NCBI GenBank assembly: GCA_958421945.1
Contig: CATZMZ010000008.1
Location: 10,278 to 74,277 of the forward strand
From: an uncultured Eubacteriales bacterium
GTDB lineage: Bacteria; Bacillota; Clostridia; Christensenellales; Borkfalkiaceae
DNA: 64,000 nucleotides
Reading direction: 5' to 3'
In this document: piece after piece, positions 1 to 64,000 of the stretch
How positions within the stretch are numbered: position 1 is the stretch's first letter
Layout of the letters: the number at the start of each line of letters is the position of its first letter
Position numbers and translations under genes: made by a program
The notes under the pieces: generated by a model
The model's database searches: none
What the model was told of the DNA's origin: nothing
Seen by the model: only the letters and a program-made list of their open reading frames with translations

Positions 1-58
1 TTTGCGTACAGTTAAACGCACAAATAAATTGGGGTTTGTATAACTGTTCAATAAAGGA

Positions 59-472
59 TTAAAGAACCATTACCATAGTTCCAATTCCAATAAGTATGCA
101 ACCTATCAACGATTTCGTTGTAAATTGCTCATGTAAGAATACAAAAGCCAAAACCAATGTGATTACAACACTCAATTTGTCAATGGGAACAACCTTTGAT
201 GCATCACCTAACTGTAACGCCTTGTAATAGCATAACCATGAGGCACCCGTTGCCAAACCCGATAGAATTAGAAACAACCAACTCCGTTTGCTTATTTCAG
301 CAATTCCATTTTGTGCATTCGTTAGGAACACCATTACCCAAGCCATAACAACTACAACAACGGTTCTTATTGCAGTTGCAAGATTTGAGTTGACTCCTTC
401 TATGCCGACCTTCGCCAGTATAGAGGTAAGTGCTGCAAATATTGCAGACAGTAATGCGAGTACAAACCACAT
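59..472 (-). CDS. Small EamA/DMT-superfamily membrane transporter (single EamA domain)
   Basis: 137-aa ORF that is almost entirely hydrophobic, with about 4 TM helices and EamA-like sequence. GGAGG lies 8 nt upstream of the ATG. TTGCAA-17-TGtTATATT promoter-like element on the minus strand at 514-542. Confidence 0.7.
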   Translation of the reverse strand: MWFVLALLSAIFAALTSILAKVGIEGVNSNLATAIRTVVVVVMAWVMVFLTNAQNGIAEISKRSWLFLILSGLATGASWLCYYKALQLGDASKVVPIDKLSVVITLVLAFVFLHEQFTTKSLIGCILIGIGTMVMVL

Positions 473-668
473 ACAATATTACCTCCATCAAATTCTTATT
501 TATCGGTAAGTTTAATATAACATAAAAGAGCATATTTTGCAACACTTTTTATTGTTTGGAAACTGTATTTTAAAGAATCACTATAAATTGAACGATTATC
601 CATTAATTAAACGAAAGGGGGCATAAATTGCAAGTTGCGTGATGATATGCCATTACTCCGTAATGGAT

Positions 669-707
669 AAAAAAATGACTGCAATTTTGTATCAAAAACA
701 CAGTCAT
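669..707 (-). terminator. Intrinsic terminator after the tRNA cluster
   Basis: Minus strand: ATGACTG/CAGTCAT 7-bp stem (675-681/701-707) followed by a T7 run (plus-strand A-run 669-675), immediately 3' of tRNA-Tyr. Confidence 0.5.
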
Positions 708-711
708 TTTT

Positions 712-796
712 TGGTGGGAAGGGGTGGATTCGAACCACCGAAGTCACTGACGACAGATTTACAGTCTGTTCCATTTGGCCGCTCTGGAACCTTCCC
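712..796 (-). tRNA. tRNA-Tyr (GTA), class II with long variable arm, CCA encoded
   Basis: Reverse complement reads GGGAAGG...ACAGA-CTGTAAA-TCTGT...GGTTCGAATCC...CCTTCCCACCA. Cloverleaf with anticodon loop CTGTAAA. Confidence 0.9.
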
Positions 797-827
797 GAAT
801 ATTAAGATGTTTTAATTTTGGATTCGA

Positions 828-903
828 TGGAGCTGGTGACTGGAATCGAACCCGCAACCTGCTGATTACAAATCAGCTGCTCTGCCAGTTGAGCTACACC
901 AGC
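828..903 (-). tRNA. tRNA-Thr (TGT)
   Basis: Reverse complement GCTGGTGTAGCTCAACTGG...GCTGA-TTTGTAA-TCAGC...GGTTCGATTCC...CACCAGCTCCA. Confidence 0.9.
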
Positions 904-913
904 AAAGAAAACT

Positions 914-989
914 TGGTGCCTTGGGGCGGAATCGAACCACCGACACAGGGATTTTCAGTCCCTTGCTCTACCGACTGAGCTACCAAGGC
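914..989 (-). tRNA. tRNA-Phe (GAA)
   Basis: Reverse complement GCCTTGGTAGCTCAGTCGG...AGGGA-CTGAAAA-TCCCT...GGTTCGATTCC...CCAAGGCACCA. Confidence 0.9.
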
Positions 990-1038
990 ATACAAGTTTT
1001 TTTGATAAATGCTTGTATTTCTACAAGCATTTATCTTA

Positions 1039-1115
1039 TGGCGACCCGAAGGGGGCTCGAACCCCTGACCTCCAGCGTGACAGGCTGGCGTACTAACCAA
1101 CTGTACTACCGGGCC
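1039..1115 (-). tRNA. tRNA-Asp (GTC)
   Basis: Reverse complement GGCCCGGTAGTACAGTTGGTTAG...CCAGC-CTGTCAC-GCTGG...GGTTCGAGCCC...CGGGTCGCCA. Confidence 0.9.
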
Positions 1116-1130
1116 GTAATATTTTTAGGG

Positions 1131-1207
1131 TGGTGGGCCTTCACGGACTCGAACCGCGGACCAATCGGTTATGAGCCGACCGCTCTAACCAACTGAGCTA
1201 AAGGCCC
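1131..1207 (-). tRNA. tRNA with CAT anticodon: elongator type, most likely tRNA-Ile2 (lysidine), alternatively tRNA-Met
   Basis: Reverse complement GGGCCTTTAGCTCAGTTGGTTAGAGCGGTCGG-CTCATAA-CCGAT...GGTTCGAGTCC...AAGGCCCACCA. It has a G1-C72 pair and lacks the three G-C pairs in the anticodon stem, so it is not an initiator. The acceptor and D arms resemble my recollection of Bacillus tRNA-Ile2. Confidence 0.85.
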
Positions 1208-1251
1208 TAAAAACACTTTGTTGAACGGTTCGAAACGTTCTGTCGTTAATC

Positions 1252-1327
1252 TGGTCGGGGTGAAGAGACTCGAACTCCCGACCCCATGGTCCCAAACCAC
1301 GTGCGCTACCAACTGCGCTACACCCCG
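1252..1327 (-). tRNA. tRNA-Pro (TGG)
   Basis: Reverse complement CGGGGTGTAGCGCAGTTGG...CGTGG-TTTGGGA-CCATG...GAGTTCGAGTCTC...CACCCCGACCA. Confidence 0.9.
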
Positions 1328-1346
1328 TTCCTCACGACGCTTTAAC

Positions 1347-1375
1347 ATATTATAATAAATAGAAAAAAAAGTCAA
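1347..1375 (-). promoter_or_regulatory. Putative sigma-A promoter of the tRNA cluster
   Basis: Minus strand TTGACT (1370-1375), followed by TATAAT at 15-nt spacing or TAATAT at 17-nt spacing, about 20-25 nt upstream of tRNA-Pro. Confidence 0.35.
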
Positions 1376-1437
1376 CAAAAATAAAGGGATTTTTAAAAAT
1401 TTATTTTAATTTTTTTTATTAGCGGATATTTTTGCTT

Positions 1438-1444
1438 TTCGACA
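1438..1444. promoter_or_regulatory. Spo0A-box-like heptamer (TTCGACA = TGTCGAA inverted) upstream of spoIIAA
   Basis: Exact match to the 0A-box core TGTCGAA on the opposite strand, 87 nt upstream of the spoIIAA ATG. It is a single heptamer, so this is weak evidence. Confidence 0.25.
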
Positions 1445-1530
1445 TTATTTTACTAACGTTTACAAAGTTATACGTTATTTTCGGCGGTGGGTATGTTAAT
1501 ATTTTTTCGTTATCATCTTCGGAGGCTTTT

Positions 1531-1839
1531 ATGGATATAAAATACAGAAAATCGAGGGACGCCTTAACGGTTTTCGTTGACGGCGAGTTAGACGAATATT
1601 CCGCCTCTCACGCTAAGGATATTCTCGACAGGCTTCTTCTCGACAACATAAATACAAGTAAGGTTATATTCGATTTGTCGGGGTTGTCGTTTATGGACAG
1701 CACGGGCATAGGACTTTTAATCGGCAGATATAAAAAGCTTAGGCAATTCAACGTCCCGTCTTACATATCGGGCGCGTCCGTTTCTACGGAAAAGGTTATC
1801 GAGCTTGCAGGACTTTATAAAATAATGCCTAAATTTTGA
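1531..1839 (+). CDS. spoIIAA: Anti-sigma F factor antagonist SpoIIAA (STAS domain)
   Basis: Contains the STAS/anti-anti-sigma motif ...DLSGLSFMDSTGIGLLIGRYK.... The start is placed at ATG 1531, which is preceded by GGAGG (1521-1525). The ORF-track start at 1432 adds an implausible 33-aa extension. The gene heads a spoIIAA-AB-sigF operon. Confidence 0.9.
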   Translation: MDIKYRKSRDALTVFVDGELDEYSASHAKDILDRLLLDNINTSKVIFDLSGLSFMDSTGIGLLIGRYKKLRQFNVPSYISGASVSTEKVIELAGLYKIMPKF

Positions 1840-1848
1840 GGTATATAA

Positions 1849-2277
1849 ATGATTAACAATAAAATGAAAATTTCCTTTTTATCATTATCGCAAAACGAAT
1901 CGTTTGCGCGTTCCGTTGCGGGAATGTTCGCACTGTCGCTTAACCCGAGCATCGCGCAGGTGTCGGATATTAAAACAGCCGTCAGCGAAGCGGTTACTAA
2001 TTGCATAGTTCACGGTTATCCCGATAAAGTCGGGGATATCGTTATGGAAGCCGAAATAAAAGACGGAGCGGTACATATAAACGTTTTTGACGACGGCGTC
2101 GGGATTGAAAACGTAAACGACGCGTTAGAGCCGTTCTTTACCACCAAAGAGGCGGAAGAGCGTTCAGGCATGGGTTTTACCATAATGCGCACGTTTATGG
2201 ACGACGTTAAGGTTGTTTCCGAAAAAGGAAAGGGCACGAAGGTTTATATGGTTAAAAAAATTAAAGACGACGGTTGA
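1849..2277 (+). CDS. spoIIAB: Anti-sigma F factor / serine protein kinase SpoIIAB
   Basis: 142 aa with LSQNESFARSVAG..., the AVSEAVTNCIVHGY N-box and GMGFTIM G-box of the HATPase-type anti-sigma kinase. SD GAGGT is present. Confidence 0.92.
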   Translation: MINNKMKISFLSLSQNESFARSVAGMFALSLNPSIAQVSDIKTAVSEAVTNCIVHGYPDKVGDIVMEAEIKDGAVHINVFDDGVGIENVNDALEPFFTTKEAEERSGMGFTIMRTFMDDVKVVSEKGKGTKVYMVKKIKDDG

Positions 2278-2280
2278 ATT

Positions 2281-2997
2281 ATGCTCGATAACGAAAAAAC
2301 GCTCGATTACATAAGAAAAGCCAAGAATGGCGACGAAAGCGCGAAAGAGGCGGTTTTTGTGAATAACGCTCCGCTTATTAAAAGCATTATCAAGCGATTT
2401 CGGGGTAAAGGCGTGGAGTACGACGATCTATATCAGATTGCCTGTATAGGTTTTTTGAAAGCAATTAAAAATTACGACGAGAGTTTCGGCGTTAAATTTT
2501 CGACATATACCGTTCCGATGGTTGTGGGAGAAATTAAAAGATATATGCGCGATAACGGTGCGATTAAGGTGTCGAGAACGCTCAAAATCCTTGCAAACAA
2601 AATAAACCGGTTTATCGACGCGTATCAGACGGAGCATAATGATTCGCCCGAAGTGGATACGATTGCAAGGCATTTCGGAATAACCGAGGAAGAGGTTGTC
2701 GTTGCGCTTGACAGTGCCCGTATGCCGCTCTCGATTTTCGATAAGTTCGACGACGAGGACGACGGACAGGAACTACTCGATAAAATCCCGTATGCGGATA
2801 ACGAGGACAAGGTTCTGAACAAAATTCAGCTTACCGAAGCACTCGGAAAACTTAACGAACGGGAAAGAAAAATAATCATTTTAAGATATTACAGAGACAA
2901 AACGCAAAGTGAAATCGCCGAAACGCTCGGTGTGTCGCAGGTTCAGGTTTCACGGCTCGAAAATAAAATCATCGAAAAAATACGGCTAAAATTTTAG
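2281..2997 (+). CDS. sigF: Sporulation sigma factor SigF (SpoIIAC)
   Basis: 238-aa sigma-70 family protein with region 2 (DLYQIACIGFLKAIKNYD, STYTVPMVVGEIKRYMRD) and region 4 (QSEIAETLGVSQVQVSRLE). It is the third gene of the spoIIA operon. Confidence 0.92.
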   Translation: MLDNEKTLDYIRKAKNGDESAKEAVFVNNAPLIKSIIKRFRGKGVEYDDLYQIACIGFLKAIKNYDESFGVKFSTYTVPMVVGEIKRYMRDNGAIKVSRTLKILANKINRFIDAYQTEHNDSPEVDTIARHFGITEEEVVVALDSARMPLSIFDKFDDEDDGQELLDKIPYADNEDKVLNKIQLTEALGKLNERERKIIILRYYRDKTQSEIAETLGVSQVQVSRLENKIIEKIRLKF

Positions 2998-3013
2998 CCG
3001 TGTTTTTTGTTTT
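2983..3013 (+). terminator. Intrinsic terminator of the spoIIA operon
   Basis: Perfect palindrome CGGCTAAAATTTTAGCCG (2983-3000) overlapping the sigF stop codon, followed by TGTTTTTTGTTTT. Confidence 0.7.
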
Positions 3014-3018
3014 CGGCG

Positions 3019-3047
3019 GTATATTAAAATGCTTTTTACCCATATTA
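3019..3047 (+). promoter_or_regulatory. Forespore-type (sigma-G/sigma-F-like) promoter upstream of spoVAC
   Basis: GTATA (3019-3023), 17 nt, then CATATTA (3041-3047). This matches the GHATR-17/18-CATnnTA consensus. The spoVA operon is sigma-G dependent in Bacillus. Confidence 0.45.
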
Positions 3048-3141
3048 TGAACAATGAGAAAAATTCTTCAATACGAATATTTAAGGAATTCCGACCAAAA
3101 AGAGACTTTTGCGCCCGAATTCGTAAAAAACGAGGTAAAAA

Positions 3142-3603
3142 ATGAAAACTTCCGAAGACTGCATAAATAATAATTATTTAAAATACGTTTCGTCCGTTTC
3201 GCCACGTACCAACGAAAAGAAATCGCTTTTTCGTTCGTTCTGGGTTGGCGGCTTTATTTGCTGCATAGGTCAAATCGTCAGATATCTGTTTGAATATGCT
3301 TTCGGTCTATCCGGCGACGAGCTTGCCGCATACGTTTCTATGGTTATGATTTTTTTAGGCGCGCTTCTTACCGGTTTCGGCATTTACGACAGAATAGGCA
3401 AGTACGCCGGCGGCGGTTCGATTGTTCCGATTACGGGTTTTGCAAACTCCGTCGTTTCGCCTGCAATGGAATTTAAAACCGAGGGCTTCGTATACGGCGT
3501 CGCGTCAAAAATGTTCGTTATAGCAGGTCCGATAATCGTATTCGGCGTGGCAGCAAGCGTACTTGTCGGTCTTATTTTTTTTATAGGTTACAGGATTTTT
3601 TAA
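3142..3603 (+). CDS. spoVAC: Stage V sporulation protein AC
   Basis: 153-aa membrane protein with typical SpoVAC sequence (...GGSIVPITGFANSVVSPAMEFKTEGFV...). It is followed by spoVAD and spoVAE. Confidence 0.9.
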   Translation: MKTSEDCINNNYLKYVSSVSPRTNEKKSLFRSFWVGGFICCIGQIVRYLFEYAFGLSGDELAAYVSMVMIFLGALLTGFGIYDRIGKYAGGGSIVPITGFANSVVSPAMEFKTEGFVYGVASKMFVIAGPIIVFGVAASVLVGLIFFIGYRIF

Positions 3604-4589
3604 TGAGAACGATTTTTTTTAATAATAAACCTAAAATCATCGCTACGTCTACGATTGCAGGACCTAAAGAATGCGCGGGCGGTTTAGGCAAATATATTCA
3701 CACAAAGCTTGACGACGATATGTACGGTGAAAAAACTTTTGAAAAAGCCGAAAGCAGAATGTTGTTTACGGCGATTAAAAACAGTATGATTCGTGCCGAC
3801 AAAAACGAAACGGATATTGACGCTATTATTTCGGGCGACCTTCTCGACCAAATAATTTCTTCGACCTTTTCCGCGCGGAATTTCGACACGGGCTATCTCG
3901 GAGTGTATAACGCGTGCGCGACTTTCACCGAAGCTTTAACGCTCGGCGCAACGTTTATCGACGGTAAATATTTGAATAACGTCGTATGTGCCACGAGCAG
4001 TCATTTTTCTTCCGCCGAAAGACAATACAGATTTCCGCTCGAACTCGGTTGTACTAGGCCGCCGCAGTCGCAGTGGACGGTCACGGGCGCGGGGTCGTGC
4101 GTTTTATCGTTATCGGGTTCAGGCCCGTCAATTACCTGTGCAACGGTCGGAAAGATCGTGGATTACGGAGTTACCGACGCAAACAATATGGGGGCTGCAA
4201 TGGCTCCTTGCGCGGCAGAAACGCTTATTACGTTCTTTAATGATACAAAAACAAATCCCGATGATTACGACTTGATTGTAAGCGGCGACCTCGGCACGTT
4301 CGGTTCGCGATTATTAAAAGATTTGGTATGGGAAAAGGGCTTCGATATCGAGAAACAGCACGTTGACTGCGGCGAGCTGATTTATAACATATCGGAAAAC
4401 GAATATCAGGGCGGAAGCGGCGCGGGTTGTTCTTCGGTAGTTTTCGGTTCTTATCTGTACGAAAAATTAACTAAAAAGAAAATAAAGAAAATCATTTTAA
4501 TGGCTACGGGTGCGCTTTTGTCCTCGCTATCCTCGCAACAGGGCGAGAGTATTCCCGGAATTGCGCACGCAGTCTGCATAGAAGCCTGA
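3603..4589 (+). CDS. spoVAD: Stage V sporulation protein AD
   Basis: 328-aa thiolase-fold-like SpoVAD (...YGEKTFEKAESRML..., NACATF...). Its start overlaps the spoVAC stop. Confidence 0.9.
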   Translation: MRTIFFNNKPKIIATSTIAGPKECAGGLGKYIHTKLDDDMYGEKTFEKAESRMLFTAIKNSMIRADKNETDIDAIISGDLLDQIISSTFSARNFDTGYLGVYNACATFTEALTLGATFIDGKYLNNVVCATSSHFSSAERQYRFPLELGCTRPPQSQWTVTGAGSCVLSLSGSGPSITCATVGKIVDYGVTDANNMGAAMAPCAAETLITFFNDTKTNPDDYDLIVSGDLGTFGSRLLKDLVWEKGFDIEKQHVDCGELIYNISENEYQGGSGAGCSSVVFGSYLYEKLTKKKIKKIILMATGALLSSLSSQQGESIPGIAHAVCIEA

Positions 4590-4671
4590 ACTCTCCTTAC
4601 GGAAGACTAAAAACGCGGAAGCTATATCCAGGCTTTCAGCGTTAAATAACGTTTTATAATATGGTGGAATT

Positions 4672-5040
4672 ATGGAAATTTTTTTAACTTATCTGAAAGT
4701 TTTTTTTGTTGGCGGCGCGATTTGCACCGTTGCGCAGCTGTTGATAAACTATACTAAAATAACCGCGGCGAGAATTCTCGTAGCGTTTCTGATTGCGGGC
4801 GTAATTCTTCAAGCGTTCGGCTTGTATCAATATCTCGTGGATTTTGCCGGCGCAGGGGCTACCGTTCCGATAAGCGGCTTCGGCTATCTTTTATCAAAAG
4901 GCGCAATGGAAGGCGCGAAAGAAAGCCTTTTTAAGGCTGTTACGGGCGGAATAACGGCGGCAGGCATGGGGATTACCGCGGCGATTGTTTTCGGATATCT
5001 CGTGTCGTTGATTTTTCGTTCTCGCTCAAAGAAAAATTAA
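4672..5040 (+). CDS. spoVAE: Stage V sporulation protein AE (SpoVAEB type)
   Basis: 122-aa membrane protein, a paralogue of SpoVAC (...GAGATVPISGFGYLLSKGAMEG...). Confidence 0.88.
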   Translation: MEIFLTYLKVFFVGGAICTVAQLLINYTKITAARILVAFLIAGVILQAFGLYQYLVDFAGAGATVPISGFGYLLSKGAMEGAKESLFKAVTGGITAAGMGITAAIVFGYLVSLIFRSRSKKN

Positions 5041-5223
5041 AACGATTCGGACGAAAGGAAAAATCCTAACGGAAATTATTTAATAAACAGCGAATGAAAT
5101 AACTTGCGGACAAATTATAAAAGAGTTATAAAGTAAAACAAAATATCGTAGCAAAAGACGGTTTGCCTAAGGTATAAGCTAATATTTTGGAATAATTATT
5201 TTTTTCTTTAATATTTTATTATT

Positions 5224-5910
5224 ATGATAGAATGCGTCGAAGAAAAAATATATTACGGCAAAAAGGGCGGTAAAAAGTTAAGCAAGAGAAAAAGGGGTCG
5301 GTTTTTAAAGACGGTTGTTTTGCTGCTCGTTATTTTCGGCGCGTTTTATTATTATCGCGAAGTGATAGCTAAAAACGTAATCGAGCTTTGCGCCGACAAA
5401 TGCGCCGCCATAAACGCAAAATGCGTAAACAACGCGATTGTAGTTTCGTTAAACGATAGAATCAGATACGAAGAACTTGTTACCGTCGATAAAAACGGCG
5501 AGGGAAAGATAAATATGCTTTCCGCAAATGCCTTTAAAATGAACGCTGTTTCGAGAGAAATCGTAGACTCTTCGCGTATTATTTTAGAGGAAAACCTTAA
5601 AAACGGCATAGAAGTGCCTTTGTTTGCTTTTTCGGGATTAACGCTGCTTTCGGGTTTCGGTCCTGATACGAGATTTTCGGCGTTATCGGTAAGCGCGGTA
5701 AACTGTGATTTTAAGAGTAGTTTTTCCTCGGTCGGAATCAATCAGACGCTGCATTCCGTTTACGCAGAAATTACGAGCGAAATCAGGATTGATTTCCCGC
5801 TTAACGCCAAATACGAAATTTTTTCTACGAAAATACTGTTATGCGAAGCGGTTCTGGTCGGCGAAGTGCCGGAAATTTACTTAAACGGCGGACTTTTTAA
5901 TAAAAGTTAA
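5224..5910 (+). CDS. yunB: Sporulation protein YunB
   Basis: 228 aa with a basic N-terminus plus one TM helix. The C-terminal ...AVLVGEVPEIYLNGG... resembles the end of Bacillus YunB. No clear SD, so the start is uncertain. Confidence 0.7.
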   Translation: MIECVEEKIYYGKKGGKKLSKRKRGRFLKTVVLLLVIFGAFYYYREVIAKNVIELCADKCAAINAKCVNNAIVVSLNDRIRYEELVTVDKNGEGKINMLSANAFKMNAVSREIVDSSRIILEENLKNGIEVPLFAFSGLTLLSGFGPDTRFSALSVSAVNCDFKSSFSSVGINQTLHSVYAEITSEIRIDFPLNAKYEIFSTKILLCEAVLVGEVPEIYLNGGLFNKS

Positions 5911-5919
5911 AAATCTTGC

Positions 5920-5948
5920 TTGACAATCTTTGCGTTTTGTCTTATACT
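5920..5948 (+). promoter_or_regulatory. Sigma-A promoter of the pheST leader
   Basis: TTGACA (5920-5925), 17 nt, then TATACT (5943-5948). Confidence 0.7.
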
Positions 5949-5954
5949 TTAAAT

Positions 5955-6246
5955 ACAATAATATGTTAAAAGCATTGACGGAGACAGACGCAAAATTTCG
6001 CCGTTCGTCAGAGATAAGACTCGTCGGCTGTAAGGTCTTAAACGGTATTTGCGGTATTCACTCTTTAGCTCTGCGCCGAAAGCCTTTTATTTTCACATAA
6101 ATCAACGCGATTTTTGTGTATGTAAATTGTCGTAAGCGACAGCGGTTAAACCCCGTTATCGGTTTTTGAGGCTTTTGTTTTAAATAAAGGCGAATTAGGT
6201 GGTAACGCGTTTATAACGCCCTATTGTTGGGGCGTTATTTTTTTGG
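5955..6246 (+). promoter_or_regulatory. T-box leader (Phe specifier) with terminator/antiterminator
   Basis: T-box core AATTAGGTGGTAACGCG at 6193-6209. Terminator AACGCCC-TATTGTT-GGGCGTT plus a T-run at 6215-6246. A candidate UUC specifier followed by A lies at 6057-6060 (GGTATTCACTC). The element sits directly upstream of pheS. Confidence 0.85.
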
Positions 6247-6254
6247 AGGTTAAA

Positions 6255-7277
6255 ATGGACAAGTTTGAAGAACTGAAACGAAAGGTTAAAGAGGAGCTGG
6301 ATAAAATCAAATCAATCAGATTTCTCGGTGACCTGAAAGCAAAATTTATAGGTAAAAACGGCGAAATTACCGCGCTTCTCCGCGGTATGAAAGACGTTCC
6401 CAACGATAAGAAAGCCGAATTCGGAAAAAAAATAAACGACTTAAAAACCGAAGTCGAGTTTTCTATTAACCAAAAAGAGGACGAGTTGAAAGAGGAAGAG
6501 CTTAACGCCCGTTACGCAAAAGAAGCCATCGACGTTACTTTACCCGGCAAAAAGCCGCTCGTCGGAAGTCTGCATCCGTTAAATATCGTTAGAAATCAGG
6601 TTATCGACGCGTTCACGGGGCTTGGGTTCGAAGTTTTCGAAGGACCTGAAATTGACAGCGATTATTATTGTTTCCAGGCGCTTAACATCCCCAAAGACCA
6701 TCCCGCACGCGATATGCAGGACACTTTCTATTTTAACGACGGTATTTTGTTAAGACCGCATACCTCTCCGGGACAGGTCAGAACGATGGAAAATAAAAAG
6801 CCGCCGATAAAGATTTTAAGTCCGGGCAGGGTATACCGTGCTGACGACGACGCGTCGCACTCGCCGATGTTCCACCAGATAGAGGGGCTTGTCGTAGATA
6901 AGGGCGTTACGCTTTGCGATCTTAAAGGTCTTTTGGACGATTTCGTTAAAACGGTTTTTGACAGCGATACTAAAACGAGATTCCGCCCGTCTTATTTCCC
7001 GTTTACAGAACCGAGCGTCGAGGTGGACGTTACCTGCTGTAAATGCCATGGCAAAGGTTGCAGTCTTTGCAAGGGGACGGGGTGGATAGAAATTCTCGGT
7101 GCGGGAATAGTCAATAAAAACGTTCTCGAAATGAGCGGCATAGATTCCGAAATTTATTCGGGACTAGCGTTCGGTTGCGGTATAGAACGCATTACTATGA
7201 TTAAATACGGCATTTCGGATATAAGAACGCTGTTTGAAAACAACGTTAAATTCTTAAAACAGTTTGACAGGAGATAA
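6255..7277 (+). CDS. pheS: Phenylalanine--tRNA ligase alpha subunit
   Basis: Strong PheS sequence (HPARDMQDTFY, FRPSYFPFTEPS, EILGAGIV). The start is placed at ATG 6255, 6 nt after GGAGG. The track start at 6243 is a TTG inside the terminator tail. Confidence 0.95.
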   Translation: MDKFEELKRKVKEELDKIKSIRFLGDLKAKFIGKNGEITALLRGMKDVPNDKKAEFGKKINDLKTEVEFSINQKEDELKEEELNARYAKEAIDVTLPGKKPLVGSLHPLNIVRNQVIDAFTGLGFEVFEGPEIDSDYYCFQALNIPKDHPARDMQDTFYFNDGILLRPHTSPGQVRTMENKKPPIKILSPGRVYRADDDASHSPMFHQIEGLVVDKGVTLCDLKGLLDDFVKTVFDSDTKTRFRPSYFPFTEPSVEVDVTCCKCHGKGCSLCKGTGWIEILGAGIVNKNVLEMSGIDSEIYSGLAFGCGIERITMIKYGISDIRTLFENNVKFLKQFDRR

Positions 7278-7280
7278 AAA

Positions 7281-9683
7281 ATGAAAGTTCCATTTTCTTG
7301 GCTTAAAGAGTACGTCGATATAACTTGCACGCCGAAAGAGCTTGAAGCAAAGCTTTTTTCATGCGGGTTCGAGGTGGAAGAATATATAGAAGTTGCCGAT
7401 AAAATAAATAAAATCGTTACCTGCAAAATTCTCGAAATCGAAAAACATCCGAATGCCGACAAGCTTTCGGTAACGCAAGTCGACGCGGGCAAATACGGAA
7501 AGCTTCAGATTATTACGTCGGCAAAAAACGTTAGCGTTGGCGATATCGTTCCCGTTGCGGTCGACGGGGCTACCCTTGCTAACGGCGAACGTATTTTTAA
7601 CGGCGAGCTTCGCGGTTTGCCGTCTTACGGAATGTTTTGCGGCGGCGAAGAAATAGGCATTAACGACGACTGGTACGACGGTGCTTCCGCTAACGGGGTT
7701 TTAATCTTTAAAGAAGATTATCCGCTTGGAGAGGAAGTTAAAAATATACTTGAGCTAGGGGACGTTATGTTTGACATAAACGTAACCGCAAACCGCCCTG
7801 ATTGTCAATCGATTTTAGGAATTGCAAGAGAGGTTGCGGCGGTACTTGGTAAACCGTTTAAGATGCCTGATTTAAGCTATAAATGCAACGCCGCGGTTTC
7901 GACAAAAAACACGGTTAAAGTTAAGGTTCTCGATCATGAGCTATGTCCGAGATATAAAGCTCATCTCGTAACCAACGTTAAGCTCGGTCAGTCCCCGCAG
8001 TGGCTTAAACGCAGGCTTTTCCTTATGGGATTAAGGTCTATTAACAATATCGTCGATATAACTAACTACGTATTGCTTGAAATAGGTCAGCCGATGCACG
8101 CGTTTGACTTAAATGATATAAGCGGAAACGAAATTATAGTTCGTCGTGCCGATAAGAACGAAAAAATCGTTACTCTCGACAAAAAAGAGTTTAATCTTAA
8201 CGAAGAAAATCTCGTTATTTGCGATAAAGATAAGCCTGTCGCGCTTGCGGGCGTTATGGGCGGACTAAACAGCGAAATTAAAGACGATACGGTTACCGTT
8301 TTGTTTGAATCCGCAAAGTTTGCACGCGACAATATAAGAAAAACGTCGAGGGCGTTAGGTCAACGCAGCGATTCTTCCGCACGATATGAAAAGGGCGTCG
8401 ATTATTTGTCCGTTGAAAACGGTATGAAACGTGCGCTTAATCTTATAACGACTCTCGGGTGCGGCGAAGCGGCTTGCGACGAATACGACGTTCTGGATAA
8501 ACCTTTGTCGGAAAAGGTTATTAAAACGAGCGTAAGCAGGGTAAACGGCGTTCTAGGATTAGATATTTCCGCCGATAGAATAAGAAATATTCTCGAAAGT
8601 CTCAATTTCGGCGTTAAAATCGAAAACGATAATCTTTTCGTTACCGTTCCGCTTTACAGAGAAGATATGGAAAGCTATCAGGATATTGCCGAAGAAATAA
8701 TCAGGGAATACGGTTATGATCATATAACGCCCACTCTTCTCGCCTCGTCCGAAATTACGAGCGGCGGAAGAAACACGGCTCAAAAAACGAGCGAATCACT
8801 CAAAGAGCTTTTAGTAGGTTTTGGTTTTAACGAAATTATTACCTATTCCTTCGTGCCTGAAAAGGACTATAAAACCTTTGAAATAGACACAACTCTGCCC
8901 GAAAACGCTTACGTTAAAATTCTCAATCCGATAAGCGAAGATTTGGCGGTTATGAGAACTTCGCTCGTTCCGTCTATGGTGAGAACCGTGGCGTATAACC
9001 TTAACAGAAAGAATTTTGACGCAAGACTTTTCGAGCTTGCTAAAATTTATCACCCCAAATCGTTGCCTCTTACGGAATTAGCCGACGAAGAAACCATTTT
9101 ATGCTGTTCTTTATTCGGTGACGAAGAAGATTTCTTTACGGCAAAAGGGGTTACGGAGTCGATATTTGACGCATTCTGTTTCGGAGCGGAAATTAAATAC
9201 GTAAAATCTTCCAAAAAATATCTGCACCCGACGCGTTCCACCGATATTTTGTTAAACGGTAAGCTTGTCGGCTCGGTCGGTCAGCTTAATCCCGTTACCG
9301 CAGACAAAGTAGGGATAGAAAAACCCGTATACGTTATCGAAATAAGCTACGATAAAATGTCAGAGTTTTTTAACGGTAAAATCGTGTTTAAGACCGTTTC
9401 GAAATTCCCGAGCGTTGAAAGAGACCTTGCCGTTTCCGTGAGTGAAGACGTTGCTTGCGGCGACGTGATTGACGTTATTAAATCGTCTGCTGGCGAGTTT
9501 TTGGAAAGCGTTTCCGTATTTGACGTTTATCAGGGCGACCAGATTGAAAAAGGTAAAAAGAGTCTTGCCTTTAATTTACTGTATTCTTCAACCGAAAGAA
9601 CGATAAACGCTTCGGAAATCGATGATTCGATAAAAAATATTTTACAGAGTCTTAAAGAAAAATTAAACGCGGAATTGAGATGA
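7281..9683 (+). CDS. pheT: Phenylalanine--tRNA ligase beta subunit
   Basis: 800 aa with MKVPFSWLKEYVD..., a tRNA-binding domain, and B3/4, B5 and FDX-ACB domains typical of PheT. Confidence 0.95.
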   Translation: MKVPFSWLKEYVDITCTPKELEAKLFSCGFEVEEYIEVADKINKIVTCKILEIEKHPNADKLSVTQVDAGKYGKLQIITSAKNVSVGDIVPVAVDGATLANGERIFNGELRGLPSYGMFCGGEEIGINDDWYDGASANGVLIFKEDYPLGEEVKNILELGDVMFDINVTANRPDCQSILGIAREVAAVLGKPFKMPDLSYKCNAAVSTKNTVKVKVLDHELCPRYKAHLVTNVKLGQSPQWLKRRLFLMGLRSINNIVDITNYVLLEIGQPMHAFDLNDISGNEIIVRRADKNEKIVTLDKKEFNLNEENLVICDKDKPVALAGVMGGLNSEIKDDTVTVLFESAKFARDNIRKTSRALGQRSDSSARYEKGVDYLSVENGMKRALNLITTLGCGEAACDEYDVLDKPLSEKVIKTSVSRVNGVLGLDISADRIRNILESLNFGVKIENDNLFVTVPLYREDMESYQDIAEEIIREYGYDHITPTLLASSEITSGGRNTAQKTSESLKELLVGFGFNEIITYSFVPEKDYKTFEIDTTLPENAYVKILNPISEDLAVMRTSLVPSMVRTVAYNLNRKNFDARLFELAKIYHPKSLPLTELADEETILCCSLFGDEEDFFTAKGVTESIFDAFCFGAEIKYVKSSKKYLHPTRSTDILLNGKLVGSVGQLNPVTADKVGIEKPVYVIEISYDKMSEFFNGKIVFKTVSKFPSVERDLAVSVSEDVACGDVIDVIKSSAGEFLESVSVFDVYQGDQIEKGKKSLAFNLLYSSTERTINASEIDDSIKNILQSLKEKLNAELR

Positions 9684-9708
9684 TTTGCAGCGTTAAACGT
9701 GATTAGTT

Positions 9709-12066
9709 ATGATTTCGGAAAAGACGATAAAAGCGATTGAATTCGACAAAATACTCGAACGCGTAAGCGAATACGCGGTACTTGAAAGGACGAAAAGCGA
9801 AATTCTCGGCTTTTCGCCTTTGACGAGCCTTGCGGAGGCAAAAAGCAGTTTGTCCCGCACGGAGGAAGCATTTAAGCTTTTGTATAAATACGGTGTCGGG
9901 GGCGTTTATTTTTTCGCGGACGTTTCCGAAGAGTTAAAGCGTGTTGATATGGGCGGCGTTCTTAACAACGCCGAGCTGTTGCGTATAGCGGAAAACTTAA
10001 AAAGCGCGCGCGTTATGAAAACCGCCGTCGCGTCCGTAAACGATAGTTCAATCGTTCAGATTAAAGAAATATGCTCTCGTTTATACGTTAACCACGAATT
10101 TGAAAAGGAAATCACTTCCAAGATTTTATCTGAGGACGAAATCAGCGATAACGCTTCTCCAAAGCTTTATTCCATTCGAAAAAGCATAAGGGATATCAAC
10201 GCAAAAATACGCAATCAGTTAAACGCATATATGCACGGAAGCCTTGGCAAAATTATGCAGGATTCCGTCGTTACGATGCGGCAAAACAGATACGTGATTC
10301 CGATTAAAAGCGAATACAGAAGCCAGATTAAAGGCTTTATTCACGACCAGTCCGCTTCGGGTGCTACCGTTTTTATCGAACCCGAAATAGTTATTGAACT
10401 GAATAACGACTTGAAACGCGCAACTTTCGACGAACAGGAAGAAATCAGAAAAATCTTGCAATTACTGTCGGAAAAGGTTACGTTTATGTCTGACGCAATG
10501 AGATATAACGCCGAAAATATCGTTGAAATCGACAACGCTTTTGCAAGGGCTGCTTATTCGTTTAAGAATAAATGCACGATACCGGAATTAAACGATAGAG
10601 GCGTAATCGACATTAAAAAGGGAAGGCATCCGCTTATTTCCGAAAACAAGGTCGTACCCGTTACCGTGAGGTTAGGAAAGGATTATAATTTTCTTTTGAT
10701 AACCGGACCTAATACGGGCGGAAAAACCGTAACCTTAAAGCTTGTGGGGCTTTTTGCGCTTATGGCGGCGTCGGGATTATATATTCCCGCGGAGGATGAA
10801 AGCGTCATTTCCGTTTTTAACGGAGTGTATTCCGATATAGGTGACGAGCAAAGCATCGAGCAAGATCTATCAACCTTTTCCTCACACATAAAAAATCTAA
10901 TTGATATTTTAAATAGTATTGACGACAAAAGCCTTGTTCTTATTGACGAAATAGGCGCAGGGACAGACCCCGAGGAAGGGAGCGCGCTTGCCCTTGCGAT
11001 TATCGGCAAGCTTTTAAAACTTAATTGTTTCGGTATCGTAACCACTCACTATTCAAAGCTTAAAGAATTTGCATTTACTAACGAAAAAATCAGAAATGCG
11101 TCGATGGAATTCGATTCCAAAACGCTAAAACCTTTATATAAAATAAATATAGGCATACCCGGCAGTTCTAACGCGATTGAAATTTCTAAAACTTTGGGAC
11201 TCTCACCCGACATAATTAATGAAGCTTCTTCTTATTTGTCTACCGAAAAAGTTTCTTTTGAAAACATTTTAAGAAAGGCGGAAGAAGAAAGGCTGTCCGC
11301 CGAGAACGAAAAAACGGAACTTGAAAAGCTGCGAGAAGAAAAGCTTTCGGAGCTTAAAACGATTAAAGACGAAAAAGAGAAAATACTTAAAGAACGCGAA
11401 AAAATTTATCAGACAGCCAAGCAGGAAACGAAAAGGATAGTCGCCGAAAAGCTATCGGAGGCAGAAGAAATTATAGACGAACTTAAAGGAATCTTACGTG
11501 CCGTAGGATTAGAAAGCAGTGAAATCGTCCGCGCGAGCGCATTAAAAAACCGGCTTAAAGACAGTCGTTATCTTTACGTAGACGACAACGACGAGCCGCT
11601 TGAATTGAAAAAAGTCGATTCAAGTTTAAGCGTCGGCGACAAGGTATACGTCAAATCGCTCGGTTCTTATGCTAAAATTATTAAAATTAAAAAGGAAAAA
11701 GGCGAAGCGGAGGTTTTGATAGGCGATATTAAAACGCTCGTAAAACTTAAAGATGTTTATAATAACGAAAAAGATTCGGAATGCAAGGAAATTAAGGTTA
11801 ACAGACCGAAATATGCCGAACAACCGAAAGCAGAATTAAACGTTGTCGGTAAAACCTCGCTCGAAGCAATTACGGAATTACAAAATTTTATCGATCAAGC
11901 CGTTAAATTCAACCTTGAAGAGATTAAGGTTATTCACGGTGTTGGCGAGGGGATTCTTTTGAAAGCCGTGAGAAATTATCTAAAAACTGATAAAAACGTT
12001 AAAGAATATCGTCGCGGCAGGTACGGCGAGGGCGAAAACGGCGTAACCATTATTACGTTAAAGTAA
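9709..12066 (+). CDS. mutS2: Endonuclease MutS2 (MutS domain V plus C-terminal Smr domain)
   Basis: 785 aa with Walker A ITGPNTGGKT, DEIGAGTDP, a long coiled-coil, and a C-terminal Smr domain (LNVVGKT...IKVIHGVGEGILLKAV). Confidence 0.92.
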   Translation: MISEKTIKAIEFDKILERVSEYAVLERTKSEILGFSPLTSLAEAKSSLSRTEEAFKLLYKYGVGGVYFFADVSEELKRVDMGGVLNNAELLRIAENLKSARVMKTAVASVNDSSIVQIKEICSRLYVNHEFEKEITSKILSEDEISDNASPKLYSIRKSIRDINAKIRNQLNAYMHGSLGKIMQDSVVTMRQNRYVIPIKSEYRSQIKGFIHDQSASGATVFIEPEIVIELNNDLKRATFDEQEEIRKILQLLSEKVTFMSDAMRYNAENIVEIDNAFARAAYSFKNKCTIPELNDRGVIDIKKGRHPLISENKVVPVTVRLGKDYNFLLITGPNTGGKTVTLKLVGLFALMAASGLYIPAEDESVISVFNGVYSDIGDEQSIEQDLSTFSSHIKNLIDILNSIDDKSLVLIDEIGAGTDPEEGSALALAIIGKLLKLNCFGIVTTHYSKLKEFAFTNEKIRNASMEFDSKTLKPLYKINIGIPGSSNAIEISKTLGLSPDIINEASSYLSTEKVSFENILRKAEEERLSAENEKTELEKLREEKLSELKTIKDEKEKILKEREKIYQTAKQETKRIVAEKLSEAEEIIDELKGILRAVGLESSEIVRASALKNRLKDSRYLYVDDNDEPLELKKVDSSLSVGDKVYVKSLGSYAKIIKIKKEKGEAEVLIGDIKTLVKLKDVYNNEKDSECKEIKVNRPKYAEQPKAELNVVGKTSLEAITELQNFIDQAVKFNLEEIKVIHGVGEGILLKAVRNYLKTDKNVKEYRRGRYGEGENGVTIITLK

Positions 12067-12077
12067 GGGAGATTTTT

Positions 12078-12677
12078 ATGCAGGAAGTTTTTTATGAAGA
12101 AACCGCGTTGACGCAAAACGAAGCGCCGGCAAAAAGAAAATATTACGTCGCAAAAATTTTCATGGTCGTGTCTTACGTTTTTGCGGTTTTATGGGGAATT
12201 TTAAGCTTTACGTTCATCATCGACGTGAAACATTTACTTTCGTCGTTGATTTTCGCGCTTATTCCACTCGCAATGTTTATCGCGTCGGGCATTATTTTGG
12301 GTAAATTTAAGGACAAATTTTACGTTGATTACGACTATACGCTTATTACGGGTTCGCTGAGGTTTTCCAAGGTTATAAAAAATTATAAACGCAAGCATAT
12401 TATCAATTTCGACGCGTCCGATATCGAAAAAATAGGACTTTACGGTTCGGAAAGTTACGAAAGGTATTCATTGATGCCCGACTTGAAAGCTATGATTTTG
12501 ACCTCTAACGAAACGCCGTGCGACGGAAAAGATTTTTATTATATCGTTGCGAATTTCGGCGGCGATAAACACATGCTTGTGCTGGAATGTTCGGAAACGT
12601 TTATCGTGAATATCCTTAAATTTACTAACAGGTCTATACTTGACCCCGAATTAGTGAAGAAAAAACAACAAAAATAA
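12078..12677 (+). CDS. Hypothetical membrane protein (2 TM helices plus a soluble C-terminal domain)
   Basis: 199-aa ORF, translationally close to mutS2 (11-nt gap). I do not recognise a family. Confidence 0.55.
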   Translation: MQEVFYEETALTQNEAPAKRKYYVAKIFMVVSYVFAVLWGILSFTFIIDVKHLLSSLIFALIPLAMFIASGIILGKFKDKFYVDYDYTLITGSLRFSKVIKNYKRKHIINFDASDIEKIGLYGSESYERYSLMPDLKAMILTSNETPCDGKDFYYIVANFGGDKHMLVLECSETFIVNILKFTNRSILDPELVKKKQQK

Positions 12678-12710
12678 CTTGCGTATAGTTAAGTTTTCGG
12701 TAAATAAACT

Positions 12711-13838
12711 ATGATATATTTTGATAATGCCGCTACGACAAAACCGTCGGAACGCGCTTTAAAGCAAGCGGCGGCTTTTAACGACGAATACTTTTTTAAT
12801 CCATCCGCATTATATCGCGGCGGACTGTTTTGTCATAACGCCCTTGCCGACGCAAAAGCGTCGATTTTGAAAAACCTAGGGCTTTCGGAGAATAAATACG
12901 AGACGATTTTTACGTCTTGCGGTTCGGAAAGCGACAATACAGCTATTTTCGGTGCGGTTAAACGCGGAACGTTCGTTACGGATAAGGGCGAACATTCAGC
13001 TGTTATAAAATGCTTTAACGAACTGAAAAATCGTGGGCATAACGTGTTTTTTTGCGGTCTTAACAAAAACGGCAGCGTCAACGAGGACGAATTACTTGAT
13101 TTTGTTTCTAAAAACAAAACCGATTTTGTGTCCATTATGCACGTCAATAATGAAACGGGCGCGATAAACGACGTAAACTCGATTTCGGAAAAAATTAAAA
13201 AGCTTTCGCCTGACGTCGTTTTTCACTCCGACGGAGTTCAGGCGTACGGCAAGATTAAAAACGTTTTATCGGATAATATCGATTTATACTCTATAAGCGC
13301 GCATAAAATAAACGGATTAAAGGGAACAGGCGCACTCGTAAAGAAGAAAAGATTGAACGTTTCGCCGTTGATTTTTGGAGGCGGACAGGAAAACGGATTA
13401 AGAAGCGGTACGGAAAACGTTTTCGGGATAAAAGTTTTTCAGTACGCAGGTGAAGAACACTACGAAAAAATCAACGAAAATTTTACTCGTGTTTCAGAGG
13501 TGAAAAATTATATTTTGAACAATCTCGATTCGGATTCGTTCCGTATTATTTCCGATGATAATACGAGTCCTTATATTCTTTCGGTTTCAGCCGTAGGGTT
13601 AAAGGGTGAGGTTTTTATGCACTCGCTTGAAGAAAAACAAATTATCGTCGGCAACGGTTCGGCGTGTTCCGCGAAAAATAAATTCAGCAGAGTTATCGAG
13701 GCTTGCGGATATAGGAAGAACGTTCTCGACGGGGTTATCAGATTAAGTTTTTCAGCCGAAAACACTCTCGAAGAAGCAAAATACTTCGTACAATGCGCCA
13801 ACGAAATCGCCACTAACTTAAAAAGGATTATGAGATAA
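12711..13838 (+). CDS. Cysteine desulfurase (class V aminotransferase, NifS/NifZ-like), partner of ThiI
   Basis: 375 aa with IYFDNAATT..., the PLP-lysine motif SISAHKINGLKGTGAL, and RSGTENV. It overlaps the thiI start, as in the Bacillus nifZ-thiI pair. Confidence 0.88.
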   Translation: MIYFDNAATTKPSERALKQAAAFNDEYFFNPSALYRGGLFCHNALADAKASILKNLGLSENKYETIFTSCGSESDNTAIFGAVKRGTFVTDKGEHSAVIKCFNELKNRGHNVFFCGLNKNGSVNEDELLDFVSKNKTDFVSIMHVNNETGAINDVNSISEKIKKLSPDVVFHSDGVQAYGKIKNVLSDNIDLYSISAHKINGLKGTGALVKKKRLNVSPLIFGGGQENGLRSGTENVFGIKVFQYAGEEHYEKINENFTRVSEVKNYILNNLDSDSFRIISDDNTSPYILSVSAVGLKGEVFMHSLEEKQIIVGNGSACSAKNKFSRVIEACGYRKNVLDGVIRLSFSAENTLEEAKYFVQCANEIATNLKRIMR

Positions 13839-14995
13839 TGGAAAAAGCTGTTATAGTAAGATATTGCGAAATTCACTTAAAAGGGAAAAACCGCGGATAT
13901 TTTGAAAAAATGTTACAAACGAATATACAGAAATCGCTTTCGGATATAAAGCATACTTTTAAAGTTATGCACAGCAGATATCTCATTGAAAATTATGACG
14001 AAAACGATTATCCGTTGATTATCGAAAAACTCGGGAAAATCGCAGGGATTCATTCAGTCAGTCCGTCGCTTGTCGTTCGAAGCGATTACGAAACGATAAA
14101 AGAAGCCGCTTTTAATTTGTGCTTTAATAAAACGGGGACGTTTAAGGTGGTAACGAACCGTGCGGATAAAACCTTCCCCATGGATTCGATGGCATTTTCG
14201 CGCAAGCTTGGCGGTGATATTTTGGAAAGTTTTTCGGGTTTAAGCGTTGACGTCAAAAATCCGTCGTTTTCAGTCTGCGTGGACATCAGAGAGGACGGAA
14301 AAACTTTCGTTTACACGGAGATTATTCATTGTTTAAGCGGTATGCCGGTAGGCTCTGCGGGCAAAGGGTTATTGCTTATTTCCGGCGGAATCGATAGTCC
14401 CGTTGCAGGTTATCTTACGTGCAAACGCGGAATGAAAATTGATTGTTTGCATTTTCACAGTTTTCCTTACACGGGGGAAGCCGCAAAACAAAAAGTTATC
14501 GATTTGACGAAACGAATAGGCGATTTTAACGGCGGAATAAGGCTATACGTCGTGTCGTTTACGCATATCCAGGAAGCAATACACAAAAACTGTCCTGAAG
14601 AGTTTATGATTACGCTTATGCGCAGATTTATGATGAGGATTGCCGAAAGGCTTGCAAAAAGACTTGGCGACCAAGCCATTATAACGGGTGAAAGCCTCGG
14701 GCAGGTTGCAAGTCAAACGATTGAAAGTATCACGTCGTCTAATTCGGTTGTAGAAACGCTGCCCGTTTTAAGACCGCTTATTATGTTTGACAAACTTGAT
14801 ATTATAGAAATTTCCAAGAAAATTGACACTTACGATACGTCTGTTTTGCCTTACGAAGATTGCTGTACGGTATTTTTACCGAAATTTCCCGCTATAAAAC
14901 CCGACTTAAATAAGGTTATAAAAGCCGAAAGCAGACTGGACGTGGAGGCGTTGATATCGGAAGCATTAAACGGGATTGAAATGATAGAATTATAA
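13838..14995 (+). CDS. thiI: tRNA uracil 4-sulfurtransferase ThiI
   Basis: 385 aa with a THUMP region and the PP-loop SGGIDSPVAGY. Confidence 0.9.
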   Translation: MEKAVIVRYCEIHLKGKNRGYFEKMLQTNIQKSLSDIKHTFKVMHSRYLIENYDENDYPLIIEKLGKIAGIHSVSPSLVVRSDYETIKEAAFNLCFNKTGTFKVVTNRADKTFPMDSMAFSRKLGGDILESFSGLSVDVKNPSFSVCVDIREDGKTFVYTEIIHCLSGMPVGSAGKGLLLISGGIDSPVAGYLTCKRGMKIDCLHFHSFPYTGEAAKQKVIDLTKRIGDFNGGIRLYVVSFTHIQEAIHKNCPEEFMITLMRRFMMRIAERLAKRLGDQAIITGESLGQVASQTIESITSSNSVVETLPVLRPLIMFDKLDIIEISKKIDTYDTSVLPYEDCCTVFLPKFPAIKPDLNKVIKAESRLDVEALISEALNGIEMIEL

Positions 14996-14996
14996 T

Positions 14997-17219
14997 TTAA
15001 GAAAACTCATCGTTCCACCATTGCGTAGGGGCGTCAGACGGGATTTTACTTATTTTAACCGTTCCTATCAAATTTTTTTCTCCGCATATTTCTTTGTCGT
15101 TGTTTATAAAGTAGGGAACGAGGAAGTATTTAATTTCCTTGTTTACTTTTATTATATCCTTAATCTCGTTTTTTCTCTTTTCTTTTTTTGTATCGTAAAT
15201 TATTGTTTCATTGCCGTTTTCTTCCTTAATTATTCTTGCCTCGATATATTGTGTCTGACATAAAGATATTGTGATTTCATTGTTATTTACTTGCAATTTG
15301 ACATTTTCAAGTTTGGGGTTGGAAAAAATTGTGGAAGTAGTTTTCGGGGTGTGATTTTCCGAGAATAATTCTTCAATTTCATAACGCTTCGGTGATAATG
15401 GGTCGGCAAGAATAACCGTTCCGTCTTTCTCATAGCTTATTTTATCTATTTTAAGCAATTCTAATCCCTCGTTAAAATCAAGCTTGGGGGGCGGTGCTGT
15501 TTTGTAAAAATTTTGCCATACGGATATGGATAGTTCGGCAGGTATCGTCCCGCCCGTAATTGAATTATCCAGCAATTCGCCATCGGGATTTCCGCACCAA
15601 ACACCCAAAACGTAATCGTTATTATACGAAATACAATACGCGTCTGTATTGCCGTTGCTGTTTCCCGCTGTTCCTGTTTTTGCGCACAAAGGAATGCCTG
15701 TAAAAGATAATTTTTTTGCCGTACCCTTTTCAACGCACGATTTAAGCGCGTCGTTAATCAGGTTTGCCGTATCCGTACCGAAAATTTTAACCTTCCGTTT
15801 TTCTGTCGAATAAATAGTTTTATCGTTCTCGTCGGTAATTTTTTTAACGCAAGTTGCTCTTGTATAGTTTCCGCCTGTCATAAACGTTCCGTACGCAGAA
15901 ACGATTTCGGAAAGCGTTGCGCCTTTTTCGGTTGCGCCGAGCGCGACGGCAAGCGAATCGTCATTTTCTGTAACGGGTATATCGGTTTTTTTAAGATAAT
16001 AAAGCGAATCTTTTATTCCCGTTTGGTTTAATAATTTAACTGCGCAAACGTTAAGACTTTTTGCAAGCGATTCTTTTACGCTTATTTTGCCGTAATATTT
16101 ATCGTTGAAGTTTGACGGCGAATAGCCCGAAAAGTCTGTTTTTTCATCATATAAAAGAGTGCAGGGGTATACGATTTTATTTTCGTAAGCCGGGGCGTAA
16201 ACGAGGAGCGGCTTAATCGTCGAGCCGAGATTTCTCCTCGTCTGCACGACGGTAGATTTGTATGCGATTATTTCGCCGTTTCTATTCATAACAGTCATTG
16301 CTTTGTTTTTAACGTCAGTTTCTTTCAACGCATTTTGCAAAACGGATTGTTTGTTTTTGTCGAGCGCGGTGAAAACTTTGAATTTTTTGGCCTTATACGC
16401 CGATTTATCGATAAATTCAGCGATTTCCTTATTAACCAGTGACAAATAATCGTTTTCAGCCGCATGCTTTGTCTTTACCGAAACGGTTTTTTCTTTATTT
16501 TCGTTATATTCTTGCTCGCTTAAATAACCCTGCTTAAACATTTCGGCTAAAACGAGATTCTTTCGTCGATTGCATTTTTCCGAATTTGCGCAGGGGGAAT
16601 ACACGGACGGGGCTTTTACGGTTGCCGCAAGCGCCGCGCTTTCGTTTATCGAAAGCATAGAGGGTGTTTTTCCGAAATAAGCTTCGGCAGCTTTCGTAAT
16701 ACCGTAATTGTTGTTTCCGAAATAAATCGTGTTAAGATACTTTTCTAAAATCTCATTTTTATCGTATTTTTTTTCAAGATCTTTTGCTAGCTTAATTTCC
16801 ACAAGCTTTCTTTTGAGGGTTTTTTCGGACGAAAGGTGAGTGTTTTTGATTAGCTGCTGGCTTATGGTAGAAGCGCCCTCCTTAAACGAAAAGCTTTTTA
16901 AGTTGTTAAGCGTGGCGCGCACAAGTGATTTTGCATCCGTTCCTTTATGTGAATAAAATCTTTTATCTTCGATTGCGATAAACGCATTTAAAAGATGATC
17001 GGGCAACTCTTCGATATTCGTAACGGAAACACCGCCCGACTGCTCGTCTATTATTTCGCCGTCCGAATCGTAAAAAATTACTCCGCGTTCGAGATTGACG
17101 AGTTTATTTTCGTCGAGCGAATAGGGTGCGGTCGTTAGAAAATAGAAGACATACCCGCATAAAACAGATGCAAACAAAACGGCAAAAACGAATAACGTAA
17201 CTTTTAATAGCTTTCTCAT
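14997..17219 (-). CDS. Class A penicillin-binding protein (glycosyltransferase GT51 plus transpeptidase)
   Basis: 740 aa with an N-terminal TM helix, GT51 motifs (EDKRFYSHKG, GASTISQQL), and transpeptidase motifs STIKP and KTGTA. Confidence 0.9.
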   Translation of the reverse strand: MRKLLKVTLFVFAVLFASVLCGYVFYFLTTAPYSLDENKLVNLERGVIFYDSDGEIIDEQSGGVSVTNIEELPDHLLNAFIAIEDKRFYSHKGTDAKSLVRATLNNLKSFSFKEGASTISQQLIKNTHLSSEKTLKRKLVEIKLAKDLEKKYDKNEILEKYLNTIYFGNNNYGITKAAEAYFGKTPSMLSINESAALAATVKAPSVYSPCANSEKCNRRKNLVLAEMFKQGYLSEQEYNENKEKTVSVKTKHAAENDYLSLVNKEIAEFIDKSAYKAKKFKVFTALDKNKQSVLQNALKETDVKNKAMTVMNRNGEIIAYKSTVVQTRRNLGSTIKPLLVYAPAYENKIVYPCTLLYDEKTDFSGYSPSNFNDKYYGKISVKESLAKSLNVCAVKLLNQTGIKDSLYYLKKTDIPVTENDDSLAVALGATEKGATLSEIVSAYGTFMTGGNYTRATCVKKITDENDKTIYSTEKRKVKIFGTDTANLINDALKSCVEKGTAKKLSFTGIPLCAKTGTAGNSNGNTDAYCISYNNDYVLGVWCGNPDGELLDNSITGGTIPAELSISVWQNFYKTAPPPKLDFNEGLELLKIDKISYEKDGTVILADPLSPKRYEIEELFSENHTPKTTSTIFSNPKLENVKLQVNNNEITISLCQTQYIEARIIKEENGNETIIYDTKKEKRKNEIKDIIKVNKEIKYFLVPYFINNDKEICGEKNLIGTVKISKIPSDAPTQWWNDEFS

Positions 17220-17326
17220 ACCGTTTTAGTATGGTTAAAACGGGCGATTATATACCGAAAACACGCCTCAATGCCGAGTTAAATTTTCATTTTAACCTAA
17301 AATATCGATAGTAAATACGAAAAAAA

Positions 17327-17353
17327 TTGACAAAATTGTTTAAATAATATAAT
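17327..17353 (+). promoter_or_regulatory. Putative promoter of miaB
   Basis: TTGACA (17327-17332), then TATAAT (17348-17353) at 15-nt spacing. The -10 element ends only 9 nt before the miaB ATG. Confidence 0.35.
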
Positions 17354-17362
17354 ATATTATTT

Positions 17363-18757
17363 ATGGAAAATTTCAACGGAAAAAAATATTTAATAACGAC
17401 CTACGGTTGCCAGATGAATTTGCACGAATCGGAAAAGCTTGCGGGGATACTTTCCTCGTTAGGCATGACGGAATGTAAAAACGAAACCGAGGCAGACATA
17501 ATAGTTTTCAATACTTGTTGTATTCGCGAAAATGCGGAAGAACGCGCAGAGGGCAATATCGGCGCATTGAAACAGCTTAAAAAACGCAAAAAAGATTTAA
17601 TTATTGCAGTCGGCGGGTGCATGACGCAACAAAAGCATTACGCGGAAAAGCTTTCGAAAACCTTTCCTTTCGTGGACATTATTTTCGGAACGCATAACCT
17701 TGAAGACTTTAAAAGCTTACTTATCCGCAAAATCGAAAAGGATAAAAGTATAATAGCCATTCAAGAATCTGAGGGTGCAATTCGTGAAGGGACGCCCAAA
17801 ACGAGAACGAGCTATCCTAACGCGTGGGTAAACATTACTTACGGTTGCAATAATTTTTGCTCTTACTGTATCGTGCCTTACGTCCGGGGGCGGGAAAGAA
17901 GTCGCGCACCGCGGGACGTTGTCGCCGAGTGTGAAGCTCTCGTTAAAGATGGTTATAAGGAAATCACCTTGCTCGGTCAGAACGTTAATTCTTACGGCAA
18001 CGATTTAGGTAACGTCGGTTTTGCCTCGCTTATTTCGGCAGTTTCCGCAATCAACGGCGAGTTCTGGTTGCGTTTTATGACGAATCATCCCAAAGATTTA
18101 ACCGAAAATCTTGTAATGGCTCTTGCCAAAAGCGATAAAACTTGCCGCTCTATCCATTTGCCCGTGCAAGCCGGCGCGAATAGAATTTTAAAGCTTATGA
18201 ACAGAAAATATACGCGGGAGGATTATTTGCAAAAGGTTAAGTTGCTCCGTAAATATATGCCCGATATATCGATTACCACAGATATTATGGTCGGTTTCCC
18301 AACTGAAACGGAAGAAGATTTTAACGACACGATGGCGCTTGTCAAAGAAGTCGGGTTTGCGGGTGCGTTTACGTTTATTTATTCGCCGAGAGAAGGGACT
18401 CCTGCGGCAAAAATGGACGGGCAAATCCCCGCGGAAGTTTCAAAAAATCGAATTATGCGTTTAATTGACTTGCAAAACTCTATAAACCGCGAACAGTCAA
18501 AAGCTTACCTCGGGAAAACCGTTACTGTTCTTTGCGAAGGGTTCGACGAGAAAAAAAACAAGTTTCTCGGACGCGACACTTACGGACGAATGGCGTATTT
18601 TGCGGGTTCGCCCGATTTAATCGGTAATTTCGTAAGCGTAAAAATAACCGAAACGGGCGGTATTTCGCTTATGGGTGAAATCGATGACGGTTATAAATCG
18701 AACGCCGACTCGAATTCCGAAGCGAACGCTTTGACGTGCGGATTAACGAACGATTGA
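17363..18757 (+). CDS. miaB: tRNA-2-methylthio-N6-dimethylallyladenosine synthase MiaB (radical SAM)
   Basis: 464 aa with TYGCQMN, the radical-SAM motif CNNFCSYCIVP, and a TRAM domain at the C-terminus. Confidence 0.92.
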   Translation: MENFNGKKYLITTYGCQMNLHESEKLAGILSSLGMTECKNETEADIIVFNTCCIRENAEERAEGNIGALKQLKKRKKDLIIAVGGCMTQQKHYAEKLSKTFPFVDIIFGTHNLEDFKSLLIRKIEKDKSIIAIQESEGAIREGTPKTRTSYPNAWVNITYGCNNFCSYCIVPYVRGRERSRAPRDVVAECEALVKDGYKEITLLGQNVNSYGNDLGNVGFASLISAVSAINGEFWLRFMTNHPKDLTENLVMALAKSDKTCRSIHLPVQAGANRILKLMNRKYTREDYLQKVKLLRKYMPDISITTDIMVGFPTETEEDFNDTMALVKEVGFAGAFTFIYSPREGTPAAKMDGQIPAEVSKNRIMRLIDLQNSINREQSKAYLGKTVTVLCEGFDEKKNKFLGRDTYGRMAYFAGSPDLIGNFVSVKITETGGISLMGEIDDGYKSNADSNSEANALTCGLTND

Positions 18758-18904
18758 AAACTTTTTAAATAACCGACTTTAACGGCACGTTAACCGGGAA
18801 ATAACGCGTAAACAGCAAAGACGCAACAGAAAAATTATAACGAAACATATAACGAAAAATACGCAACTTTTAAACTTATTACAAACGAAAACGGCAGGTG
18901 TAAT

Positions 18905-21499
18905 ATGGCTCTTTCGCCGATGATGGCGCATTACAGACAAATAAAAAGCAAATACAGCGATTGCATAGTTTTTTACAGATTAGGCGATTTTTACGAAATG
19001 TTTGACGATGACGCTGTTAAAGCGTCCGAAATTCTTAATCTGACTTTGACCGGGCGCGATTGCGGTTTGGAAAAACGCGCGCCTATGTGTGGCGTCCCTT
19101 TTCACGCTGCCGACGTTTACATTTCTAAACTCGTTTCCGCAGGGGAAAAGGTTGCAATTTGCGAACAGCTTACCGAGCCGAACGGCAAAAACCTCGTCGA
19201 GAGGGACGTTATTAAAGTTGTTACCGCGGGTACTATTACCAACAACGAACTCATTGACGAAAAAACCAACAATTTTATTTGTGCGGTGTACTGTTCCAAA
19301 CCCGATTCCGCTATTGCTTGGGCAGATATTACCACGGGGGAATTTTTCGCCAAGGCTTTCGGCGGAGAAGAAATGCTTTCGGATATTTTTAACGAACTCG
19401 TTAAAATTTCGCCGGCGGAGCTTATTGCGGACAGAAACGCATACGACACACTTATAGAGTCTCCGCTCGTAAAGCAGTTGGTTTTGCCAAAACCTTCGCA
19501 ATATATTCAAAGCTCGTTCGACGAAGACAACGCGGCAATCGTGTTAAAAGAGCAATTCGGCGTTTCTACTCTCGAACCGTTCGGCTTAAAAAACGGCGAC
19601 GTATCCATTAAACCTGCGGGCGCACTTTTATCGTATTTACAAGAAACGCAAAAAACCGTTTTAACTAACATTAATGGGATAGAGTTAAAAAAAGACGGCG
19701 AATTTATGATGCTCGATTTTAACGCCGTAAGAAATCTCGAACTCGTCAAAACCCTTCGCGACGGTAAAAAATACGGTTCTCTGCTTTGGGTTTTGGATAA
19801 AACGAAAACGAGCATGGGTGCGAGAATGTTGCAAAACGTTATTCTTTCACCGCTTAACGATATAGATAAAATCAATTACCGTCTCGACGCGGTCGAGGGA
19901 TTTTTCAATAATAATTCCGTAAGGCAAAGCTTGACCGATATTTTATCAAACGTTAAGGATATCGGCAGGATAGCGGGCAATATTTCTAACGGAAATCTTT
20001 ATCCGAGGGATTGTATCGCTTTGGCGAATTCGCTTGAACCGATACCTATTATTAAATTTCAGCTTTCGGGTTTTAATTGCGCATGCATTACGGATATTCT
20101 GTCAAAATTAAAAGATTTTACCGACGTCGTTAGCCTTTTAAATGCCGCAATAATTGCGCCTTCCGATACGAAAGAATCTAAAAACGACGATTATAAGTAT
20201 ATCAGAACGGGCTTTAACAAAGAACTCGACGAACTGCGCGGACTGTGCAAAAATTCGCGCACGGCAATCGCGGCAATCGAATCACGCGAACGCGAAAGAA
20301 CGGGCATTAAAACATTACGAATAAGCTATAATCGCGTGTTCGGTTACTATATAGAGGTTACGAATTCTTTTAAGGATAGAATCCCTTACGATTACGTTCG
20401 CCGTCAAACGTTGACGAACGCCGAGAGATACGTTACCGAAGAGCTGAAAACTCTTGAAGAAAAAGTGCTTTCGGCGGAGGATAAGGCGCAGTCGTTAGAG
20501 CTTGATATTTATAACGAAATCAAACGAAAACTCCTTTCAGAAGTTGCCGATTTTCAGTGTGCCGCGGAGGCAATTGCGGAGCTTGACCTGTTTATTGCGT
20601 TTGCAAACGTTGCAAAGCAAAACGGTTACGTCAGACCCATCGTCGTTGACAGCAAAAAACCGCTCGATATCGTAGACGGCAGACACCCGGTGGTTGAAAC
20701 AGTTTCATCACAAAGATTCGTTCCTAACGACACCGTTCTCGATTGCGGTGAAAACAGAACGATGATTATTACAGGGCCTAATATGGCGGGGAAAAGCACT
20801 TATATGCGGCAAGTTGCCTTAATCACGCTGATGGCGCATATGGGAAGCTTCGTTCCCGCGAGAAGCGCGGAAATCCCGCTTACCGACAGAATTTTTACGA
20901 GAATAGGCGCAAGCGACAGCCTTATTTCCGACCAAAGCACGTTTATGGTAGAAATGTCCGAGGTGGCAAGCATAATTAAAAACGCAACCGAGAAAAGCCT
21001 TTTGATTCTTGACGAAATAGGCAGGGGGACGAGTACTTTCGACGGATTATCCATTGCATGGGCTGTCGTTGAATACGTTACCGAAAAAATACGCGCAAAA
21101 ACCCTTTTTGCAACACATTATCACGAACTAACGGAACTCGAAGGTGTGATGGATGGTGTTAAAAACTATAAAATCAGCGTTAAAGAAATGCAAGGCGGCA
21201 TAATTTTTCTTCGCAAGATTATGCGCGGCGGAGCAAATAAGAGTTTCGGTATAGAGGTTGCCGAGCTTGCCGGGGTTGACAAAAAAGTTACGGAACGCGC
21301 AAAATCTATACTGAAACGGGTAGAAAAGGCAGATTTTGCCCTTTCTGACGCAAATAATACGAGTAGCGATAAAAAAGAACGCAAGACTTATTCGGAAACA
21401 GAACGAATTATTCTTGACCTCGATATAAACAATTTGTCGCCGATGCAAGCATTTACGGTTATTGCCGATTTGCACGAAAAACTTATTAAACAAAAATAG
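18905..21499 (+). CDS. mutS: DNA mismatch repair protein MutS
   Basis: 864 aa with SPMMAHYRQIK...FYRLGDFYEMF, Walker A GPNMAGKST, and DEIGRGTSTFDG. Confidence 0.96.
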   Translation: MALSPMMAHYRQIKSKYSDCIVFYRLGDFYEMFDDDAVKASEILNLTLTGRDCGLEKRAPMCGVPFHAADVYISKLVSAGEKVAICEQLTEPNGKNLVERDVIKVVTAGTITNNELIDEKTNNFICAVYCSKPDSAIAWADITTGEFFAKAFGGEEMLSDIFNELVKISPAELIADRNAYDTLIESPLVKQLVLPKPSQYIQSSFDEDNAAIVLKEQFGVSTLEPFGLKNGDVSIKPAGALLSYLQETQKTVLTNINGIELKKDGEFMMLDFNAVRNLELVKTLRDGKKYGSLLWVLDKTKTSMGARMLQNVILSPLNDIDKINYRLDAVEGFFNNNSVRQSLTDILSNVKDIGRIAGNISNGNLYPRDCIALANSLEPIPIIKFQLSGFNCACITDILSKLKDFTDVVSLLNAAIIAPSDTKESKNDDYKYIRTGFNKELDELRGLCKNSRTAIAAIESRERERTGIKTLRISYNRVFGYYIEVTNSFKDRIPYDYVRRQTLTNAERYVTEELKTLEEKVLSAEDKAQSLELDIYNEIKRKLLSEVADFQCAAEAIAELDLFIAFANVAKQNGYVRPIVVDSKKPLDIVDGRHPVVETVSSQRFVPNDTVLDCGENRTMIITGPNMAGKSTYMRQVALITLMAHMGSFVPARSAEIPLTDRIFTRIGASDSLISDQSTFMVEMSEVASIIKNATEKSLLILDEIGRGTSTFDGLSIAWAVVEYVTEKIRAKTLFATHYHELTELEGVMDGVKNYKISVKEMQGGIIFLRKIMRGGANKSFGIEVAELAGVDKKVTERAKSILKRVEKADFALSDANNTSSDKKERKTYSETERIILDLDINNLSPMQAFTVIADLHEKLIKQK

Positions 21500-21504
21500 A
21501 TATT

Positions 21505-23442
21505 ATGAGTGTTATCAATTTATTAAGCAGTAAAATTTATAATCGAATCGCTGCGGGCGAAGTCGTCGAAAGACCGTATTCGGTTGTTAAAGAACTCGTA
21601 GAAAACTCGATCGACGCCGGCGCGAAAAATATCACCGTCGAAATTACGGGCGGTGGCATTTCGAGTATACGCGTTTACGATGACGGTTCGGGTATACAAA
21701 AAAGCGAATTAAAAAAAGCGTTATTGCCGCATGCTACAAGCAAAATTTCAAGTGTAGAAGATTTGGATGAAATTTTAACTCTGGGTTTTCGCGGCGAAGC
21801 TCTTGCAAGCATTGCTTCCGTTTCTAAAATAACGATAACCTCTAAACCGCACGAACAAGAGTCCGGCGCGACAATATTTTCCGACGGGGGCGAAACGGGG
21901 GAAGTTGTGGAGTGCGCTTCGCCTGACGGCACGGAAATTTTCGTTCGTAACTTATTTTTCAATACGCCCGCAAGAGAAAAGTTTCTAAAAACTGAACGCG
22001 GCGAGGAAAGCGATATAACGGGTATCGTTTCGCGGTTTATTCTCGGAAATCCCGAAATCGCTATAAAGTATATTTCTAATGGAAAAACAATTTTTCAATC
22101 CTTCGGCGACGGATTAGAAGCCGCTATGACAACCGTCTACGGCAATTCAGTCCTAAAAGATTGTTATTTTATAGAGGGCGAAAAAAACGGAGTAATTGTT
22201 TCGGGGTATATAGGCAAACAATATTTCAGTAAACCTAACAGAACCTATCAATCGTTTTTTATGAACGGTAGATACGTGGTAAACCAGACCGTTTCGGCGG
22301 CAATATCCAACGCATACGCGGCATATTTAATGAAGCGTCAATACCCGTTTTATGTTATTTCTATTAAAATTCCGCCTGAAACGGTGGACGTAAACGTTCA
22401 TCCGAACAAAATCGACGTGAGATTTTCCGATAACAGAGTAGTGTATAGTGCAATTTATTCAGTTGTTTCAAAAGCGCTTGACGGTACGGGCGAAGCGATC
22501 AATATAATTAAAGAAAACAAGGAAAATAATAGCGTTTTTAATTATGATTATGCCACACATAACGAAGAGTTTAAGGCTCGAAGCATCAATTTTGACAAAC
22601 TTGATGAAACGGAAAAAGCCAAATACGCTTCAAAAAACTTTGAAAGCGAAGCAGAGCGAGAAAAGAAGCTTTACGATAAATACGGTTTATTGTTTTGTGA
22701 CAGTGGCAAGCCCGTAAAAAACTTTTTGGACGGGAATCATGATTATAAAACTAATGCAGATAGCGATGTATCGGTTGATATATTTGCCGAAAATAAGGCT
22801 TATCTTGAAAGTCTTGAAAAAAAGAGGACCGAAGAACAGGCTTACGTTCAGGAAGCTGTTTCCTTGTTAAGAGATTTAAAATACGTGGGACAAGTTTTAA
22901 ATACTTACTTGATTTTTGACGACGGACAGGACGTTTTTTTCGTTGACCAACACGCCGCACACGAAAGAATGTTGTACGATAAATTTATTGAAAAAATTAA
23001 TAATAACGGCAACGACGTTCAACCGCTTTTAGTTCCTTACGTGGAAAATTTAAACAGCAGCGAATACACTTTTTTGCTTGAAAAAGCTGATGTTTTTTAT
23101 TCGCTTGGCATAGATATAACCGATTTTGGCGCAAATTCTGTTAAAATCTCAACGTTACCCACGTGTCTAAGCGATATGAACGTTAAAGCTTTTCTTTCGG
23201 AAATTTTATCTGATCTTAACGGATTGAAAAACGTTTCTATGACTGACATTTTAAAGGAAAAAATAGCCCAAAAGGCTTGTAAAGCCGCGATTAAATCGGG
23301 AGATTCGCTGACAGATGCTGACGTAAAGGAAATTATGTTAGCCATAAAACAAAATATAGGCTTAAAATGCCCGCATGGAAGACCTGTGGTCGCAAAAATT
23401 ACACGAACGGAAATGGATAAATGGTTCAAGAGAATTTTGTAA
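21505..23442 (+). CDS. mutL: DNA mismatch repair protein MutL
   Basis: 645 aa with the GHKL ATPase N-terminus (IAAGEVVERPYSVVKELVENSIDAG, GFRGEAL) and the endonuclease motif DQHAAHERMLYD. Confidence 0.95.
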   Translation: MSVINLLSSKIYNRIAAGEVVERPYSVVKELVENSIDAGAKNITVEITGGGISSIRVYDDGSGIQKSELKKALLPHATSKISSVEDLDEILTLGFRGEALASIASVSKITITSKPHEQESGATIFSDGGETGEVVECASPDGTEIFVRNLFFNTPAREKFLKTERGEESDITGIVSRFILGNPEIAIKYISNGKTIFQSFGDGLEAAMTTVYGNSVLKDCYFIEGEKNGVIVSGYIGKQYFSKPNRTYQSFFMNGRYVVNQTVSAAISNAYAAYLMKRQYPFYVISIKIPPETVDVNVHPNKIDVRFSDNRVVYSAIYSVVSKALDGTGEAINIIKENKENNSVFNYDYATHNEEFKARSINFDKLDETEKAKYASKNFESEAEREKKLYDKYGLLFCDSGKPVKNFLDGNHDYKTNADSDVSVDIFAENKAYLESLEKKRTEEQAYVQEAVSLLRDLKYVGQVLNTYLIFDDGQDVFFVDQHAAHERMLYDKFIEKINNNGNDVQPLLVPYVENLNSSEYTFLLEKADVFYSLGIDITDFGANSVKISTLPTCLSDMNVKAFLSEILSDLNGLKNVSMTDILKEKIAQKACKAAIKSGDSLTDADVKEIMLAIKQNIGLKCPHGRPVVAKITRTEMDKWFKRIL

Positions 23443-24374
23443 AAAACGATGTTCCGTTATTGATAATCTGCGGTCCTACCGCAAGCGGAAAAACCGAGCT
23501 TGCGGTCGAATGTGCCAAGCTTTTACATTCCGAAGTGATTTCCGCCGATTCAATGAACGTTTATAAAGAATTGAATATAGGGACAGCAAAGCCGTCTTTG
23601 GAAGAAAGAATGGGTGTCCGACATCATCTGATAGACGTCGTTTCGCCTTTCGATTCTTTTTCCGTTGGCGATTATAAGGAGCTTGCCGAACCGATTGCAG
23701 AAAAATTAACGTCTTTGGGCAAAACACCCGTGATTTGCGGCGGGACGGGTTTTTATATCAATTCATTACTTTATGACTTTTCTTACGGTAACGTTGCGGA
23801 AAATACCGTTGCCAGAGAAAAATATAAAGCGTTAGCACTTAAAGAAGGAAATGAATACGTATATAACGTTTTAAGAAAAGTTGACGAAAAATCAGCGGAC
23901 AGAATCCACCCGAACGATATTAAAAGAGTAATCCGTGCTTTGGAAATTTATGAAAACGGGACTAAAAAATCCGATATTATCGACAGCCAAGTTCCAAAAA
24001 GAAAGTTCCTTGCTTTTTCATACGACATTCCACGTGACGAACTGTATGAAAAAATGAATAACCGTGTAGATTTAATGATTAAAAACGGACTTATCGATGA
24101 GGTGAAAGGTCTTATTCTGAAAGGCTTAAACGAAACGCATCAAAGTCTGCAGGGTATAGGTTATAAAGAAATTTTCGAATATTTGTCGGGCAGGCTGCCT
24201 TTGGACGAGGCAGTTGAAAAAATAAAGCTTAACACAAGACATTATGCAAAAAGGCAAATCACTTTTTTCAAAAAAATTCCCGATTTGATTTATTTAAAAA
24301 AAGAAAAAACAAAACAGACAGCGGAGAGAATCGTTACCGAATATGATAAATACAGACTTAATCAAAAAATGTGA
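23421..24374 (+). CDS. miaA: tRNA dimethylallyltransferase MiaA
   Basis: 317 aa with the P-loop GPTASGKT and SADSMNVYKELNIGTAKP. It overlaps the mutL end by 22 nt. Confidence 0.93.
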   Translation: MVQENFVKNDVPLLIICGPTASGKTELAVECAKLLHSEVISADSMNVYKELNIGTAKPSLEERMGVRHHLIDVVSPFDSFSVGDYKELAEPIAEKLTSLGKTPVICGGTGFYINSLLYDFSYGNVAENTVAREKYKALALKEGNEYVYNVLRKVDEKSADRIHPNDIKRVIRALEIYENGTKKSDIIDSQVPKRKFLAFSYDIPRDELYEKMNNRVDLMIKNGLIDEVKGLILKGLNETHQSLQGIGYKEIFEYLSGRLPLDEAVEKIKLNTRHYAKRQITFFKKIPDLIYLKKEKTKQTAERIVTEYDKYRLNQKM

Positions 24375-25554
24375 AAAAGAATTAAAAGACAATTTTGTAG
24401 AATTAGACGAAATTTGTCTTTACAATCAAGAAAAGGTGCTTAACGCTTTTAAGAAGAACAAAATCGCATTACGGCATTTTGCAGGCTCAACCGGTTATGG
24501 CTACGGAGACGAGGGGCGCGACGCGCTGAATGCCGTTTTTGCCGACGTTTTTAACGCGGAAGACGCAATTTGTTCGCCGAATATCGTTTCGGGGACTCAC
24601 GCGCTTTCCATTTGTCTATACGGAATTTTAAGACACGGCGACACTTTTATCAGTATTACGGGCGAACCTTACGATACGCTTTCGGATACTATCAGAGGAA
24701 AGAACGTTGGTTCTCTGTCCGATTACGGCGTTAATTTTGAAACGATTTCCTTAATCGACGGTGAATTTAACATGCCTGCAATCAAAGAAAGACTAAAAAA
24801 TTCAAGCGTAAAAATGGTATATTTGCAACGCTCCAGAGGGTATGAATGGCGCAACGCTTTATCATTATGTCAGATAGAAACGATAGTCAAATTCTTAAGA
24901 AAAGACTGTAATTTTGACGGTTGCATAATGGTGGATAATTGTTACGGCGAATTTATCGATAAAAGAGAACCTACGGACGTCGGCGTAAACATTATCGCGG
25001 GTTCTATGATTAAAAATCCGGGCGGAGGAATCGCGCCGACGGGCGGTTACGTTGCTGGCGATAAAAAATACGTCGATTTAATAAGAAATCGTTTGACTGC
25101 TCCCGCAATAGGCGGCGAGGTCGGTTCATATTTTAACGGCTATCAATATTTTTATCAGGGTCTTTTTCTTGCACCGCACGTCGTAAAAGAGGCGGTTAAA
25201 GGAGCCATGCTTTTTGCTTGTATTTTTTCCAACCTCGGTTATGACGTATTGCCGCATAAAAACGAAATACCATGCGATATTATAACCTCATTGAAGTTTA
25301 ACGATAGAAAAAAAATGATTGAATTTATTCAGACCGTACAAGAGAATTCGCCGATTGACAGCTTCGTTACGGTTTTACCGTGGGATATGCCGGGGTATGA
25401 GGACGAAGTTATTATGGCGGCTGGCTGTTTTGTTCAGGGGGCGTCAATAGAATTATCTGCCGACGGTCCTGTTAAACCGCCTTATATTGCCTATTTGCAA
25501 GGCGGTTTAACTTACGAACATTGCAAAATCGTATTGAAAAACATGAAGCTTTAA
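24343..25554 (+). CDS. YnbB/'aluminium resistance' family PLP-dependent enzyme (Cys/Met-metabolism fold)
   Basis: 403 aa. The sequence is typical of the YnbB family (...GSTGYGYGDEGRD...VDNCYGEF...). It overlaps the miaA end. Confidence 0.7.
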   Translation: MINTDLIKKCEKELKDNFVELDEICLYNQEKVLNAFKKNKIALRHFAGSTGYGYGDEGRDALNAVFADVFNAEDAICSPNIVSGTHALSICLYGILRHGDTFISITGEPYDTLSDTIRGKNVGSLSDYGVNFETISLIDGEFNMPAIKERLKNSSVKMVYLQRSRGYEWRNALSLCQIETIVKFLRKDCNFDGCIMVDNCYGEFIDKREPTDVGVNIIAGSMIKNPGGGIAPTGGYVAGDKKYVDLIRNRLTAPAIGGEVGSYFNGYQYFYQGLFLAPHVVKEAVKGAMLFACIFSNLGYDVLPHKNEIPCDIITSLKFNDRKKMIEFIQTVQENSPIDSFVTVLPWDMPGYEDEVIMAAGCFVQGASIELSADGPVKPPYIAYLQGGLTYEHCKIVLKNMKL

Positions 25555-25595
25555 CACTCGAAGCAGCGTGTTTATTAAAAATTATTAAAAAACAT

Positions 25596-25623
25596 GCCGC
25601 GCTGACAAAAACGTCGGCGCGGC
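25596..25623. terminator. GC-rich hairpin terminator between the convergent ynbB-like gene and lexA
   Basis: GCCGCGCTGAC-aaaaa-GTCGGCGCGGC. The T-rich tail is on the minus strand, so it mainly serves lexA. Confidence 0.6.
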
Positions 25624-25664
25624 TATAATAAAACCAAAATAAAAATAATTAAAATAAACCCGGA

Positions 25665-26261
25665 TTAAAACTTTCTGTATAAACCTTTAACTACCCCTAA
25701 AATACTAACGTTATCGTAAATTAAATCTTCCATATCGTCGTTTTCGGGATGTAATATAACTTTCCCGTCGTTAATAAAAAATCTTTTGACAGTCGCGGAA
25801 TCGTCAACGAGCGCAACGACAATTTCGCCGTTTTCGGCACACTCTTGTTTTTTAACGATTATCACGTCTTTATCGTAAATCCCTGCGTTAATCATACTGT
25901 TTCCCGTTACGCGAAGCGCAAAACAATCCCTGTCGTCACCCATATCTGGGGGAAGCGGATAATATCCCTCGAGATTTTCCGCGGCAAAAATAGGCGTCCC
26001 TGCGCGAATAACGCCAAGCAAGGGGATACCGTCGACTTTTTCCGCTTGCGGAATTCTGATAGCGCGTTTTTTCATCGGGCTTTTATCAAGCACTCCTTTT
26101 GCTTTAAGCTTTTCAAGGTAGGAATATGCCGTTGCGGTTGACTTAATGTTAAGCTTTGCGCAAATTTCCCTTACCGACGGCGGATACCCGTTATCCTTAA
26201 TATATTCGAAAGTAAATTCGTATACGTTATTGAGCTTCTGGTTCAATTCTCGTTTTTTCAT
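25665..26261 (-). CDS. lexA: LexA repressor
   Basis: 198 aa with an N-terminal winged HTH (PPSVREICAKLNIKSTATAYSYLEKLKAKG), an AG cleavage site (RAGTP), and the S24 peptidase motif VTGNSM...K. Confidence 0.95.
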   Translation of the reverse strand: MKKRELNQKLNNVYEFTFEYIKDNGYPPSVREICAKLNIKSTATAYSYLEKLKAKGVLDKSPMKKRAIRIPQAEKVDGIPLLGVIRAGTPIFAAENLEGYYPLPPDMGDDRDCFALRVTGNSMINAGIYDKDVIIVKKQECAENGEIVVALVDDSATVKRFFINDGKVILHPENDDMEDLIYDNVSILGVVKGLYRKF

Positions 26262-26267
26262 AGTTTT

Positions 26268-26296
26268 ATTATACGCGTATTATTAAATTTTGTCAA
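26268..26296 (-). promoter_or_regulatory. lexA sigma-A promoter
   Basis: Minus strand TTGACA (26291-26296), 17 nt, then TATAAT (26268-26273). Confidence 0.65.
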
Positions 26297-26307
26297 ACAA
26301 ATGTTTG
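26294..26307. promoter_or_regulatory. LexA-box-like palindrome CAAACAAATGTTTG
   Basis: 14-bp dyad, perfect except for its two central bases, of the form AAAC-N4-GTTT, a variant of the Firmicute Cheo box GAAC-N4-GTTC. It overlaps the lexA -35 element and abuts a plus-strand TATAAT (26308-26313). Confidence 0.55.
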
Positions 26308-26387
26308 TATAATTTTATTGAAAACACTTGATAATTTTTAAAATTTATTGTAACATAAACTTATATAAGAAAAAAAGGAGCATTTAT

Positions 26388-26576
26388 ATGGAAGAAAATA
26401 ATAAAATCAACGCATCAGATAACAAAAATTTAAATACCGACGATTTAGATGAAGACGATTATTGCGACCTCGACCGTACAAAAATCTGTGATAATTGCTG
26501 CAAATGCATCGAAACCGATAAAAATTATAAAATAATTAAAATTACCAAAATAATTACCGACGAAAAAGATTTTTGA
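26388..26576 (+). CDS. Small acidic Cys-rich hypothetical protein (62 aa), divergent from lexA
   Basis: ATG 26388 is preceded by AAGGAG (26375-26380). The protein is MEENNKINASDNKNLNTDDLDEDDYCDLDRTKICDNCCKCIETDKNYKIIKITKIITDEKDF, with Cys pattern C-x7-C-x2-CC-x-C. I do not recognise a family. Confidence 0.5.
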   Translation: MEENNKINASDNKNLNTDDLDEDDYCDLDRTKICDNCCKCIETDKNYKIIKITKIITDEKDF

Positions 26577-26600
26577 TTTACGATAATCTTGCAATATTTG

Positions 26601-26629
26601 TTGACATTACTGAAAGTATTAGTTATAAT
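26601..26629 (+). promoter_or_regulatory. Consensus sigma-A promoter of the nagA-like cluster
   Basis: TTGACA (26601-26606), 17 nt, then TATAAT (26624-26629). Confidence 0.65.
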
Positions 26630-26708
26630 ATTACCATAAAAGATATTATATTCCATAAATTTAGGTAATATAATATACAATTTTAATTTTTGAGTACGGA
26701 GTTAAAGA

Positions 26709-27848
26709 ATGAAAGCGGTCATAAACGCAAAAATTGTTACGGTAAATCATTATATTCCCGACGGCACGATTTTGATTGACGGCGACGAAATCGCCGCTTT
26801 CGGCAAGTCCAAAGAAATCGCGATTCCGGAAGGTACTGAAATAATTGACGCCAAAGGTTATTACGTAGGTCCCGGGCTTATAGACATTCATACTCACGCG
26901 GCGGATAATAAATGGATTTTCGAACACCCCGCCGAAACCTCCGAATTTATGCTTGGACACGGCGTTACGGGCGTTCTTCCCGCACTTTATTATAATCTGA
27001 ATAAAGCGCAATACTTAAAGGCGATTGACGATATCGTTGACGCAAACAAAAAGGGATCTTTTAAGAATTTTGTCGGTTTTTATATGGAAGGGCCGTATCT
27101 TAATCCGAATTTCGGTTGCGACAGGGAAAAGAATACTTGGAAAGGCGCTATCGTTAAAGACGATTACGATTTGTTAATCGATAAAGTGAAGGACTACGTT
27201 AAGGTTTGGTGTTTAGCTCCCGAACGCGAAGGCGTCGATAATTTCGTTAAGGACGTTAAAGCAGCTGTTCCTGATATCGTGTTTGCCGTCGCACACAGCG
27301 AAGCTACGCCGCAACAGGTTGAAAAATACATTCCATACGGTCTTAAAATCGGAACACACCATACTAATGCGACAGGCACGATTTTTAAATATTCGGAGTG
27401 CCGCGGCGTATGCGTTGACGAAGCAGTAAACTATAACGACGAAATTTACGCCGAATTGATTTCCGATAAAATGGGATTACACGTTGATCCTTATATGCAA
27501 AGACTTGTAAGAAAAATTAAAGGTGACGACCGTATTATTCTGATATCCGACCAGTTTGTTTCAGACGGACCCGTTCCGAAAGGATATGAAGAATCGGACG
27601 ATATTCATTTTGATTTTGCCGGAGAAATTGCCGGTTCGGGATTAACGCTCGATATAGCATGCAGAAACTTTATGATTCATACGGGCTGTTCCGTTTGCGA
27701 CGCATTTAAGTTCGCGTCCTATAATCCTTCAAAGGTGATAGGGCTTCCAAAACAGGGCTGTATACGTGTAGGCAATTTTGCCGATCTCGTATTCGTAGAT
27801 GATAATTTTAATGTAAAAAATGTTATTTTTAGAGGAGATAAATTATGA
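26709..27848 (+). CDS. Amidohydrolase, N-acetylglucosamine-6-phosphate deacetylase (NagA)-like
   Basis: 379 aa with the NagA-like N-terminus (...IVTVNHYIPDGTILIDGDEIAAFG...GPGLIDIHTHA...), the HxH metal motif, and C-terminal ...IRVGNFADLVFVD.... Confidence 0.6.
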   Translation: MKAVINAKIVTVNHYIPDGTILIDGDEIAAFGKSKEIAIPEGTEIIDAKGYYVGPGLIDIHTHAADNKWIFEHPAETSEFMLGHGVTGVLPALYYNLNKAQYLKAIDDIVDANKKGSFKNFVGFYMEGPYLNPNFGCDREKNTWKGAIVKDDYDLLIDKVKDYVKVWCLAPEREGVDNFVKDVKAAVPDIVFAVAHSEATPQQVEKYIPYGLKIGTHHTNATGTIFKYSECRGVCVDEAVNYNDEIYAELISDKMGLHVDPYMQRLVRKIKGDDRIILISDQFVSDGPVPKGYEESDDIHFDFAGEIAGSGLTLDIACRNFMIHTGCSVCDAFKFASYNPSKVIGLPKQGCIRVGNFADLVFVDDNFNVKNVIFRGDKL

Positions 27849-28813
27849 ACAAGATTTTTGAACCCGCAACCGATTTTGCTTTTAAACCTGCCGATTTCGT
27901 CCCGTTTAAAGACAGAGAAGTTTGCGAAAGATTGAGGAAAATGAGTGGTACAGAGCTTGAAAAACACGAAGCTTGGCAACATCCCGAATTCAACGTTAAA
28001 GTAATGATGAATCCGCATCCCGTTTTGATTGCGACTTTATTCTCGAGAATTAAAGAAGCTTCCGAAAAAGGCAAAAAATTCACCATGATTCTTGGCAATC
28101 CCGAGCCTGAAACTTATATTCCTTTGGCTCAACTGATTAACTACTTTAAAGTCGATTGCAGAAACGTTCATATTTTTGCTATGGACGAATGGGCTGACGA
28201 CCAAGGGCATATTGCTCCCGAAACCTACAAAGCGGGCTTTGCTCATTCTATGCTTAAATACCTCGTTTATCAAATCGATGAAAAACTCCGCATGCCTTTA
28301 TCGCAGGTTCACTATCCCACCGATAAAAATATTGCGTCCTATTCTGATATGATAACCGAAACGGGTGAGGGCGGAGCTGATATTTGCAGTTCTTCTCCCG
28401 GATGGACCGGCCACATGGCGTTTATCGACCCGGTTAGCGAATTTACTTGCGCGAAAGATATGGACGAATACCTTTCTATGAAAGCGAAAATCGTAACGCT
28501 TCATCCGCTTACGGTTGCTCAAAATTCATTGCACGGCGTTTTCGGTCAATCGGGTTACATTCAAGACGTTCCGCCGAAAGCGGCAACTATAGGACCTGTT
28601 GACGTTAAGAATGCGAGAGAGAGAATCGAAGTGCACGCATTGCTTACAAACAACACTTTCTCTTCATGGCAGAGAATGACGTCAAGACTCGTTCTTCACG
28701 GACCTGTTACTCCGTTAGTTCCGAGCTCGATGTTACAGCTTATGAAAACTCAGGTTTTGGTAAGCGACGAAATCGCCGCTCCGTTCGAGTGCTGGGAAAA
28801 AGTTGGTTACTAA
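27845..28813 (+). CDS. Glucosamine-6-phosphate deaminase/isomerase (NagB/6-phosphogluconolactonase superfamily)-like protein, long form
   Basis: 322 aa with ...MILGNPEPETYIPLAQLIN...VHIFAMDEWADD..., typical of the NagB fold. Its start overlaps the nagA-like stop. Confidence 0.55.
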   Translation: MNKIFEPATDFAFKPADFVPFKDREVCERLRKMSGTELEKHEAWQHPEFNVKVMMNPHPVLIATLFSRIKEASEKGKKFTMILGNPEPETYIPLAQLINYFKVDCRNVHIFAMDEWADDQGHIAPETYKAGFAHSMLKYLVYQIDEKLRMPLSQVHYPTDKNIASYSDMITETGEGGADICSSSPGWTGHMAFIDPVSEFTCAKDMDEYLSMKAKIVTLHPLTVAQNSLHGVFGQSGYIQDVPPKAATIGPVDVKNARERIEVHALLTNNTFSSWQRMTSRLVLHGPVTPLVPSSMLQLMKTQVLVSDEIAAPFECWEKVGY

Positions 28814-28839
28814 TAACTTAAAATTATAAATCATAAAAA

Positions 28840-28869
28840 GCGAGTAAATCCTGATATTTACTCGCTTTT
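28840..28869 (+). terminator. Hairpin with a short T-tail between the nagB-like and ceramidase-like genes
   Basis: GCGAGTAAAT-cctgat-ATTTACTCGC followed by TTTT. It lies 12 nt before the next ATG, so termination is probably partial. Confidence 0.45.
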
Positions 28870-28881
28870 AAGAGGTAAAAT

Positions 28882-30249
28882 ATGTCTGACATAAACAACT
28901 TAAAAGTGGGTTTTGCAAGGGTAAATATAACGCCTATGATGGGCATAAATATATCGGGTTATTTTCAAGTTCGTTTGGCTGATGGAGTTTTGGACGATAC
29001 CGAAATCAACGCGATTGCAGTAAACTCTTTAAATGATACTGTTTTAATGTTAAGCATAGATATATGCGGAATCACGGCGAACGTATTAAAAGAATTCAGA
29101 GAAAGAATTTCGGCAAAAACAGGTATTCCCGAGGATGCGATATATATCTCGAGCACACATACTCACACCGGTCCTATGATGTGGCCGATAAAAAATAAAA
29201 TTTACGGCGACGGAAAACTCGAAAAAGAATACAGAGAATTTTTAACAAAAAAGGCGATTGACGTTTCTTGTTTTGCTTTGGACGATTTAAAACCTGCCCA
29301 AATGGGTATAGGCGTCGGTATTGCGCCGAATATCAGCTTTTTAAGAAGATTCAGGATGAAAGACGGTTCTGTGGCAACAAACCCCGGACCTAATAACCCC
29401 GATATCGTTGCGCCGATAGGTGAGGTTGACGAGCGCGTAAACGTCGTTCGTTTTGACCGAGAAAATGCGGAAACCATTATTCTTGCAAACTTCGGTGACC
29501 ACCCCGATACAGTCGGAGGAAATAAAATTTCAGCCGACTGGCCCGGTTTTTTCAGAAGAGAAACGGAAAAGGCCCTCGACAACGTAAAGTGTATTTTCTT
29601 TAACGGCGCGCAAGGAGACGTCAACCATGTGAACGTTCATCCTAAGGGCGGAGATTTAAACGATATGTTTTTGGATTTCGATGACGTTGAAAGGGGATAT
29701 GGACACGCAAGATATATGGGCAGAGTCGTTGCGGGTGCTGTTTTACAGGTTTACGATAAAGTTGAATACTTAAACGTTTCCCAAATCAGATATATTCAAA
29801 AAACGATTAAAGTTCCGTCAAATAAGCCTACACCCGAAGAAATGCCTTTGGCAAGAAAGTATACCGAGCTTCATTTAGCGGGTAAGGATTCTGAAATTCC
29901 TTATAAGGGAATGATGTTGACGACTGTTATTGCGGCAGCAGAAAGAAAAGTGCTTCTGGAAAACGGACCGGATTATTTTGAAATGCCACTTTCTTGCATT
30001 TCAATAGGCGATATTGCGTTCGTAGGAATCCCCGGCGAACCTTTCTCCGGGATAGGTATTGAAATCAAAAAGACGGCAGGATGGAAAATGATTCTTCCAT
30101 GTTGCGCAACCAACGGTTGTGAAGGGTATTTCCCGATGAAAGAGGCTTATGACGAAGGCGGTTACGAGGCAGGCTCGTCGGAATTTAAGTCAGGTGTTGC
30201 CGAAATCATTATCGACGAAAGCAAAAAAGCTCTTGCGGAATTAAAGTAA
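28882..30249 (+). CDS. Neutral/alkaline ceramidase-like (non-lysosomal ceramidase N-terminal domain) family protein
   Basis: 455 aa with ...GFARVNITPMMGINISGYF...RLADGVLDD...YISSTHTHTGP..., resembling the ceramidase N-terminal domain. The substrate is unknown. Confidence 0.5.
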   Translation: MSDINNLKVGFARVNITPMMGINISGYFQVRLADGVLDDTEINAIAVNSLNDTVLMLSIDICGITANVLKEFRERISAKTGIPEDAIYISSTHTHTGPMMWPIKNKIYGDGKLEKEYREFLTKKAIDVSCFALDDLKPAQMGIGVGIAPNISFLRRFRMKDGSVATNPGPNNPDIVAPIGEVDERVNVVRFDRENAETIILANFGDHPDTVGGNKISADWPGFFRRETEKALDNVKCIFFNGAQGDVNHVNVHPKGGDLNDMFLDFDDVERGYGHARYMGRVVAGAVLQVYDKVEYLNVSQIRYIQKTIKVPSNKPTPEEMPLARKYTELHLAGKDSEIPYKGMMLTTVIAAAERKVLLENGPDYFEMPLSCISIGDIAFVGIPGEPFSGIGIEIKKTAGWKMILPCCATNGCEGYFPMKEAYDEGGYEAGSSEFKSGVAEIIIDESKKALAELK

Positions 30250-30299
30250 TTTCTATTTATTAAAATCATTTGTTTAATAATATTTTTAATAGCAAAAGG

Positions 30300-30333
30300 G
30301 GACTAACGCTTTATATTGTTAGTCCTTTTTTTT
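30300..30333 (+). terminator. Intrinsic terminator of the nagA-like cluster
   Basis: GGACTAAC-gctttatatt-GTTAGTCC followed by T8. Confidence 0.7.
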
Positions 30334-30428
30334 GTGTTTTAAGCAAAAATAAGTATTTATTAAACTACAACTTTATATACTTAATAAAACAAAAGGGTGA
30401 TATGCGGAGGAAATATGAAATAACGACT

Positions 30429-31496
30429 CTAAATCAAGGGGTTATTTTTATTCGAAATGGATAAGTTTTTGATTGCATTCTTTTTGGTATCCTCGGAAAT
30501 CGCTGCATAATGTTTTTTCGTCGTGTTTACATCCTTATGACCCAAACAATCGGCAACTACGTAAATATCGCCTGTTTGTCTGTATAAATTCGTGCCGAAC
30601 GTACTTCTTAATTTGTGGGGGGTAATTTTTTTTAACGGTGAAACGATTTGCGCATATTTTTTAACCAACTCTTGCACCTGTCGCGCAGAAATTCTTTTAT
30701 TTTGAAGGGATAAAAACAAGGCAGGGGATTCGATTTCTTCAATTTTGTTTTGTCTTAAAAGCATATAGTCTTTTAGGGCGTTTGCCACGTCGTTATTAAA
30801 ATACAAAATCGTGCGATTGCCGCCTTTTCGCGTCACAATAAAGCTGTTCGTATTAAAATCCAAGTCGGTAACGTTTAAGCCGACAAGCTCGCTGATACGT
30901 ATTCCTGTACCCAAAAAAAGCGTAATAATCGCTGTGTCCCTGACGCCTGTAATTTTATGGAACGCCGCTTGTTTTTTAGTTAAACCGTTTCCGCTTTCAA
31001 CGGTATACAACATATCACCGATTTCGTCCTTTTTATCGTTAGATTCCAAACGAATAATCTCTTTTTCGTGTATTTTGGGCATCGAAACTTTCGTCGGCGT
31101 GTTGGCAGACAACAAATTTCTATTAAAAAAATATTTAAAAAAAGCACGCAGGGTAGAGAGCTTTCTTGCTTTTCCGGTTTCGGTACACCGTTCTGGTTTT
31201 CCGTTAATTTCGTAATGATTGAGATGACTCAAATAATATTCAAAATCGGAAGGCTGCAACTTATCCAAATCGGATAAAGTAACGTCAATAACCGCTTTAT
31301 CGGTAAATACTTTTTTAGCTAAAAAATCATAGAATATCCGTAAATCGTAGGCATAGTTTAATCTTGTCAGTGCAGAGGTTCTCGGTTCAACGCCGATGAA
31401 AAAATCTTTAACATAATAGGGTAACTCGGAAATAATTTCCTTGCTTCTTATGGAGCAATTTATTTCTCTTTTTTCGTAATAGGATTTTTCTTTCAT
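30429..31496 (-). CDS. Tyrosine site-specific recombinase, Xer-like (single-recombinase XerS/XerH-like architecture)
   Basis: 355 aa from ATG 31496 (SD AGGGTG); the track start at 31505 is a GTG. It has an N-terminal SAM-like core-binding domain and catalytic-domain motifs: GTGIRISEL (Arg I), VTRKGGNRT, HKLRSTFGTNLY (H-x-x-R) and LGHKDVNTTKKHY (His plus Tyr nucleophile). There are no neighbouring phage or transposon genes. Confidence 0.85.
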   Translation of the reverse strand: MKEKSYYEKREINCSIRSKEIISELPYYVKDFFIGVEPRTSALTRLNYAYDLRIFYDFLAKKVFTDKAVIDVTLSDLDKLQPSDFEYYLSHLNHYEINGKPERCTETGKARKLSTLRAFFKYFFNRNLLSANTPTKVSMPKIHEKEIIRLESNDKKDEIGDMLYTVESGNGLTKKQAAFHKITGVRDTAIITLFLGTGIRISELVGLNVTDLDFNTNSFIVTRKGGNRTILYFNNDVANALKDYMLLRQNKIEEIESPALFLSLQNKRISARQVQELVKKYAQIVSPLKKITPHKLRSTFGTNLYRQTGDIYVVADCLGHKDVNTTKKHYAAISEDTKKNAIKNLSISNKNNPLI

Positions 31497-31605
31497 TTTT
31501 AACACCCTAATTCAATTTTATGTGAGTTTTAAAGGTAGGTTATTGTTCACTATTAATTGTAATTTTGATTTAAGCAAAAGAATAGGAGAACATAATCACA
31601 TATAT

Positions 31606-31643
31606 TTAACTATGCGCAAAACACAGCTTTTACGCATAGTTAA
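31606..31643. other. Candidate recombinase core site (dif-like): 16-bp inverted arms around a 6-bp spacer
   Basis: TTAACTATGCGCAAAA-CACAGC-TTTTACGCATAGTTAA. The arms are reverse complements with one mismatch. The site lies 110 bp upstream of the Xer-like gene, at the plus-to-minus gene-orientation switch. Confidence 0.4.
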
Positions 31644-31849
31644 GCTTATATATTTAAGATAACATATAAAAAAAGCATTGTCAAGTATAGTTAAGCAAAA
31701 ATCTTAAATATATTTTGTATAATAACTTTTTTAAGTGGTTTTTACGATTTTAGGATTCTTCGAATTTTAGCGTCGTATCGGATTGTTAAATATTTTTTAA
31801 TAATATTGTCTGACATAATGACTATTAAAAAGTATTGAATTTTATTTTC

Positions 31850-31878
31850 TTGACAATGTGTTATTATTATTGTATACT
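31850..31878 (+). promoter_or_regulatory. Sigma-A promoter of the PadR-like gene
   Basis: TTGACA (31850-31855), 17 nt, then TATACT (31873-31878). Confidence 0.6.
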
Positions 31879-31907
31879 TATTATAAGTTAATTACGGAGT
31901 ATTATTT

Positions 31908-33185
31908 ATGGAACAACCTGCAATTTCAAGCGATTTAATTCGCGGTCATATTGATACGATTATATTGCACACTTTACTTGACGGAGATAAATATGCCCAA
32001 CAAATCAGTTTATCCGTCGAAGAAAAAAGCGAAAAAAAATACACCATAAATCAAGCGACGCTGTACAGTTCGTTAAAAAGACTTGAAAGCTTAAATTTTG
32101 TTAGCTCTTACTGGTTTGACGCGTCCGACGGAAGAAGAAAATTTTTTAAGATTACAGAAAAAGGCAAACAAGAAGTTAATAATAATTTATCGTCTTGGGC
32201 TTTTTCGCGTCAAATTATTGATAAACTTATGGATTATAGCGAGCCTGAATCTAAAAAAAGTAATTTTAACGCTGTTCCGATAGTTCAAAAAGTCGTTTTT
32301 GAAGCAAAAAACACCGATAAACCTCAGGTTTTTTCACAAACGCAAGCCGAAAAGCCCGTTACAACGAATTATAGCGATATAAAAACGAATTCTATCCGTC
32401 CTATTGAAGAAAAAACCGAAAAAACGGTTGAAAACACGGTTAACGTCAGGACTGAAACGTTAAAAAATACCGAAAACGACGAAAGAGAGATAAATTTTAG
32501 GACGATTTTGAGCGGACTAATAAAAACTTCCGTAATAACTACTCCCGAAATTGAAGAAAATGACAAACAAACCATTGATAGAATCGATAACTCCGAAGCT
32601 GAAAAGCCTAAGTTCAACGAAACTATAAATTTAACCGATTACGGAGTGCGTTCCTTTAAAAATAGCGGAAACATAGATTACAGCGACTTGACGCAAAATG
32701 CAGCACAAGAAGGTTATAAGTTGAAAATTTCCGCTATGGATTCGGCAAAACCTGTCGGAAACGTATATTGCAACAAGGTTGATTTCTTTTCCGCTTTGAC
32801 GTTGTTCGTGCTTGTTTTTTTTGAGGTTTTATTTGCAGCCGTTGGCTTTTATAAGGAAAATTTTAAATTATTAAATGCCTCTGCACCTATTATTGTTGCG
32901 GCAATAATCGTTTTAGTATTTGCAATTAAACTTATAAATAACCCGTTGAAAACCGATTATAAATCATTGAACTCTAATAGAATCGTTACGTCTTGCATTT
33001 TATCATTTAACCTTTTATTATTGACGTTGGTAATAAACTTTTTGGCGGGAACGGATTTTAATAATCCATATAACGTTATGTCATACATAATCTCACCCAT
33101 TATCGCCTTTACCGATATAGTGATTTTCTTTATCGTTCAATATTGTTTTTCCAAATCGAAAGCATTTATCGTTAAAAGAAAATAG
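31908..33185 (+). CDS. PadR-family winged-helix regulator fused to a low-complexity linker and a 4-TM C-terminal domain
   Basis: The N-terminus (LIRGHIDTIILHTLLDGDKYAQQISLSVEEKS...INQATLYSSLKRLESLNFVSSYW...GRRKFFKITEKGK) is PadR-like. Residues about 290-420 form four hydrophobic helices. Confidence 0.75.
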   Translation: MEQPAISSDLIRGHIDTIILHTLLDGDKYAQQISLSVEEKSEKKYTINQATLYSSLKRLESLNFVSSYWFDASDGRRKFFKITEKGKQEVNNNLSSWAFSRQIIDKLMDYSEPESKKSNFNAVPIVQKVVFEAKNTDKPQVFSQTQAEKPVTTNYSDIKTNSIRPIEEKTEKTVENTVNVRTETLKNTENDEREINFRTILSGLIKTSVITTPEIEENDKQTIDRIDNSEAEKPKFNETINLTDYGVRSFKNSGNIDYSDLTQNAAQEGYKLKISAMDSAKPVGNVYCNKVDFFSALTLFVLVFFEVLFAAVGFYKENFKLLNASAPIIVAAIIVLVFAIKLINNPLKTDYKSLNSNRIVTSCILSFNLLLLTLVINFLAGTDFNNPYNVMSYIISPIIAFTDIVIFFIVQYCFSKSKAFIVKRK

Positions 33186-33208
33186 TCAACTATTTTGCTA
33201 AAACTTAT

Positions 33209-33242
33209 AAAAAATCCACCGTTAGCGGTGGATTTTTGTTTT
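33209..33242. terminator. Bidirectional intrinsic terminator (PadR-like gene and aldolase-like gene)
   Basis: A-run, ATCCACCG-ttag-CGGTGGAT, then TTTTGTTTT. Confidence 0.7.
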
Positions 33243-33291
33243 ATTATCAGGTTATGTGCTTTTAGTATAAATAATCTAAGTCTGTTTATAC

Positions 33292-34320
33292 TTATTTTAC
33301 CGAGCGACGATATTTTTCGGCTTCCCAGTTATTTATAAAGCTGACTTCTTTTTCGTTCATCGTGCTTACGGTAAGTCCGTTATTTTTAATAGTCGTTATA
33401 ACAAATAGGTATGCCGCAAGCGTTTCTTCAAGAGTGATTGCTTGTTTTAAGTCCGTCTTGTAAAAAACTTTCCCGTCTTTTACCGTCATAGTATCCGGAG
33501 AGTGTGCAAGAATATTATTTAAATATACAAGTTGGTCCGGATATAACGGATACTCGTCAAGATAATCTTTTTTAAGTCCGTTCCGGGAAACAAAATCTTT
33601 TACGCATTTTGTATCGGAAACGTATCCCCCGTTCATCTCCTTAAGAATTACCGCGTGGAAATCGTCCGCAAGTCCGAAATGCTTTCTAATCGTTTCGTTT
33701 ACGTCGGTATGCAGTGATTTAACCCTGTCGATATAATCGCTCGTAACGACCAACCCGTGATTTTTCATAAAAATAATTTCGGGATATTTCCCTTTTTCTT
33801 TTATAAAATCTTCAATTTTTTGCTTCATTGCGAGCGTAAGCTCGAATCCGGGGTTAATATACGGCAAGAAAATATAGCCGTAATCTTTATTTATAAATAA
33901 CTTTTCGGCTAAACTTTCCCCTTCTTTGCTACAAGTAAGAACGTTTGCATAAACGGAATGTGTGTGTATAACGTATTTTTTTAATATAGCATGGAATCCG
34001 ACCTCAACGCTGGGGCGAAGCGTAGGCATACCCGATATTGAAATAACCGAGTTTTTAGAGACCTCCGCGCTTTCCTTTTCGTAATCTTTCTTTATTGATA
34101 AATCAACCGATGCATAATAATCCGAAATCTTCTTTTTAGACACGGCAACGAAAGCGTTTTCGGGCGTAATATCCTTTAATCTATATCCGGACGCCTTAAT
34201 AAGCATAACCCCCTCTTTGTCATTTTTAACGGAAGTATTTCCACCTCCGCCTTGCGTGTAATCGGCACGGTTACCCGCATACGTTGAAATATCTACCAAA
34301 TCACGAATAGTTTGTTGCAT
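33292..34320 (-). CDS. Class II aldolase/adducin-domain protein resembling the aldolase half of bifunctional rhamnulose-1-phosphate aldolase/SDR
   Basis: 342 aa with ...ADYTQGGGGNTSVK...LIKASGYRLKDI...IHTHSVYANV.... It is adjacent to rhaA. No SDR domain is attached. Confidence 0.6.
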   Translation of the reverse strand: MQQTIRDLVDISTYAGNRADYTQGGGGNTSVKNDKEGVMLIKASGYRLKDITPENAFVAVSKKKISDYYASVDLSIKKDYEKESAEVSKNSVISISGMPTLRPSVEVGFHAILKKYVIHTHSVYANVLTCSKEGESLAEKLFINKDYGYIFLPYINPGFELTLAMKQKIEDFIKEKGKYPEIIFMKNHGLVVTSDYIDRVKSLHTDVNETIRKHFGLADDFHAVILKEMNGGYVSDTKCVKDFVSRNGLKKDYLDEYPLYPDQLVYLNNILAHSPDTMTVKDGKVFYKTDLKQAITLEETLAAYLFVITTIKNNGLTVSTMNEKEVSFINNWEAEKYRRSVK

Positions 34321-34373
34321 AATTTTCTCCTTAAATCTTCATATATATTGTTATTATGTTTATCTTTTGCGTT

Positions 34374-34406
34374 AAGCACAAACAAAGCCGCCCCGAGCGG
34401 GGCGGT
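34374..34406 (-). terminator. Intrinsic terminator after rhaA
   Basis: Minus strand ACCGCCCC-gctc-GGGGCGGC followed by TTTGTTTGTG. Confidence 0.55.
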
Positions 34407-34420
34407 TCTGCTTGAATAAG

Positions 34421-35665
34421 TTATTTTCTTGCGGAAAGAACGGTTTTTTCGTAAGATTTAACCTCGTCAAACCAGTTCTCGCCGGGGACACCTTGACGTT
34501 TAAGGTATTCATCCCAAACGTCACCGTAAGGCATAAATTTCATTTCTTCCTGCATAACGAGAAGTTCTGTATAGTTAAGCGAATCTTGTAAAGCTTTAAG
34601 CTTGGCATTCGGCTGCAAAAGCGCGTATAGAAGCGCTCTTTGCATGTTTCTTGCGCCAACCGACCAGGCGGCAATACGATTTATAGACGCGTCGAAATAA
34701 TCCAAAGCGATATATACTCTGTTTATTGCGTCGTTCCTTACTATTTCCTTGGCAATTTCTTTCGTTTCGTCGTCCAAAGCGATTACGTGGTCGGAATCCC
34801 AACGCACGGGACGAGTTACGTGCAGTGCGATTTCAGGGAAAAAGCATAAAAGCGCGGAGATTTTATCCGAAACCATTTCTGTCGGGTGATAATGCCCGTT
34901 ATCCATGAGCGGCAAGCAACCGCGGGTTGCTGCGTAAGTAAGCGCAAATTCCGCGCTGCCGACGGTATAGCTTTCAACGCCTATGCCGAAAACCTTACTT
35001 TCGACGCAAGGTTTGACGAGAGCTTTGTCGTAATCGGACAAAATTTCGTCAATAGAATTTTTATATCTTTCTCTCGGTCCTATTCTGTCCGCGGGAACGT
35101 CTTTCAACCCGTCACCTGTCCAAATATTCATAACGCAAGGAATACCGGTTTCTCTTGCAAAATACTCTGAAATCTTAACGCAAGCCTTTCCGTGAGCAAT
35201 CCAAAAATCACGAATCTTCTTATCGGGCGACGAAAGGGTTAAACCGCTAGAAGCCATAGGGTGCGAAAAAAAGGTTGGGTTAAAATCAAGACCAACGTCG
35301 TGTTTTTTTGCGAAATCCACCCATTTTTTAAAGTGTTTAGGCTCAAGCTTATCTCTGTCAACGAATTCACCCTTTTCAAAAATCGCATAGCATGCGTGAA
35401 CGTTGATTTTCTTTTTACCGGGAACGAGCGTCATAACCTTTTCGATATCCTGCATAAGCTCGTCGGGTGTTCTTGCTTTGCCGGGATAGTTGCCTGTAGT
35501 CTGAATTCCGCCGGTAAGAGGTCCGTCATGGTCGAAGCCCGTAACGTCGTCCCCCTGCCAACAATGCAAGGAAACGGGAATCGAAGCGAGGGTTTCTAAC
35601 ACCTGTTCGGTATCAACCCCGTATTTTTTAAACGATTGTTTCGCGTTTTCATAATTATTCATCAA
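34421..35665 (-). CDS. rhaA: L-rhamnose isomerase
   Basis: 414 aa. ...IPVSLHCWQGDDVTGFD... and the overall sequence match the RhaA family. Confidence 0.88.
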   Translation of the reverse strand: MMNNYENAKQSFKKYGVDTEQVLETLASIPVSLHCWQGDDVTGFDHDGPLTGGIQTTGNYPGKARTPDELMQDIEKVMTLVPGKKKINVHACYAIFEKGEFVDRDKLEPKHFKKWVDFAKKHDVGLDFNPTFFSHPMASSGLTLSSPDKKIRDFWIAHGKACVKISEYFARETGIPCVMNIWTGDGLKDVPADRIGPRERYKNSIDEILSDYDKALVKPCVESKVFGIGVESYTVGSAEFALTYAATRGCLPLMDNGHYHPTEMVSDKISALLCFFPEIALHVTRPVRWDSDHVIALDDETKEIAKEIVRNDAINRVYIALDYFDASINRIAAWSVGARNMQRALLYALLQPNAKLKALQDSLNYTELLVMQEEMKFMPYGDVWDEYLKRQGVPGENWFDEVKSYEKTVLSARK

Positions 35666-35690
35666 AATAATCCGCCTTTATTTTTTTTAT

Positions 35691-35719
35691 ATGATAACAC
35701 ATTTTTCTGAAATTTACAA
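35691..35719 (-). promoter_or_regulatory. Putative promoter of rhaA
   Basis: Minus strand TTGTAA (35714-35719), 17 nt, then TGtTATCAT (extended -10; hexamer at 35691-35696). Confidence 0.5.
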
Positions 35720-35775
35720 GATAAAAGCCATATCTTTATAAGTTTTTTTATAGAATTACACAAGTTTATCTCTTG

Positions 35776-38682
35776 TTATTCTGCGTCCTCGTCAAACAGT
35801 CCGAATTTAACGAAAGAATAGCTGTTTCTCTCGTTATTACTTACGCCGTTGTGCCAGCTTCCGAGGTTTTCATACGTCCCCGGACCGACGCCGAGCGGTT
35901 CTTCCTCGAACTTATAATGATGCGGACCTAACAAGTTTCTGTTTCCCGAATAAAGAGTAATTTCCGCAACGTTTTCCCCTGCTTTAACGAAATTTGAAAT
36001 GTCAACCGTATCGTTAAAATACGATTTATTTATTTCTTTCCCGTTAATTTTTAAGTAGGAGGTTGCAAATCTGCCGGTTAAATCAAGCTGCGCGGGCGAG
36101 CCGTCGTGGAAAAAGTTTTTTCTAAGCGTAATTTCACCCGCAAAAAACGGATACCCGTTTTTAACCGTATCGGTGATTTGCGTTTTGCGCTTTCCGATAT
36201 AAAAATCGTCGTCAGACAAATATACGCCAGCCGTTTTTCCGTTTTTAAATCCGTTTTTAGAATACACTCCGAAATCGCCTTGCAAGTAGCAAGCTTCTAT
36301 CGTGGAATCATATACGAGACAATTTTTAAGACTTTCGGTAACGTTTTCGCCGAACAAAACGTAATAAACGTGGTCGCTTTCGTAAAAGTTGATTTTCAGT
36401 ATTATTTCGTTTGCGCCTTTAACGAGTTTATCGGAAATATCCGCTTTATATGTCTTTTTGTCAAAGTCGGAAATACCGTTAAAAATAATCTCTTTACCGT
36501 TTGCGGAGCAGCTTATGTTATGCATATCCTCCGAAACGAAATAGATTTTTTCGGGAATATCTTGCAATTCGAATTGATATTTAAGATAAACTATCCCGTT
36601 ATAGCGTTTTGCAAGAAGCTCGTTAAACACACCCATATAACGAATTTTATCACTATAATTTATTCCGTCCGTCGAAAACCTGACGTTATCGAGCAATAAG
36701 TAGTTGTCGCTTGAATTAACGACTTCGTAAGGAGCGGAAAGTTTCACGACATTTTTTTCAACGTTGCTTTCGGGATGTTTATCGGAAAGGAACAGAACCG
36801 CCGACTCGCATGGTTTTAACGTAATGGTTTTAGAAACAACCGAAACGTCAAGTGTTTCAAGGTCAATTTTTTCAAAGCTTTCGGACGCACAGTCAAAAGT
36901 AACGGTATACGATTTATCGTTGCTTAAATTAACGGCGTAAACGAATTTGCGCTCACCGTATTTTCTGAACGTGGTTTGAATTTCCGTATTATAATCGCTT
37001 ATTTTTAAATCCTGTACGCGAGCGATTTCGTCAAGCGTTACGTTGGATTTTAACGAATAAGTGTGTTTAAAACCCTCGATATATTGCGGGATATCGTCCA
37101 AAAACAATATTTTCCCGCCGTTTTTATAGTAATCGTTGAATAATTCGGCAGTATAAGCGTCCATGGTAAGCGTTTTGGGAAACACTATATAATCATACTT
37201 CTGCTTGCCTACGATAAGCGATTTCCCTTCAACCCTGCCGAGCTTAGCCATAACCGTTTCGTCAAGAATATGATACTGAATATTCATCGACGATAGAAGC
37301 TCGGCGTTTTTAAGATAAGAATCGTCTATCGGATAATCGGCGTCGAAATCGTTACGCTTATAATCGAAATACATGCTTCTGACGGGCGAAAAATAGCCGA
37401 CGTTGACCAGTTCTTCGCTTTCCCCGATTAAATAGCCTAACCGCGCGAAATAATCGTTAAAAGTCTTAAAATCGTGTCTGACCCAAGGGTTCACCTCGGA
37501 AAAATGCGCCGGATAATCCCTCTTTCTCTGTCCGTGTTCGGAATAAGGAAGCAAGTGCTGACACATAAGATTTATACCGTTGACGTATTGCCATTCCGCG
37601 ATTTTTTTAAGTTCTTTCGGCGTAACGTCCCAACCGCAGCATGCAAACGTCTCGGTAAGAACTTTTTTTCTTCCGACCTGAGCGGCAACGCTTGAAACTT
37701 GTTTTGGCGGAATGGGCGTCCCTATTTCTCTGCCCAGATGGTCGATGCCGGGAATATGTTCGTACATATAGGCGGGCATAATTCCTCCGCAACACAGCAT
37801 TTGCCATTTCAAATCTTCTTCCTGAACGTAATGCCCCGTTAGCTGTACGCCGTTTTTGTCGCACCATTCGTAAACTTTTTCGGCATAATTTTTAATGAAC
37901 ATATCGTTCATTGCTTTCCAGTACTTATATCGAAAATCGCGATACCCTTTTTTTTCGACGAATAACAATCCCAGACGATCTAAAATATCCTCGCCGTATT
38001 TATCTTTAAAATAATCGGGAAGAATTCTCGTATACGGGTGGGCGGCACGGTAATATTGCGGCTCGTCGGTAAAAAATCCTTTCAAATTTTTTCCAAAATC
38101 CTTACCCGTTTTTTGCTTGTATTTTTCGTGCGTTTCCTTAATAAACTCGTCCACGACTTCGGGGTTTAAAACGTCTGCCGTAGAAGTGGAAATATGCTCG
38201 TAAATATTAAGATATTCGACTTTTTTTGTTTTATCGGATTCATTCACGCACGATTTTTCGTCGGTTACCCGTTTTAACTCATCGCTCGACAGCGAATAAG
38301 AAACAAAAGCGTCTTCATCGTACTTTCCTATAGAAAAAGTTAAATATCTGTCCCTATTGTCGAGTTTTTCCAAAAGCTTTCCACCGACGAATCCGCTCGG
38401 CCAGCCGTTTTCATCGTAAGCCCAGCTTTGCATACCCTGTTTTTTCCCTTCGTCGATGCAGGCGTTTACGCAATCAAACCATTTTTCTCCGAGATATTCG
38501 GTTGTCAGTCCGCCGCGCGCATGCATAAAATAACCGCCGAAGCCTTGCTTTTTCATTCGGCGTATTTGTTCGCGAAGCTCGTTTTCTTCTAATTCGTCGT
38601 TCCAGCTCCAAAAAGGAATCGCACGATATTCGCTGATTTTACTTTCATTCTGTAAATCGTCTTTAATCATTTTCGTCACCAT
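35776..38682 (-). CDS. Large glycoside-hydrolase-like protein (family uncertain; possibly rhamnosidase-related from context)
   Basis: 968 aa. The N-terminal ...YRAIPFWSWNDELEENELREQIRRMKKQGFGGYFMHARGGL... is typical of an uncharacterised glycosyl-hydrolase-like family. The specificity is inferred only from the neighbouring rhaA. Confidence 0.55.
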   Translation of the reverse strand: MVTKMIKDDLQNESKISEYRAIPFWSWNDELEENELREQIRRMKKQGFGGYFMHARGGLTTEYLGEKWFDCVNACIDEGKKQGMQSWAYDENGWPSGFVGGKLLEKLDNRDRYLTFSIGKYDEDAFVSYSLSSDELKRVTDEKSCVNESDKTKKVEYLNIYEHISTSTADVLNPEVVDEFIKETHEKYKQKTGKDFGKNLKGFFTDEPQYYRAAHPYTRILPDYFKDKYGEDILDRLGLLFVEKKGYRDFRYKYWKAMNDMFIKNYAEKVYEWCDKNGVQLTGHYVQEEDLKWQMLCCGGIMPAYMYEHIPGIDHLGREIGTPIPPKQVSSVAAQVGRKKVLTETFACCGWDVTPKELKKIAEWQYVNGINLMCQHLLPYSEHGQRKRDYPAHFSEVNPWVRHDFKTFNDYFARLGYLIGESEELVNVGYFSPVRSMYFDYKRNDFDADYPIDDSYLKNAELLSSMNIQYHILDETVMAKLGRVEGKSLIVGKQKYDYIVFPKTLTMDAYTAELFNDYYKNGGKILFLDDIPQYIEGFKHTYSLKSNVTLDEIARVQDLKISDYNTEIQTTFRKYGERKFVYAVNLSNDKSYTVTFDCASESFEKIDLETLDVSVVSKTITLKPCESAVLFLSDKHPESNVEKNVVKLSAPYEVVNSSDNYLLLDNVRFSTDGINYSDKIRYMGVFNELLAKRYNGIVYLKYQFELQDIPEKIYFVSEDMHNISCSANGKEIIFNGISDFDKKTYKADISDKLVKGANEIILKINFYESDHVYYVLFGENVTESLKNCLVYDSTIEACYLQGDFGVYSKNGFKNGKTAGVYLSDDDFYIGKRKTQITDTVKNGYPFFAGEITLRKNFFHDGSPAQLDLTGRFATSYLKINGKEINKSYFNDTVDISNFVKAGENVAEITLYSGNRNLLGPHHYKFEEEPLGVGPGTYENLGSWHNGVSNNERNSYSFVKFGLFDEDAE

Positions 38683-38692
38683 TTAGAAAATT

Positions 38693-39577
38693 TTAATCAG
38701 TCTCGTCCTGTTTTCCGTCCGTTTTTGCCGCTGTCTTATCCATTTCGACAAGCGGAATTTTTCTTATAATATAAAACAATATAATAGCCACTCCCGCGGC
38801 AATAAAAAAGAGCGACTGCCATTGCGACGGATATAGCCCCAGAACGGCCGCGCCGCGATAATCAGTTCTGAAAAACTCGATAATCAACCGCCAAATCCCG
38901 TATCCGATAAGATAAACGGGCATACATAACCTTTTACATTTCTTAAAATACATAATGGTTAAAACGGCAAATAAGGCGAATAAAAACAGCGATTCGAAAA
39001 GTTGCGTGCCTACATAATATCCGTCAAAAGTTAATGTTTTTGAAAACTTGCTATAAGTGTAACGCGGAACAGTTCCGAAAACCCATTCCGTTTTGCTGAC
39101 CAAATCGCCGTGACAGCACCCCGCCATAAGACAACCTACTCTACCGAATGCGTGAGCTATCGTTATGCAAACAGGTGCAATACAAAAGATTTTTTCAAAT
39201 TCCTTCTTGTGAACGTTCTGTTTTTTACCTTTAAAATAATATTTACCAACAAGGAAATAGATAAGCAAAAACATGCCCGCGCCACCGATTAGTCCGCCCA
39301 TAACGGTTATTCCAGCATTATAAAAATCCCACTTGCCGTTTTCGATTAAATCGTAAAAAGCTTGAAACAGCTTCGCAAACAAATACCCTACCGCGATAGA
39401 GATTATTATTACGAAAAAAGCGAAGTCCTGTACAGCGGTTGGCATGTTTTTCTTTTTAGTGTATAAATAAAAAACGACGATACACGCGATAATGCCTATT
39501 GCCGTGCAAATTCCGTATGGAAACACGGAAAACTCTTTGCCGAACAACGTAAATTCAAATAGTGGTTGAGGGTGCAT
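38693..39577 (-). CDS. lgt: Prolipoprotein diacylglyceryl transferase
   Basis: 294-aa polytopic membrane protein with Lgt motifs (...FGRVGCLMAGCCHG..., ...GIWRLIIEFFRTDYRG...). SD GAGGT is present. Confidence 0.85.
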   Translation of the reverse strand: MHPQPLFEFTLFGKEFSVFPYGICTAIGIIACIVVFYLYTKKKNMPTAVQDFAFFVIIISIAVGYLFAKLFQAFYDLIENGKWDFYNAGITVMGGLIGGAGMFLLIYFLVGKYYFKGKKQNVHKKEFEKIFCIAPVCITIAHAFGRVGCLMAGCCHGDLVSKTEWVFGTVPRYTYSKFSKTLTFDGYYVGTQLFESLFLFALFAVLTIMYFKKCKRLCMPVYLIGYGIWRLIIEFFRTDYRGAAVLGLYPSQWQSLFFIAAGVAIILFYIIRKIPLVEMDKTAAKTDGKQDETD

Positions 39578-39639
39578 AATAAACCTCGCTGAAAAATTTA
39601 AATAAAAAAATTAAATATTAAATTTTACAAAGAAAACGT

Positions 39640-39668
39640 TTGCAATTCTTTTGCGTTTTGTGTATAAT
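39640..39668 (+). promoter_or_regulatory. Sigma-A promoter of tRNA-Ser
   Basis: TTGCAA (39640-39645), 17 nt, then TATAAT (39663-39668), 16 nt upstream of the tRNA 5' end. Confidence 0.6.
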
Positions 39669-39684
39669 AAGTAGGACGTTTTAC

Positions 39685-39775
39685 GGAGAAGTATCGAAGT
39701 GGTCATAACGAGCTGCACTCGAAATGCAGTTGTCGAGTTCTCGGCACATGGGTTCGAATCCCATCTTCTCCGCCA
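39685..39775 (+). tRNA. tRNA-Ser (CGA), class II, CCA encoded
   Basis: GGAGAAGTATCGAAGTGGTC...CTGCA-CTCGAAA-TGCAG, a long variable arm, then ...GGTTCGAATCCCATCTTCTCCGCCA. Confidence 0.9.
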
Positions 39776-39780
39776 AGGGT

Positions 39781-39818
39781 AACCAGAATCGAGCAATCGG
39801 TTTTGGTTATTTTTTATT
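39781..39818 (+). terminator. Intrinsic terminator of tRNA-Ser
   Basis: AACCAGAATCGA-gcaa-TCGGTTTTGGTT (two G-U pairs) followed by ATTTTTTATT. Confidence 0.6.
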
Positions 39819-39845
39819 CTTTTACACAACGTAGTCGTATTATAA

Positions 39846-39959
39846 CATAAATAAAAATGCTTGCTTGCAATGGCATTTTTATGATTGGCTTCAAGCACGC
39901 AGGCGCGCGACAGCGCGGTGGGAAGCAACGCTTCCGCTTTGCCCTCGGCAAAGCTCTGC
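39846..39959 (-). ncRNA. Candidate small RNA (about 114 nt, GC-rich, four hairpins); family unknown
   Basis: The minus-strand transcript predicted from the promoter at 39965-39993 reads GGCAGA-GCUUUGCC-gag-GGCAAAGC-GGAAGC-guu-GCUUCC-CAC-CGCGC-uguc-GCGCG-...-AAAAAUGCCAUUGCAAGCAAGCAUUUUU-AUUUAUGUU. The last hairpin plus its U-rich tail acts as a terminator. The region is markedly more GC-rich than the flanking AT-rich intergenic DNA. Confidence 0.35.
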
Positions 39960-39964
39960 CGTAT

Positions 39965-39993
39965 ATTATAACACATAAATTGTAATTATGCAA
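39965..39993 (-). promoter_or_regulatory. Near-consensus extended -10 sigma-A promoter driving the GC-rich element
   Basis: Minus strand TTGCAT (39988-39993), 17 nt, then TGtTATAAT (hexamer at 39965-39970). Confidence 0.55.
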
Positions 39994-40080
39994 ATTATTA
40001 AGTAACCATTAAAAGCAAGTATATATTTTTTTATTATTCAGCTTTGAGATTCTTTCTCGTATAAAAATGTTTTTTTTAAA

Positions 40081-40437
40081 TCATACGTTAGTTTCGTAAT
40101 TTTTTGTCGCAACTATATTTATATTTTCTGTCACGTTTGCTAATATAACGTCGCCAATTCTCACATTCTCTTTTAAAACAAAGGCATTAACCTTATCCAT
40201 AACTAAAAAAATGTCGGATTTTTTCACGGGTTTATCGGTTTTTACGCTTACAACTTGTCCGTCAATGGTTTTTACGGTGGTCGTAAGAACTCGGCGCGGA
40301 CATATTGCTTCGTTAATCGCATACTGTTTGCCGCGTGGACACGAATTGCCGACAACCTCGACTATTTTTCCGTCCGCCGCCTCCACCGTTATTTCACAAC
40401 CTTTCGGACACTCGATACAAGTTACGTTCTTTAACAT
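40081..40437 (-). CDS. DUF1667-domain protein (third gene of the GlpA-like oxidoreductase operon)
   Basis: 118 aa with ...CIECPKGCEITVEA...VVGNSCPRGKQYAINE..., typical of DUF1667. Confidence 0.8.
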   Translation of the reverse strand: MLKNVTCIECPKGCEITVEAADGKIVEVVGNSCPRGKQYAINEAICPRRVLTTTVKTIDGQVVSVKTDKPVKKSDIFLVMDKVNAFVLKENVRIGDVILANVTENINIVATKNYETNV

Positions 40438-41681
40438 GATTGCTCCACCACTTTTAATTCTATACTACCTTCGCTTTGTTTTAATACCGTATTTTTTACA
40501 ATTACCGATTGCATCTCTCCCGGAGTTAACGCCGCTCTTTTTATAGACATTATCTCCTTTCCTGCGGTAACTAAAATAATATTACCAACTTTCAATTGCT
40601 TTTTTACTCTGAAGAAAAGCTTAACGTCTTTTTCAGTACTCGTTATCTTTTGCGGTACTACGTAAGACACGTTTTCACCGCAAGTTATTTTTTTGAGACA
40701 TTGTTTTTGTAATCTATTAAATATATAATCCGCCGCAGCCTTTCCTGCAAGCTCGGCTTCCTCCGAAACATAATCAACCAGGTCGTGAACGTGAAGAACG
40801 TTTCCGCAGACAAAAAAGCCGTCAATCTCTGTTTGTCTGTTTTCGTCTACTACAACGCTTTTAGTTTGGCTTGATAACGGTATTCCTGCAGATTTTAATA
40901 GCTCGATTTCAGGAAGTAAGCCAACCGAAAACAGAACAGTATCGCAATCTATATTGATCTCCGTACCTATTATCGGTTTTCTTTTTTCGTCTACCTTTGA
41001 TATGGTCACGCCTGTTACTCTTTCCTTCCCGCGAATCTCGGTAATTGTATGGTTCAGATATAACGGAATGTCGAAATCGTGGAGACATTGTTCTATATTT
41101 CTTTTAAGCCCCGTCGAAAACGGCATTATTTCACATACGGCAAGAACCTTAGCGCCTTCTAAAGTGAGTCTTCTTGCCATTATAAGTCCTATATCTCCTG
41201 AACCAAGAATTACTACCCTTTTCCCGGGCATATAACCTTTTACATTTATATATTTTTGTGCTGTTCCTGCGGAGTAAATACCTGCCGGACGAGTTCCGGG
41301 AATATTAAGTGCGCCGCGACTCCTTTCTCTGCACCCCATAGCAAAAACTATTGCTTTGGCTTTAATTTTTTTAATTCCGTTTTTAGAGTTTATTATGGTG
41401 ATTTCTCTTTTTTGGGTCACTTCAAGAACCGTTGTATTAACATAAAATTCTATTCCTCTTTTTAAGACTTCGTCAATAAATTTTTGTGCATATTCGGGTC
41501 CGGTAAGGCTTTCATTGAAACGTTGTAAACCAAAACCGTTATGAATACATTGCAATAATATTCCGCCAAGCTTTTGCTCGCGTTCTATTATGAGAACATC
41601 TTTTATTCCGTTGTCGTAAGCTGAAATGGCAGCAGCAAGTCCCGAAGGACCGCCGCCGATTATAACAAGTCTTTTTTTCAT
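40431..41681 (-). CDS. NAD(P)/FAD-dependent pyridine nucleotide-disulfide-type oxidoreductase
   Basis: 416 aa with two Rossmann motifs (VIIGGGPSGLAAA; VVILGSGDIGLIMA). Its ends overlap both neighbouring genes. Confidence 0.8.
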   Translation of the reverse strand: MKKRLVIIGGGPSGLAAAISAYDNGIKDVLIIEREQKLGGILLQCIHNGFGLQRFNESLTGPEYAQKFIDEVLKRGIEFYVNTTVLEVTQKREITIINSKNGIKKIKAKAIVFAMGCRERSRGALNIPGTRPAGIYSAGTAQKYINVKGYMPGKRVVILGSGDIGLIMARRLTLEGAKVLAVCEIMPFSTGLKRNIEQCLHDFDIPLYLNHTITEIRGKERVTGVTISKVDEKRKPIIGTEINIDCDTVLFSVGLLPEIELLKSAGIPLSSQTKSVVVDENRQTEIDGFFVCGNVLHVHDLVDYVSEEAELAGKAAADYIFNRLQKQCLKKITCGENVSYVVPQKITSTEKDVKLFFRVKKQLKVGNIILVTAGKEIMSIKRAALTPGEMQSVIVKNTVLKQSEGSIELKVVEQSC

Positions 41682-43111
41682 TTACTCTTACCTCTTAGTA
41701 TATACGAACCTTCAGTTGATTTTTTTACTTTATCAAGTGGTATTCCTAATTCATCGGCAAGTATTTCGGCAACTCTCGGCTGACAAAAACCGCTTTGACA
41801 TCTTCCCATACCTGCCCTCGTTCTTCTTTTAATTGCATCAAGATTAGTAGCACGCGGGTTTCTTCTGATAGAATCCCTTATTTCGCCTTCGGAAACGTTT
41901 TCGCATCTGCATACTATTTTCCCAAAAGATGCATCGCGCTTTATTATTTTATTTTTTTTCTTTAACGACAGCGATTTAAAATAGTAATCCGATTTTCTCT
42001 TTTTAATAAAGTTTGGATTATGTATGGCAGTGTATTCTTTTGGCAGCAAATTTGAAACGACGTACTTTGCAATGCCCGGGGCCGACGTTAGTCCCGGAGA
42101 TTCAATTCCGCAAACGTTGATTAGCCCTTTCACCTTGTTACTGTTTTCAATAATAAAATCATGTTGTTCCAAAGAAAAGGTTCTTACCCCTGCAAATGAG
42201 GTAATAATATTAAATAATGGTATGTCTTTTAACATGGTTTTCGCTTTAGACATAACTGAGTCTAATCCTGCCGAAGTTGTTATGTTGCTTTCCACTTCTA
42301 TATCTTCGGCTGTAGGTCCTACCAGTATATTACCGTCAACCGTTTTGGTTATTAGTATACCTTTACCCTTTTCAGTCGGCGCAAAAAACAAAGTATGAGA
42401 AACGAGCCCCGCATTTTCTCTATCGAGAAGAAGGTATTCCCCACGTCGATATCCAGTTTTTATCGTATCATCCCCGCATAACCGGGAAATTCTACTACAC
42501 TCCGAGCCGGAAGCGTTTATAATAAATTTGCTGTTTATTATTTCGCCGTTAGATGAATAAATCTGAAAACAATTATGATTTTTGCATACTTTGCTTACTT
42601 CAAAATTTAATTTAAGTTCAGCACCGTTATCCATTGCATTACCTATTTGCGCTATAGTTAATTCATACGGACTAATTATAGCACCTGTTTTAGCGTACAG
42701 AGCGCAAATTGCCTTATCCGAAATGTTCGGTTCTAATTTTTTAAGAGTTTTCTTTTCGATAATTCTTAATCCCTTTATTCCGTTTTGCTTCCCTCTCAGC
42801 AAAAGATTTTTTAATACCGTTCTTTCCTCATCACTGAAAGCAACGACAAGCGAACCGTTGTTTACATATTTTACGCCGAGATTACGTGCATATTTTTTCA
42901 TCATTTTGCTTCCAAGTGCATTGAACTTTGCCTTATTAGTCCCCGGAATGGCATCAAATCCCGCATGAACTATCCCGCTATTTGCCTTGCTTGCCCCCAT
43001 GCAAACGTCACTTTCTTTTTCAAGCAGAACTGTTTCTAATTTATATTTAGTCAATTCTCTTAAAATTGCACCACCGATTACACCACCGCCAATTACCGCG
43101 ATATCGTACAT
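41678..43111 (-). CDS. FAD-dependent glycerol-3-phosphate dehydrogenase/oxidase-like protein with a C-terminal BFD-like [2Fe-2S] domain
   Basis: The start is placed at ATG 43111 (MYDIAVIGGGVIGGA...) with AAGGAG 7 nt upstream; the track TTG at 43144 adds 11 aa. The C-terminal CRCENVSEGEIRD...C..GFC is a BFD-like domain. Confidence 0.8.
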   Translation of the reverse strand: MYDIAVIGGGVIGGAILRELTKYKLETVLLEKESDVCMGASKANSGIVHAGFDAIPGTNKAKFNALGSKMMKKYARNLGVKYVNNGSLVVAFSDEERTVLKNLLLRGKQNGIKGLRIIEKKTLKKLEPNISDKAICALYAKTGAIISPYELTIAQIGNAMDNGAELKLNFEVSKVCKNHNCFQIYSSNGEIINSKFIINASGSECSRISRLCGDDTIKTGYRRGEYLLLDRENAGLVSHTLFFAPTEKGKGILITKTVDGNILVGPTAEDIEVESNITTSAGLDSVMSKAKTMLKDIPLFNIITSFAGVRTFSLEQHDFIIENSNKVKGLINVCGIESPGLTSAPGIAKYVVSNLLPKEYTAIHNPNFIKKRKSDYYFKSLSLKKKNKIIKRDASFGKIVCRCENVSEGEIRDSIRRNPRATNLDAIKRRTRAGMGRCQSGFCQPRVAEILADELGIPLDKVKKSTEGSYILRGKSK

Positions 43112-43276
43112 TATTGTTCTCCTTACTATTTCTTTGGTTGACAATTATATTTATTTATATTATAATAAATTTAATCAAATATTTCATTATTTTTTCAATT
43201 TTTATTAGAAATTGTGTATAAGTTGCAAATTAAGCAATATATATTGCTCATTTGAACAAATGAAGAAACGAGAAAA

Positions 43277-44026
43277 ATGGATAAAAACCAAGAAAAAGAT
43301 ATTCTGAAAATTATTCAGGAAATGCAGATTGCAAGCGTTGATATTTTGGCTAAAAAACTTTTTATTAGTCCCGCAACCGTTAGAAGAAGGCTTAACGACT
43401 TACAAAAGAAAGGGCTTGTCGTTCGCGTTCACGGCGGTGCAAAAATAAACGACAGTAATAACTTTTATCCAAGTTTTACACTTCGCGTTCACCAAAATTC
43501 TTCCGAAAAAAAGAAAATTGCCCTTGCGGCAATTAAATTAATTAAAAACGGCGATTTGGTATTTATCGACGGATCAACCACTGCTTTTTTTATTGCCGAA
43601 TATCTATCGGAGTTTAAGGACTTGATGGTTATGACAAACGGTATCGATACCTTGTCTTTACTCTCAAAAAACAAAATTAACGCATATTCAACCGGCGGTG
43701 TCATTTCTACTACCAATCGTTCCGCGCTCGTTGGACAAATTGCGCAAAATACCGTTAATACAATGCACGCGGATATTGCCTTTTTCTCAGCTCATTCAAT
43801 AAATAAAGATGGTGAAATATATGATATTTTTGAACAAGAAAACCACCTTCGAAAATGCATGATGAAGAACGCAACAAAAAAAGTATTACTTTGTGATAGC
43901 ACAAAATTAGATAAGTTTTCACCTTTCCGCCTTTGCTCGATGGATGATATCGATTATATGGTTTGCAATTACGATATTACCGAATATTTTGACAAGGATT
44001 ATTCCAATAAAATTATCACGTTTTAA
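43277..44026 (+). CDS. DeoR/GlpR-family transcriptional regulator
   Basis: 249 aa with an N-terminal HTH (...VDILAKKLFISPATVRRRLNDLQKKGLVVRVHGGA) and a DeoR C-terminal sensor domain. It is divergent from the GlpA-like operon. Confidence 0.85.
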   Translation: MDKNQEKDILKIIQEMQIASVDILAKKLFISPATVRRRLNDLQKKGLVVRVHGGAKINDSNNFYPSFTLRVHQNSSEKKKIALAAIKLIKNGDLVFIDGSTTAFFIAEYLSEFKDLMVMTNGIDTLSLLSKNKINAYSTGGVISTTNRSALVGQIAQNTVNTMHADIAFFSAHSINKDGEIYDIFEQENHLRKCMMKNATKKVLLCDSTKLDKFSPFRLCSMDDIDYMVCNYDITEYFDKDYSNKIITF

Positions 44027-44215
44027 CTAATTTACCATTATCTTTACATTCAACCGCCCATTTCAAACGAAACTAACCCTATTCCGCTTTTAATTATGAC
44101 TACGGGCGGAAAAATCGACTGTGATGAATTTTCCCGTATTAAAAAGTTGCTTTACGTTAACGTTTACGGCGTGGACGGCGAAACGATTTATAATATCTAA
44201 TAAGACGAAAACACC

Positions 44216-44281
44216 AAATAATGCGCGAGTTGTGCAAACGGAGATACTTCCTCCAAAAAACACTTTCGCGCATTATTTTTT
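44216..44281. terminator. Long hairpin acting as a likely bidirectional terminator (DeoR gene and DD-carboxypeptidase gene)
   Basis: 13-bp perfect stem AAATAATGCGCGA (44216-44228) / TCGCGCATTATTT (44266-44278) with a 37-nt loop that contains GGAG...CTCC. There is a T-run on the plus strand and GGTGTTTTCG on the minus strand. Confidence 0.45.
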
Positions 44282-44336
44282 CTTAAACCGGCTAAATTTT
44301 GTTATAGATTTGGAACGACTTAAACTTCGGCTTTAA

Positions 44337-45509
44337 TTATGAAACTAATTGCCAGTTTTCAATTATGAAACCTAATTCGTCAAAATAAGTTTTCTTTTCA
44401 ATACTTTCGCGCGCGATAACGTTCACGCAGGCAATTTCTATTCCGTTTTCAAAAATTGAAAGCTTGCCGACAATATCGCCCTTATAGACGGGCGCTTTAA
44501 CTCTTTCGCTTGGTGAAAAATTAAATTCAAAAACTCTCTTTTCGTTTTTCTTTGAAAAAATATAAACGGGTTTTTCCGCCGAGACAGATAAATCGATTTG
44601 CTTTCCGCCTTCGACAAACACTTGGATATCGAGCGGATTTTCGCTATCGACGACAAGCTTGCTCGTATAGTTTGCAAATCCGTAATTAAACAAAGATGAC
44701 GCCTGTGCAAATCTCGTTTTACCGTCCGGTGCTGAAATTACGACCGAAATAAGTCTCATTCCGTCACGTTTTGCCGAAGCGGCAAGACAATGTCCCGCTT
44801 CACTCGTATAACCCGTTTTTCCGCTATCGCATCCGGAATAAAATTTTATAAGTTTATTCGTGTTGGATATTTCGGTTATACGTCCCTTCGGGTGAGATAT
44901 TTCATCCATCCATATACCCGAGTATTCAAAATAATCTTTATGCTTAAGAAGCTCTGCAAACATAATAGATACGTCTTTTGCACAAGAAAATTGCCCTGCT
45001 TTGGGTAAGCCTGTGCAATTAACGAAAACGGTGTTTTCCATACCGAGCATTTTTGCTTTTTCGTTCATTCTTTCAACGAATACCGATTCGCTGCCGCAAA
45101 TCCTTTCCGCCATAGCAACGCATGCATCGTTTGCTGACGCGACGGTTATGCTTTTAATTAAATCGCTTATCGGATAATCTGCGTTCGCCTCTAAAAAAAC
45201 CTGCGAACCTCCCATTCCTGCGGCTTCCGCGCTAACGGTAATTTTTTCGTCAAATGATATGTTTCCGCTATCCTTTTCCTCAAAACATAATAAAAGCGTC
45301 ATAATCTTACACATGCTTGCAATGGGCAAACGCTCTTTCTCGTTATATGAATAAACTATCGTTCCCGAATCCGCGTCAAGCAAAATTTCGGATTTGCACT
45401 TATGCTCTATTTCGTCTGCACGGGCTTTATTTATTGCGGCATTTCCATATAAACCGAAGCCGGCAAGAATCGTCAAAAACAAAAAAAATACAGAAAATAT
45501 TTTCTTCAT
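44337..45509 (-). CDS. D-alanyl-D-alanine carboxypeptidase (PBP5/DacB/DacF family)
   Basis: 390 aa with a signal peptide, SxxK (ASMCKIMT), SAN and KTG (GKTGYT) motifs, and a C-terminal PBP5 domain. Confidence 0.88.
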   Translation of the reverse strand: MKKIFSVFFLFLTILAGFGLYGNAAINKARADEIEHKCKSEILLDADSGTIVYSYNEKERLPIASMCKIMTLLLCFEEKDSGNISFDEKITVSAEAAGMGGSQVFLEANADYPISDLIKSITVASANDACVAMAERICGSESVFVERMNEKAKMLGMENTVFVNCTGLPKAGQFSCAKDVSIMFAELLKHKDYFEYSGIWMDEISHPKGRITEISNTNKLIKFYSGCDSGKTGYTSEAGHCLAASAKRDGMRLISVVISAPDGKTRFAQASSLFNYGFANYTSKLVVDSENPLDIQVFVEGGKQIDLSVSAEKPVYIFSKKNEKRVFEFNFSPSERVKAPVYKGDIVGKLSIFENGIEIACVNVIARESIEKKTYFDELGFIIENWQLVS

Positions 45510-45594
45510 AATCCCTCCTATAAAAATATTGTCTGTATTTATTTAAATATTATTCATTATGTCTGACATAATCTATGTCAAAATCATTATATAT

Positions 45595-46572
45595 TTACTG
45601 ATTTTTCAGCATATTTTCAATCGAAATGCCAAATCCCCTTGAGGGGTCGTTTATGAAAACGTGCGTAACCGCACCTACAAGCTTTCCGCCTTGCACAATC
45701 GGGCTTCCGCTCATCCCCTGAACTATCCCACCGGTTGAATCGAGCAATCGCTCGTCCGTTATTTTGATGACGTAATTTTTAATCGAATTAAGATCGTCGC
45801 ATTTTATTATTGAAATAGCATAATTTTGCGGTTCTTTCCCGTTAATCGTCGAATAAATTTCGGCATTCCCGGGTTTTGCTTCGCCCGTTACTATTTCGGT
45901 AAGCCCTTTGAATGCATTTTTCTTTATTTTACCGAACACTCCGAACTCGCAATTTTTTTCAATCTTTCCTTTTTCGTTTTTTCTTGTAAAAATGCCGCGT
46001 AACTCCCCCGGTTTTCCTCTTTCTCCTTTAACGTAACCCGTTATACTGCAATCGTAAACGCTGCCTTTTATTATTTTCAAAACGTTTCCGTCTTCATTTA
46101 ATACGGGGTGACCTAACGAAGCAAACGTCCCGTTTTTAATGTACGTTATCGTGCCGATTCCGTTGATTCCTTCTCTTATAAAAACGCCGAGTTTAAGTTT
46201 TCCGTTTATATCTTTTGCGGGTCTAACAGAGATTTTTTCGCTTTTTCCGTTACGTTCAATCGTTAATTCGATTTTGCTTTCTGATTTTAAGTTTTTCTCG
46301 ACGTCGTAAGCGTTATTCACTTCCCGACCATCTATTTCAAGTATCACGTCGCCCGATAAAACTCCCGAATCTTTGGACGGGGATTTTAAACCGTTTTCAG
46401 TGATAACGTCGCATAATCCGGCAACAAACGCACCTCTCGATTCCATAAAAAACCCGGCGGGCATCCCGCCGAGGTAAATTTTATCCTCGTCGGCATAAGC
46501 GACGAGATTTGTTCCCGAAACAAAAAAAAGCAGGGATAAGATTAAGAGAATAAATCGGTTAAGCTTTTTCAT
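45595..46572 (-). CDS. spoIVB: SpoIVB peptidase (S55) with a PDZ domain
   Basis: 325 aa with a signal/TM N-terminus, a PDZ region (GDVILEIDGREV) and the catalytic region ...GIVQGMSGSPIV...THVF.... Confidence 0.85.
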   Translation of the reverse strand: MKKLNRFILLILSLLFFVSGTNLVAYADEDKIYLGGMPAGFFMESRGAFVAGLCDVITENGLKSPSKDSGVLSGDVILEIDGREVNNAYDVEKNLKSESKIELTIERNGKSEKISVRPAKDINGKLKLGVFIREGINGIGTITYIKNGTFASLGHPVLNEDGNVLKIIKGSVYDCSITGYVKGERGKPGELRGIFTRKNEKGKIEKNCEFGVFGKIKKNAFKGLTEIVTGEAKPGNAEIYSTINGKEPQNYAISIIKCDDLNSIKNYVIKITDERLLDSTGGIVQGMSGSPIVQGGKLVGAVTHVFINDPSRGFGISIENMLKNQ

Positions 46573-46589
46573 ATTTTCTCCGTTTTGCT

Positions 46590-46618
46590 TATGATGGGCA
46601 TTTACGAAAAAAATATGT
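46590..46618 (-). promoter_or_regulatory. Possible forespore-type (sigma-F/G-like) promoter of spoIVB
   Basis: Minus strand ACATA (46614-46618), 17 nt, then CATCATA (46590-46596), which resembles GHATR-17/18-CATnnTA. The first base of the -35 element deviates, and the element lies very close to the SD. Confidence 0.3.
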
Positions 46619-46646
46619 ATTTGAATTTGGAAAAAAGCGATTATTT

Positions 46647-47855
46647 TTACAGTCCGTATTCCTGTGCCAAAAGCTTAAATGACGGCAAAGAGTTTTTTAT
46701 CGTGTTTTCACTTACACAGTAAGCGATTCTGACGTACCCTTTTACACCGAAATCGTCGCACGGGACGAATAATATTTCGTGTTTTTTTGCGTTTTCATAA
46801 AATGAAAACGCATCTTTATCGGGACTTTTAACGAATAAATAAAACGCTCCGTCGGGTTTAACACAGTCGAAACCGTATTCGGTTAACGAACCGTACAGTA
46901 AGTCGCGATTTCTTTTATAGGCGCTTATATCGACTTTTGCGTTTACGCAATATTTAACCATTTGTTGGAAAAGCGACGGCGCGCAAACATAACCGAAAGA
47001 CCTGCCCGCGCCGCAAATGGCGCTGTAAACCTCGGTTCTACCCTCCATTTTAGGATTAACCGCAATATAACCTATTCTCTCGCCCGGCAAAGACAAAGAC
47101 TTTGAATAGGAATAGCAAACCAGACTGTTATTATAATAATTCATAACGTAAGGAACAAAAACGTTTTCGTAAACAAGCTCTCTATACGGCTCGTCCGAAA
47201 TAAGATAGATGATTTTTCCGTATTCGAGAGATTTCCTTTTAAGAATTTTGCACGCGGAAACAAGCGTTTCTTCTGTGTAGACAACGCCGCTCGGATTGTT
47301 CGGAGAGTTAATGATAACTGCTTTGGTATTTTCGGTTATTTTGCTCTCGAAATCCTCCATATCTATTTGAAAGGTTTTAGGATTCGGGTCAGAAACGACA
47401 ACTTTGCCGCCGGCGTTCTCGATAAAAACCCTGTATTCGGTAAAAAACGGTGCAAAAACAATACATTCCTCTCCGCGGTTAAGCAACGCGCCGAGCGAAA
47501 TAGTTAGCGAAGCGGCTGCTCCGCAAGTCATATAAATATCGTTTTCGTTCACGTTTACCGAAAAACTGTTTCTGATGTGCGCCGCAACGGCAGCTCTCGT
47601 TCCCGCGTCGCCCTGTGCGGACGTATATCCGTGCAAAGCCGTCGGCTCGTTTTCGTCAAGCAGCTTTTTAAGCGTTTCAGTAACTATTTCCGGCGGATTA
47701 ACGCTCGGATTGCCTATACTGAAATCATAGACGTTTTCTTTGCCGATTTCGGCTGCACGATTTTTGCTGTATTCAAAAATTTCTCTTATAATCGAACGTT
47801 TGCTTCCTAACCCGTAAGCCCTCTCGTTACATTGCATATTCTTTCTCCAAATCAA
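46647..47855 (-). CDS. Class I/II PLP-dependent aminotransferase (aspartate/aromatic type)
   Basis: 402 aa with ...NPSGVVY... and the PLP-lysine motif YSYSKSLSLPGERIGY. An alternative start (MQCNER, 47837) is possible. It is the last gene of the IOR operon. Confidence 0.85.
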   Translation of the reverse strand: MIWRKNMQCNERAYGLGSKRSIIREIFEYSKNRAAEIGKENVYDFSIGNPSVNPPEIVTETLKKLLDENEPTALHGYTSAQGDAGTRAAVAAHIRNSFSVNVNENDIYMTCGAAASLTISLGALLNRGEECIVFAPFFTEYRVFIENAGGKVVVSDPNPKTFQIDMEDFESKITENTKAVIINSPNNPSGVVYTEETLVSACKILKRKSLEYGKIIYLISDEPYRELVYENVFVPYVMNYYNNSLVCYSYSKSLSLPGERIGYIAVNPKMEGRTEVYSAICGAGRSFGYVCAPSLFQQMVKYCVNAKVDISAYKRNRDLLYGSLTEYGFDCVKPDGAFYLFVKSPDKDAFSFYENAKKHEILFVPCDDFGVKGYVRIAYCVSENTIKNSLPSFKLLAQEYGL

Positions 47856-48654
47856 GTATTTTTAATGCGTTTTTATACGTGATTTTATTAAAATCCTCTT
47901 CGTTTAATTTGTATGATTTTAAAATTTGCAAATCCTCTTTAATGCCGCGCCACGGGCAGTCCGTTGCAAATAAAACCTTTTCCGCGCCGTGACGCTCGAG
48001 AATTTTCTTGAAAACGCGTTCGTCGATTTCGTGAAAAGTAAAAGCGGTGTCAAAATAACAGTTATAATCGCAAAGCAGTTCGTATACTTCGTCCCACTGA
48101 TTATGACCGCCGTAATGCCCCAGCACGAGCTTTTCATATGGAAGTTTGTCCAAAACCTCTTTCGCAAGAACAGGCGGACATCTGACGGGCATACCTTTAT
48201 ACCCGTAATCCTCGCCCGCATGCGTAACTACGAGCATATCGTTATCTTTCGCAGCGGAAATAATACGTAAATATCCCTCGTCGTTAAAAAAAGTACTTTG
48301 ATAATCGGGATGAATTTTAACGCCTTTTATACCGTTCTCTCGCAAATATCGCATTTTACCGTCTATATCGTCGCAAGCCGGATGCATTCCGCCGAACGAA
48401 ATAAGTCTTTTGGAAGAATTCTTATATTGTTCATTTACGGCAATGGCAAAATGCGCGACGCTGTCGAATTGCGACGGCTTGGTTAAAACGGGCAAGGTAA
48501 CGCAAATATCTGCATTACCCCTTTCCATTTCTTTAATAAGCCCTTCGGCCGTTCCGTCGGTAAACGCGTGCGAATCGCTGTTGCTTTCAAGCTTTTCTAT
48601 CGTGGTTTTTGCTATTTTATCGGGAAAAATGTGTGTGTGAAAATCAATAAGCAT
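47827..48654 (-). CDS. Metal-dependent amidohydrolase-family (TIM-barrel) protein
   Basis: 275 aa with MLIDFHTHIFPD... and HxH plus downstream His/Asp ligands (THAGED, LGHYGG, FATDCPW). Confidence 0.7.
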   Translation of the reverse strand: MLIDFHTHIFPDKIAKTTIEKLESNSDSHAFTDGTAEGLIKEMERGNADICVTLPVLTKPSQFDSVAHFAIAVNEQYKNSSKRLISFGGMHPACDDIDGKMRYLRENGIKGVKIHPDYQSTFFNDEGYLRIISAAKDNDMLVVTHAGEDYGYKGMPVRCPPVLAKEVLDKLPYEKLVLGHYGGHNQWDEVYELLCDYNCYFDTAFTFHEIDERVFKKILERHGAEKVLFATDCPWRGIKEDLQILKSYKLNEEDFNKITYKNALKILDLEKEYAM

Positions 48655-48665
48655 ATAAAATTGAA

Positions 48666-49094
48666 TTAAAACTCCACAATCTCTTTGTTTGATAAGGTAG
48701 AAACACCGTTCTCAGCTAATATTGCGTCCGCTTTTTTAAGGTCGTCGGCTTTTAACACGATAGTCGCCTTTTCTCCCTCGACGGATAATCCGTACATATA
48801 CTCTACGTTAATATCCTTTGCTGAAAGGATTTCCAGAAGTTTTTGCAGACTGCCCGATTTATGGTCAATTCTTACAACCAAAATATCGGTAAGCATTGAC
48901 GAAAACCCGTTTTTGACGAGATTATCCGCAGCAAGCTTCGGGTCGCTGACGATAAGCCGAAGCAGTCCGAATTCCGTAGTATCGGCAAGCGAAAGAGAAA
49001 GAATATTTACACCGTTCTCTTTTAATACGCCGAGTACTTCGCCTAGTCTGCCCTGTCTGTTTTCGATAAACACCGATAACTGCTTTGATATCAT
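48666..49094 (-). CDS. ACT-domain (amino-acid-binding) protein
   Basis: 142 aa with two ACT-like beta-alpha-beta-beta-alpha-beta repeats (LSVFIENRQGRLGEVLGVLKENGVNI...). This is its usual position next to phenylacetate-CoA ligase genes. Confidence 0.75.
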   Translation of the reverse strand: MISKQLSVFIENRQGRLGEVLGVLKENGVNILSLSLADTTEFGLLRLIVSDPKLAADNLVKNGFSSMLTDILVVRIDHKSGSLQKLLEILSAKDINVEYMYGLSVEGEKATIVLKADDLKKADAILAENGVSTLSNKEIVEF

Positions 49095-49107
49095 ATATTA
49101 ACTCCTT

Positions 49108-50418
49108 TTATAGATTTTCCTGATAGATTTTTCTGTTATCAATAACGTGAACGGTTTTGCCGTCGTTGCGCATTAACGTTTGAGGTTCAACAAGCTTGAT
49201 TTTTGCATTTAAGCCCAGGCTTTGATTGATTTCGTGCGCAACCTTTCGAGTAAGCGACTCCAACCCCTTGATTTCATCGGAAAAATAAGAATCTTTAAGC
49301 TCGACCTGAATTTCAAGCGTATCGAGATTATTCACTCTGTCGACAATCATGAGGTAGTGCGGCGAAAGCTCTTTAATTTCAAGAAGCGCTGCTTCGACCT
49401 GACTCGGGAAAACGTTTACACCCCTTATAATAAGCATATCGTCCACCCTGCCTTTGAAACGGCTTATTCTTGCGCTTGTTCTGCCGCATTCGCAAACGGA
49501 TTTGTCAAGCGAAGTTAAGTCTTTCGTCCTGTACCGTATAAGCGGCAACCCCTCTTTCGTTAGTGTGGTAAACACAAGCTCGCCCGTAACCCCGTCCGGA
49601 ACAGACTTTAACGTTTCAGACGAAACAATTTCGGGATAGAAATGGTCCTCGCAAACGTGAAGTCCTTTATGAAAAGAACAATCGCACGCGACGCCCGGAC
49701 CCATAATTTCGGACAAACCGTAAATATCGTGCGCGGAAATGTGAAGCCGCTTTTCGATTTCAAGACGCATTTGTTCCGTCCACGGTTCTGCGCCGCAAAC
49801 AGCCGTTCTCAGTTTTAAGTCTTTGATTTTGTTTTCGGCTTCCAAAAGCTCGGCGATATGCAAAAGGTAAGAAGGCGTGCAGGCAATCGCGGTAACGTTA
49901 AAATCGAGCATCATCGTAATAAGTTTTTTAGAATTGCCCGTACTCATCGGAACAACCATCGCTCCTATTTTTTCCGCACCGTTATGCGCGCCGAGTCCGC
50001 CCGTAAACAAGCCGTATCCGTAGCCTATTTGAATAACGTCGTCTTTCGTTATGCCAGACATAGTGAAGCAACGTGCCACACATTCCGACCAGATATCAAG
50101 GTCATGTCTGGTATAACCAACTACCGTCGCTTTGCCCGTAGTCCCGCTTGACGCGTGAACTCTCACTATTTGGGATTTTGGAACGGCAAACAAACCGAAA
50201 GGATAATTATCGCGCAAGTCGTCCTTAGTTGTAAACGGCAACTTCTCGATATCCTCTATACCCTTTATATCGCAAGGCATAAGATCGAGAGCCTGCATTT
50301 TTTTGCGGTAATATTCTACGTTATGATAAACGTAATCGACAATCTTGACGAGCCGCGCGCTTTGAATAGCCGTCATTTCGTCGCGACTCATACATTCTTT
50401 ATTCTCATTCCAAATCAT
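49108..50418 (-). CDS. Phenylacetate--CoA ligase family (PaaK-like aryl-acid CoA ligase), copy 2
   Basis: 436 aa with ...HASSGTTGKATVVGYT..., ...YGLSEIMGPGVA..., and a C-terminal AMP-binding/ACT-like domain. It is a paralogue of 52743-54041. Confidence 0.88.
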   Translation of the reverse strand: MIWNENKECMSRDEMTAIQSARLVKIVDYVYHNVEYYRKKMQALDLMPCDIKGIEDIEKLPFTTKDDLRDNYPFGLFAVPKSQIVRVHASSGTTGKATVVGYTRHDLDIWSECVARCFTMSGITKDDVIQIGYGYGLFTGGLGAHNGAEKIGAMVVPMSTGNSKKLITMMLDFNVTAIACTPSYLLHIAELLEAENKIKDLKLRTAVCGAEPWTEQMRLEIEKRLHISAHDIYGLSEIMGPGVACDCSFHKGLHVCEDHFYPEIVSSETLKSVPDGVTGELVFTTLTKEGLPLIRYRTKDLTSLDKSVCECGRTSARISRFKGRVDDMLIIRGVNVFPSQVEAALLEIKELSPHYLMIVDRVNNLDTLEIQVELKDSYFSDEIKGLESLTRKVAHEINQSLGLNAKIKLVEPQTLMRNDGKTVHVIDNRKIYQENL

Positions 50419-50420
50419 AA

Positions 50421-50996
50421 TTATTCCTCCTGCTCGTAACCAAGCTTGAATGCTTTAACGTTAATATCTATAGTTTTGGACGGTACGGTTTTTTCAAGAA
50501 CGCTTAACCATTGTTCCTCGGAAAAATCGAGAAATTTCGCAGCAAACCCAAGAACGACCGAATTGAGAACTTTGGGGTTGCCGAGTTTTTCGGCAATTTC
50601 AACACCGTTTATAGTATGTACGGTGTGGTTTTGTTTTAAGCGCGGTAATATGCCCTCGGGATATGCTTCTGCGCCCGTTACGACGGTCATCGGATCGATT
50701 CTGCAATCGTTTACCACTATTAAACCGTCTTTTTTAAGGAAATGAGCGTATCTTAACGCCTCTAACCTTTCAAACGAAATAAGAATATCCGCGTCGCCGA
50801 CCTCAACCACCGGTTCGTCCACCTTTTCGCCGAAACGAACGAAAGTAACGACGCTTCCGCCGCGTTGAGCCATTCCGTGAACCTCGGAAAGCTTTACGTC
50901 GAAGTTTTGGGAAAGCGCGACGTTTCCTATAATTCTGCTTGTCAAAAGCGTTCCTTGACCGCCAACGCCGACTACCATAATATTTAAGTTTTTCAT
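50421..50996 (-). CDS. iorB: Indolepyruvate:ferredoxin oxidoreductase beta subunit
   Basis: 191 aa with VVGVGGQGTLLTSRIIG...HGMAQRGGSV, typical of the IorB/gamma-type subunit. Confidence 0.88.
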   Translation of the reverse strand: MKNLNIMVVGVGGQGTLLTSRIIGNVALSQNFDVKLSEVHGMAQRGGSVVTFVRFGEKVDEPVVEVGDADILISFERLEALRYAHFLKKDGLIVVNDCRIDPMTVVTGAEAYPEGILPRLKQNHTVHTINGVEIAEKLGNPKVLNSVVLGFAAKFLDFSEEQWLSVLEKTVPSKTIDINVKAFKLGYEQEE

Positions 50997-51000
50997 ATTC

Positions 51001-52740
51001 TTATTTCTCCCGTTTTTCGATAGCCCCGAATTTGCAATAGCTTTGACAAAGTCCGCAACCGTTACACATTGAGCGGTCGATTTTAATTGTCCCCGATTCG
51101 GTTTTAGTAATTGCGGGACATCCTATTTTTAAGCACATTCCGCATTTTTTGCATTTTTCGGGAATTTCCACGCATTTATAAGGGAATTTTTGACCTTTAA
51201 GCAAAGCGCAGGGCGCACGTGCTATTATTACGGTCAGCTCGTCCGAATTAACGCTTTCTTTAATGATTTTTTCAAGCTCAACCACGTTAAACGCGTCCGC
51301 CTCTATAACTCTCGGAACGCCGATTGCAGAACATAACGTTTTAAAATCAATCGCGTAAGTCGCTTCGCCTTTAAGCGTCTTGCCCGTTGCGGCGTGATCT
51401 TGATGACCCGTCATACCGGTCGTTCTATTGTCAAGAATAATTACTGTGCCGCACGATTTATTATAAACCATGTTAACGAGCGAATTTATACCCGTATGTA
51501 AAAAGGTTGAATCTCCGATAACCGCTACGCGATTTTTAATAAAGTCTTTGCCTTTTGCTTTTTCCATACCGTGAAGAACGGAAATGCTTGCACCCATACA
51601 AACCGTGGTATCGATTACCGACAGCGGTGCAACCGCCCCCAAAGTATAACAGCCTATATCTCCCGCCGCGTGAATTTTAAGTTTATTAAGCACCGAAAAA
51701 ACGCTTCTGTGCGGACAACCCGGGCATAAAATGGGCGGACGATTAGGAGCTTTTTCCTTTTCGAAAACTTTATCGTCCTTACCGAAAATTGCCTTTCTTA
51801 TTAAATTTGCGCTGTATTCGCCCTGCTTCGTGAAAAGCTCCTTCCCTTTAACGTTTAATCCCCACGAACGGACCTGCTCCTCGATAACGGGTTCTAATTC
51901 CTCGACGATATATACCGTTTCGACGTTATCGACGAACTCTTTTATAAGTCTTTCGGGAAGCGGGTTAACCATACCGAGTTTTAACACGCTTGCTTGCGGC
52001 GCAGCCTCCTTAACGTATTGATAAGGAATACCTGACGTAATAAAACCTATTTTTCTATCGTTATACTCTATTATATTTATAGGAAAATCAGAACAATCCG
52101 CCGCCATACGATTTTCCCTGTCCTCAACGAAGAGGTGTCTGCCGATAGCCGACCCCGGCATCATGACGTATTTTTTAACGTCCCTTTCGCAAGGTTTATC
52201 CTCAGGAACGACTCTTTCGGAAAGCTCAACAGCACTTTGCGAATGGGAAAGCTTTGTCGTCGTTCTTAAAATAACGGGCGTATCGTATTTTTCGCTCAAT
52301 TCGAAAGCGATTTTAACAAAATTTTTCGCTTCTTCGCTGTCGGACGGTTCTAAAACGGGAATGTGCGCGCTTCTTGCAATCATACGCGTATCCTGTTCGT
52401 TTTGCGAACTCGCAAGGCCCGGGTCGTCGGCAACGACGATAACCGAGCCACCGTTCACGCCCGTGTAAGCGAACGTGTAAACGGGGTCGCTTGCAACGTT
52501 AAGACCTACGTGTTTCATACAACAAAGGCTTCTGACGCCTGCGTAACACGCACCGATTGCAACCTCAGCCGCAACTTTTTCGTTAGGCGCCCATTCGGTA
52601 TAAACCTCCGGATATTTAGCGAGGAATTCGCTTATTTCGGTTGACGGTGTTCCCGGATACGCGCTTGAAACCTTAACGCCGGCTTCGTATGCACCTCTTG
52701 CTATTGCTTCGTTTCCGAGCATCAATTTTTTTTCGTTCAT
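51001..52740 (-). CDS. iorA: Indolepyruvate:ferredoxin oxidoreductase alpha subunit (TPP plus 2x[4Fe-4S])
   Basis: 579 aa with the TPP-binding motif GDSTFLHTG and C-terminal ferredoxin motifs CKKCGMCLKIGCP and CNGCGLCQSYC. Confidence 0.9.
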   Translation of the reverse strand: MNEKKLMLGNEAIARGAYEAGVKVSSAYPGTPSTEISEFLAKYPEVYTEWAPNEKVAAEVAIGACYAGVRSLCCMKHVGLNVASDPVYTFAYTGVNGGSVIVVADDPGLASSQNEQDTRMIARSAHIPVLEPSDSEEAKNFVKIAFELSEKYDTPVILRTTTKLSHSQSAVELSERVVPEDKPCERDVKKYVMMPGSAIGRHLFVEDRENRMAADCSDFPINIIEYNDRKIGFITSGIPYQYVKEAAPQASVLKLGMVNPLPERLIKEFVDNVETVYIVEELEPVIEEQVRSWGLNVKGKELFTKQGEYSANLIRKAIFGKDDKVFEKEKAPNRPPILCPGCPHRSVFSVLNKLKIHAAGDIGCYTLGAVAPLSVIDTTVCMGASISVLHGMEKAKGKDFIKNRVAVIGDSTFLHTGINSLVNMVYNKSCGTVIILDNRTTGMTGHQDHAATGKTLKGEATYAIDFKTLCSAIGVPRVIEADAFNVVELEKIIKESVNSDELTVIIARAPCALLKGQKFPYKCVEIPEKCKKCGMCLKIGCPAITKTESGTIKIDRSMCNGCGLCQSYCKFGAIEKREK

Positions 52741-52742
52741 AA

Positions 52743-54041
52743 TTAAAATTTCCTTAAATCTTTTATTCTTTTTGCTTTCCCTTCGAAGCGTTGAAGGGTG
52801 TTGGGCGATTCAAGCAGAACCTTCGCGTCAAGCCCTAAAATCACGTGGAGTTTTGCACGGATAGCCTTGTTAAGTGAATCAAGTTCCGCATAGGAATCGG
52901 TAGACTTTAAGAGTTCTACCCTAATCGTCAGCTTATCGGAATAACCTTCTCTTTCGATGATTATTTCGTAGTGCGGACCAAGCTCTTTAAACGCAAGAAT
53001 AACCTCCTCGATTTGCCCGGGGAAAACGTTTACGCCGCGAACTTTAAGCATATCGTCGCTTCTGCCCGAAAGATTTTCCATTCTCGCTAAGGTTCTGCCG
53101 CATTTACACGGCTCATAGGTTAAGCGCGTAATATCCTTCGTTCTGTAACGGATAAGCGGAATTCCCTCTTTTTTTATGCAAGTAATAACTAGTTCGCCCT
53201 TTTCGCCCTCGGGTAAAACCTCGCCCGTTTCGGGATTGATAATTTCGGGGATAAAATAGTCCTCGTTGATGTGCATGCCGCAAAGCTGTTCGCACTCGCC
53301 CGAAACGCCCGGACCTAAAAGTTCGCTCATGCCGTAGTTGGAAGTAATAAGCATATCGTCACCCCAGTACTTGTGAGCTTCCGCACGCATTGCATCGGTA
53401 AGCAGTTCGCTGCCGAACAAACCGATTTTAACTTTTAAATCCTTTGCGGGGTCGATACCCGATTCTCTCGCGACCTCGGCAAGCCTTAAAGCGTAAGAAG
53501 GCGTGGCAACCAAAAGCGTCGTACCGAAATCCTGCATATACATTATTTGCTTTTCGGAATTACCCGTAGATGAAGGAATAATCGTTGCGCCGATATTTTC
53601 AAGCCCATAATGAAGCCCCAAAGCACCCGTAAACATTCCGTAACCGAAGCAAATCTGCGCGATATCCTTGTCGGTCGCGCCACCCATACAAGCTATACGA
53701 GAAACGCATTCAGTCCACATTTTCATATCGTTGCGAGTGTAACCTACGACGGTAGGTTTGCCCGTCGTGCCGCTCGACGCGTGTATGCGGACGAGTTCGG
53801 TTTTCGGTACGGCAAACATTCCGAACGGGTAAGTATCCCTCATATCCTTTTTAGTAACGAAAGGCAATCTGCTTAAATCTTTTAAAGATTTTATGTCCTC
53901 AGGCTTAACGCCGGCTTCGTCCATTTTTGTGCGGTAAGGCGCAACCTTATCGTAAACTCTGTGTACGGTCTCTTTAAGCCGGGTAAGCTGTATTTCCTCT
54001 ATCTCCTTTCTCGAAAGGGTTTCTTCTCTTGACCAAATCAT
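52743..54041 (-). CDS. Phenylacetate--CoA ligase family (PaaK-like aryl-acid CoA ligase), copy 1
   Basis: 432 aa with ...HASSGTTGKPTVVGYT... and ...YGMSELLGPGVS.... Confidence 0.88.
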   Translation of the reverse strand: MIWSREETLSRKEIEEIQLTRLKETVHRVYDKVAPYRTKMDEAGVKPEDIKSLKDLSRLPFVTKKDMRDTYPFGMFAVPKTELVRIHASSGTTGKPTVVGYTRNDMKMWTECVSRIACMGGATDKDIAQICFGYGMFTGALGLHYGLENIGATIIPSSTGNSEKQIMYMQDFGTTLLVATPSYALRLAEVARESGIDPAKDLKVKIGLFGSELLTDAMRAEAHKYWGDDMLITSNYGMSELLGPGVSGECEQLCGMHINEDYFIPEIINPETGEVLPEGEKGELVITCIKKEGIPLIRYRTKDITRLTYEPCKCGRTLARMENLSGRSDDMLKVRGVNVFPGQIEEVILAFKELGPHYEIIIEREGYSDKLTIRVELLKSTDSYAELDSLNKAIRAKLHVILGLDAKVLLESPNTLQRFEGKAKRIKDLRKF

Positions 54042-54068
54042 AAGACTTCTCCTATTTATATTGTACCA

Positions 54069-55610
54069 CTATTTTATTTCGTTTTCAATCGTTTTATCGA
54101 AAGCTTCCGATATTATTTTCTCATCGGGTGCTTTGGTAAACAAGCTGACCGTAAAAGTTACGATTACGGAGAATACTATACAAATTATGCCGACCGTAGG
54201 CGAGCAGCCTATTCCGCTTTTTAACGCCGTGCCGAACGAGCATGAAAAACCATTAATATCGTAGCCGAAAATCATCGTAAGCGCAACAGTCAGCACGAGC
54301 GATCCGATAATCGAACACCATACGGCGGGCTTTGTGATTTTTTTAGAAATAAGTCCCAAAACGAACGGACCGGTAAAGCAACCGGAAAGCGTCCCCCACG
54401 ATAATCCCATAAGGTATGCTATTGCGGAAATATGAAATTTTTCGTTAAGCATCGCGAGCGTAAGCGATATTGCGATAAATACGAGGCATAAAATACGCAT
54501 AAGAGAGTTTACATTTTTATCGGGCGCGTCTTTTTTTATCGAACCCTTATACAGGTCGACCGCAACGACAGACGCGCTTGTAAGTGATACCGACGAAAGC
54601 GTGGACATACTTGCGGAAAGTATCAAAACGGCGATAATACCCATAAGCCCCGCAGGAATAACTATTTTAAGCATTTGAGGCACGATATTGTCCGCAGCAA
54701 CGCCACTGACCTCGGGGAAAAGCCCGGATAAGCTTCCCACGAAATACGCGCCGAAACCGATAATCAACGCAAACAAAGTACTGACGACCGTCCCTTGCGT
54801 AATAGCCTTTTTATCGCGAACGGCGTAGTATTTATGTACCGTTTGCGGAAGTCCGTAAACGCCGACGGACGTGAGCAAAATCAAAGAAATAAGCGAAACC
54901 GTGCTGCCATAAAAACCTTTATCCGATGAATTAAACGTAAACCAGGTTTTATTCGGGTCGTTGATAAGCTCGGAAAGATTCCAGCTTACCTGCTCGCTGT
55001 TCAAAAAACAAAAAACCATTAGGAACACACCGACGAGCATTATTATGCCCTGAATAAAATCTGACAACGCAGTCGCGAAATATCCGCCGAAAAACAAATA
55101 CAACGCGGTGATTATCGCAAGCGCAATCATGATAATCCAACTCTTAATCCCAAAAACGATTTCAAAAAGGCTCGATAATCCGTTATAAACGGAAGCCGAA
55201 TACGGAATCAGAAACACGAAAATTATGACGGCGGAAACGATTTTAAGAGTTTTATCGCCGTATCTTTTTTCAAAAAATTCCGGCATCGTCTTCGCTTGCA
55301 GCCGTTGAGTCATGTTTTTAGTTCGCTTTGCCATCAACAACCAGGCGAAAAGCGAACCTAAAATCGCGTTCCCGATGCCTATCCATACGGAAGCAAGACC
55401 GTACTGCGCTCCGAATTTACCAGCGTATCCTATAAAGATTACCGCGGAAAAATATGTCGTGCCATAAGCAAAAGCAGTCATCCAACCGTTAAGCCCCTTT
55501 TTGCCCGCAAGCAAAAAATCGTTTACGGATTTAGAGCGGTTACGCGTGTAAACCGCAATTAAAACCATGCTTACAGCGTAAAGAATAAGTATCAGGTAAT
55601 CCCAAAACAT
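54069..55610 (-). CDS. Sodium:solute symporter family (SSF) transporter
   Basis: 513 aa with about 13 TM helices and the SSF N-terminal signature (...SVNDFLLAGKKGLNGWMTAFAYGTTYFSAV...). AGGAGG lies 8 nt upstream. It is the first gene of the 8-gene operon. Confidence 0.85.
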   Translation of the reverse strand: MFWDYLILILYAVSMVLIAVYTRNRSKSVNDFLLAGKKGLNGWMTAFAYGTTYFSAVIFIGYAGKFGAQYGLASVWIGIGNAILGSLFAWLLMAKRTKNMTQRLQAKTMPEFFEKRYGDKTLKIVSAVIIFVFLIPYSASVYNGLSSLFEIVFGIKSWIIMIALAIITALYLFFGGYFATALSDFIQGIIMLVGVFLMVFCFLNSEQVSWNLSELINDPNKTWFTFNSSDKGFYGSTVSLISLILLTSVGVYGLPQTVHKYYAVRDKKAITQGTVVSTLFALIIGFGAYFVGSLSGLFPEVSGVAADNIVPQMLKIVIPAGLMGIIAVLILSASMSTLSSVSLTSASVVAVDLYKGSIKKDAPDKNVNSLMRILCLVFIAISLTLAMLNEKFHISAIAYLMGLSWGTLSGCFTGPFVLGLISKKITKPAVWCSIIGSLVLTVALTMIFGYDINGFSCSFGTALKSGIGCSPTVGIICIVFSVIVTFTVSLFTKAPDEKIISEAFDKTIENEIK

Positions 55611-55624
55611 AAGTTAAGCCTCCT

Positions 55625-55655
55625 AAAAACAAAAAACCGCCCTTCACAGGCGGTC
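55625..55655 (-). terminator. Intrinsic terminator (attenuator) immediately upstream of the symporter SD
   Basis: Minus strand GACCGCC-tgtgaag-GGCGGTT followed by TTTTGTTTTT. It ends 5-10 nt before AGGAGG of the symporter gene. Confidence 0.75.
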
Positions 55656-55702
55656 AAAACTCTCGTATATAATACAAAAAAAACTAATTAAAACCGCACA
55701 TA

Positions 55703-55777
55703 CTAAAATTGAAACGATTCAAAATAATAGTTTCCAAAATAATAATATGCGTAATAGTAAGAAGTGTTTTTTTTCAT
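55703..55777 (-). CDS. Leader peptide MKKNTSYYYAYYYFGNYYFESFQF (24 aa; 8 Tyr, 4 Phe)
   Basis: ATG at 55777 is preceded by AAGGA (6-nt spacing), and the stop TAG is at 55703-55705. The ORF sits between a consensus promoter and the attenuator terminator. It is too short to appear in the ORF track. Confidence 0.6.
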   Translation of the reverse strand: MKKNTSYYYAYYYFGNYYFESFQF

Positions 55778-55800
55778 AACTTTTCCTTATTTACCGAATT

Positions 55801-55829
55801 ATTATACCATTAAAAGCGTATAGTGTCAA
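55801..55829 (-). promoter_or_regulatory. Consensus extended -10 sigma-A promoter of the leader and IOR operon
   Basis: Minus strand TTGACA (55824-55829), 17 nt, then TGgTATAAT (hexamer at 55801-55806). Confidence 0.7.
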
Positions 55830-55880
55830 ATATTATCGTATAAAAAAACAAAAAACAACATTATTTTCGATAGATAATTA

Positions 55881-55916
55881 CAAACGAAAAGGCGAAACGT
55901 TTTTCGCTTCGCCTTG
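55881..55916 (-). terminator. Intrinsic terminator of the eda-kdgK unit
   Basis: Minus strand AAGGCGAAGCG-aaaaa-CGTTTCGCCTT followed by TTCGTTTG. Confidence 0.6.
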
Positions 55917-56072
55917 GTTTTTAATAGCACCGTTTATATCCGGACTTATTTATCAATATTTTTTCGCTTTTTTATTTCGCTTAAGTATAACGTTTAGTTA
56001 TTTCTAATATATTTAAGCTAAACGTTTCGACAACGAATGCCTCGACGTAAAAAGGTTTTTAACTTCCGTGGT

Positions 56073-57092
56073 TTACCTTTGAACTCTTCCGCTCGCATCG
56101 CCGCCCGCGAGAGTTTCAACCTCTTTAACGCTCATCATATTATAATCGCCCTCTACGGAATGTTTTAAGCAACTAGCGGCAATGGCGAACTCAATCGCCT
56201 TTTGCGGTTCGTAACCGTTAGCAAGCGAATAAATAAGACCGCCGCCAAAAGAATCTCCCCCGCCGACCCTGTCGACGATATGCATGGCGTATTTTTTGGA
56301 GAAATACGCAGTGTTACCCGTGTAAAGCATTCCCGACCAGTTATTATCGTTGGCGGAAAGACTTTCGCGCAGAGTAATGGCAACGCCCTTAAATCCGAAT
56401 CTCTCCGTAAGTTTTTTAGCAACCGAAATATATCCGTTCTTGTCAAGCTTGCCGCTCGTAATATCGGTATTATCCGCCTCGATGCCGAAAACGTCCTTCG
56501 CATCCTCTTCGTTAGCGATGCAATAATCGACGTAAGACATAAGCTCGCCCATAACCTTACCCGCTTTTTCTTTGCTCCAAAGCTTCTTTCTGAAATTAAG
56601 GTCGCAGGAAACGGTTATCGCACGTTCTTTGCAGGCTTTAAGCGCGTCGAGAGTAATAGCAGCAACCTCGTCCGAAAGTGCCGGCGTGATACCTGTAAAG
56701 TGAAACCAGTTAACGCCGTCTAAAATACCCGACCATTCAAAATCGGTTTTTTCGGCGCACGCAATCGAACTGCCCGCCCTGTCGTAAATAACCTTGCTGG
56801 GGCGTTGGCTTGCACCTTTTTCGCAGTAATAAATACCGACCCTTGCTCCGCCTCTGACGATTTTGCTCGTATCGACGCCGAATTTTCTTAACGAATTAAC
56901 AGCCGCCTGACCTATTTCGTGTTCGGGAAGTTTGCTGACGAATGCCGCGTCCATTCCGTAATTTGCAAGCGAAACGGCAACGTTCGCTTCCGCGCCGCCG
57001 AAGGTTGCTTCGAGCTTATCGCTCTGCACGAATCTTAAATATCCTTCGGGAGCAAGTCTTAACATCAATTCGCCAAAAGTAACAATTTTCAT
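56073..57092 (-). CDS. kdgK: 2-dehydro-3-deoxygluconokinase (PfkB family)
   Basis: 339 aa with the PfkB motifs FGGAEANVAV and VDRVGGGDSFGGGLIY. It is adjacent to eda. Confidence 0.85.
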   Translation of the reverse strand: MKIVTFGELMLRLAPEGYLRFVQSDKLEATFGGAEANVAVSLANYGMDAAFVSKLPEHEIGQAAVNSLRKFGVDTSKIVRGGARVGIYYCEKGASQRPSKVIYDRAGSSIACAEKTDFEWSGILDGVNWFHFTGITPALSDEVAAITLDALKACKERAITVSCDLNFRKKLWSKEKAGKVMGELMSYVDYCIANEEDAKDVFGIEADNTDITSGKLDKNGYISVAKKLTERFGFKGVAITLRESLSANDNNWSGMLYTGNTAYFSKKYAMHIVDRVGGGDSFGGGLIYSLANGYEPQKAIEFAIAASCLKHSVEGDYNMMSVKEVETLAGGDASGRVQR

Positions 57093-57110
57093 AATTTTCT
57101 CCTTAACACG

Positions 57111-57695
57111 TTAAGCCTGTAAAGAAGCTATAACTTCGTTTATTTTTTTGCAATTTTCCGTAATATCGCCTTTCATCATAAAACTTCCGCCGACCGCGTA
57201 AATCTTATCGAACGACAAGAATTCCGCTAGATTAGTCAAATCTACCCCGCCGGTGGGTATAAACTTTAACTGCGGGAACGGTCCTGACAACGCTTTAAGT
57301 GCTTTAAGTCCGCCGTAAACGTTTGCGGGGAAAAACTTAACTACGTCGATGCCGAGCTCTAAAGCCTGCATAATCTCCGTCGGGGTTACACACCCGGGGT
57401 AATACGGAACACCGATTTCCTGTGCAAATTTCGCAACGTCTGAGGAAAGCCCCGGTGAAACGAGAAATTTCGCGCCGGCTGCAACAGCTTTTTGCGCCTG
57501 AGCCAAATTGATAACCGTACCCGCACCGATATTCATCTCGGGAAACTCCTTAACGCCGAGAGCAATAGCTTCTGCGGCGCACGCCGTGCGGAACGTTATT
57601 TCCGCGCAATTAATGCCGCCGTTTTTTAACGCTTCGAGCGTCGGGATTGTGTCTTTAACGTCTTTGATAACAACTACGGGTATAATTCTATCCAT
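57111..57695 (-). CDS. eda: 2-dehydro-3-deoxyphosphogluconate / 4-hydroxy-2-oxoglutarate aldolase
   Basis: 194 aa with ...IPVVVIKD...GGINCAEITFRT...GAGTV...FLVSPG...KFFPA..., typical of KDPG aldolase. Confidence 0.85.
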   Translation of the reverse strand: MDRIIPVVVIKDVKDTIPTLEALKNGGINCAEITFRTACAAEAIALGVKEFPEMNIGAGTVINLAQAQKAVAAGAKFLVSPGLSSDVAKFAQEIGVPYYPGCVTPTEIMQALELGIDVVKFFPANVYGGLKALKALSGPFPQLKFIPTGGVDLTNLAEFLSFDKIYAVGGSFMMKGDITENCKKINEVIASLQA

Positions 57696-57804
57696 ATTTT
57701 CAACAATTCCTTTTAAGAAATATAATCACAATACTAATTGTATAACAAATTAAATATAAAGTAAACCTTTTTTAGCTAAAAAAGAATATAAAAATAAATT
57801 TAAA

Positions 57805-59238
57805 TTAAATCGTGATATTTCCTTTCTTTCCAAGCAGCGTTTTGTGCTTTTCGAGAACGGGGTTTACCTCTGTGTTTATGTATTCTGTAACTTGCGACGC
57901 CGCCCTGCCAGTGTATTTATACGGGTCGAGAACGTCGTTCAGGTTGTCTTTTACCGCTGAAAAAAGCGAATCTTCTTCGATAAGCGAGATAAGATTATTT
58001 TCTCTTCCGAAACGTTTTACGTTTTCGGCTGCCACCATAGAATTCGTTCTTATCCCTTCGTGCAGAACCTGCCTGTCTCCACCTGCCTTAACGCATTCCA
58101 TAATAACGTTTTCGGTAGCCATAAACGGCAATTCCTCTTTAACGTGCTTTGCGATAACCTTATCGTACACGACAAGATTTTCGGTAATATTCATATACAA
58201 CCTTAAAACACCGTCGAGCGCGAGGAAGCTTTGCGCGATAACAATTCGCTTATTCGCGGAATCGTCAAGCGTTCTTTCAAACCATTGCGTTGACGCCGTA
58301 AACGCGGAATTAAGCGGCAAAGTCATAACGTATCTTGCAAGCGAGCAAAGCCTTTCGCTACGCATAGGATTACGTTTATAAGCCATCGCGGAAGAACCTA
58401 TCTGCGTTTTTTCGAACGGCTCTTCGATTTCTTTCATGCTTTGCAACAGTCTTACGTCGTTTGCAAACCTATATGCGCTTTGCGCTATTTGCGACAAAAC
58501 GGATAAAACGTTATAATCGAACTTTCTCGGATAAGTCTGACCCGTTACGCCGTAAACCTTGTCGTATCCCATTTTGTTTACGACGAGTTTTTCAAGTCTT
58601 TTAACTTTGTTTTCATCGTTATCGAAAAGCTCCATAAAGCTTGCCTGCGTTCCCGTAGTGCCTTTTACGCCGCGAAGCTTAACCTTGGCTTTAAGTTCCG
58701 TCAGCGATTGATAATCCATCATTAAATCTTCGAGCCAAAGCGTAGCTCTTTTCCCTACCGTAGTAAGTTGCGCAGGCTGTAAATGCGTAAAACCGAGCGT
58801 GGGAAGATCTTTATATTTCAACGCGAAATCTTTAAGATTATTTATAACGTTTACGAGCTTTTCCATAATAATGTCAAGGGCGTCGTCAATCATAATAACC
58901 TCTGCGTTATCCGTTACGAAACAGCTCGTTGCGCCGAGATGAATAATCCCCGCCGCAAGTTTGGCCTGTGTACCGTAAGCTTTAACGTGCGCCATTACGT
59001 CGTGCCTGACCTCTTTTTCAAAAGCCTCCGCAACCGAATAATTTATATCGTCCGCATGTTTTTTCAAATCGTCGATTTGCTCGTCGGTTATGTTTAACCC
59101 GAGTTCTTTTTCGCTTTCCGCCAAAGCTATCCAAAGTTTACGCCATAAACGATACCTTTTATCGTCGGAAAAACTCTCCGCCATTTCTCTTGAAGCGTAT
59201 CTCGTAATTAACGGATTATTATATACGTCTGTTGCCAT
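57805..59238 (-). CDS. purB: Adenylosuccinate lyase
   Basis: The start is placed at ATG 59238 (MATDVYNNPLITRYASREM...) with GAGGG upstream; the track start at 59283 adds 15 aa. The fumarate-lyase signature GSSAMAYKRNP is present. Confidence 0.9.
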   Translation of the reverse strand: MATDVYNNPLITRYASREMAESFSDDKRYRLWRKLWIALAESEKELGLNITDEQIDDLKKHADDINYSVAEAFEKEVRHDVMAHVKAYGTQAKLAAGIIHLGATSCFVTDNAEVIMIDDALDIIMEKLVNVINNLKDFALKYKDLPTLGFTHLQPAQLTTVGKRATLWLEDLMMDYQSLTELKAKVKLRGVKGTTGTQASFMELFDNDENKVKRLEKLVVNKMGYDKVYGVTGQTYPRKFDYNVLSVLSQIAQSAYRFANDVRLLQSMKEIEEPFEKTQIGSSAMAYKRNPMRSERLCSLARYVMTLPLNSAFTASTQWFERTLDDSANKRIVIAQSFLALDGVLRLYMNITENLVVYDKVIAKHVKEELPFMATENVIMECVKAGGDRQVLHEGIRTNSMVAAENVKRFGRENNLISLIEEDSLFSAVKDNLNDVLDPYKYTGRAASQVTEYINTEVNPVLEKHKTLLGKKGNITI

Positions 59239-59295
59239 ATTTTTGCCCTCGCTTTTTATTATGCGTAACATAATCGTACGCAAAATCGTTAGTGT

Positions 59296-60537
59296 TTATA
59301 ATACTTTTGTTCCAACGGGTCTGACGTGAAGCCTGATAATCGAATTATCGTCATAAAAGCGTTTTGCGTTTTTTATAAAACTCTCTGCTTTATCGTTTTT
59401 CATGATATTCAATATACAACCCGCAAAACCGCCGCCATGAACGCGATTTGCTCCGTCCCCTAAAAACTCGCCGGTGATTGCAAGAGCTTTCGGGATAGGC
59501 TGCTCTTTTAATCCCGCAACGTAGCAATTCTGAAGTTTATAAAGTGAGCTTAATCCGCTTTTAGAAACGGCGTCTAAAAATACCGGATAATCGCATCGGT
59601 TAAGCGCGTTTTCAGCCATGTCTACACGTTCGTTTTCGTCGTAAAAATGAATTGCACGAAGAATCGCTCTGTCGGAAACCTTTTCATAAATTTCGGGAAG
59701 CCAATTAAAAAACTCTTCTTTGCTTAACTCGATAAGTCGTTCTACGCCGAGCGTGTTGGCGACCTCGCGCATTTCGGCAGGAACGGCAGCGTATTCGTCC
59801 GTTAAATCCGCGTGACTTCCGCCCGTGTTAATAAGTATCAAGGTATAATCGGACAAGGCATTGTTTATTTCCGTAACGCCGATTTTCGATTTGTCGGAAA
59901 AGTCAAGCTTTTTAAGTCCTCCGTAAGCTATCGCGGACTGGTCGAGCAAACCGCAAGGTTTACCGAAATAAACGTTTTCTGCGTACTGCGACGCGACCGC
60001 TTTTTGTTCTGCGGAAAGCTGCCCGTCGTTATAAAGAAAATTCAGTATTTCGGCAATTAAAACCTCGAAAGAAGCCGAACTCGATATACCCGCGCCGCCG
60101 CAAACGTTACTCGTGCAGAACGCGTTAAAGCCGCCGACATTAAAACCATGCGACTTAAAATACGCCACGATTCCGCAAACGAGCGCGTGAGAATTGCCGC
60201 ACTTATAGCTCGGCGTCGTGTTGGTATCGACGATAATATCCTTATAGCCCTCGCTGACTACGCGAATAATCCCGTTATCAGTCGGTGTGAAAAACGCAAG
60301 AGTATCAAGACTTATCGCGCAAGAAATAACCTTTCCGCCGTTATGGTCGGTATGATTGCCTATTATCTCAACTCTGCCGCTCGACGAAGCGATATACGCG
60401 GTTTTTTCATTAAAAGTCGCTTTATATTTATCAAAAGCCCGTTCGTATCTTGCGCTCTGCGCCGAATTATTCTCGCCGTACAGCTCGTTAAAATGCGATT
60501 CGGCGTCCTTAACGTTATCAAATGGTTTTTTTAGCAT
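59296..60537 (-). CDS. Galactokinase-family GHMP kinase
   Basis: 413 aa with the galactokinase signature GRVEIIGNHTDHNGG and the GHMP motif GGAGISSSASFEV. Confidence 0.75.
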   Translation of the reverse strand: MLKKPFDNVKDAESHFNELYGENNSAQSARYERAFDKYKATFNEKTAYIASSSGRVEIIGNHTDHNGGKVISCAISLDTLAFFTPTDNGIIRVVSEGYKDIIVDTNTTPSYKCGNSHALVCGIVAYFKSHGFNVGGFNAFCTSNVCGGAGISSSASFEVLIAEILNFLYNDGQLSAEQKAVASQYAENVYFGKPCGLLDQSAIAYGGLKKLDFSDKSKIGVTEINNALSDYTLILINTGGSHADLTDEYAAVPAEMREVANTLGVERLIELSKEEFFNWLPEIYEKVSDRAILRAIHFYDENERVDMAENALNRCDYPVFLDAVSKSGLSSLYKLQNCYVAGLKEQPIPKALAITGEFLGDGANRVHGGGFAGCILNIMKNDKAESFIKNAKRFYDDNSIIRLHVRPVGTKVL

Positions 60538-60561
60538 AATCTCCTCCGAATAACCTTAAAC

Positions 60562-60590
60562 AGTATACCATTTTTTTATCTGTTTGTAAA
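60562..60590 (-). promoter_or_regulatory. Putative promoter of the galactokinase-like gene
   Basis: Minus strand TTTACA (60585-60590), 17 nt, then TGgTATACT (hexamer at 60562-60567). Confidence 0.5.
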
Positions 60591-60649
60591 CGCAAAATCC
60601 GCTTTTTTGTAATAAAATTTTACTTACCGCCTAAACGGCTATTCAACGC

Positions 60650-60678
60650 TTGACTTAATTTCGTCTTTATAATATAAT
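60650..60678 (+). promoter_or_regulatory. Putative promoter of leuS (no T-box leader)
   Basis: TTGACT (60650-60655), 17 nt, then TATAAT (60673-60678). The leader to the ATG is only about 45 nt. Confidence 0.55.
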
Positions 60679-60728
60679 TATTAAAGTATTTTATAAGAGT
60701 ATTTTTAATACGGAGGCTAAAACGCTTT

Positions 60729-63158
60729 ATGGACTTAAAGAAAATCGAAAAGAAATGGCAAGAAAGATGGGACAAAGATAAGCTTGCAAAATTTAACCCG
60801 AAAAATATCGGCAAAAAATATTATTGCCTTGAAATGTTTTCCTATCCTTCCGCGGCAAAGCTTCACTTGGGACACTGGTATAACTACGCCCCCACGGACA
60901 GCTTCGTCAGATATAAAAAAATGAAAGGCTATGAAGTGTTTCAACCGATGGGATTCGACGCGTTCGGTCTCCCCGCGGAAAATTACGCTATAAAAACGGG
61001 TGTCCACCCCAAAGATTCTACCGAACAGAATATCGCAAATATGGAAGAAACGCTTAAAGAAATGGGCGCGCTTTTCGACTGGAGTGCGGAAATTAAAACC
61101 TGCGAAGAAGATTATTATAAATGGACGCAGTGGGTTTTCCTAAAACTTTACGAAAAAGGACTTGCTTACAGAAAGGAAGCACCCGTCAACTGGTGTCCCT
61201 CATGCAAAACCGTTCTCGCAAACGAGCAAGTCGTGAACGGCGCGTGCGAACGCTGCGGTTCTACGGTCGTTAAAAAAGATTTAACGCAATGGTTCTTTAA
61301 GATAACCGACTATGCCGAGGAGCTTTTACAAGGTTTAAAAGACCTCGACTGGCCTGAAAAAACTAAGCTTATGCAGAAAAACTGGATAGGTAAATCCACG
61401 GGCGGCGAAATTGAATTTACCTGCGAAAGCGGCGATAAATTCAAGGTGTTTACCACCCGTGCGGACACGCTTTTCGGTGTTTCTTACGTCGTTCTCGCGC
61501 CCGAGCATCCGCTCGTTAAAAAACTCACCTCGGACAAGCAGCGGCAAGCCGTCGAGGATTATATTTTAGAAACCTCCAAAACCAACGAAATAGACAGACT
61601 TTCCACCACGCGTGAAAAAACGGGCGTATATATCGGACACAACGCCATTAACCCCATTAACGGAAAATCCGTCCCTATTTATGCCGCCGATTACGTACTC
61701 TATTCCTATGGAACGGGTGCGGTAATGGGCGTTCCCGCTCACGACGAGAGAGATTTCGAGTTCGCTAAAAAATACGACTTACCTATAACCCGCGTTATTA
61801 AGGGTGTCGGTTGTAACGACGATTTGCCCTTCGTTGAGGACGGAATCGTTATCAACAGTCCCGGATTTGACGGGTTAAACGGCGAAGAAGCGAGAAAAGC
61901 TATCTTAAACAAACTTGCCAAGGAAGGCATTGGCGAACATAAAACTAATTACAGATTGAGAGACTGGCTCGTTTCCCGTCAGCGTTACTGGGGCGCGCCT
62001 ATCCCCGTGATTTACTGCGATAAATGCGGTATCGTGCCCGTCCCATACGAGGATTTGCCCGTTAAACTCCCCTACGACGTGGAATTTAAACCTGACGGCG
62101 AATCTCCGCTCGCGAAGCACAAAGGTTTTATGGAAACGACCTGCCCCGTTTGCGGCGCACCCGCACACAGAGACCCCGACACGCTCGACACTTTCGTTTG
62201 TTCGAGTTGGTATTATTTAAGATACCCCGACGCGCACAACGCAAAAGAGCCTTTCGACCCCGAAATTATAAACAAAATGCTGCCCGTCGATAAATACGTG
62301 GGCGGTGCGGAACACGCTTGCATGCACCTGCTTTATGCGAGATTTATAACGAAAGCTTTAAGAGATATGGGATATCTCAAATTTGACGAGCCGTTTAAGT
62401 CGCTTGTGCATCAGGGTGTAATTTTAGGTCCGGACGGCTTCCGTATGAGCAAGTCTAAGGGCAATATCATCGCTCCCGACCCCTACGTTAAACAATACGG
62501 CTCTGACGTTTTAAGGCTTTACCTTATGTTCGGATTCTCGTATACCGAGGGCGGTCCGTGGAATGACGACGGTATAAAGGCTATTACAAAATTTCTCGAC
62601 AGAGTGGAAAGATTGTGCAACAAGCTTGCCGAAACGCCCGTCGGCAATTACGACGCTATCGGAAAGGATGAAAAAGAGCTTTTATACGCGACGAATTACG
62701 CGATTAAATGCGTTGACAGAGATTTGAACGCGTTTTCGTTTAACACCGCGGTCGCAAGACTTATGGAACTTTTGAACGCGTTTTATAAATACGACGCACT
62801 TACCGGACAGAAAAACGTTAAACTATTTAAAGATTGCTTCGATAAATTCGTTTTATTGTTAGCGCCTTGCGCGCCGCATTTTGCGGAGGAAATCAACGAA
62901 ATCGACGGAAATAAAGCCTCCGTATTCACGCGTGAGTTCCCCGTTTGCGACGAATCGGCTCTCGTTCTCGACGAAATCGAGGTGGCTGTCCAGATTAACA
63001 GCAAAATGCGCTGTAAGCTTGTTATCCCCTCCTCTTGCGACGAACAGACCGCCAGAGAACTGATTTTTAAAGATGAAAAGCTTGCCGCGGAGCTTAAAGA
63101 TAAAGACATCAAAAAGTTGATAATCGTTCCTAAACGGCTTATAAATATTATCGTTTAA
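60729..63158 (+). CDS. leuS: Leucine--tRNA ligase
   Basis: 809 aa with the HIGH motif (LHLGHWYNY), KMSKS (RMSKSKGN), and the CP1 editing domain. Confidence 0.96.
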
Positions 63159-63241
63159 CGGTATTCGAAGTCAACGGTTAAAATTTCGGCGCAAGCATAA
63201 ATTTTGAGCTTGCGCCGTCAAAAAAACGATAAAAACGAATT

Positions 63242-64000
63242 ATGAGAATTAAAAGAAACAAAAAAACAGTTAAAAAAATCGAAAGATATCATCCCGACGT
63301 AAATCAGGGGCTTACCGCCGAGCAGGTTAAAGAAAGATTCGAGGACGGTTACGCTAATCGCGTCGAAAAAAAATATTCAAAATCTATTCTCGGTATTTTT
63401 GCAAGCAATATTTTAACCCTTTTCAATCTTCTCGGTTTAATCGTTTTTATCGGCTTGGTTCTCGTTAAAGCCGACATAATGAATTTTGTTTTCGTTATCG
63501 TTTATCTCGTTAATATTACGATAGGCATTATTCAGGAATTAAAGGCTAAATACTGCATCGATAAGCTTTCGCTTATTTCAAGCAAGCACAGTACGGTGAT
63601 AAGAGACGGCGTGAAAAAGGAAGTGCAATCCGCCAATATCGTTTTAGACGATATAATTATTCTCGGACTTGGAAATCAAGTCCCCACAGACTGTCTTATT
63701 TTAGAGGGCGAAACGGAGGTCAACGAAGCGCTTTTAACGGGCGAATCCGTCCCCGTTAAAAAAACCGCGGGCGACGAGCTTCTTTCCGGAAGCTATATCA
63801 CCGGCGGAACGTGTACCGTTCAGGCAATTAAAGTTGGTAAACATAATTATATATCCAAACTAGCGGCAAAAGCCAAAAAGTATAAAAAACCGCAATCGGA
63901 ACTTATCGGCTCGCTTAAAATGATTATTAAAATTTTAAGCTTTGTTATTATACCTATCGGCGCGCTGTTTTTTATTAAATCGACCATTCTCCCCGACGCG
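63242..64000 (+). CDS. P-type (HAD-IC) cation-transporting ATPase, N-terminal part, truncated by the window end
   Basis: Open frame from ATG 63242 to the window end, 253 codons: MRIKRNKKTVKKIERYHPDVNQGLTAEQVKERFEDGYANR..., TM1/TM2, and the actuator-domain motif NEALLTGESVPVKK. It is absent from the ORF track because there is no stop codon in the window. Confidence 0.8.
   Translation, partial: MRIKRNKKTVKKIERYHPDVNQGLTAEQVKERFEDGYANRVEKKYSKSILGIFASNILTLFNLLGLIVFIGLVLVKADIMNFVFVIVYLVNITIGIIQELKAKYCIDKLSLISSKHSTVIRDGVKKEVQSANIVLDDIIILGLGNQVPTDCLILEGETEVNEALLTGESVPVKKTAGDELLSGSYITGGTCTVQAIKVGKHNYISKLAAKAKKYKKPQSELIGSLKMIIKILSFVIIPIGALFFIKSTILPDA

Follow-up and report, generated by a model that had tools for sequence, protein, structure and literature searches.

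A putative single-recombinase Xer/dif module at the replication terminus of a Christensenellales genome

Where GC skew and gene orientation switch sign, the 64-kb stretch of DNA analysed here (the window), from an uncultured gut bacterium of the Christensenellales, carries the gene of an XerS-like tyrosine recombinase next to a palindromic, dif-like site. With a probability of about 80%, this locus is interpreted as a single-recombinase Xer/dif module, in which the gene of a dimer-resolution recombinase is coupled to the site that the enzyme acts on. Nearly all bacteria with circular chromosomes resolve chromosome dimers, and to our knowledge few single-recombinase systems have been described (XerS, XerH, XerA and XerL). 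The module is most likely guided by FtsK and a new variant beside these systems, and the clostridial module has no description in the literature searched. A single-recombinase dimer-resolution system at the terminus had been proposed in the first-pass annotation of this DNA, and the proposal is supported by the terminus position, the linkage of site and gene, their conservation, the lack of XerC and XerD in the genus and the Xer-type phylogeny of the enzyme.

The recombinase gene (30429..31496, minus strand) was assigned by its open reading frame, NCBIfam and Pfam models, alignment and tree. It encodes 355 aa, counted from the ATG at 31496 within an open reading frame that spans 30429-31505 on the minus strand. 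Alignment with the XerD, XerC and XerS positions showed all six catalytic residues (R200, K224, H294, R297, H320 and Y330), which bears out the complete catalytic set read earlier in this lone protein. Pfam matched a Phage_integrase domain and a SAM-like N-terminal domain, and the nearest solved structures were those of XerA and XerD. The protein corresponds to the Xer subgroup of simple tyrosine recombinases as defined in Smyshlyaev 2021 (PMC8138268), having core-binding and catalytic domains only, the residues R-K-H-R-H-Y and Xer proteins as nearest kin. Compared with XerC and XerD, the alignment also revealed XerS-type insertions, both within the N-terminal domain and in the stretch that joins the two domains. 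The gene is flanked by genes for a ceramidase-like hydrolase, a PadR-like regulator and a class II aldolase, and no mobile-element genes were found among its neighbours in the window, in agreement with the earlier remark that phage and transposon neighbours are lacking. Being a single-copy core gene with no mobile neighbours, and standing apart from the integrases of the genome, it differs from the integrase of a phage or mobile element.

Among the NCBIfam models, XerS NF003462 ranked highest (191.6 bits, model positions 9-357 of 360), followed by XerC (163.8 bits), XerA (159.1 bits) and XerD (138.9 bits). The protein agrees in length with XerS, which has about 356 aa and, unlike XerC/XerD, an extended N-terminus and insertions; its score lies below the curated equivalog cut-off of 267 bits for NF003462. 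The resemblance to XerS suggested in the first-pass annotation holds for the best model and the length, but does not extend to the score, which stays under the NCBI cut-off. With the same model, homologues at order level and from Lachnospiraceae scored 199-200 bits and Paenibacillus XerS 382-385 bits; XerS has been regarded as a hallmark of the Streptococcaceae (PMC1914069, PMC8136486). In the tree, which was built without streptococcal XerS, XerH, XerA and XerL and in which cut-off-passing Paenibacillus XerS stood in, the recombinase clade was supported at 100/99 and had a Desulfitobacterium-type clade as sister (98/94). Together these two were sister to the cut-off-passing XerS (93/92), a grouping with long branches and with XerS represented by Paenibacillus only. 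XerC, XerD and the integrases of the own genome fell outside the recombinase clade, the integrases being split off by a 100/99 branch. A place among the phage integrases, which would have spoken against the proposal, was not found: in the tree the enzyme sits with the Xer proteins, XerS being the nearest, and at a large distance from the integrases of its genome. In public records the close homologues bear generic names (integrase, tyrosine-type recombinase/integrase, XerD).

The dif-like recombination site was located at 31606..31643 (no strand assigned) and reads TTAACTATGCGCAAAA-CACAGC-TTTTACGCATAGTTAA, with the left arm at 31606-31621, the spacer CACAGC at 31622-31627 and the right arm at 31628-31643. 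Direct reading confirmed the geometry reported before: the 16-nt arms are reverse complements bar one mismatch, on either side of an asymmetric 6-bp spacer (16-6-16). The conserved core comprises the inner 12-14 bp of each arm, with the half-site (A/T)CTATGCGYAAAA. The site is intergenic, between the recombinase gene and the PadR-like gene, at 109 nt from the recombinase ATG (31496), and its G+C content is 13/38 bases or 34% (hand count) versus about 38-48% for the contigs. The 38-mer occurs only once in the 1.67-Mb assembly, a point that the first-pass annotation had set as a check; a search with the 28-nt core at up to 3 mismatches gave one further match in the assembly, which is the level of the reversed-pattern control. 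Enumeration of inverted repeats in the 64-kb window (arms of 16 nt, up to one mismatch allowed, spacer 4-8) returned two of comparable size, the second of which is terminator-like, and none were present in 20 Markov-1 simulated sequences. Of the features of a chromosomal dif site taken from Carnoy and Roten 2009 (PMC2731167) and Le Bourgeois 2007 (PMC1914069), one copy per chromosome, location at the terminus, an intergenic position with inverted arms around a 6-8-bp centre and a G+C content below average were observed; for recombination that would resolve dimers, the observations are insertion footprints in relatives.

A replication-terminus signature covers 30000..34000 of the window, with both GC skew and gene orientation passing from plus to minus. 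Between 2.3 and 30.2 kb the plus strand carries nearly all open reading frames of at least 150 aa, and between 33.3 and 60.5 kb the minus strand does, so that the orientation switch noted at the recombinase was recovered. Cumulative GC skew reaches its maximum at about 30-34 kb (C8:43154, corresponding to 32877 of the window), at the position where an extremum had been predicted, and the site and gene coincide with the only terminus-type (plus to minus) skew switch of the assembly. Two closed relatives gave the same picture. In G032 (2,422,126 bp) the orthologue, at 24,228, is 50.8% of the chromosome away from dnaA, at 1,254,057, and in G028 (2,560,186 bp) the separation between dnaA and the orthologue is 53%. 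Elsewhere in the assembly the only interior signals of this type were small late maxima, one on contig C2 close to an integrase and others on C16 and C17, both of which are short.

Half-sites (A/T)CTATGCGYAAAA around a 6-bp spacer precede the orthologue in 92 loci throughout the order, which comprise 78 distinct sequences. Across the loci with sufficient upstream sequence the distance to the orthologue was 14-650 bp, the exceptions being L055, which has a hybrid site in place of the normal one, and L097. Most of the 201 family genomes contain exactly one match to the site, and the orthologue is single-copy in 35/41 relatives and in 24/26 of the high-quality ones. The divergent neighbour is a PadR-like gene in about 70/110 loci, and the site is retained at order-level loci that have no such neighbour; it travels with the recombinase rather than with neighbouring genes. 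Conservation beside the orthologue, which the first-pass annotation had set as a check, thus holds at the level of genus, family and order. Whole arms had an information content of 1.52 and 1.56 bits/position, rising to 1.75 over the inner 12 bp on the left; the spacer had 0.92 and the flanks 0.35-0.40. Arm position 5 (C/T) varies independently between the two arms, the combinations being observed 42/21/8/6 times versus about 41/22/9/5 expected. As the arms are conserved in sequence and position 5 is independent, the half-site appears to be read by a protein and not through RNA pairing.

Neither XerC nor XerD was found over the cut-off in this assembly or in 24 genomes of the same genus, a test for additional xerC/xerD genes having been suggested in the first-pass annotation. 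This assembly is 81% complete and might lack a second Xer gene, against which the 24 congeners argue. In each same-genus genome with a match to the XerD model, the best match is the recombinase gene itself, and in several that are 96% complete it is the sole match. The remaining tyrosine recombinases of the present genome are integrase-like, and a few congeners hold sporadic extra XerC/D-like genes of about 140 bits (e.g. G021:C11 and G008:C55). Canonical XerD coexists with the recombinase gene in three other families of the order, and the module is therefore not the sole Xer system everywhere. An FtsK with a gamma domain is encoded in the assembly (C3:65977-66162, 80.9 bits). A search for FtsK-orienting motifs by leading-strand k-mer skew returned only G-rich or RBS-like words confounded by gene orientation, such as AGGGGATA (68:1).

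Upstream of the site, a consensus scan detected a promoter-like sequence at 31656..31684 on the minus strand (TTGACA, 17 nt, TG-TATCTT) that reads towards the recombinase gene; in the same scan no promoter-like match was seen between the site and the ATG in the window. This predicted promoter would put the dif-like site at about +6 to +43 of the transcript and, if real, would give it an operator-like position; the site in this window may then be transcribed as a leader hairpin. A partial third half-site, GTATAGTTAAGC (31686..31697, no strand assigned), repeats the outer part of the right arm and abuts the -35 hexamer, and a regulatory role is presumed for it. In relatives, a lone half-site CTTTGCG(C/T)AAAA abuts the -35 box of the recombinase promoter. 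Many relatives have a clear promoter between the site and the recombinase gene, which leaves the site outside that mRNA.

The module resembles XerS/difSL of streptococci and lactococci (PMC1914069, PMC2965235), with a single recombinase of about 355 aa that carries common insertions compared with XerC/XerD. In both, site and gene form one module at the terminus, the gene following directly after the site (109 nt here, 14-650 in the 92 loci), FtsK is present and XerCD is missing from the genus, and inner AAAA/TTTT runs surround a short variable centre. Immediate adjacency of site and recombinase gene has been described for both XerS/difSL and XerH/difH (PMC1914069, PMC2731167, PMC5357621). In contrast to XerS, the enzyme falls short of the XerS cut-off (191.6 versus 267 bits) and belongs to a separate clade, and the host is a member of the Clostridia and not of the Streptococcaceae. 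The 31-bp difSL consensus was not matched either: difSL has unequal arms, TTTCCGAAAA and TTTTCTTGAAA, with an 11-bp region between the cleavage points (PMC5357621), whereas the arms CTATGCGYAAAA found here are nearly symmetric over 12-14 bp and flank a 6-bp spacer. XerH/difH of Helicobacter and Campylobacter (PMC2731167, PMC3325230) also combines a single recombinase of about 355-360 aa with a usually linked site at the terminus, and difH has the form ...GAAAA-N6-TTTTC..., with conserved inverted arms around a variable hexanucleotide. XerH itself is a distant relative (PDB 5jjv, E = 6e-8, catalytic domain only) with other arms and from another phylum. The AAAA-N6-TTTT core geometry is all that the site has in common with difSL and difH (PMC5357621, PMC2731167), and the earlier statement that it is neither difSL nor a Bacillus dif was upheld. 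With XerL/dif of the Legionellales (bioRxiv 10.1101/2021.09.12.459815), compared by description, the module shares that a single-recombinase system was missed by homology surveys, that the inverted repeats are long and uninterrupted and that an integrated element mimicking the site revealed it; in Legionella over 400 kb separate xerL from dif, whereas gene and site are adjacent here.

Elements inserted in the site were found in two relatives (G341 and G497), not in this window. In G497 two direct copies of the site enclose a 4.3-kb element, directly upstream of the recombinase orthologue and within one 419-kb contig. The element has no recombinase gene; its products are a Rep homologous to that of G341, small membrane proteins, and one P-loop and one Gly/Tyr-rich protein. 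The host-side arms of the two copies are perfect and the element-side arms contain mismatches. The spacers of the flanking sites differ (AGATAC and GTTGAG), which is not predicted by a simple two-step exchange between identical spacers. Such a difference would call for a route in which one strand is exchanged, as in CTXphi, or for drift after insertion. The homologous element of G341 (P-loop protein 40% identical, Rep 35%, the G341 Rep being a Rep_OBD protein) has a perfect site at its PadR-facing border and the hybrid AAAGGGTAAAA-GCCGTG-TTTTGCGCATA beside the recombinase gene. To judge from their sequences, these are Rep-encoding, filamentous-phage-like elements without an integrase, integrated exactly in the site, and each has direct site copies at its ends in which the host-side arms are intact and the element-side arms degenerate. 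Mobile elements that integrate through the host Xer machinery are known as IMEX. Such elements (CTXphi, VGJphi and TLCphi of Vibrio, the gonococcal genetic island; PMC5357621) are likewise free of an integrase, inserted in the host dif and flanked by one good and one degenerate copy of the site, but they use XerCD of proteobacteria, whereas the host enzyme would here be a single XerS-like recombinase in Clostridia. Viral contigs were scanned with the spacer and right arm, with four matches. L152, L154 and L155 were rejected as coincidental, all being within one large conserved coding frame (621-aa ORF). L153, a tailed-phage contig with a near-complete intergenic site, has its own tyrosine recombinase and is not counted as evidence of Xer hijacking.

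From these comparisons we infer binding, cleavage positions, dependence on FtsK, dimer resolution and autoregulation, in the following scheme. Two monomers of the XerS-like recombinase would bind the near-identical half-sites (A/T)CTATGCGYAAAA of the unique terminus site. When homologous recombination fuses sister chromosomes to a dimer, two copies of the site would meet at the division septum, where they are probably paired by the genome-encoded FtsK translocase. Four recombinase subunits would then swap strands at the edges of the 6-bp spacer by means of Tyr330 and turn the dimer into two monomers. The recombinase probably limits its own synthesis, since the site (in relatives the lone half-site) sits at the recombinase promoter. 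Small, rolling-circle, filamentous-phage-like elements without an integrase would carry a mimic of the site and integrate through the same enzyme, as IMEX do.

The element insertions are the only direct in vivo footprints at the locus and could also point to a chromosomal attachment site or integration hotspot, or a domesticated integration module for small phages, with dimers being rare or handled otherwise. The retention of XerD in some families of the order would suit this explanation, which is nevertheless considered improbable: the recombinase gene is vertically inherited, single-copy and core across an order, it lies opposite dnaA and at the skew switch, its neighbours in the window include no mobile-element genes and the genus has no other Xer protein. 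A hotspot serving only parasites would not be expected to remain fixed at the terminus. The system might instead be an XerCD-like pair whose partner recombinase went unrecognised, either because it is too divergent or because it is encoded in the unassembled 19% of this 81% complete genome. The XerC/D-like genes of about 140 bits in a few congeners (G021:C11, G008:C55) could be such partners, but they are sporadic and not conserved, the recombinase alone matches the XerD model in several 96%-complete genomes of the genus, and the near-identical arms are those expected for a single binding specificity. We regard a pair as very unlikely.

Slighter still is the chance that the palindrome is purely regulatory, as an operator for the PadR-like regulator or for the recombinase acting as repressor, or as a leader RNA hairpin, and takes no part in recombination. 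Its frequent divergent PadR-like neighbour, a position downstream of the only promoter-like match in the window, by which it could be transcribed, and symmetric changes in the arms (e.g. position 13 A:T to T:A, position 8 G:C to T:A) are in line with regulation. The order-level loci that hold the site without a PadR-like gene rule out the PadR operator, and the promoter between site and gene in many relatives means that the site is not in that mRNA there. Moreover, the arm sequence is conserved beyond pairing, with position 5 independent in the two arms, and elements were inserted precisely in the site, leaving hybrid arms.

Under the preferred reading as a dimer-resolution module, a wider proposal seems somewhat better than evenly balanced. 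Christensenellales, with homologues in Lachnospiraceae and other Clostridia, would resolve dimers by an undescribed sister family of XerS, acting on a near-perfectly palindromic dif that is wired into its own promoter region and recurrently entered by integrase-less phages of filamentous type, the first IMEX system outside proteobacterial XerCD hosts. If true, a distinct, unannotated module would supply a missing piece in the knowledge of chromosome segregation in gut and rumen Clostridia, which are abundant. The site could serve as a sequence marker of the replication terminus in fragmented metagenome-assembled genomes and would account for the location at which small integrase-less phages integrate in these hosts, and the compact pair of recombinase and site is a candidate genetic tool for anaerobes that are hard to engineer. 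Given the near-perfect symmetry of the site, one may ask what sets the order in which strands are exchanged and what brings the reaction under FtsK control. Beside the Lachnospiraceae homologues the Christensenellales consensus site gave no match, and one locus of the Lachnospiraceae search (L105) showed a possible related palindrome, CTGTAAAA-ACAGTAT-TTTTACAG.

The recombinase gene lies on the minus strand of the window, in an ORF (30429–31505) encoding 355 amino acids from an ATG at 31496. The dif-like site TTAACTATGCGCAAAA-CACAGC-TTTTACGCATAGTTAA (31606–31643) is located 109 nt upstream of this ATG and consists of two 16-nt arms with one mismatch and an asymmetric 6-bp spacer, the arm and spacer structure described in the first-pass annotation. 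One further inverted repeat of such size is present in the 64-kb window, which is terminator-like, and none was found in 20 simulated sequences. Long ORFs are encoded on the plus strand as far as 30.2 kb and, starting at 33.3 kb, on the minus strand, confirming the switch in gene orientation reported earlier at the recombinase, and the sign change of the GC skew coincides with this switch. No mobile-element genes flank the recombinase and the site; the neighbours are genes for a ceramidase-like hydrolase, a class II aldolase and a PadR-type regulator (31908–33185, plus strand), the last having predicted membrane helices and a long linker.

The source assembly comprises 1.67 Mb in 20 contigs and is 81% complete, the window being C8:10278–74277. 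Cumulative GC skew was monotonic on all large contigs but C8 and C7. The C7 curve has a minimum near dnaA and that of C8 a maximum at 43154 (window 32877), some 1.2 kb away from the dif-like site, which leaves C8 with the sole terminus-type switch in the assembly and agrees with the candidate replication terminus proposed for this position. The 38-mer of the site occurs once in the assembly, so the site is unique there; a search with its 28-nt core at three mismatches returned one other match, equal to the level of a reversed-pattern control. In two relatives with closed genomes, the distance between dnaA and the recombinase orthologue is 50.8% of the circle (G032, 2,422,126 bp, dnaA at 1,254,057 and the orthologue at 24,228) and 53% (G028, 2,560,186 bp, at 910,801 and 2,269,476). 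The source genome also encodes, at C3:65977–66162, an FtsK that has a gamma domain. Some G-rich octamers in this genome show an extreme leading-strand bias (AGGGGATA 68:1, AGGGCAGA 59:3); these are possible FtsK-orienting words, with a bias that is confounded with gene orientation.

Pfam assigned the recombinase a SAM-like N-terminal domain together with the catalytic domain. The top NCBIfam match was XerS (191.6 bits over the full model length), followed by XerC (163.8), XerA (159.1) and XerD (138.9), each below its respective curated cut-off. The catalytic residues of XerC, XerD and XerS are matched in the alignment by R200, K224, H294, R297, H320 and Y330, so that the full catalytic set noted before is present. 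The recombinase and XerS have insertions in common, which make both about 60 amino acids longer than XerC and XerD. Among solved structures, XerA and XerD come closest, with matches confined to the catalytic domain; XerH is more remote.

In a maximum likelihood tree, one clade (support 100/99) unites the homologues of Christensenellales, Lachnospiraceae and other Clostridia, with a Desulfitobacterium-type clade as its sister (98/94). Both clades are jointly sister to proteins passing the NCBI XerS cut-off (93/92), a relation that is provisional because the XerS proteins in the tree are from Paenibacillus, without streptococcal XerS. Bona fide XerD (414 bits) and XerC (368 bits) of the same phylum are placed elsewhere and the integrases of the source genome form a distant outgroup, which speaks for a Xer-type enzyme near XerS, as first suspected. 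Members of the clostridial clade carry the public names "integrase", "tyrosine-type recombinase/integrase" or "XerD". The Paenibacillus proteins (L111–L114, from G059, G213, G320 and G181) score 382–385 bits and are named XerS in RefSeq; since they pass the cut-off, XerS, in the annotation sense, is not confined to Streptococcaceae. A Paenibacillus XerS gene was located at 54.6% of the length of a closed 6.8-Mb contig.

A canonical XerCD pair was sought elsewhere in the genome. The further tyrosine recombinases of the source assembly are two integrase-like proteins (303 and 464 amino acids) and two fragments, none of them near the XerC or XerD cut-off. With the XerD model, 20 of 24 genomes of the same genus gave a match, the best in each being the orthologue of the window recombinase (about 127–148 bits); additional XerC/D-like genes are sporadic in these genomes. 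Three other families of the order possess a canonical XerD (280–360 bits) besides the XerS-like gene, adjoining a phosphopentomutase-like gene (G025:C2:478935, G029:C1:970080 and G040:C27:7419) and in G029 just 24 kb from the XerS-like gene. Outside this genus, the module and XerD can thus occur in one genome.

The recombinase orthologue is present as a single copy in 35 of 41 relatives (24 of the 26 high-quality genomes), which span 15 of the 17 sampled genera of the order. A dif-like site was found upstream of it in 92 loci (78 distinct sequences), 14–650 nt from the start codon, so the predicted conservation of the site beside the gene holds among relatives, and most of 201 family genomes contain exactly one match to the core pattern. 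The consensus half-site is (A/T)CTATGCGYAAAA. Information per position amounts to about 1.75 bits for the 12 innermost positions of the left arm, 1.52/1.56 over the whole arms, 0.92 in the spacer and 0.35–0.40 in the flanks. The spacer differs by lineage (GCCGTG, GTCGTG, CAGTCA, CACAAG, GACAAG) and is inverted relative to the gene in one family (CTTGTC). Arm position 5 is C or T, independently between the arms (42/21/8/6 observed vs about 41/22/9/5 expected), a pattern consistent with a half-site recognized by a protein rather than with a base-paired RNA stem. A PadR-like gene as divergent neighbour of the recombinase gene is confined to this family (about 70 of 110 loci); in order-level loci the site is retained without it.

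Genome G002 has two neighbouring dif-like sites upstream of the recombinase gene (L084/L019; about 2870–2946 of L084), a diverged one with a 6-bp spacer, CTTGCGGAAAA-TGACCT-TTTTGCGCAATG, and one with good arms but a 9-bp spacer, CACTGCGCAAAA-GTTGTTTCA-TTTTACGCATAG. In the sister clade, an asymmetric dif-like sequence, AACTATGCGCTAAAT-ATCAAT-TTAATACAGAGTT, precedes the 327-amino-acid homologue of Desulfitobacterium sp. (L117, G169), with one arm similar to the Christensenellales half-site. In the Lachnospiraceae, Eubacterium sp. AF36-5BH (L105) has a different palindrome, CTGTAAAA-ACAGTAT-TTTTACAG, about 106 nt upstream of a homologue with 47–51% identity (RefSeq 'tyrosine-type recombinase/integrase'), which may be the Lachnospiraceae form of the site.

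The most probable identity of the window locus is a Xer/dif module for dimer resolution with a single recombinase, whose clade is related to, yet distinct from, XerS. The skew switch, the unique and conserved site and the phylogeny near XerS all support the earlier reading of a Xer-like recombinase with its dif-like site at the terminus. The module resembles XerS/difSL in layout, size, best family match and genomic logic, but the site differs from difSL in its own arm sequence, near-perfect symmetry and 6-bp spacer, and by NCBI's own cut-off the recombinase is not an XerS equivalog. AAAA and TTTT around the centre are common to the window site, difSL and difH (PMC5357621, PMC2731167). By analogy with these systems, catalysis, FtsK dependence and dimer resolution are putative functions of the recombinase. 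Such systems have been described as XerS in Streptococcaceae, XerH in epsilon-proteobacteria, XerA in archaea and XerL in Legionellales; our literature search found none described for Clostridia.

The sole promoter-like match on the recombinase strand in the window (31684–31656) is just upstream of the site; a transcript started from it would contain the site at about +6 to +43. A partial third half-site, GTATAGTTAAGC (31686–31697), is a repeat of the outer portion of the right arm and lies directly against the −35 hexamer. Many relatives have the full site at a greater distance upstream, with a lone half-site, CTTTGCG(C/T)AAAA, abutting the −35 box of a clear TTTACA-17-TATAAT promoter (L033 2951, L041 696, L051 2952, L053 199, L070 2646, L086/L087 2950, L102 390 and L083 2970, the last with CTATGCGTAAAA). 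Both layouts would put a predicted recombinase-binding element at the promoter of the gene, and the lone half-sites suggest that the recombinase controls its own expression. Comparable regulation was speculated for difSL by Le Bourgeois et al. (PMC1914069).

Elements inserted at the site were found in two relatives. In G497, on one 419-kb contig (L187, G497:C9:125500–135500), the order is PadR-like gene, hydrolase gene, site A (AACTATGCGTAAAA-AGATAC-TTTTACGCAGTAGA, L187 2585–2612), a 4.3-kb block, site B (TCTTTGCGTAAAA-GTTGAG-TTTTACGCATAGTT, 6929–6956) and the recombinase orthologue, so that direct copies of the site flank the element directly upstream of the gene. The genes of the block, none of them for a recombinase, specify a Rep containing a His-hydrophobic-His motif, five small proteins (most of them membrane proteins), a P-loop protein, a membrane-anchored protein rich in Gly/Tyr and one further membrane protein. 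A homologous element in G341 (P-loop protein 40% and Rep 35% identical) measures about 6 kb or more and is divided over two contigs (L150, G341:C45:26000–32361; L151, G341:C41:31500–35023), the break falling within a single element gene. The element is bounded by a perfect site that adjoins the PadR-like gene (C41:33802) and by a hybrid site, AAAGGGTAAAA-GCCGTG-TTTTGCGCATA, abutting the recombinase gene (C45:27535). Its Rep has a Rep_OBD domain (PF01719), an XRE-type repressor is also encoded, and the sequenced parts contain no recombinase. As these elements lack a recombinase of their own, the host enzyme encoded beside them is the evident catalyst, in line with the IMEX elements that use host Xer in Vibrio and Neisseria (PMC5357621). 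In both genomes the host-facing arms are perfect and the element-facing arms degenerate, the pattern expected if an element with an imperfect site mimic were to recombine in the spacer of the host site. To account for the unequal spacers in G497 (AGATAC vs GTTGAG), either later drift or a route with exchange of one strand would have to be invoked. A near-complete site, AACTGTTCGCAAAA-GCCGTG-TTTTGCGCATAGAT, was also observed in a tailed-phage contig (L153, IMGVR_UViG_3300028797_000396, 5843–5863), intergenic and about 450 bp from the contig end, with terminase and portal genes nearby; this phage encodes its own tyrosine recombinase.

Follow-up and report, generated by a model that had tools for sequence, protein, structure and literature searches.

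A candidate Tyr/Phe-rich leader-peptide attenuator upstream of a symporter, arylacetate-CoA ligase and indolepyruvate:ferredoxin oxidoreductase operon of uncultured gut Clostridia

The sequence analysed here (hereafter the window) is a 64,000-nt stretch from an uncultured Eubacteriales bacterium (GCA_958421945.1, contig CATZMZ010000008.1, positions 10,278-74,277 of the forward strand; GTDB lineage Bacteria; Bacillota; Clostridia; Christensenellales; Borkfalkiaceae). Its minus strand carries an operon whose genes, identified by profile searches, are listed here in the direction of transcription:

54069-55610, minus: sodium:solute symporter of the SSF family, first gene of the operon (PF00474; below every NCBIfam equivalog cutoff)
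52743-54041, minus: PaaK-like AMP-forming arylacetate-CoA ligase 1 (TIGR02155, 499.7 bits, below the equivalog cutoff of 646)
51001-52740, minus: IorA, indolepyruvate:ferredoxin oxidoreductase (above the NCBIfam equivalog cutoff)
50421-50996, minus: IorB, indolepyruvate:ferredoxin oxidoreductase (above the NCBIfam equivalog cutoff)
49108-50418, minus: PaaK-like arylacetate-CoA ligase 2
48666-49094, minus: ACT-domain-pair protein (PF19571)
47827-48654, minus: Amidohydrolase_2 family protein
46647-47837, minus: class I/II aminotransferase (PF00155, E=5.7e-49), its start overlapping the amidohydrolase stop

The aminotransferase is probably the last gene of the operon; it was seen in the window only, because the loci fetched from relatives stop short of that position. 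The symporter has thousands of close homologues. Between it and the preceding PfkB gene lies a compact leader, made up of these elements:

55889-55915: terminator belonging to the upstream PfkB gene (terminator scan)
55801-55829, minus: sigma-70-type promoter, TTGACA (55829-55824), a 17-nt spacer and TGgTATAAT, an extended -10 (motif score)
55784-55788, minus: Shine-Dalgarno sequence of the leader ORF, AAGGA, 6 nt 5' of the ATG (direct reading)
55703-55777, minus: leader peptide ORF including its stop, ATG at 55777 to TAG at 55705-55703, MKKNTSYYYAYYYFGNYYFESFQF (translation)
55744-55752, minus: candidate region 1, ACGCAUAUU, codons 9-12 (Y-A-Y-Y), which can pair with region 2 (folding and duplex energy)
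55690-55702, minus: region 2, UAUGUGCGGUUUU, holding the GCGGUUUU box; 5' strand of the antiterminator and partner of region 1 (pairing tests and alignment)
55690-55697, minus: the box itself, GCGGTTTT, 5 nt past the leader stop codon (direct reading)
55648-55655, minus: region 3, the terminator 5' arm GACCGCCU, common to antiterminator and terminator (terminator scan and pairing)
55635-55655, minus: terminator hairpin, GACCGCCT / GTGAA / GGGCGGTT (terminator scan)
55625-55634, minus: T tract following the hairpin, TTTTGTTTTT (terminator scan)
55625-55642, minus: region 4, the terminator 3' arm GGGCGGUU with the U tract UUUUGUUUUU (terminator scan)
55619-55624, minus: symporter Shine-Dalgarno sequence, AGGAGG (direct reading)
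55610, minus: symporter ATG (direct reading)

Promoter, Shine-Dalgarno sequence, 24-codon ORF, octamer, terminator, and AGGAGG followed by the symporter ATG were thus all found where the original prediction had placed them. The promoter (12/12 plus the extended TG) was the top match across 54000-57500 in a promoter scan, and the leader is a transcription unit of its own because the PfkB gene ends in its own terminator (55915-55889). The whole element escapes ORF callers. Scanning the window against Rfam at gathering thresholds returned tRNAs only, and the leader-peptide families (Phe_leader, Leu/phe, His, Thr, Trp and Leu) gave no match at 55000-56500 with E values up to 10; a T-box was detected at the locus neither by Rfam nor by a regular expression for the T-box core. 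L20_leader was discarded (15.4 bits against a gathering score of 58.7, positioned upstream of the promoter), as were CRISPR-DR, S774 and RAGATH-22 at 55000-56500, which are noise far below their gathering scores.

The 24 codons of the leader ORF include 8 for Tyr, 4 for Phe and 0 for Trp. Among the 322 ATG ORFs of 12-45 codons in the 64-kb window it ranks first both by aromatic fraction (0.50; runner-up 0.38) and by Tyr fraction (0.33; runner-up 0.19). In 20,000 dinucleotide-preserving shuffles of 55611-55800, a count of 8 or more Tyr in one ATG ORF was reached once, and a count of 12 or more aromatic residues 83 times (0.4%).

Related sequences support the leader-peptide attenuator reading of the original prediction through conservation of the aromatic ORF, the box and the terminator. 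Eighty of the 542 relatives found by a GTDB scan were retrieved, and the layout is kept 5' of orthologous symporter-PaaK-IorAB-PaaK-ACT operons on about 20 other gut-Clostridia contigs (L001/L081, L005, L006, L010, L032, L038, L043, L046, L066, L072, L085, L090, L091, L161, L163, L164, L165/L166, L167 and L168, with L028 distally), whose symporters share 68-87% amino-acid identity with that of the window. The shared order is promoter, Shine-Dalgarno sequence and ATG, short Tyr/Phe-rich ORF, GCGGTT box, ACCGCC/GGCGGT terminator and symporter Shine-Dalgarno sequence. Promoters similar to that of the window lie 5' of the leader ORF at L001, L028, L038, L043, L066, L072, L090, L161, L163, L165 and L168; all 17 full-length homologous leaders have an ATG, nearly all have it in frame with a stop before or at the box, and inspection revealed SD-like purine runs 5' of most. 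Several leader-bearing relatives carry the label Christensenella or Christensenellaceae.

That the aromatic ORF itself should be conserved, a check proposed with the original prediction, was borne out at these loci, each time with a GCGGTT-type box and a terminator. The 20 leader peptides (15-33 residues long) total 396 residues, among them 122 Y, 65 F and 1 W, and are therefore 47% aromatic (31% Tyr, 16% Phe). The sequences are diverged and their N-termini unalignable, yet the aromatic core or runs survive TAT/TAC changes and F/Y swaps; alignable homologues of the window peptide occur at L161 (MINLHAYYYAYYYFRNYYYDTFQF) and L163 (MQKFNSYYCAYYYFGNYYYNTFQF). A screen for the best ORF per locus overlooked several leaders, which were recovered by frame-wise aromatic density and terminator scans. 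L010 is an ambiguous member, its Tyr-rich frame having no clear start codon and overlapping an apparently truncated response-regulator reading frame, and L028 was left out of the structure statistics, as its leader and own terminator lie about 250 nt upstream and are followed by a second promoter-like sequence. Only a minority of the orthologous operons bear the leader; most show a plain promoter, and a search of L162 (80% identity) for a leader found none.

Complementarity between the octamer and the terminator 5' arm, as originally proposed, exceeds that of shuffled controls across the family. The duplex between the box and GACCGC comprises 6 pairs in the window, and the box pairs with the terminator 5' arm in 19 of 20 leaders. 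Energies of the 2:3 duplexes range from -6.8 to -13.5 kcal/mol and beat those obtained with shuffled spacers (19 leaders, kinship ignored, Fisher p=2.7e-15; window alone, shuffle test, p=0.06). A GC island among the Tyr codons, able to pair with the box region, recurs in most members; in the window the resulting 1:2 duplex has an energy of -8.9 kcal/mol (shuffle test, p=0.12), and across 19 leaders Fisher p=2.4e-9, again with kinship ignored, single loci being often non-significant (L001, p=0.57). Taken singly, the 2:3 and 1:2 duplexes are weak. Both Fisher values overstate significance, because the loci are related yet treated as independent. The GC island (region 1, the partner of the box) was missing from the original prediction. 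Since the box can pair with the terminator 5' arm and the GC island with the box, the leader may be read as a classical four-region attenuator.

A whole-leader MAFFT alignment (A1) was too poor for structural analysis and was superseded by a box-to-terminator alignment (A2) and a model-guided one (A3), in both of which the box holds its column register. The terminator helix covaries (20 sequences), none of 500 shuffles matching the observed score. At the antiterminator columns, 82.5% of cells form pairs, compared with 28-66% after sliding of the partner, but a column-based test found no compensatory covariation there, because the GCGG/CCGC core is nearly invariant and L010, L043 and L072 are in a shifted register. 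The invariant core yielding no covariation, the case for the antiterminator is made by conserved complementarity together with register-shifted matches, which track lineage-specific terminators: CCGTC / GACGG with box ACGG at L010, CCAAA / TTTGG with box TTTGGCG at L090, and CACG / GTGTGG with box GTGTGCGG at L091.

In the comparison of fold energies called for in the original prediction, the terminator is favoured at equilibrium in the window (-17.3 kcal/mol, against -11.9 for the antiterminator), and the terminator state is the more stable in every leader folded, so that any switch has to be a kinetic one. When region 4 is omitted, region 3 pairs with the box or with adjoining upstream sequence in 18 of 19 leaders. 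With regard to equilibrium stability the trp leader of E. coli is alike, its terminator (about -20 kcal/mol) being more stable than its antiterminator (about -12 kcal/mol), so that the decision is kinetic, although trpL has two adjacent Trp codons and the many spread-out Tyr/Phe codons of the present leader are nearer to those of the his and pheA leaders. Minimum-free-energy folding with the ribosome masked at the stop or at the stalled position gave a clear contrast in the window and a mixed picture over the family. As the terminator always wins and family-wide folding is mixed, we do not claim thermodynamics alone as proof of a switch.

The further proposal that a ribosome at the stop codon covers the box holds for the window, where the gap is 5 nt, but not for about half of the family. 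Counting that of the window, nine leaders have their box 3-6 nt past the stop; in 9 others the distance is 8-23 nt, and at L005 the box falls inside the ORF. Where the distance is 12-23 nt, a terminating ribosome cannot cover the box and, in several members, the 2:3 structure forms without a ribosome or with one at the stop; termination in those members must consequently rely on 1:2 refolding or on kinetics.

Judging from the sequences, we think it quite probable that the element is a ribosome-mediated leader-peptide transcription attenuator sensing the charging of tRNA-Tyr and, secondarily, of tRNA-Phe; translation of the ORF, ribosome stalling and the kinetics of the switch are what we infer from its architecture. 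Transcription would begin at the consensus promoter and a ribosome would translate the 24-codon leader. With Tyr-tRNA or Phe-tRNA scarce, the ribosome would stall in the Tyr/Phe runs that overlap region 1 (ACGCAUAUU), leaving region 2 (UGUGCGGUUUU) free to pair with region 3 (GACCGCC) once the latter is made; formation of 2:3 would preclude the 3:4 terminator, and RNA polymerase would enter the operon. With charged tRNAs plentiful, the ribosome would reach the stop and cover region 2, located 5 nt downstream, or else it would be released and 1:2 would refold; in either case region 3 would pair with region 4, giving a terminated leader transcript of about 165-170 nt.

In the E. coli leaders pheL (of pheA) and pheM (of pheST), aromatic codons are clustered in a short ORF whose stop lies near region 2, the 1:2, 2:3 and 3:4 hairpins are mutually exclusive, and a terminator is placed just 5' of the first structural gene (PMC3082878). 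The leader of the window is comparable in its codon runs, its terminator and the competing 2:3 pairing, with a candidate 1:2 pairing and, in the window though not throughout the family, a stop close to region 2. The E. coli leaders differ in that Tyr dominates here (31% Tyr against 16% Phe), in the clostridial host and in the lack of sequence or Rfam similarity, and the target here is transport, arylacetate-CoA ligase, IOR and aminotransferase genes rather than the prephenate pathway or a tRNA synthetase.

Among Firmicutes, the Lactococcus Leu/Phe leader is a known leader-peptide attenuator with an Rfam family. A His leader attenuator lies 5' of hisS/hisZ paralogues in bacilli (PMC2965389), and in the Tenericutes uORFC-13-1 of the Acholeplasma aroF gene is a Phe uORF (PMC8632094). 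Leader peptides are rare in Firmicutes, though precedented (PMC2965389). These examples, and the leader described here if correctly read, use ribosome-mediated attenuation in Gram-positive lineages that otherwise rely mainly on T-boxes, and each stands in for T-box-type control of amino-acid supply genes; the examples differ from the present leader in specificity (here Tyr, then Phe), target operon and lineage (here uncultured gut Clostridia). A Tyr T-box would, like the window's leader, respond to tRNA-Tyr charging and act through terminator read-through, but is a structured RNA of about 220 nt that binds uncharged tRNA, whereas the sensor here would be a ribosome translating a 24-codon ORF. 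No earlier description of the element was found in the literature searched (on Tyr leader peptides and on phenylacetate reductive carboxylation), in which subscription journals were thinly covered. To our knowledge no Tyr-specific leader-peptide attenuator has been described before, and this one would be the first.

T-boxes do occur upstream of distant homologues of the symporter. L160 has one scoring 113 bits, and L152, where an AMP-binding CoA ligase comes next after the symporter, one scoring 87 bits; both have the specifier loop GAA-UAC, in which we interpret the specifier as UAC (Tyr). The T-box core expression matched these two distant homologues only, and none of the leaderless orthologues. 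Sensing systems thus appear to have been swapped on homologous transporters, with a leader peptide here, a T-box in distant homologues and a plain promoter in most orthologues.

The same leader could in principle be read without tRNA charging as its signal. Its contiguous UAU/UAC triplets are what an RNA-binding protein acting in the manner of TRAP or PyrR might recognise in order to control the terminator, the ORF being incidental; such a protein might be amino acid-activated, one candidate being the ACT-domain-pair protein that nearly all these operons encode, and a terminator with an alternative structure would suit a protein-mediated switch just as well. This is nevertheless very unlikely: nearly all full-length leaders retain the in-frame ATG and the stop before or at the box, mostly with a Shine-Dalgarno sequence, Tyr-Phe codon swaps (TAT/TAC with TTT) keep the amino-acid class but destroy a triplet motif in the RNA, the triplets are free to differ in number, spacing and register, and leaderless operons encode the ACT protein too. 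Scarcely credible, in turn, is the view that the terminator is constitutive, leaky or vestigial and that the Tyr-rich ORF merely results from AT-rich, TA-repeat sequence and plays no part in regulation. Base composition does make TAT and TTT codons frequent in this AT-rich region, the shuffles do occasionally reach twelve aromatic residues, and most orthologous operons do without the element, but eight Tyr arose in a single shuffle, about 20 diverged loci repeat the layout, in every case with an ATG and in the sense frame, and the box is both conserved and able to pair with the terminator arm.

A ribosome might also be stalled, as on TnaC, by free Tyr/Phe or an arylacetate acting on an arrest peptide, thereby inducing a catabolic operon that converts the amino acid into the arylacetate. 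The oxidative direction is the classical assignment of IOR, aminotransferases are reversible, and some SSF transporters carry amino acids, PutP for one. Arrest needs fixed, conserved residues, however, whereas only composition is conserved here among peptides of 15-33 residues, and a ribosome held at the stop would sit on the box and promote termination, the opposite of induction. Ligases of the AMP-forming type run preferentially towards the CoA ester (PMC13285125), and the Tyr T-boxes of the distant homologues point to induction by uncharged tRNA-Tyr; we consider this reading highly improbable.

Returning to attenuation by tRNA charging, its sign bears on what the operon does. It has been argued that IOR encoded beside AMP-forming arylacetate-CoA ligases might take part in making aromatic amino acids, and whether such clusters make or consume phenylacetate and 4-hydroxyphenylacetate has been raised as a question for Bacteroides (PMC13285125). 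An operon switched on when Tyr/Phe-tRNA is scarce would provide an independent argument for the biosynthetic direction, and would suggest that the operon makes Tyr/Phe instead of degrading them. The symporter would then import an arylacetate, and the operon, induced by low tRNA charging, would salvage arylacetates (4-hydroxyphenylacetate and phenylacetate) into Tyr/Phe by uptake, CoA activation, reductive carboxylation by IOR, and transamination. We lean slightly towards the broader proposition that the attenuator and the distant Tyr T-boxes mark the operon, widespread among gut Clostridia, as an anabolic salvage route that is induced by starvation, imports 4-hydroxyphenylacetate/phenylacetate and makes Tyr/Phe by reductive carboxylation. 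If so, these bacteria would consume, rather than produce, the arylacetates that feed phenylacetylglutamine and p-cresol, metabolites relevant to the host.

The putative attenuator would add a Tyr-dominated member to a class known from textbooks mostly in Proteobacteria, with few Firmicutes cases. Further members could be annotated with a simple pattern or with a covariance model of the box and terminator (R1), for which the only position matched in 1.4 Mb lies 5' of the symporter.

The minus strand between a PfkB-family gene and the symporter carries all that the original prediction had described there, from the promoter through the terminator to the symporter start codon. In light of a layout that recurs in related loci, of the aromatic-rich peptides encoded there and of the complementarity between box and terminator, the proposed leader-peptide attenuator is supported, and we consider it likely to be one. 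The features are as follows:

57092-56073, minus strand: PfkB-family gene upstream of the leader
55829-55824, minus strand: promoter TTGACA, read in the sequence, followed by a 17-nt spacer and TGgTATAAT (-10 ending at 55801)
55788-55784, minus strand: leader Shine-Dalgarno (SD) sequence, AAGGA
55777 (ATG) to 55705-55703 (TAG), minus strand: leader ORF, MKKNTSYYYAYYYFGNYYFESFQF
55697-55690, minus strand: box, GCGGTTTT, 5 nt past the leader stop
55655-55635, minus strand: terminator hairpin GACCGCCT-GTGAA-GGGCGGTT, then TTTTGTTTTT
55624-55619, minus strand: symporter SD, AGGAGG
55610, minus strand: symporter ATG

The leader promoter is a 12/12 match with an extended TG and has the top score in 54000-57500. 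Because the PfkB-family gene possesses its own terminator (55915-55889), the leader forms a separate transcription unit. Counting both strands, the window holds 322 ATG ORFs of 12-45 codons, of which the leader ORF ranks first by aromatic fraction (0.50, next 0.38) as well as by Tyr fraction (0.33, next 0.19). When 55611-55800 was shuffled 20,000 times with dinucleotides preserved, the threshold of 8 Tyr in an ATG ORF was reached once and that of 12 aromatic residues 83 times; composition alone does not account for the leader ORF.

For each orthologous symporter, we scanned the 450-600 nt in front of it for reading frames dense in aromatic codons and for terminators, and then read the matches. 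The full layout was found in about 20 loci, the symporters of which are 68-87% identical to that of the window, and consists of promoter, SD-ATG, Tyr/Phe-rich short ORF, GCGGTT-type box, a terminator of (A)ACCGCC / GGCGGT(T) with a U tract, and the symporter SD. The leader peptides of these relatives (L numbers denote fetched loci with symporter homologues) are:

L161: MINLHAYYYAYYYFRNYYYDTFQF
L163: MQKFNSYYCAYYYFGNYYYNTFQF
L168: MLNQKHAFYYGYYYFGNYYYNRFLF
L167 (5'-truncated contig): ...LYFGYYYFGNYYFYNEFLC
L085: MKAYNNAYYGYYYFRNYYYN
L066: MSIFAIEYYCEYYYFRNYYFN
L001 / L081: MFAYFYYYEYYLNFNTIPI
L164: MFAYFYYYEYYLNFRTNPI
L038: MKLDARFNFYYAYYFYYYFE
L043: MKLRFNYYKIAYYYWA
L032: MLYFTAYYFEFFYYRLENE
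L165 / L166: MFSKFYYREYYFFKNCRL
L091: MTNFYRNYQYFYYFFK
L090: MLFTKNVYYFYYYFS
L006 (truncated): ...FYYRNYYFYFI
L072: MKTYLTKTKREYYFSV
L005: MRKFALFNRFYRYFFGGYLSISGRSGKYSRFLF

Of the 396 residues in 20 pooled leader peptides, 122 are Tyr, 65 are Phe and 1 is Trp (47% aromatic). In the window and its closest relatives, L161 and L163, the first five codons are wholly dissimilar, and the aromatic core is kept despite synonymous TAC/TAT changes and TTT/TAC/TAT (F/Y) swaps. The aromatic ORF is thus retained in homologous leaders, as the original prediction would have it, with a stable core and drifting codons elsewhere; this is the pattern expected if selection sees the identity of the regulatory codons, not the peptide product.

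At L028:4738-5079, a Tyr-rich leader ORF (MTAKKYFYYYYYFAMGCSSFVRSER) with its own long-loop terminator precedes the symporter by about 250 nt, and a second consensus-like promoter (ttgact...tatgatataat) follows that terminator; the arrangement may represent a decaying or re-wired attenuator. L010 is an ambiguous member of the family: within L010:1-330, a Tyr-rich frame (...RYFGYYYEYRNF, then a stop) overlaps another, abruptly ending frame (MNIAIVDDEKAELD...LVILDI), which by eye looks like a response-regulator N-terminus, and the leader may here have undergone rearrangement or be an assembly chimera.

For the RNA pairings, region 1 denotes the GC island within the Tyr codons, region 2 the box, and regions 3 and 4 the 5' and 3' arms of the terminator; 2:3 is the antiterminator, 1:2 the anti-antiterminator and 3:4 the terminator. 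The box pairs with the terminator 5' arm in 19 of 20 leaders, with RNAduplex energies of -6.8 to -13.5 kcal/mol. The per-locus p values (1,000 shuffles of each spacer) range from 0.002 to 0.2, and their Fisher's combination of 2.7e-15 is overstated since the loci are related. Lineage-specific sequence in the terminator is mirrored in the box in L010 (CCGTC / GACGG, box ACGGTTTT), L090 (CCAAA / TTTGG, box TTTGGCG) and L091 (CACG / GTGTGG, box GTGTGCGG), while in L038 the pairing is lengthened by ACTT / AAGT beyond the terminator. Across 1.4 Mb of loci and the window, a covariance model of box and terminator, built from their alignment, matched nowhere but upstream of the symporter, and it yielded one further member, L046. 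According to column counts in the model-guided realignment, the terminator helix covaries (0/500 shuffles at the observed score) and the antiterminator helix is 82.5% paired, versus 28-66% with slid partners; the same counts revealed no compensatory covariation in the antiterminator, because its GCGG/CCGC core is invariant.

The non-aromatic residues inside the Tyr runs are encoded by GC-rich codons (GCA in Y-A-Y, CGC in Y-R-N, TGC-GCA, ACC-GCC), and this GC island is able to pair with the box region, a pairing absent from the original prediction. The partners in the window are ACGCAUAUU (55752-55744) and UAUGUGCGG. The 1:2 pairing is strong in L032, L006, L165, L163, L090 and L085 and weak in L001 and L164 (overall Fisher p=2.4e-9; window by itself, p=0.12). 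The layout would therefore seem to be of the classical four-region type, in which region 1 resembles 3 and region 2 resembles 4. Leaving aside 1:2 pairing and ribosome-at-stop geometry, the element possesses, at the sequence level, the defining features of a textbook leader-peptide attenuator.

When folded from the stop codon to just before region 4, 18 of 19 leaders have most of region 3 paired upstream (-11.9 kcal/mol in the window), but equilibrium favours the terminator: once region 4 is included, the terminator state is always lower (-17.3 kcal/mol in the window). The antiterminator can therefore compete only kinetically, as does that of the E. coli trp leader. With a ribosome mask at any of the 12 aromatic codons of the window's leader, 2:3 is the predicted structure, and with the mask at the stop codon it is gone. 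The proposal that a ribosome at the stop covers the box thus holds for the window, but does not extend to the whole family. Nine members, the window among them, have only 3-6 nt between stop and box; nine others have the box 8-23 nt downstream, out of reach of masking by a terminating ribosome, and L005 has it within the ORF. In members with a distant or in-ORF box, termination would proceed via ribosome release and 1:2 refolding.

The leader element is lineage-restricted. In upstream scans, most orthologous operons display a promoter at a distance of some 45 nt from the start codon and neither a terminator nor a T-box core, and in an 80% identical relative (L162) the symporter lies directly behind pfkB with no leader. 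The leader-less loci L004, L012, L018, L031 and L034 share a conserved block ~130 nt upstream of the symporter, in the promoter region (aaattgcaaaaa[a/g]caccatattcatcttgatatgg...tgtg[t/g]tata[t/g]t), which may be a transcription-factor site replacing the attenuator. Distant symporter homologues (42-48% identity; L105, L106, L114, L119, L126, L129, L131-L133, L136, L138, L141-L150, L153, L154, L157-L159) share an A-rich motif in the final ~70 nt ahead of the symporter, in which AAAGC units recur alongside small TTTAAAGC...GCTTTAAA-like palindromes (e.g. 'taaaagcataaaagcgttaaagcgttaaag'), and this looks like a separate conserved cis-regulatory element. T-box leaders precede two distant homologues (42-45% identity):

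L160:2156-2405: T-box leader, 113 bits, above the gathering score
L152:583-848: T-box leader, 87 bits, E=2.6e-19, slightly under the gathering score of 93

By our own reading of the alignment, less certain in register for L152, GAA-UAC in both specifier loops is probably a Tyr (UAC) specifier. In L152, a 546-aa AMP-binding CoA ligase comes after the symporter. Given these T-boxes, two unrelated mechanisms would appear to put a symporter-plus-ligase module under tRNA-Tyr-charging control, which agrees with the sensing-system switches that Naville and Gautheret noted (PMC2965389).

Leader peptides are rare in Firmicutes and Tenericutes, yet known; for example, the His leader in bacilli (PMC2965389) and, in Acholeplasma, a Phe uORF ahead of aroF (PMC8632094) belong to the same mechanism class. 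The window element differs from them in specificity (Tyr, then Phe), regulated pathway and lineage; these are new, the mechanism is not, and an RNA-regulation specialist would find no great surprise here. Scans of the locus and of the window retrieved no Rfam family matching the element, and in the literature searched, with incomplete coverage, neither a Tyr-rich leader nor attenuation of the following operon was described:

55610-54069, minus strand: SSF-family sodium:solute symporter
54041-52743, minus strand: PaaK-like AMP-forming ligase, first copy
52740-51001, minus strand: IorA, above the NCBIfam equivalog cutoff
50996-50421, minus strand: IorB, above the NCBIfam equivalog cutoff
50418-49108, minus strand: PaaK-like ligase, second copy
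49094-48666, minus strand: ACT-domain-pair protein
48654-47827, minus strand: Amidohydro_2 protein
47837-46647, minus strand: class I/II aminotransferase, its ATG overlapping the amidohydrolase stop

A tblastn comparison of the operon proteins with 80 orthologous loci from GTDB genomes placed the symporter first in nearly all of them, with the order symporter-PaaK-IorA-IorB-PaaK-ACT-amidohydrolase in most sufficiently long loci and a shorter form, symporter-PaaK-ACT, in about a dozen. These loci belong to uncultured gut Clostridia sampled from humans, ruminants and birds and variously labelled Clostridia, Clostridiales, Christensenella or Christensenellaceae, Acutalibacteraceae, Candidatus Scatosoma and Oscillospiraceae.

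Induction upon Tyr/Phe-tRNA shortage makes sense for supply, not degradation. The gene set includes SSF uptake, with monocarboxylate carriers such as ActP as relatives, and two PaaK-like ligases predicted to supply ATP-dependent arylacetate activation. In methanogens, IOR has been proposed or shown to work in the reductive-carboxylation direction. The same biosynthetic-direction argument was made in 2026 for IOR of Bacteroides where it is encoded alongside an AMP-forming arylacetate-CoA ligase (PMC13285125). From this argument, the shortage-type induction and the gene set (uptake, ligases, IOR, aminotransferase), we infer, with a slight preference, arylacetate salvage to Tyr and Phe, as regards both substrates and direction; the direction is held with less confidence than the attenuator. 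The leader element offers a concrete, testable handle on the metabolic direction of IOR/PaaK in gut Clostridia.

A strong terminator-like hairpin (CTCGGCGGGATGCCCGCCGGG) with a T run, at 46453-46473 on the minus strand, falls within the mechanically called 5' end of a SpoIVB-peptidase ORF (46572-45595). The hairpin probably terminates the operon ending in the aminotransferase; if so, the SpoIVB start lies further downstream. Elsewhere in the window, a six-tRNA cluster (Pro, Met, Asp, Phe, Thr, Tyr) occupies 712-1327 on the minus strand; its tRNA-Tyr(GTA) and tRNA-Phe(GAA) would decode the regulatory codons of the leader. The two halves of the window differ in GC skew, positive over 1-32,000 and negative over 32,000-64,000, with a cumulative maximum near 32 kb, and the genes examined in the second half are mostly on the minus strand; position ~32000 may be a replication terminus or strand-switch point.
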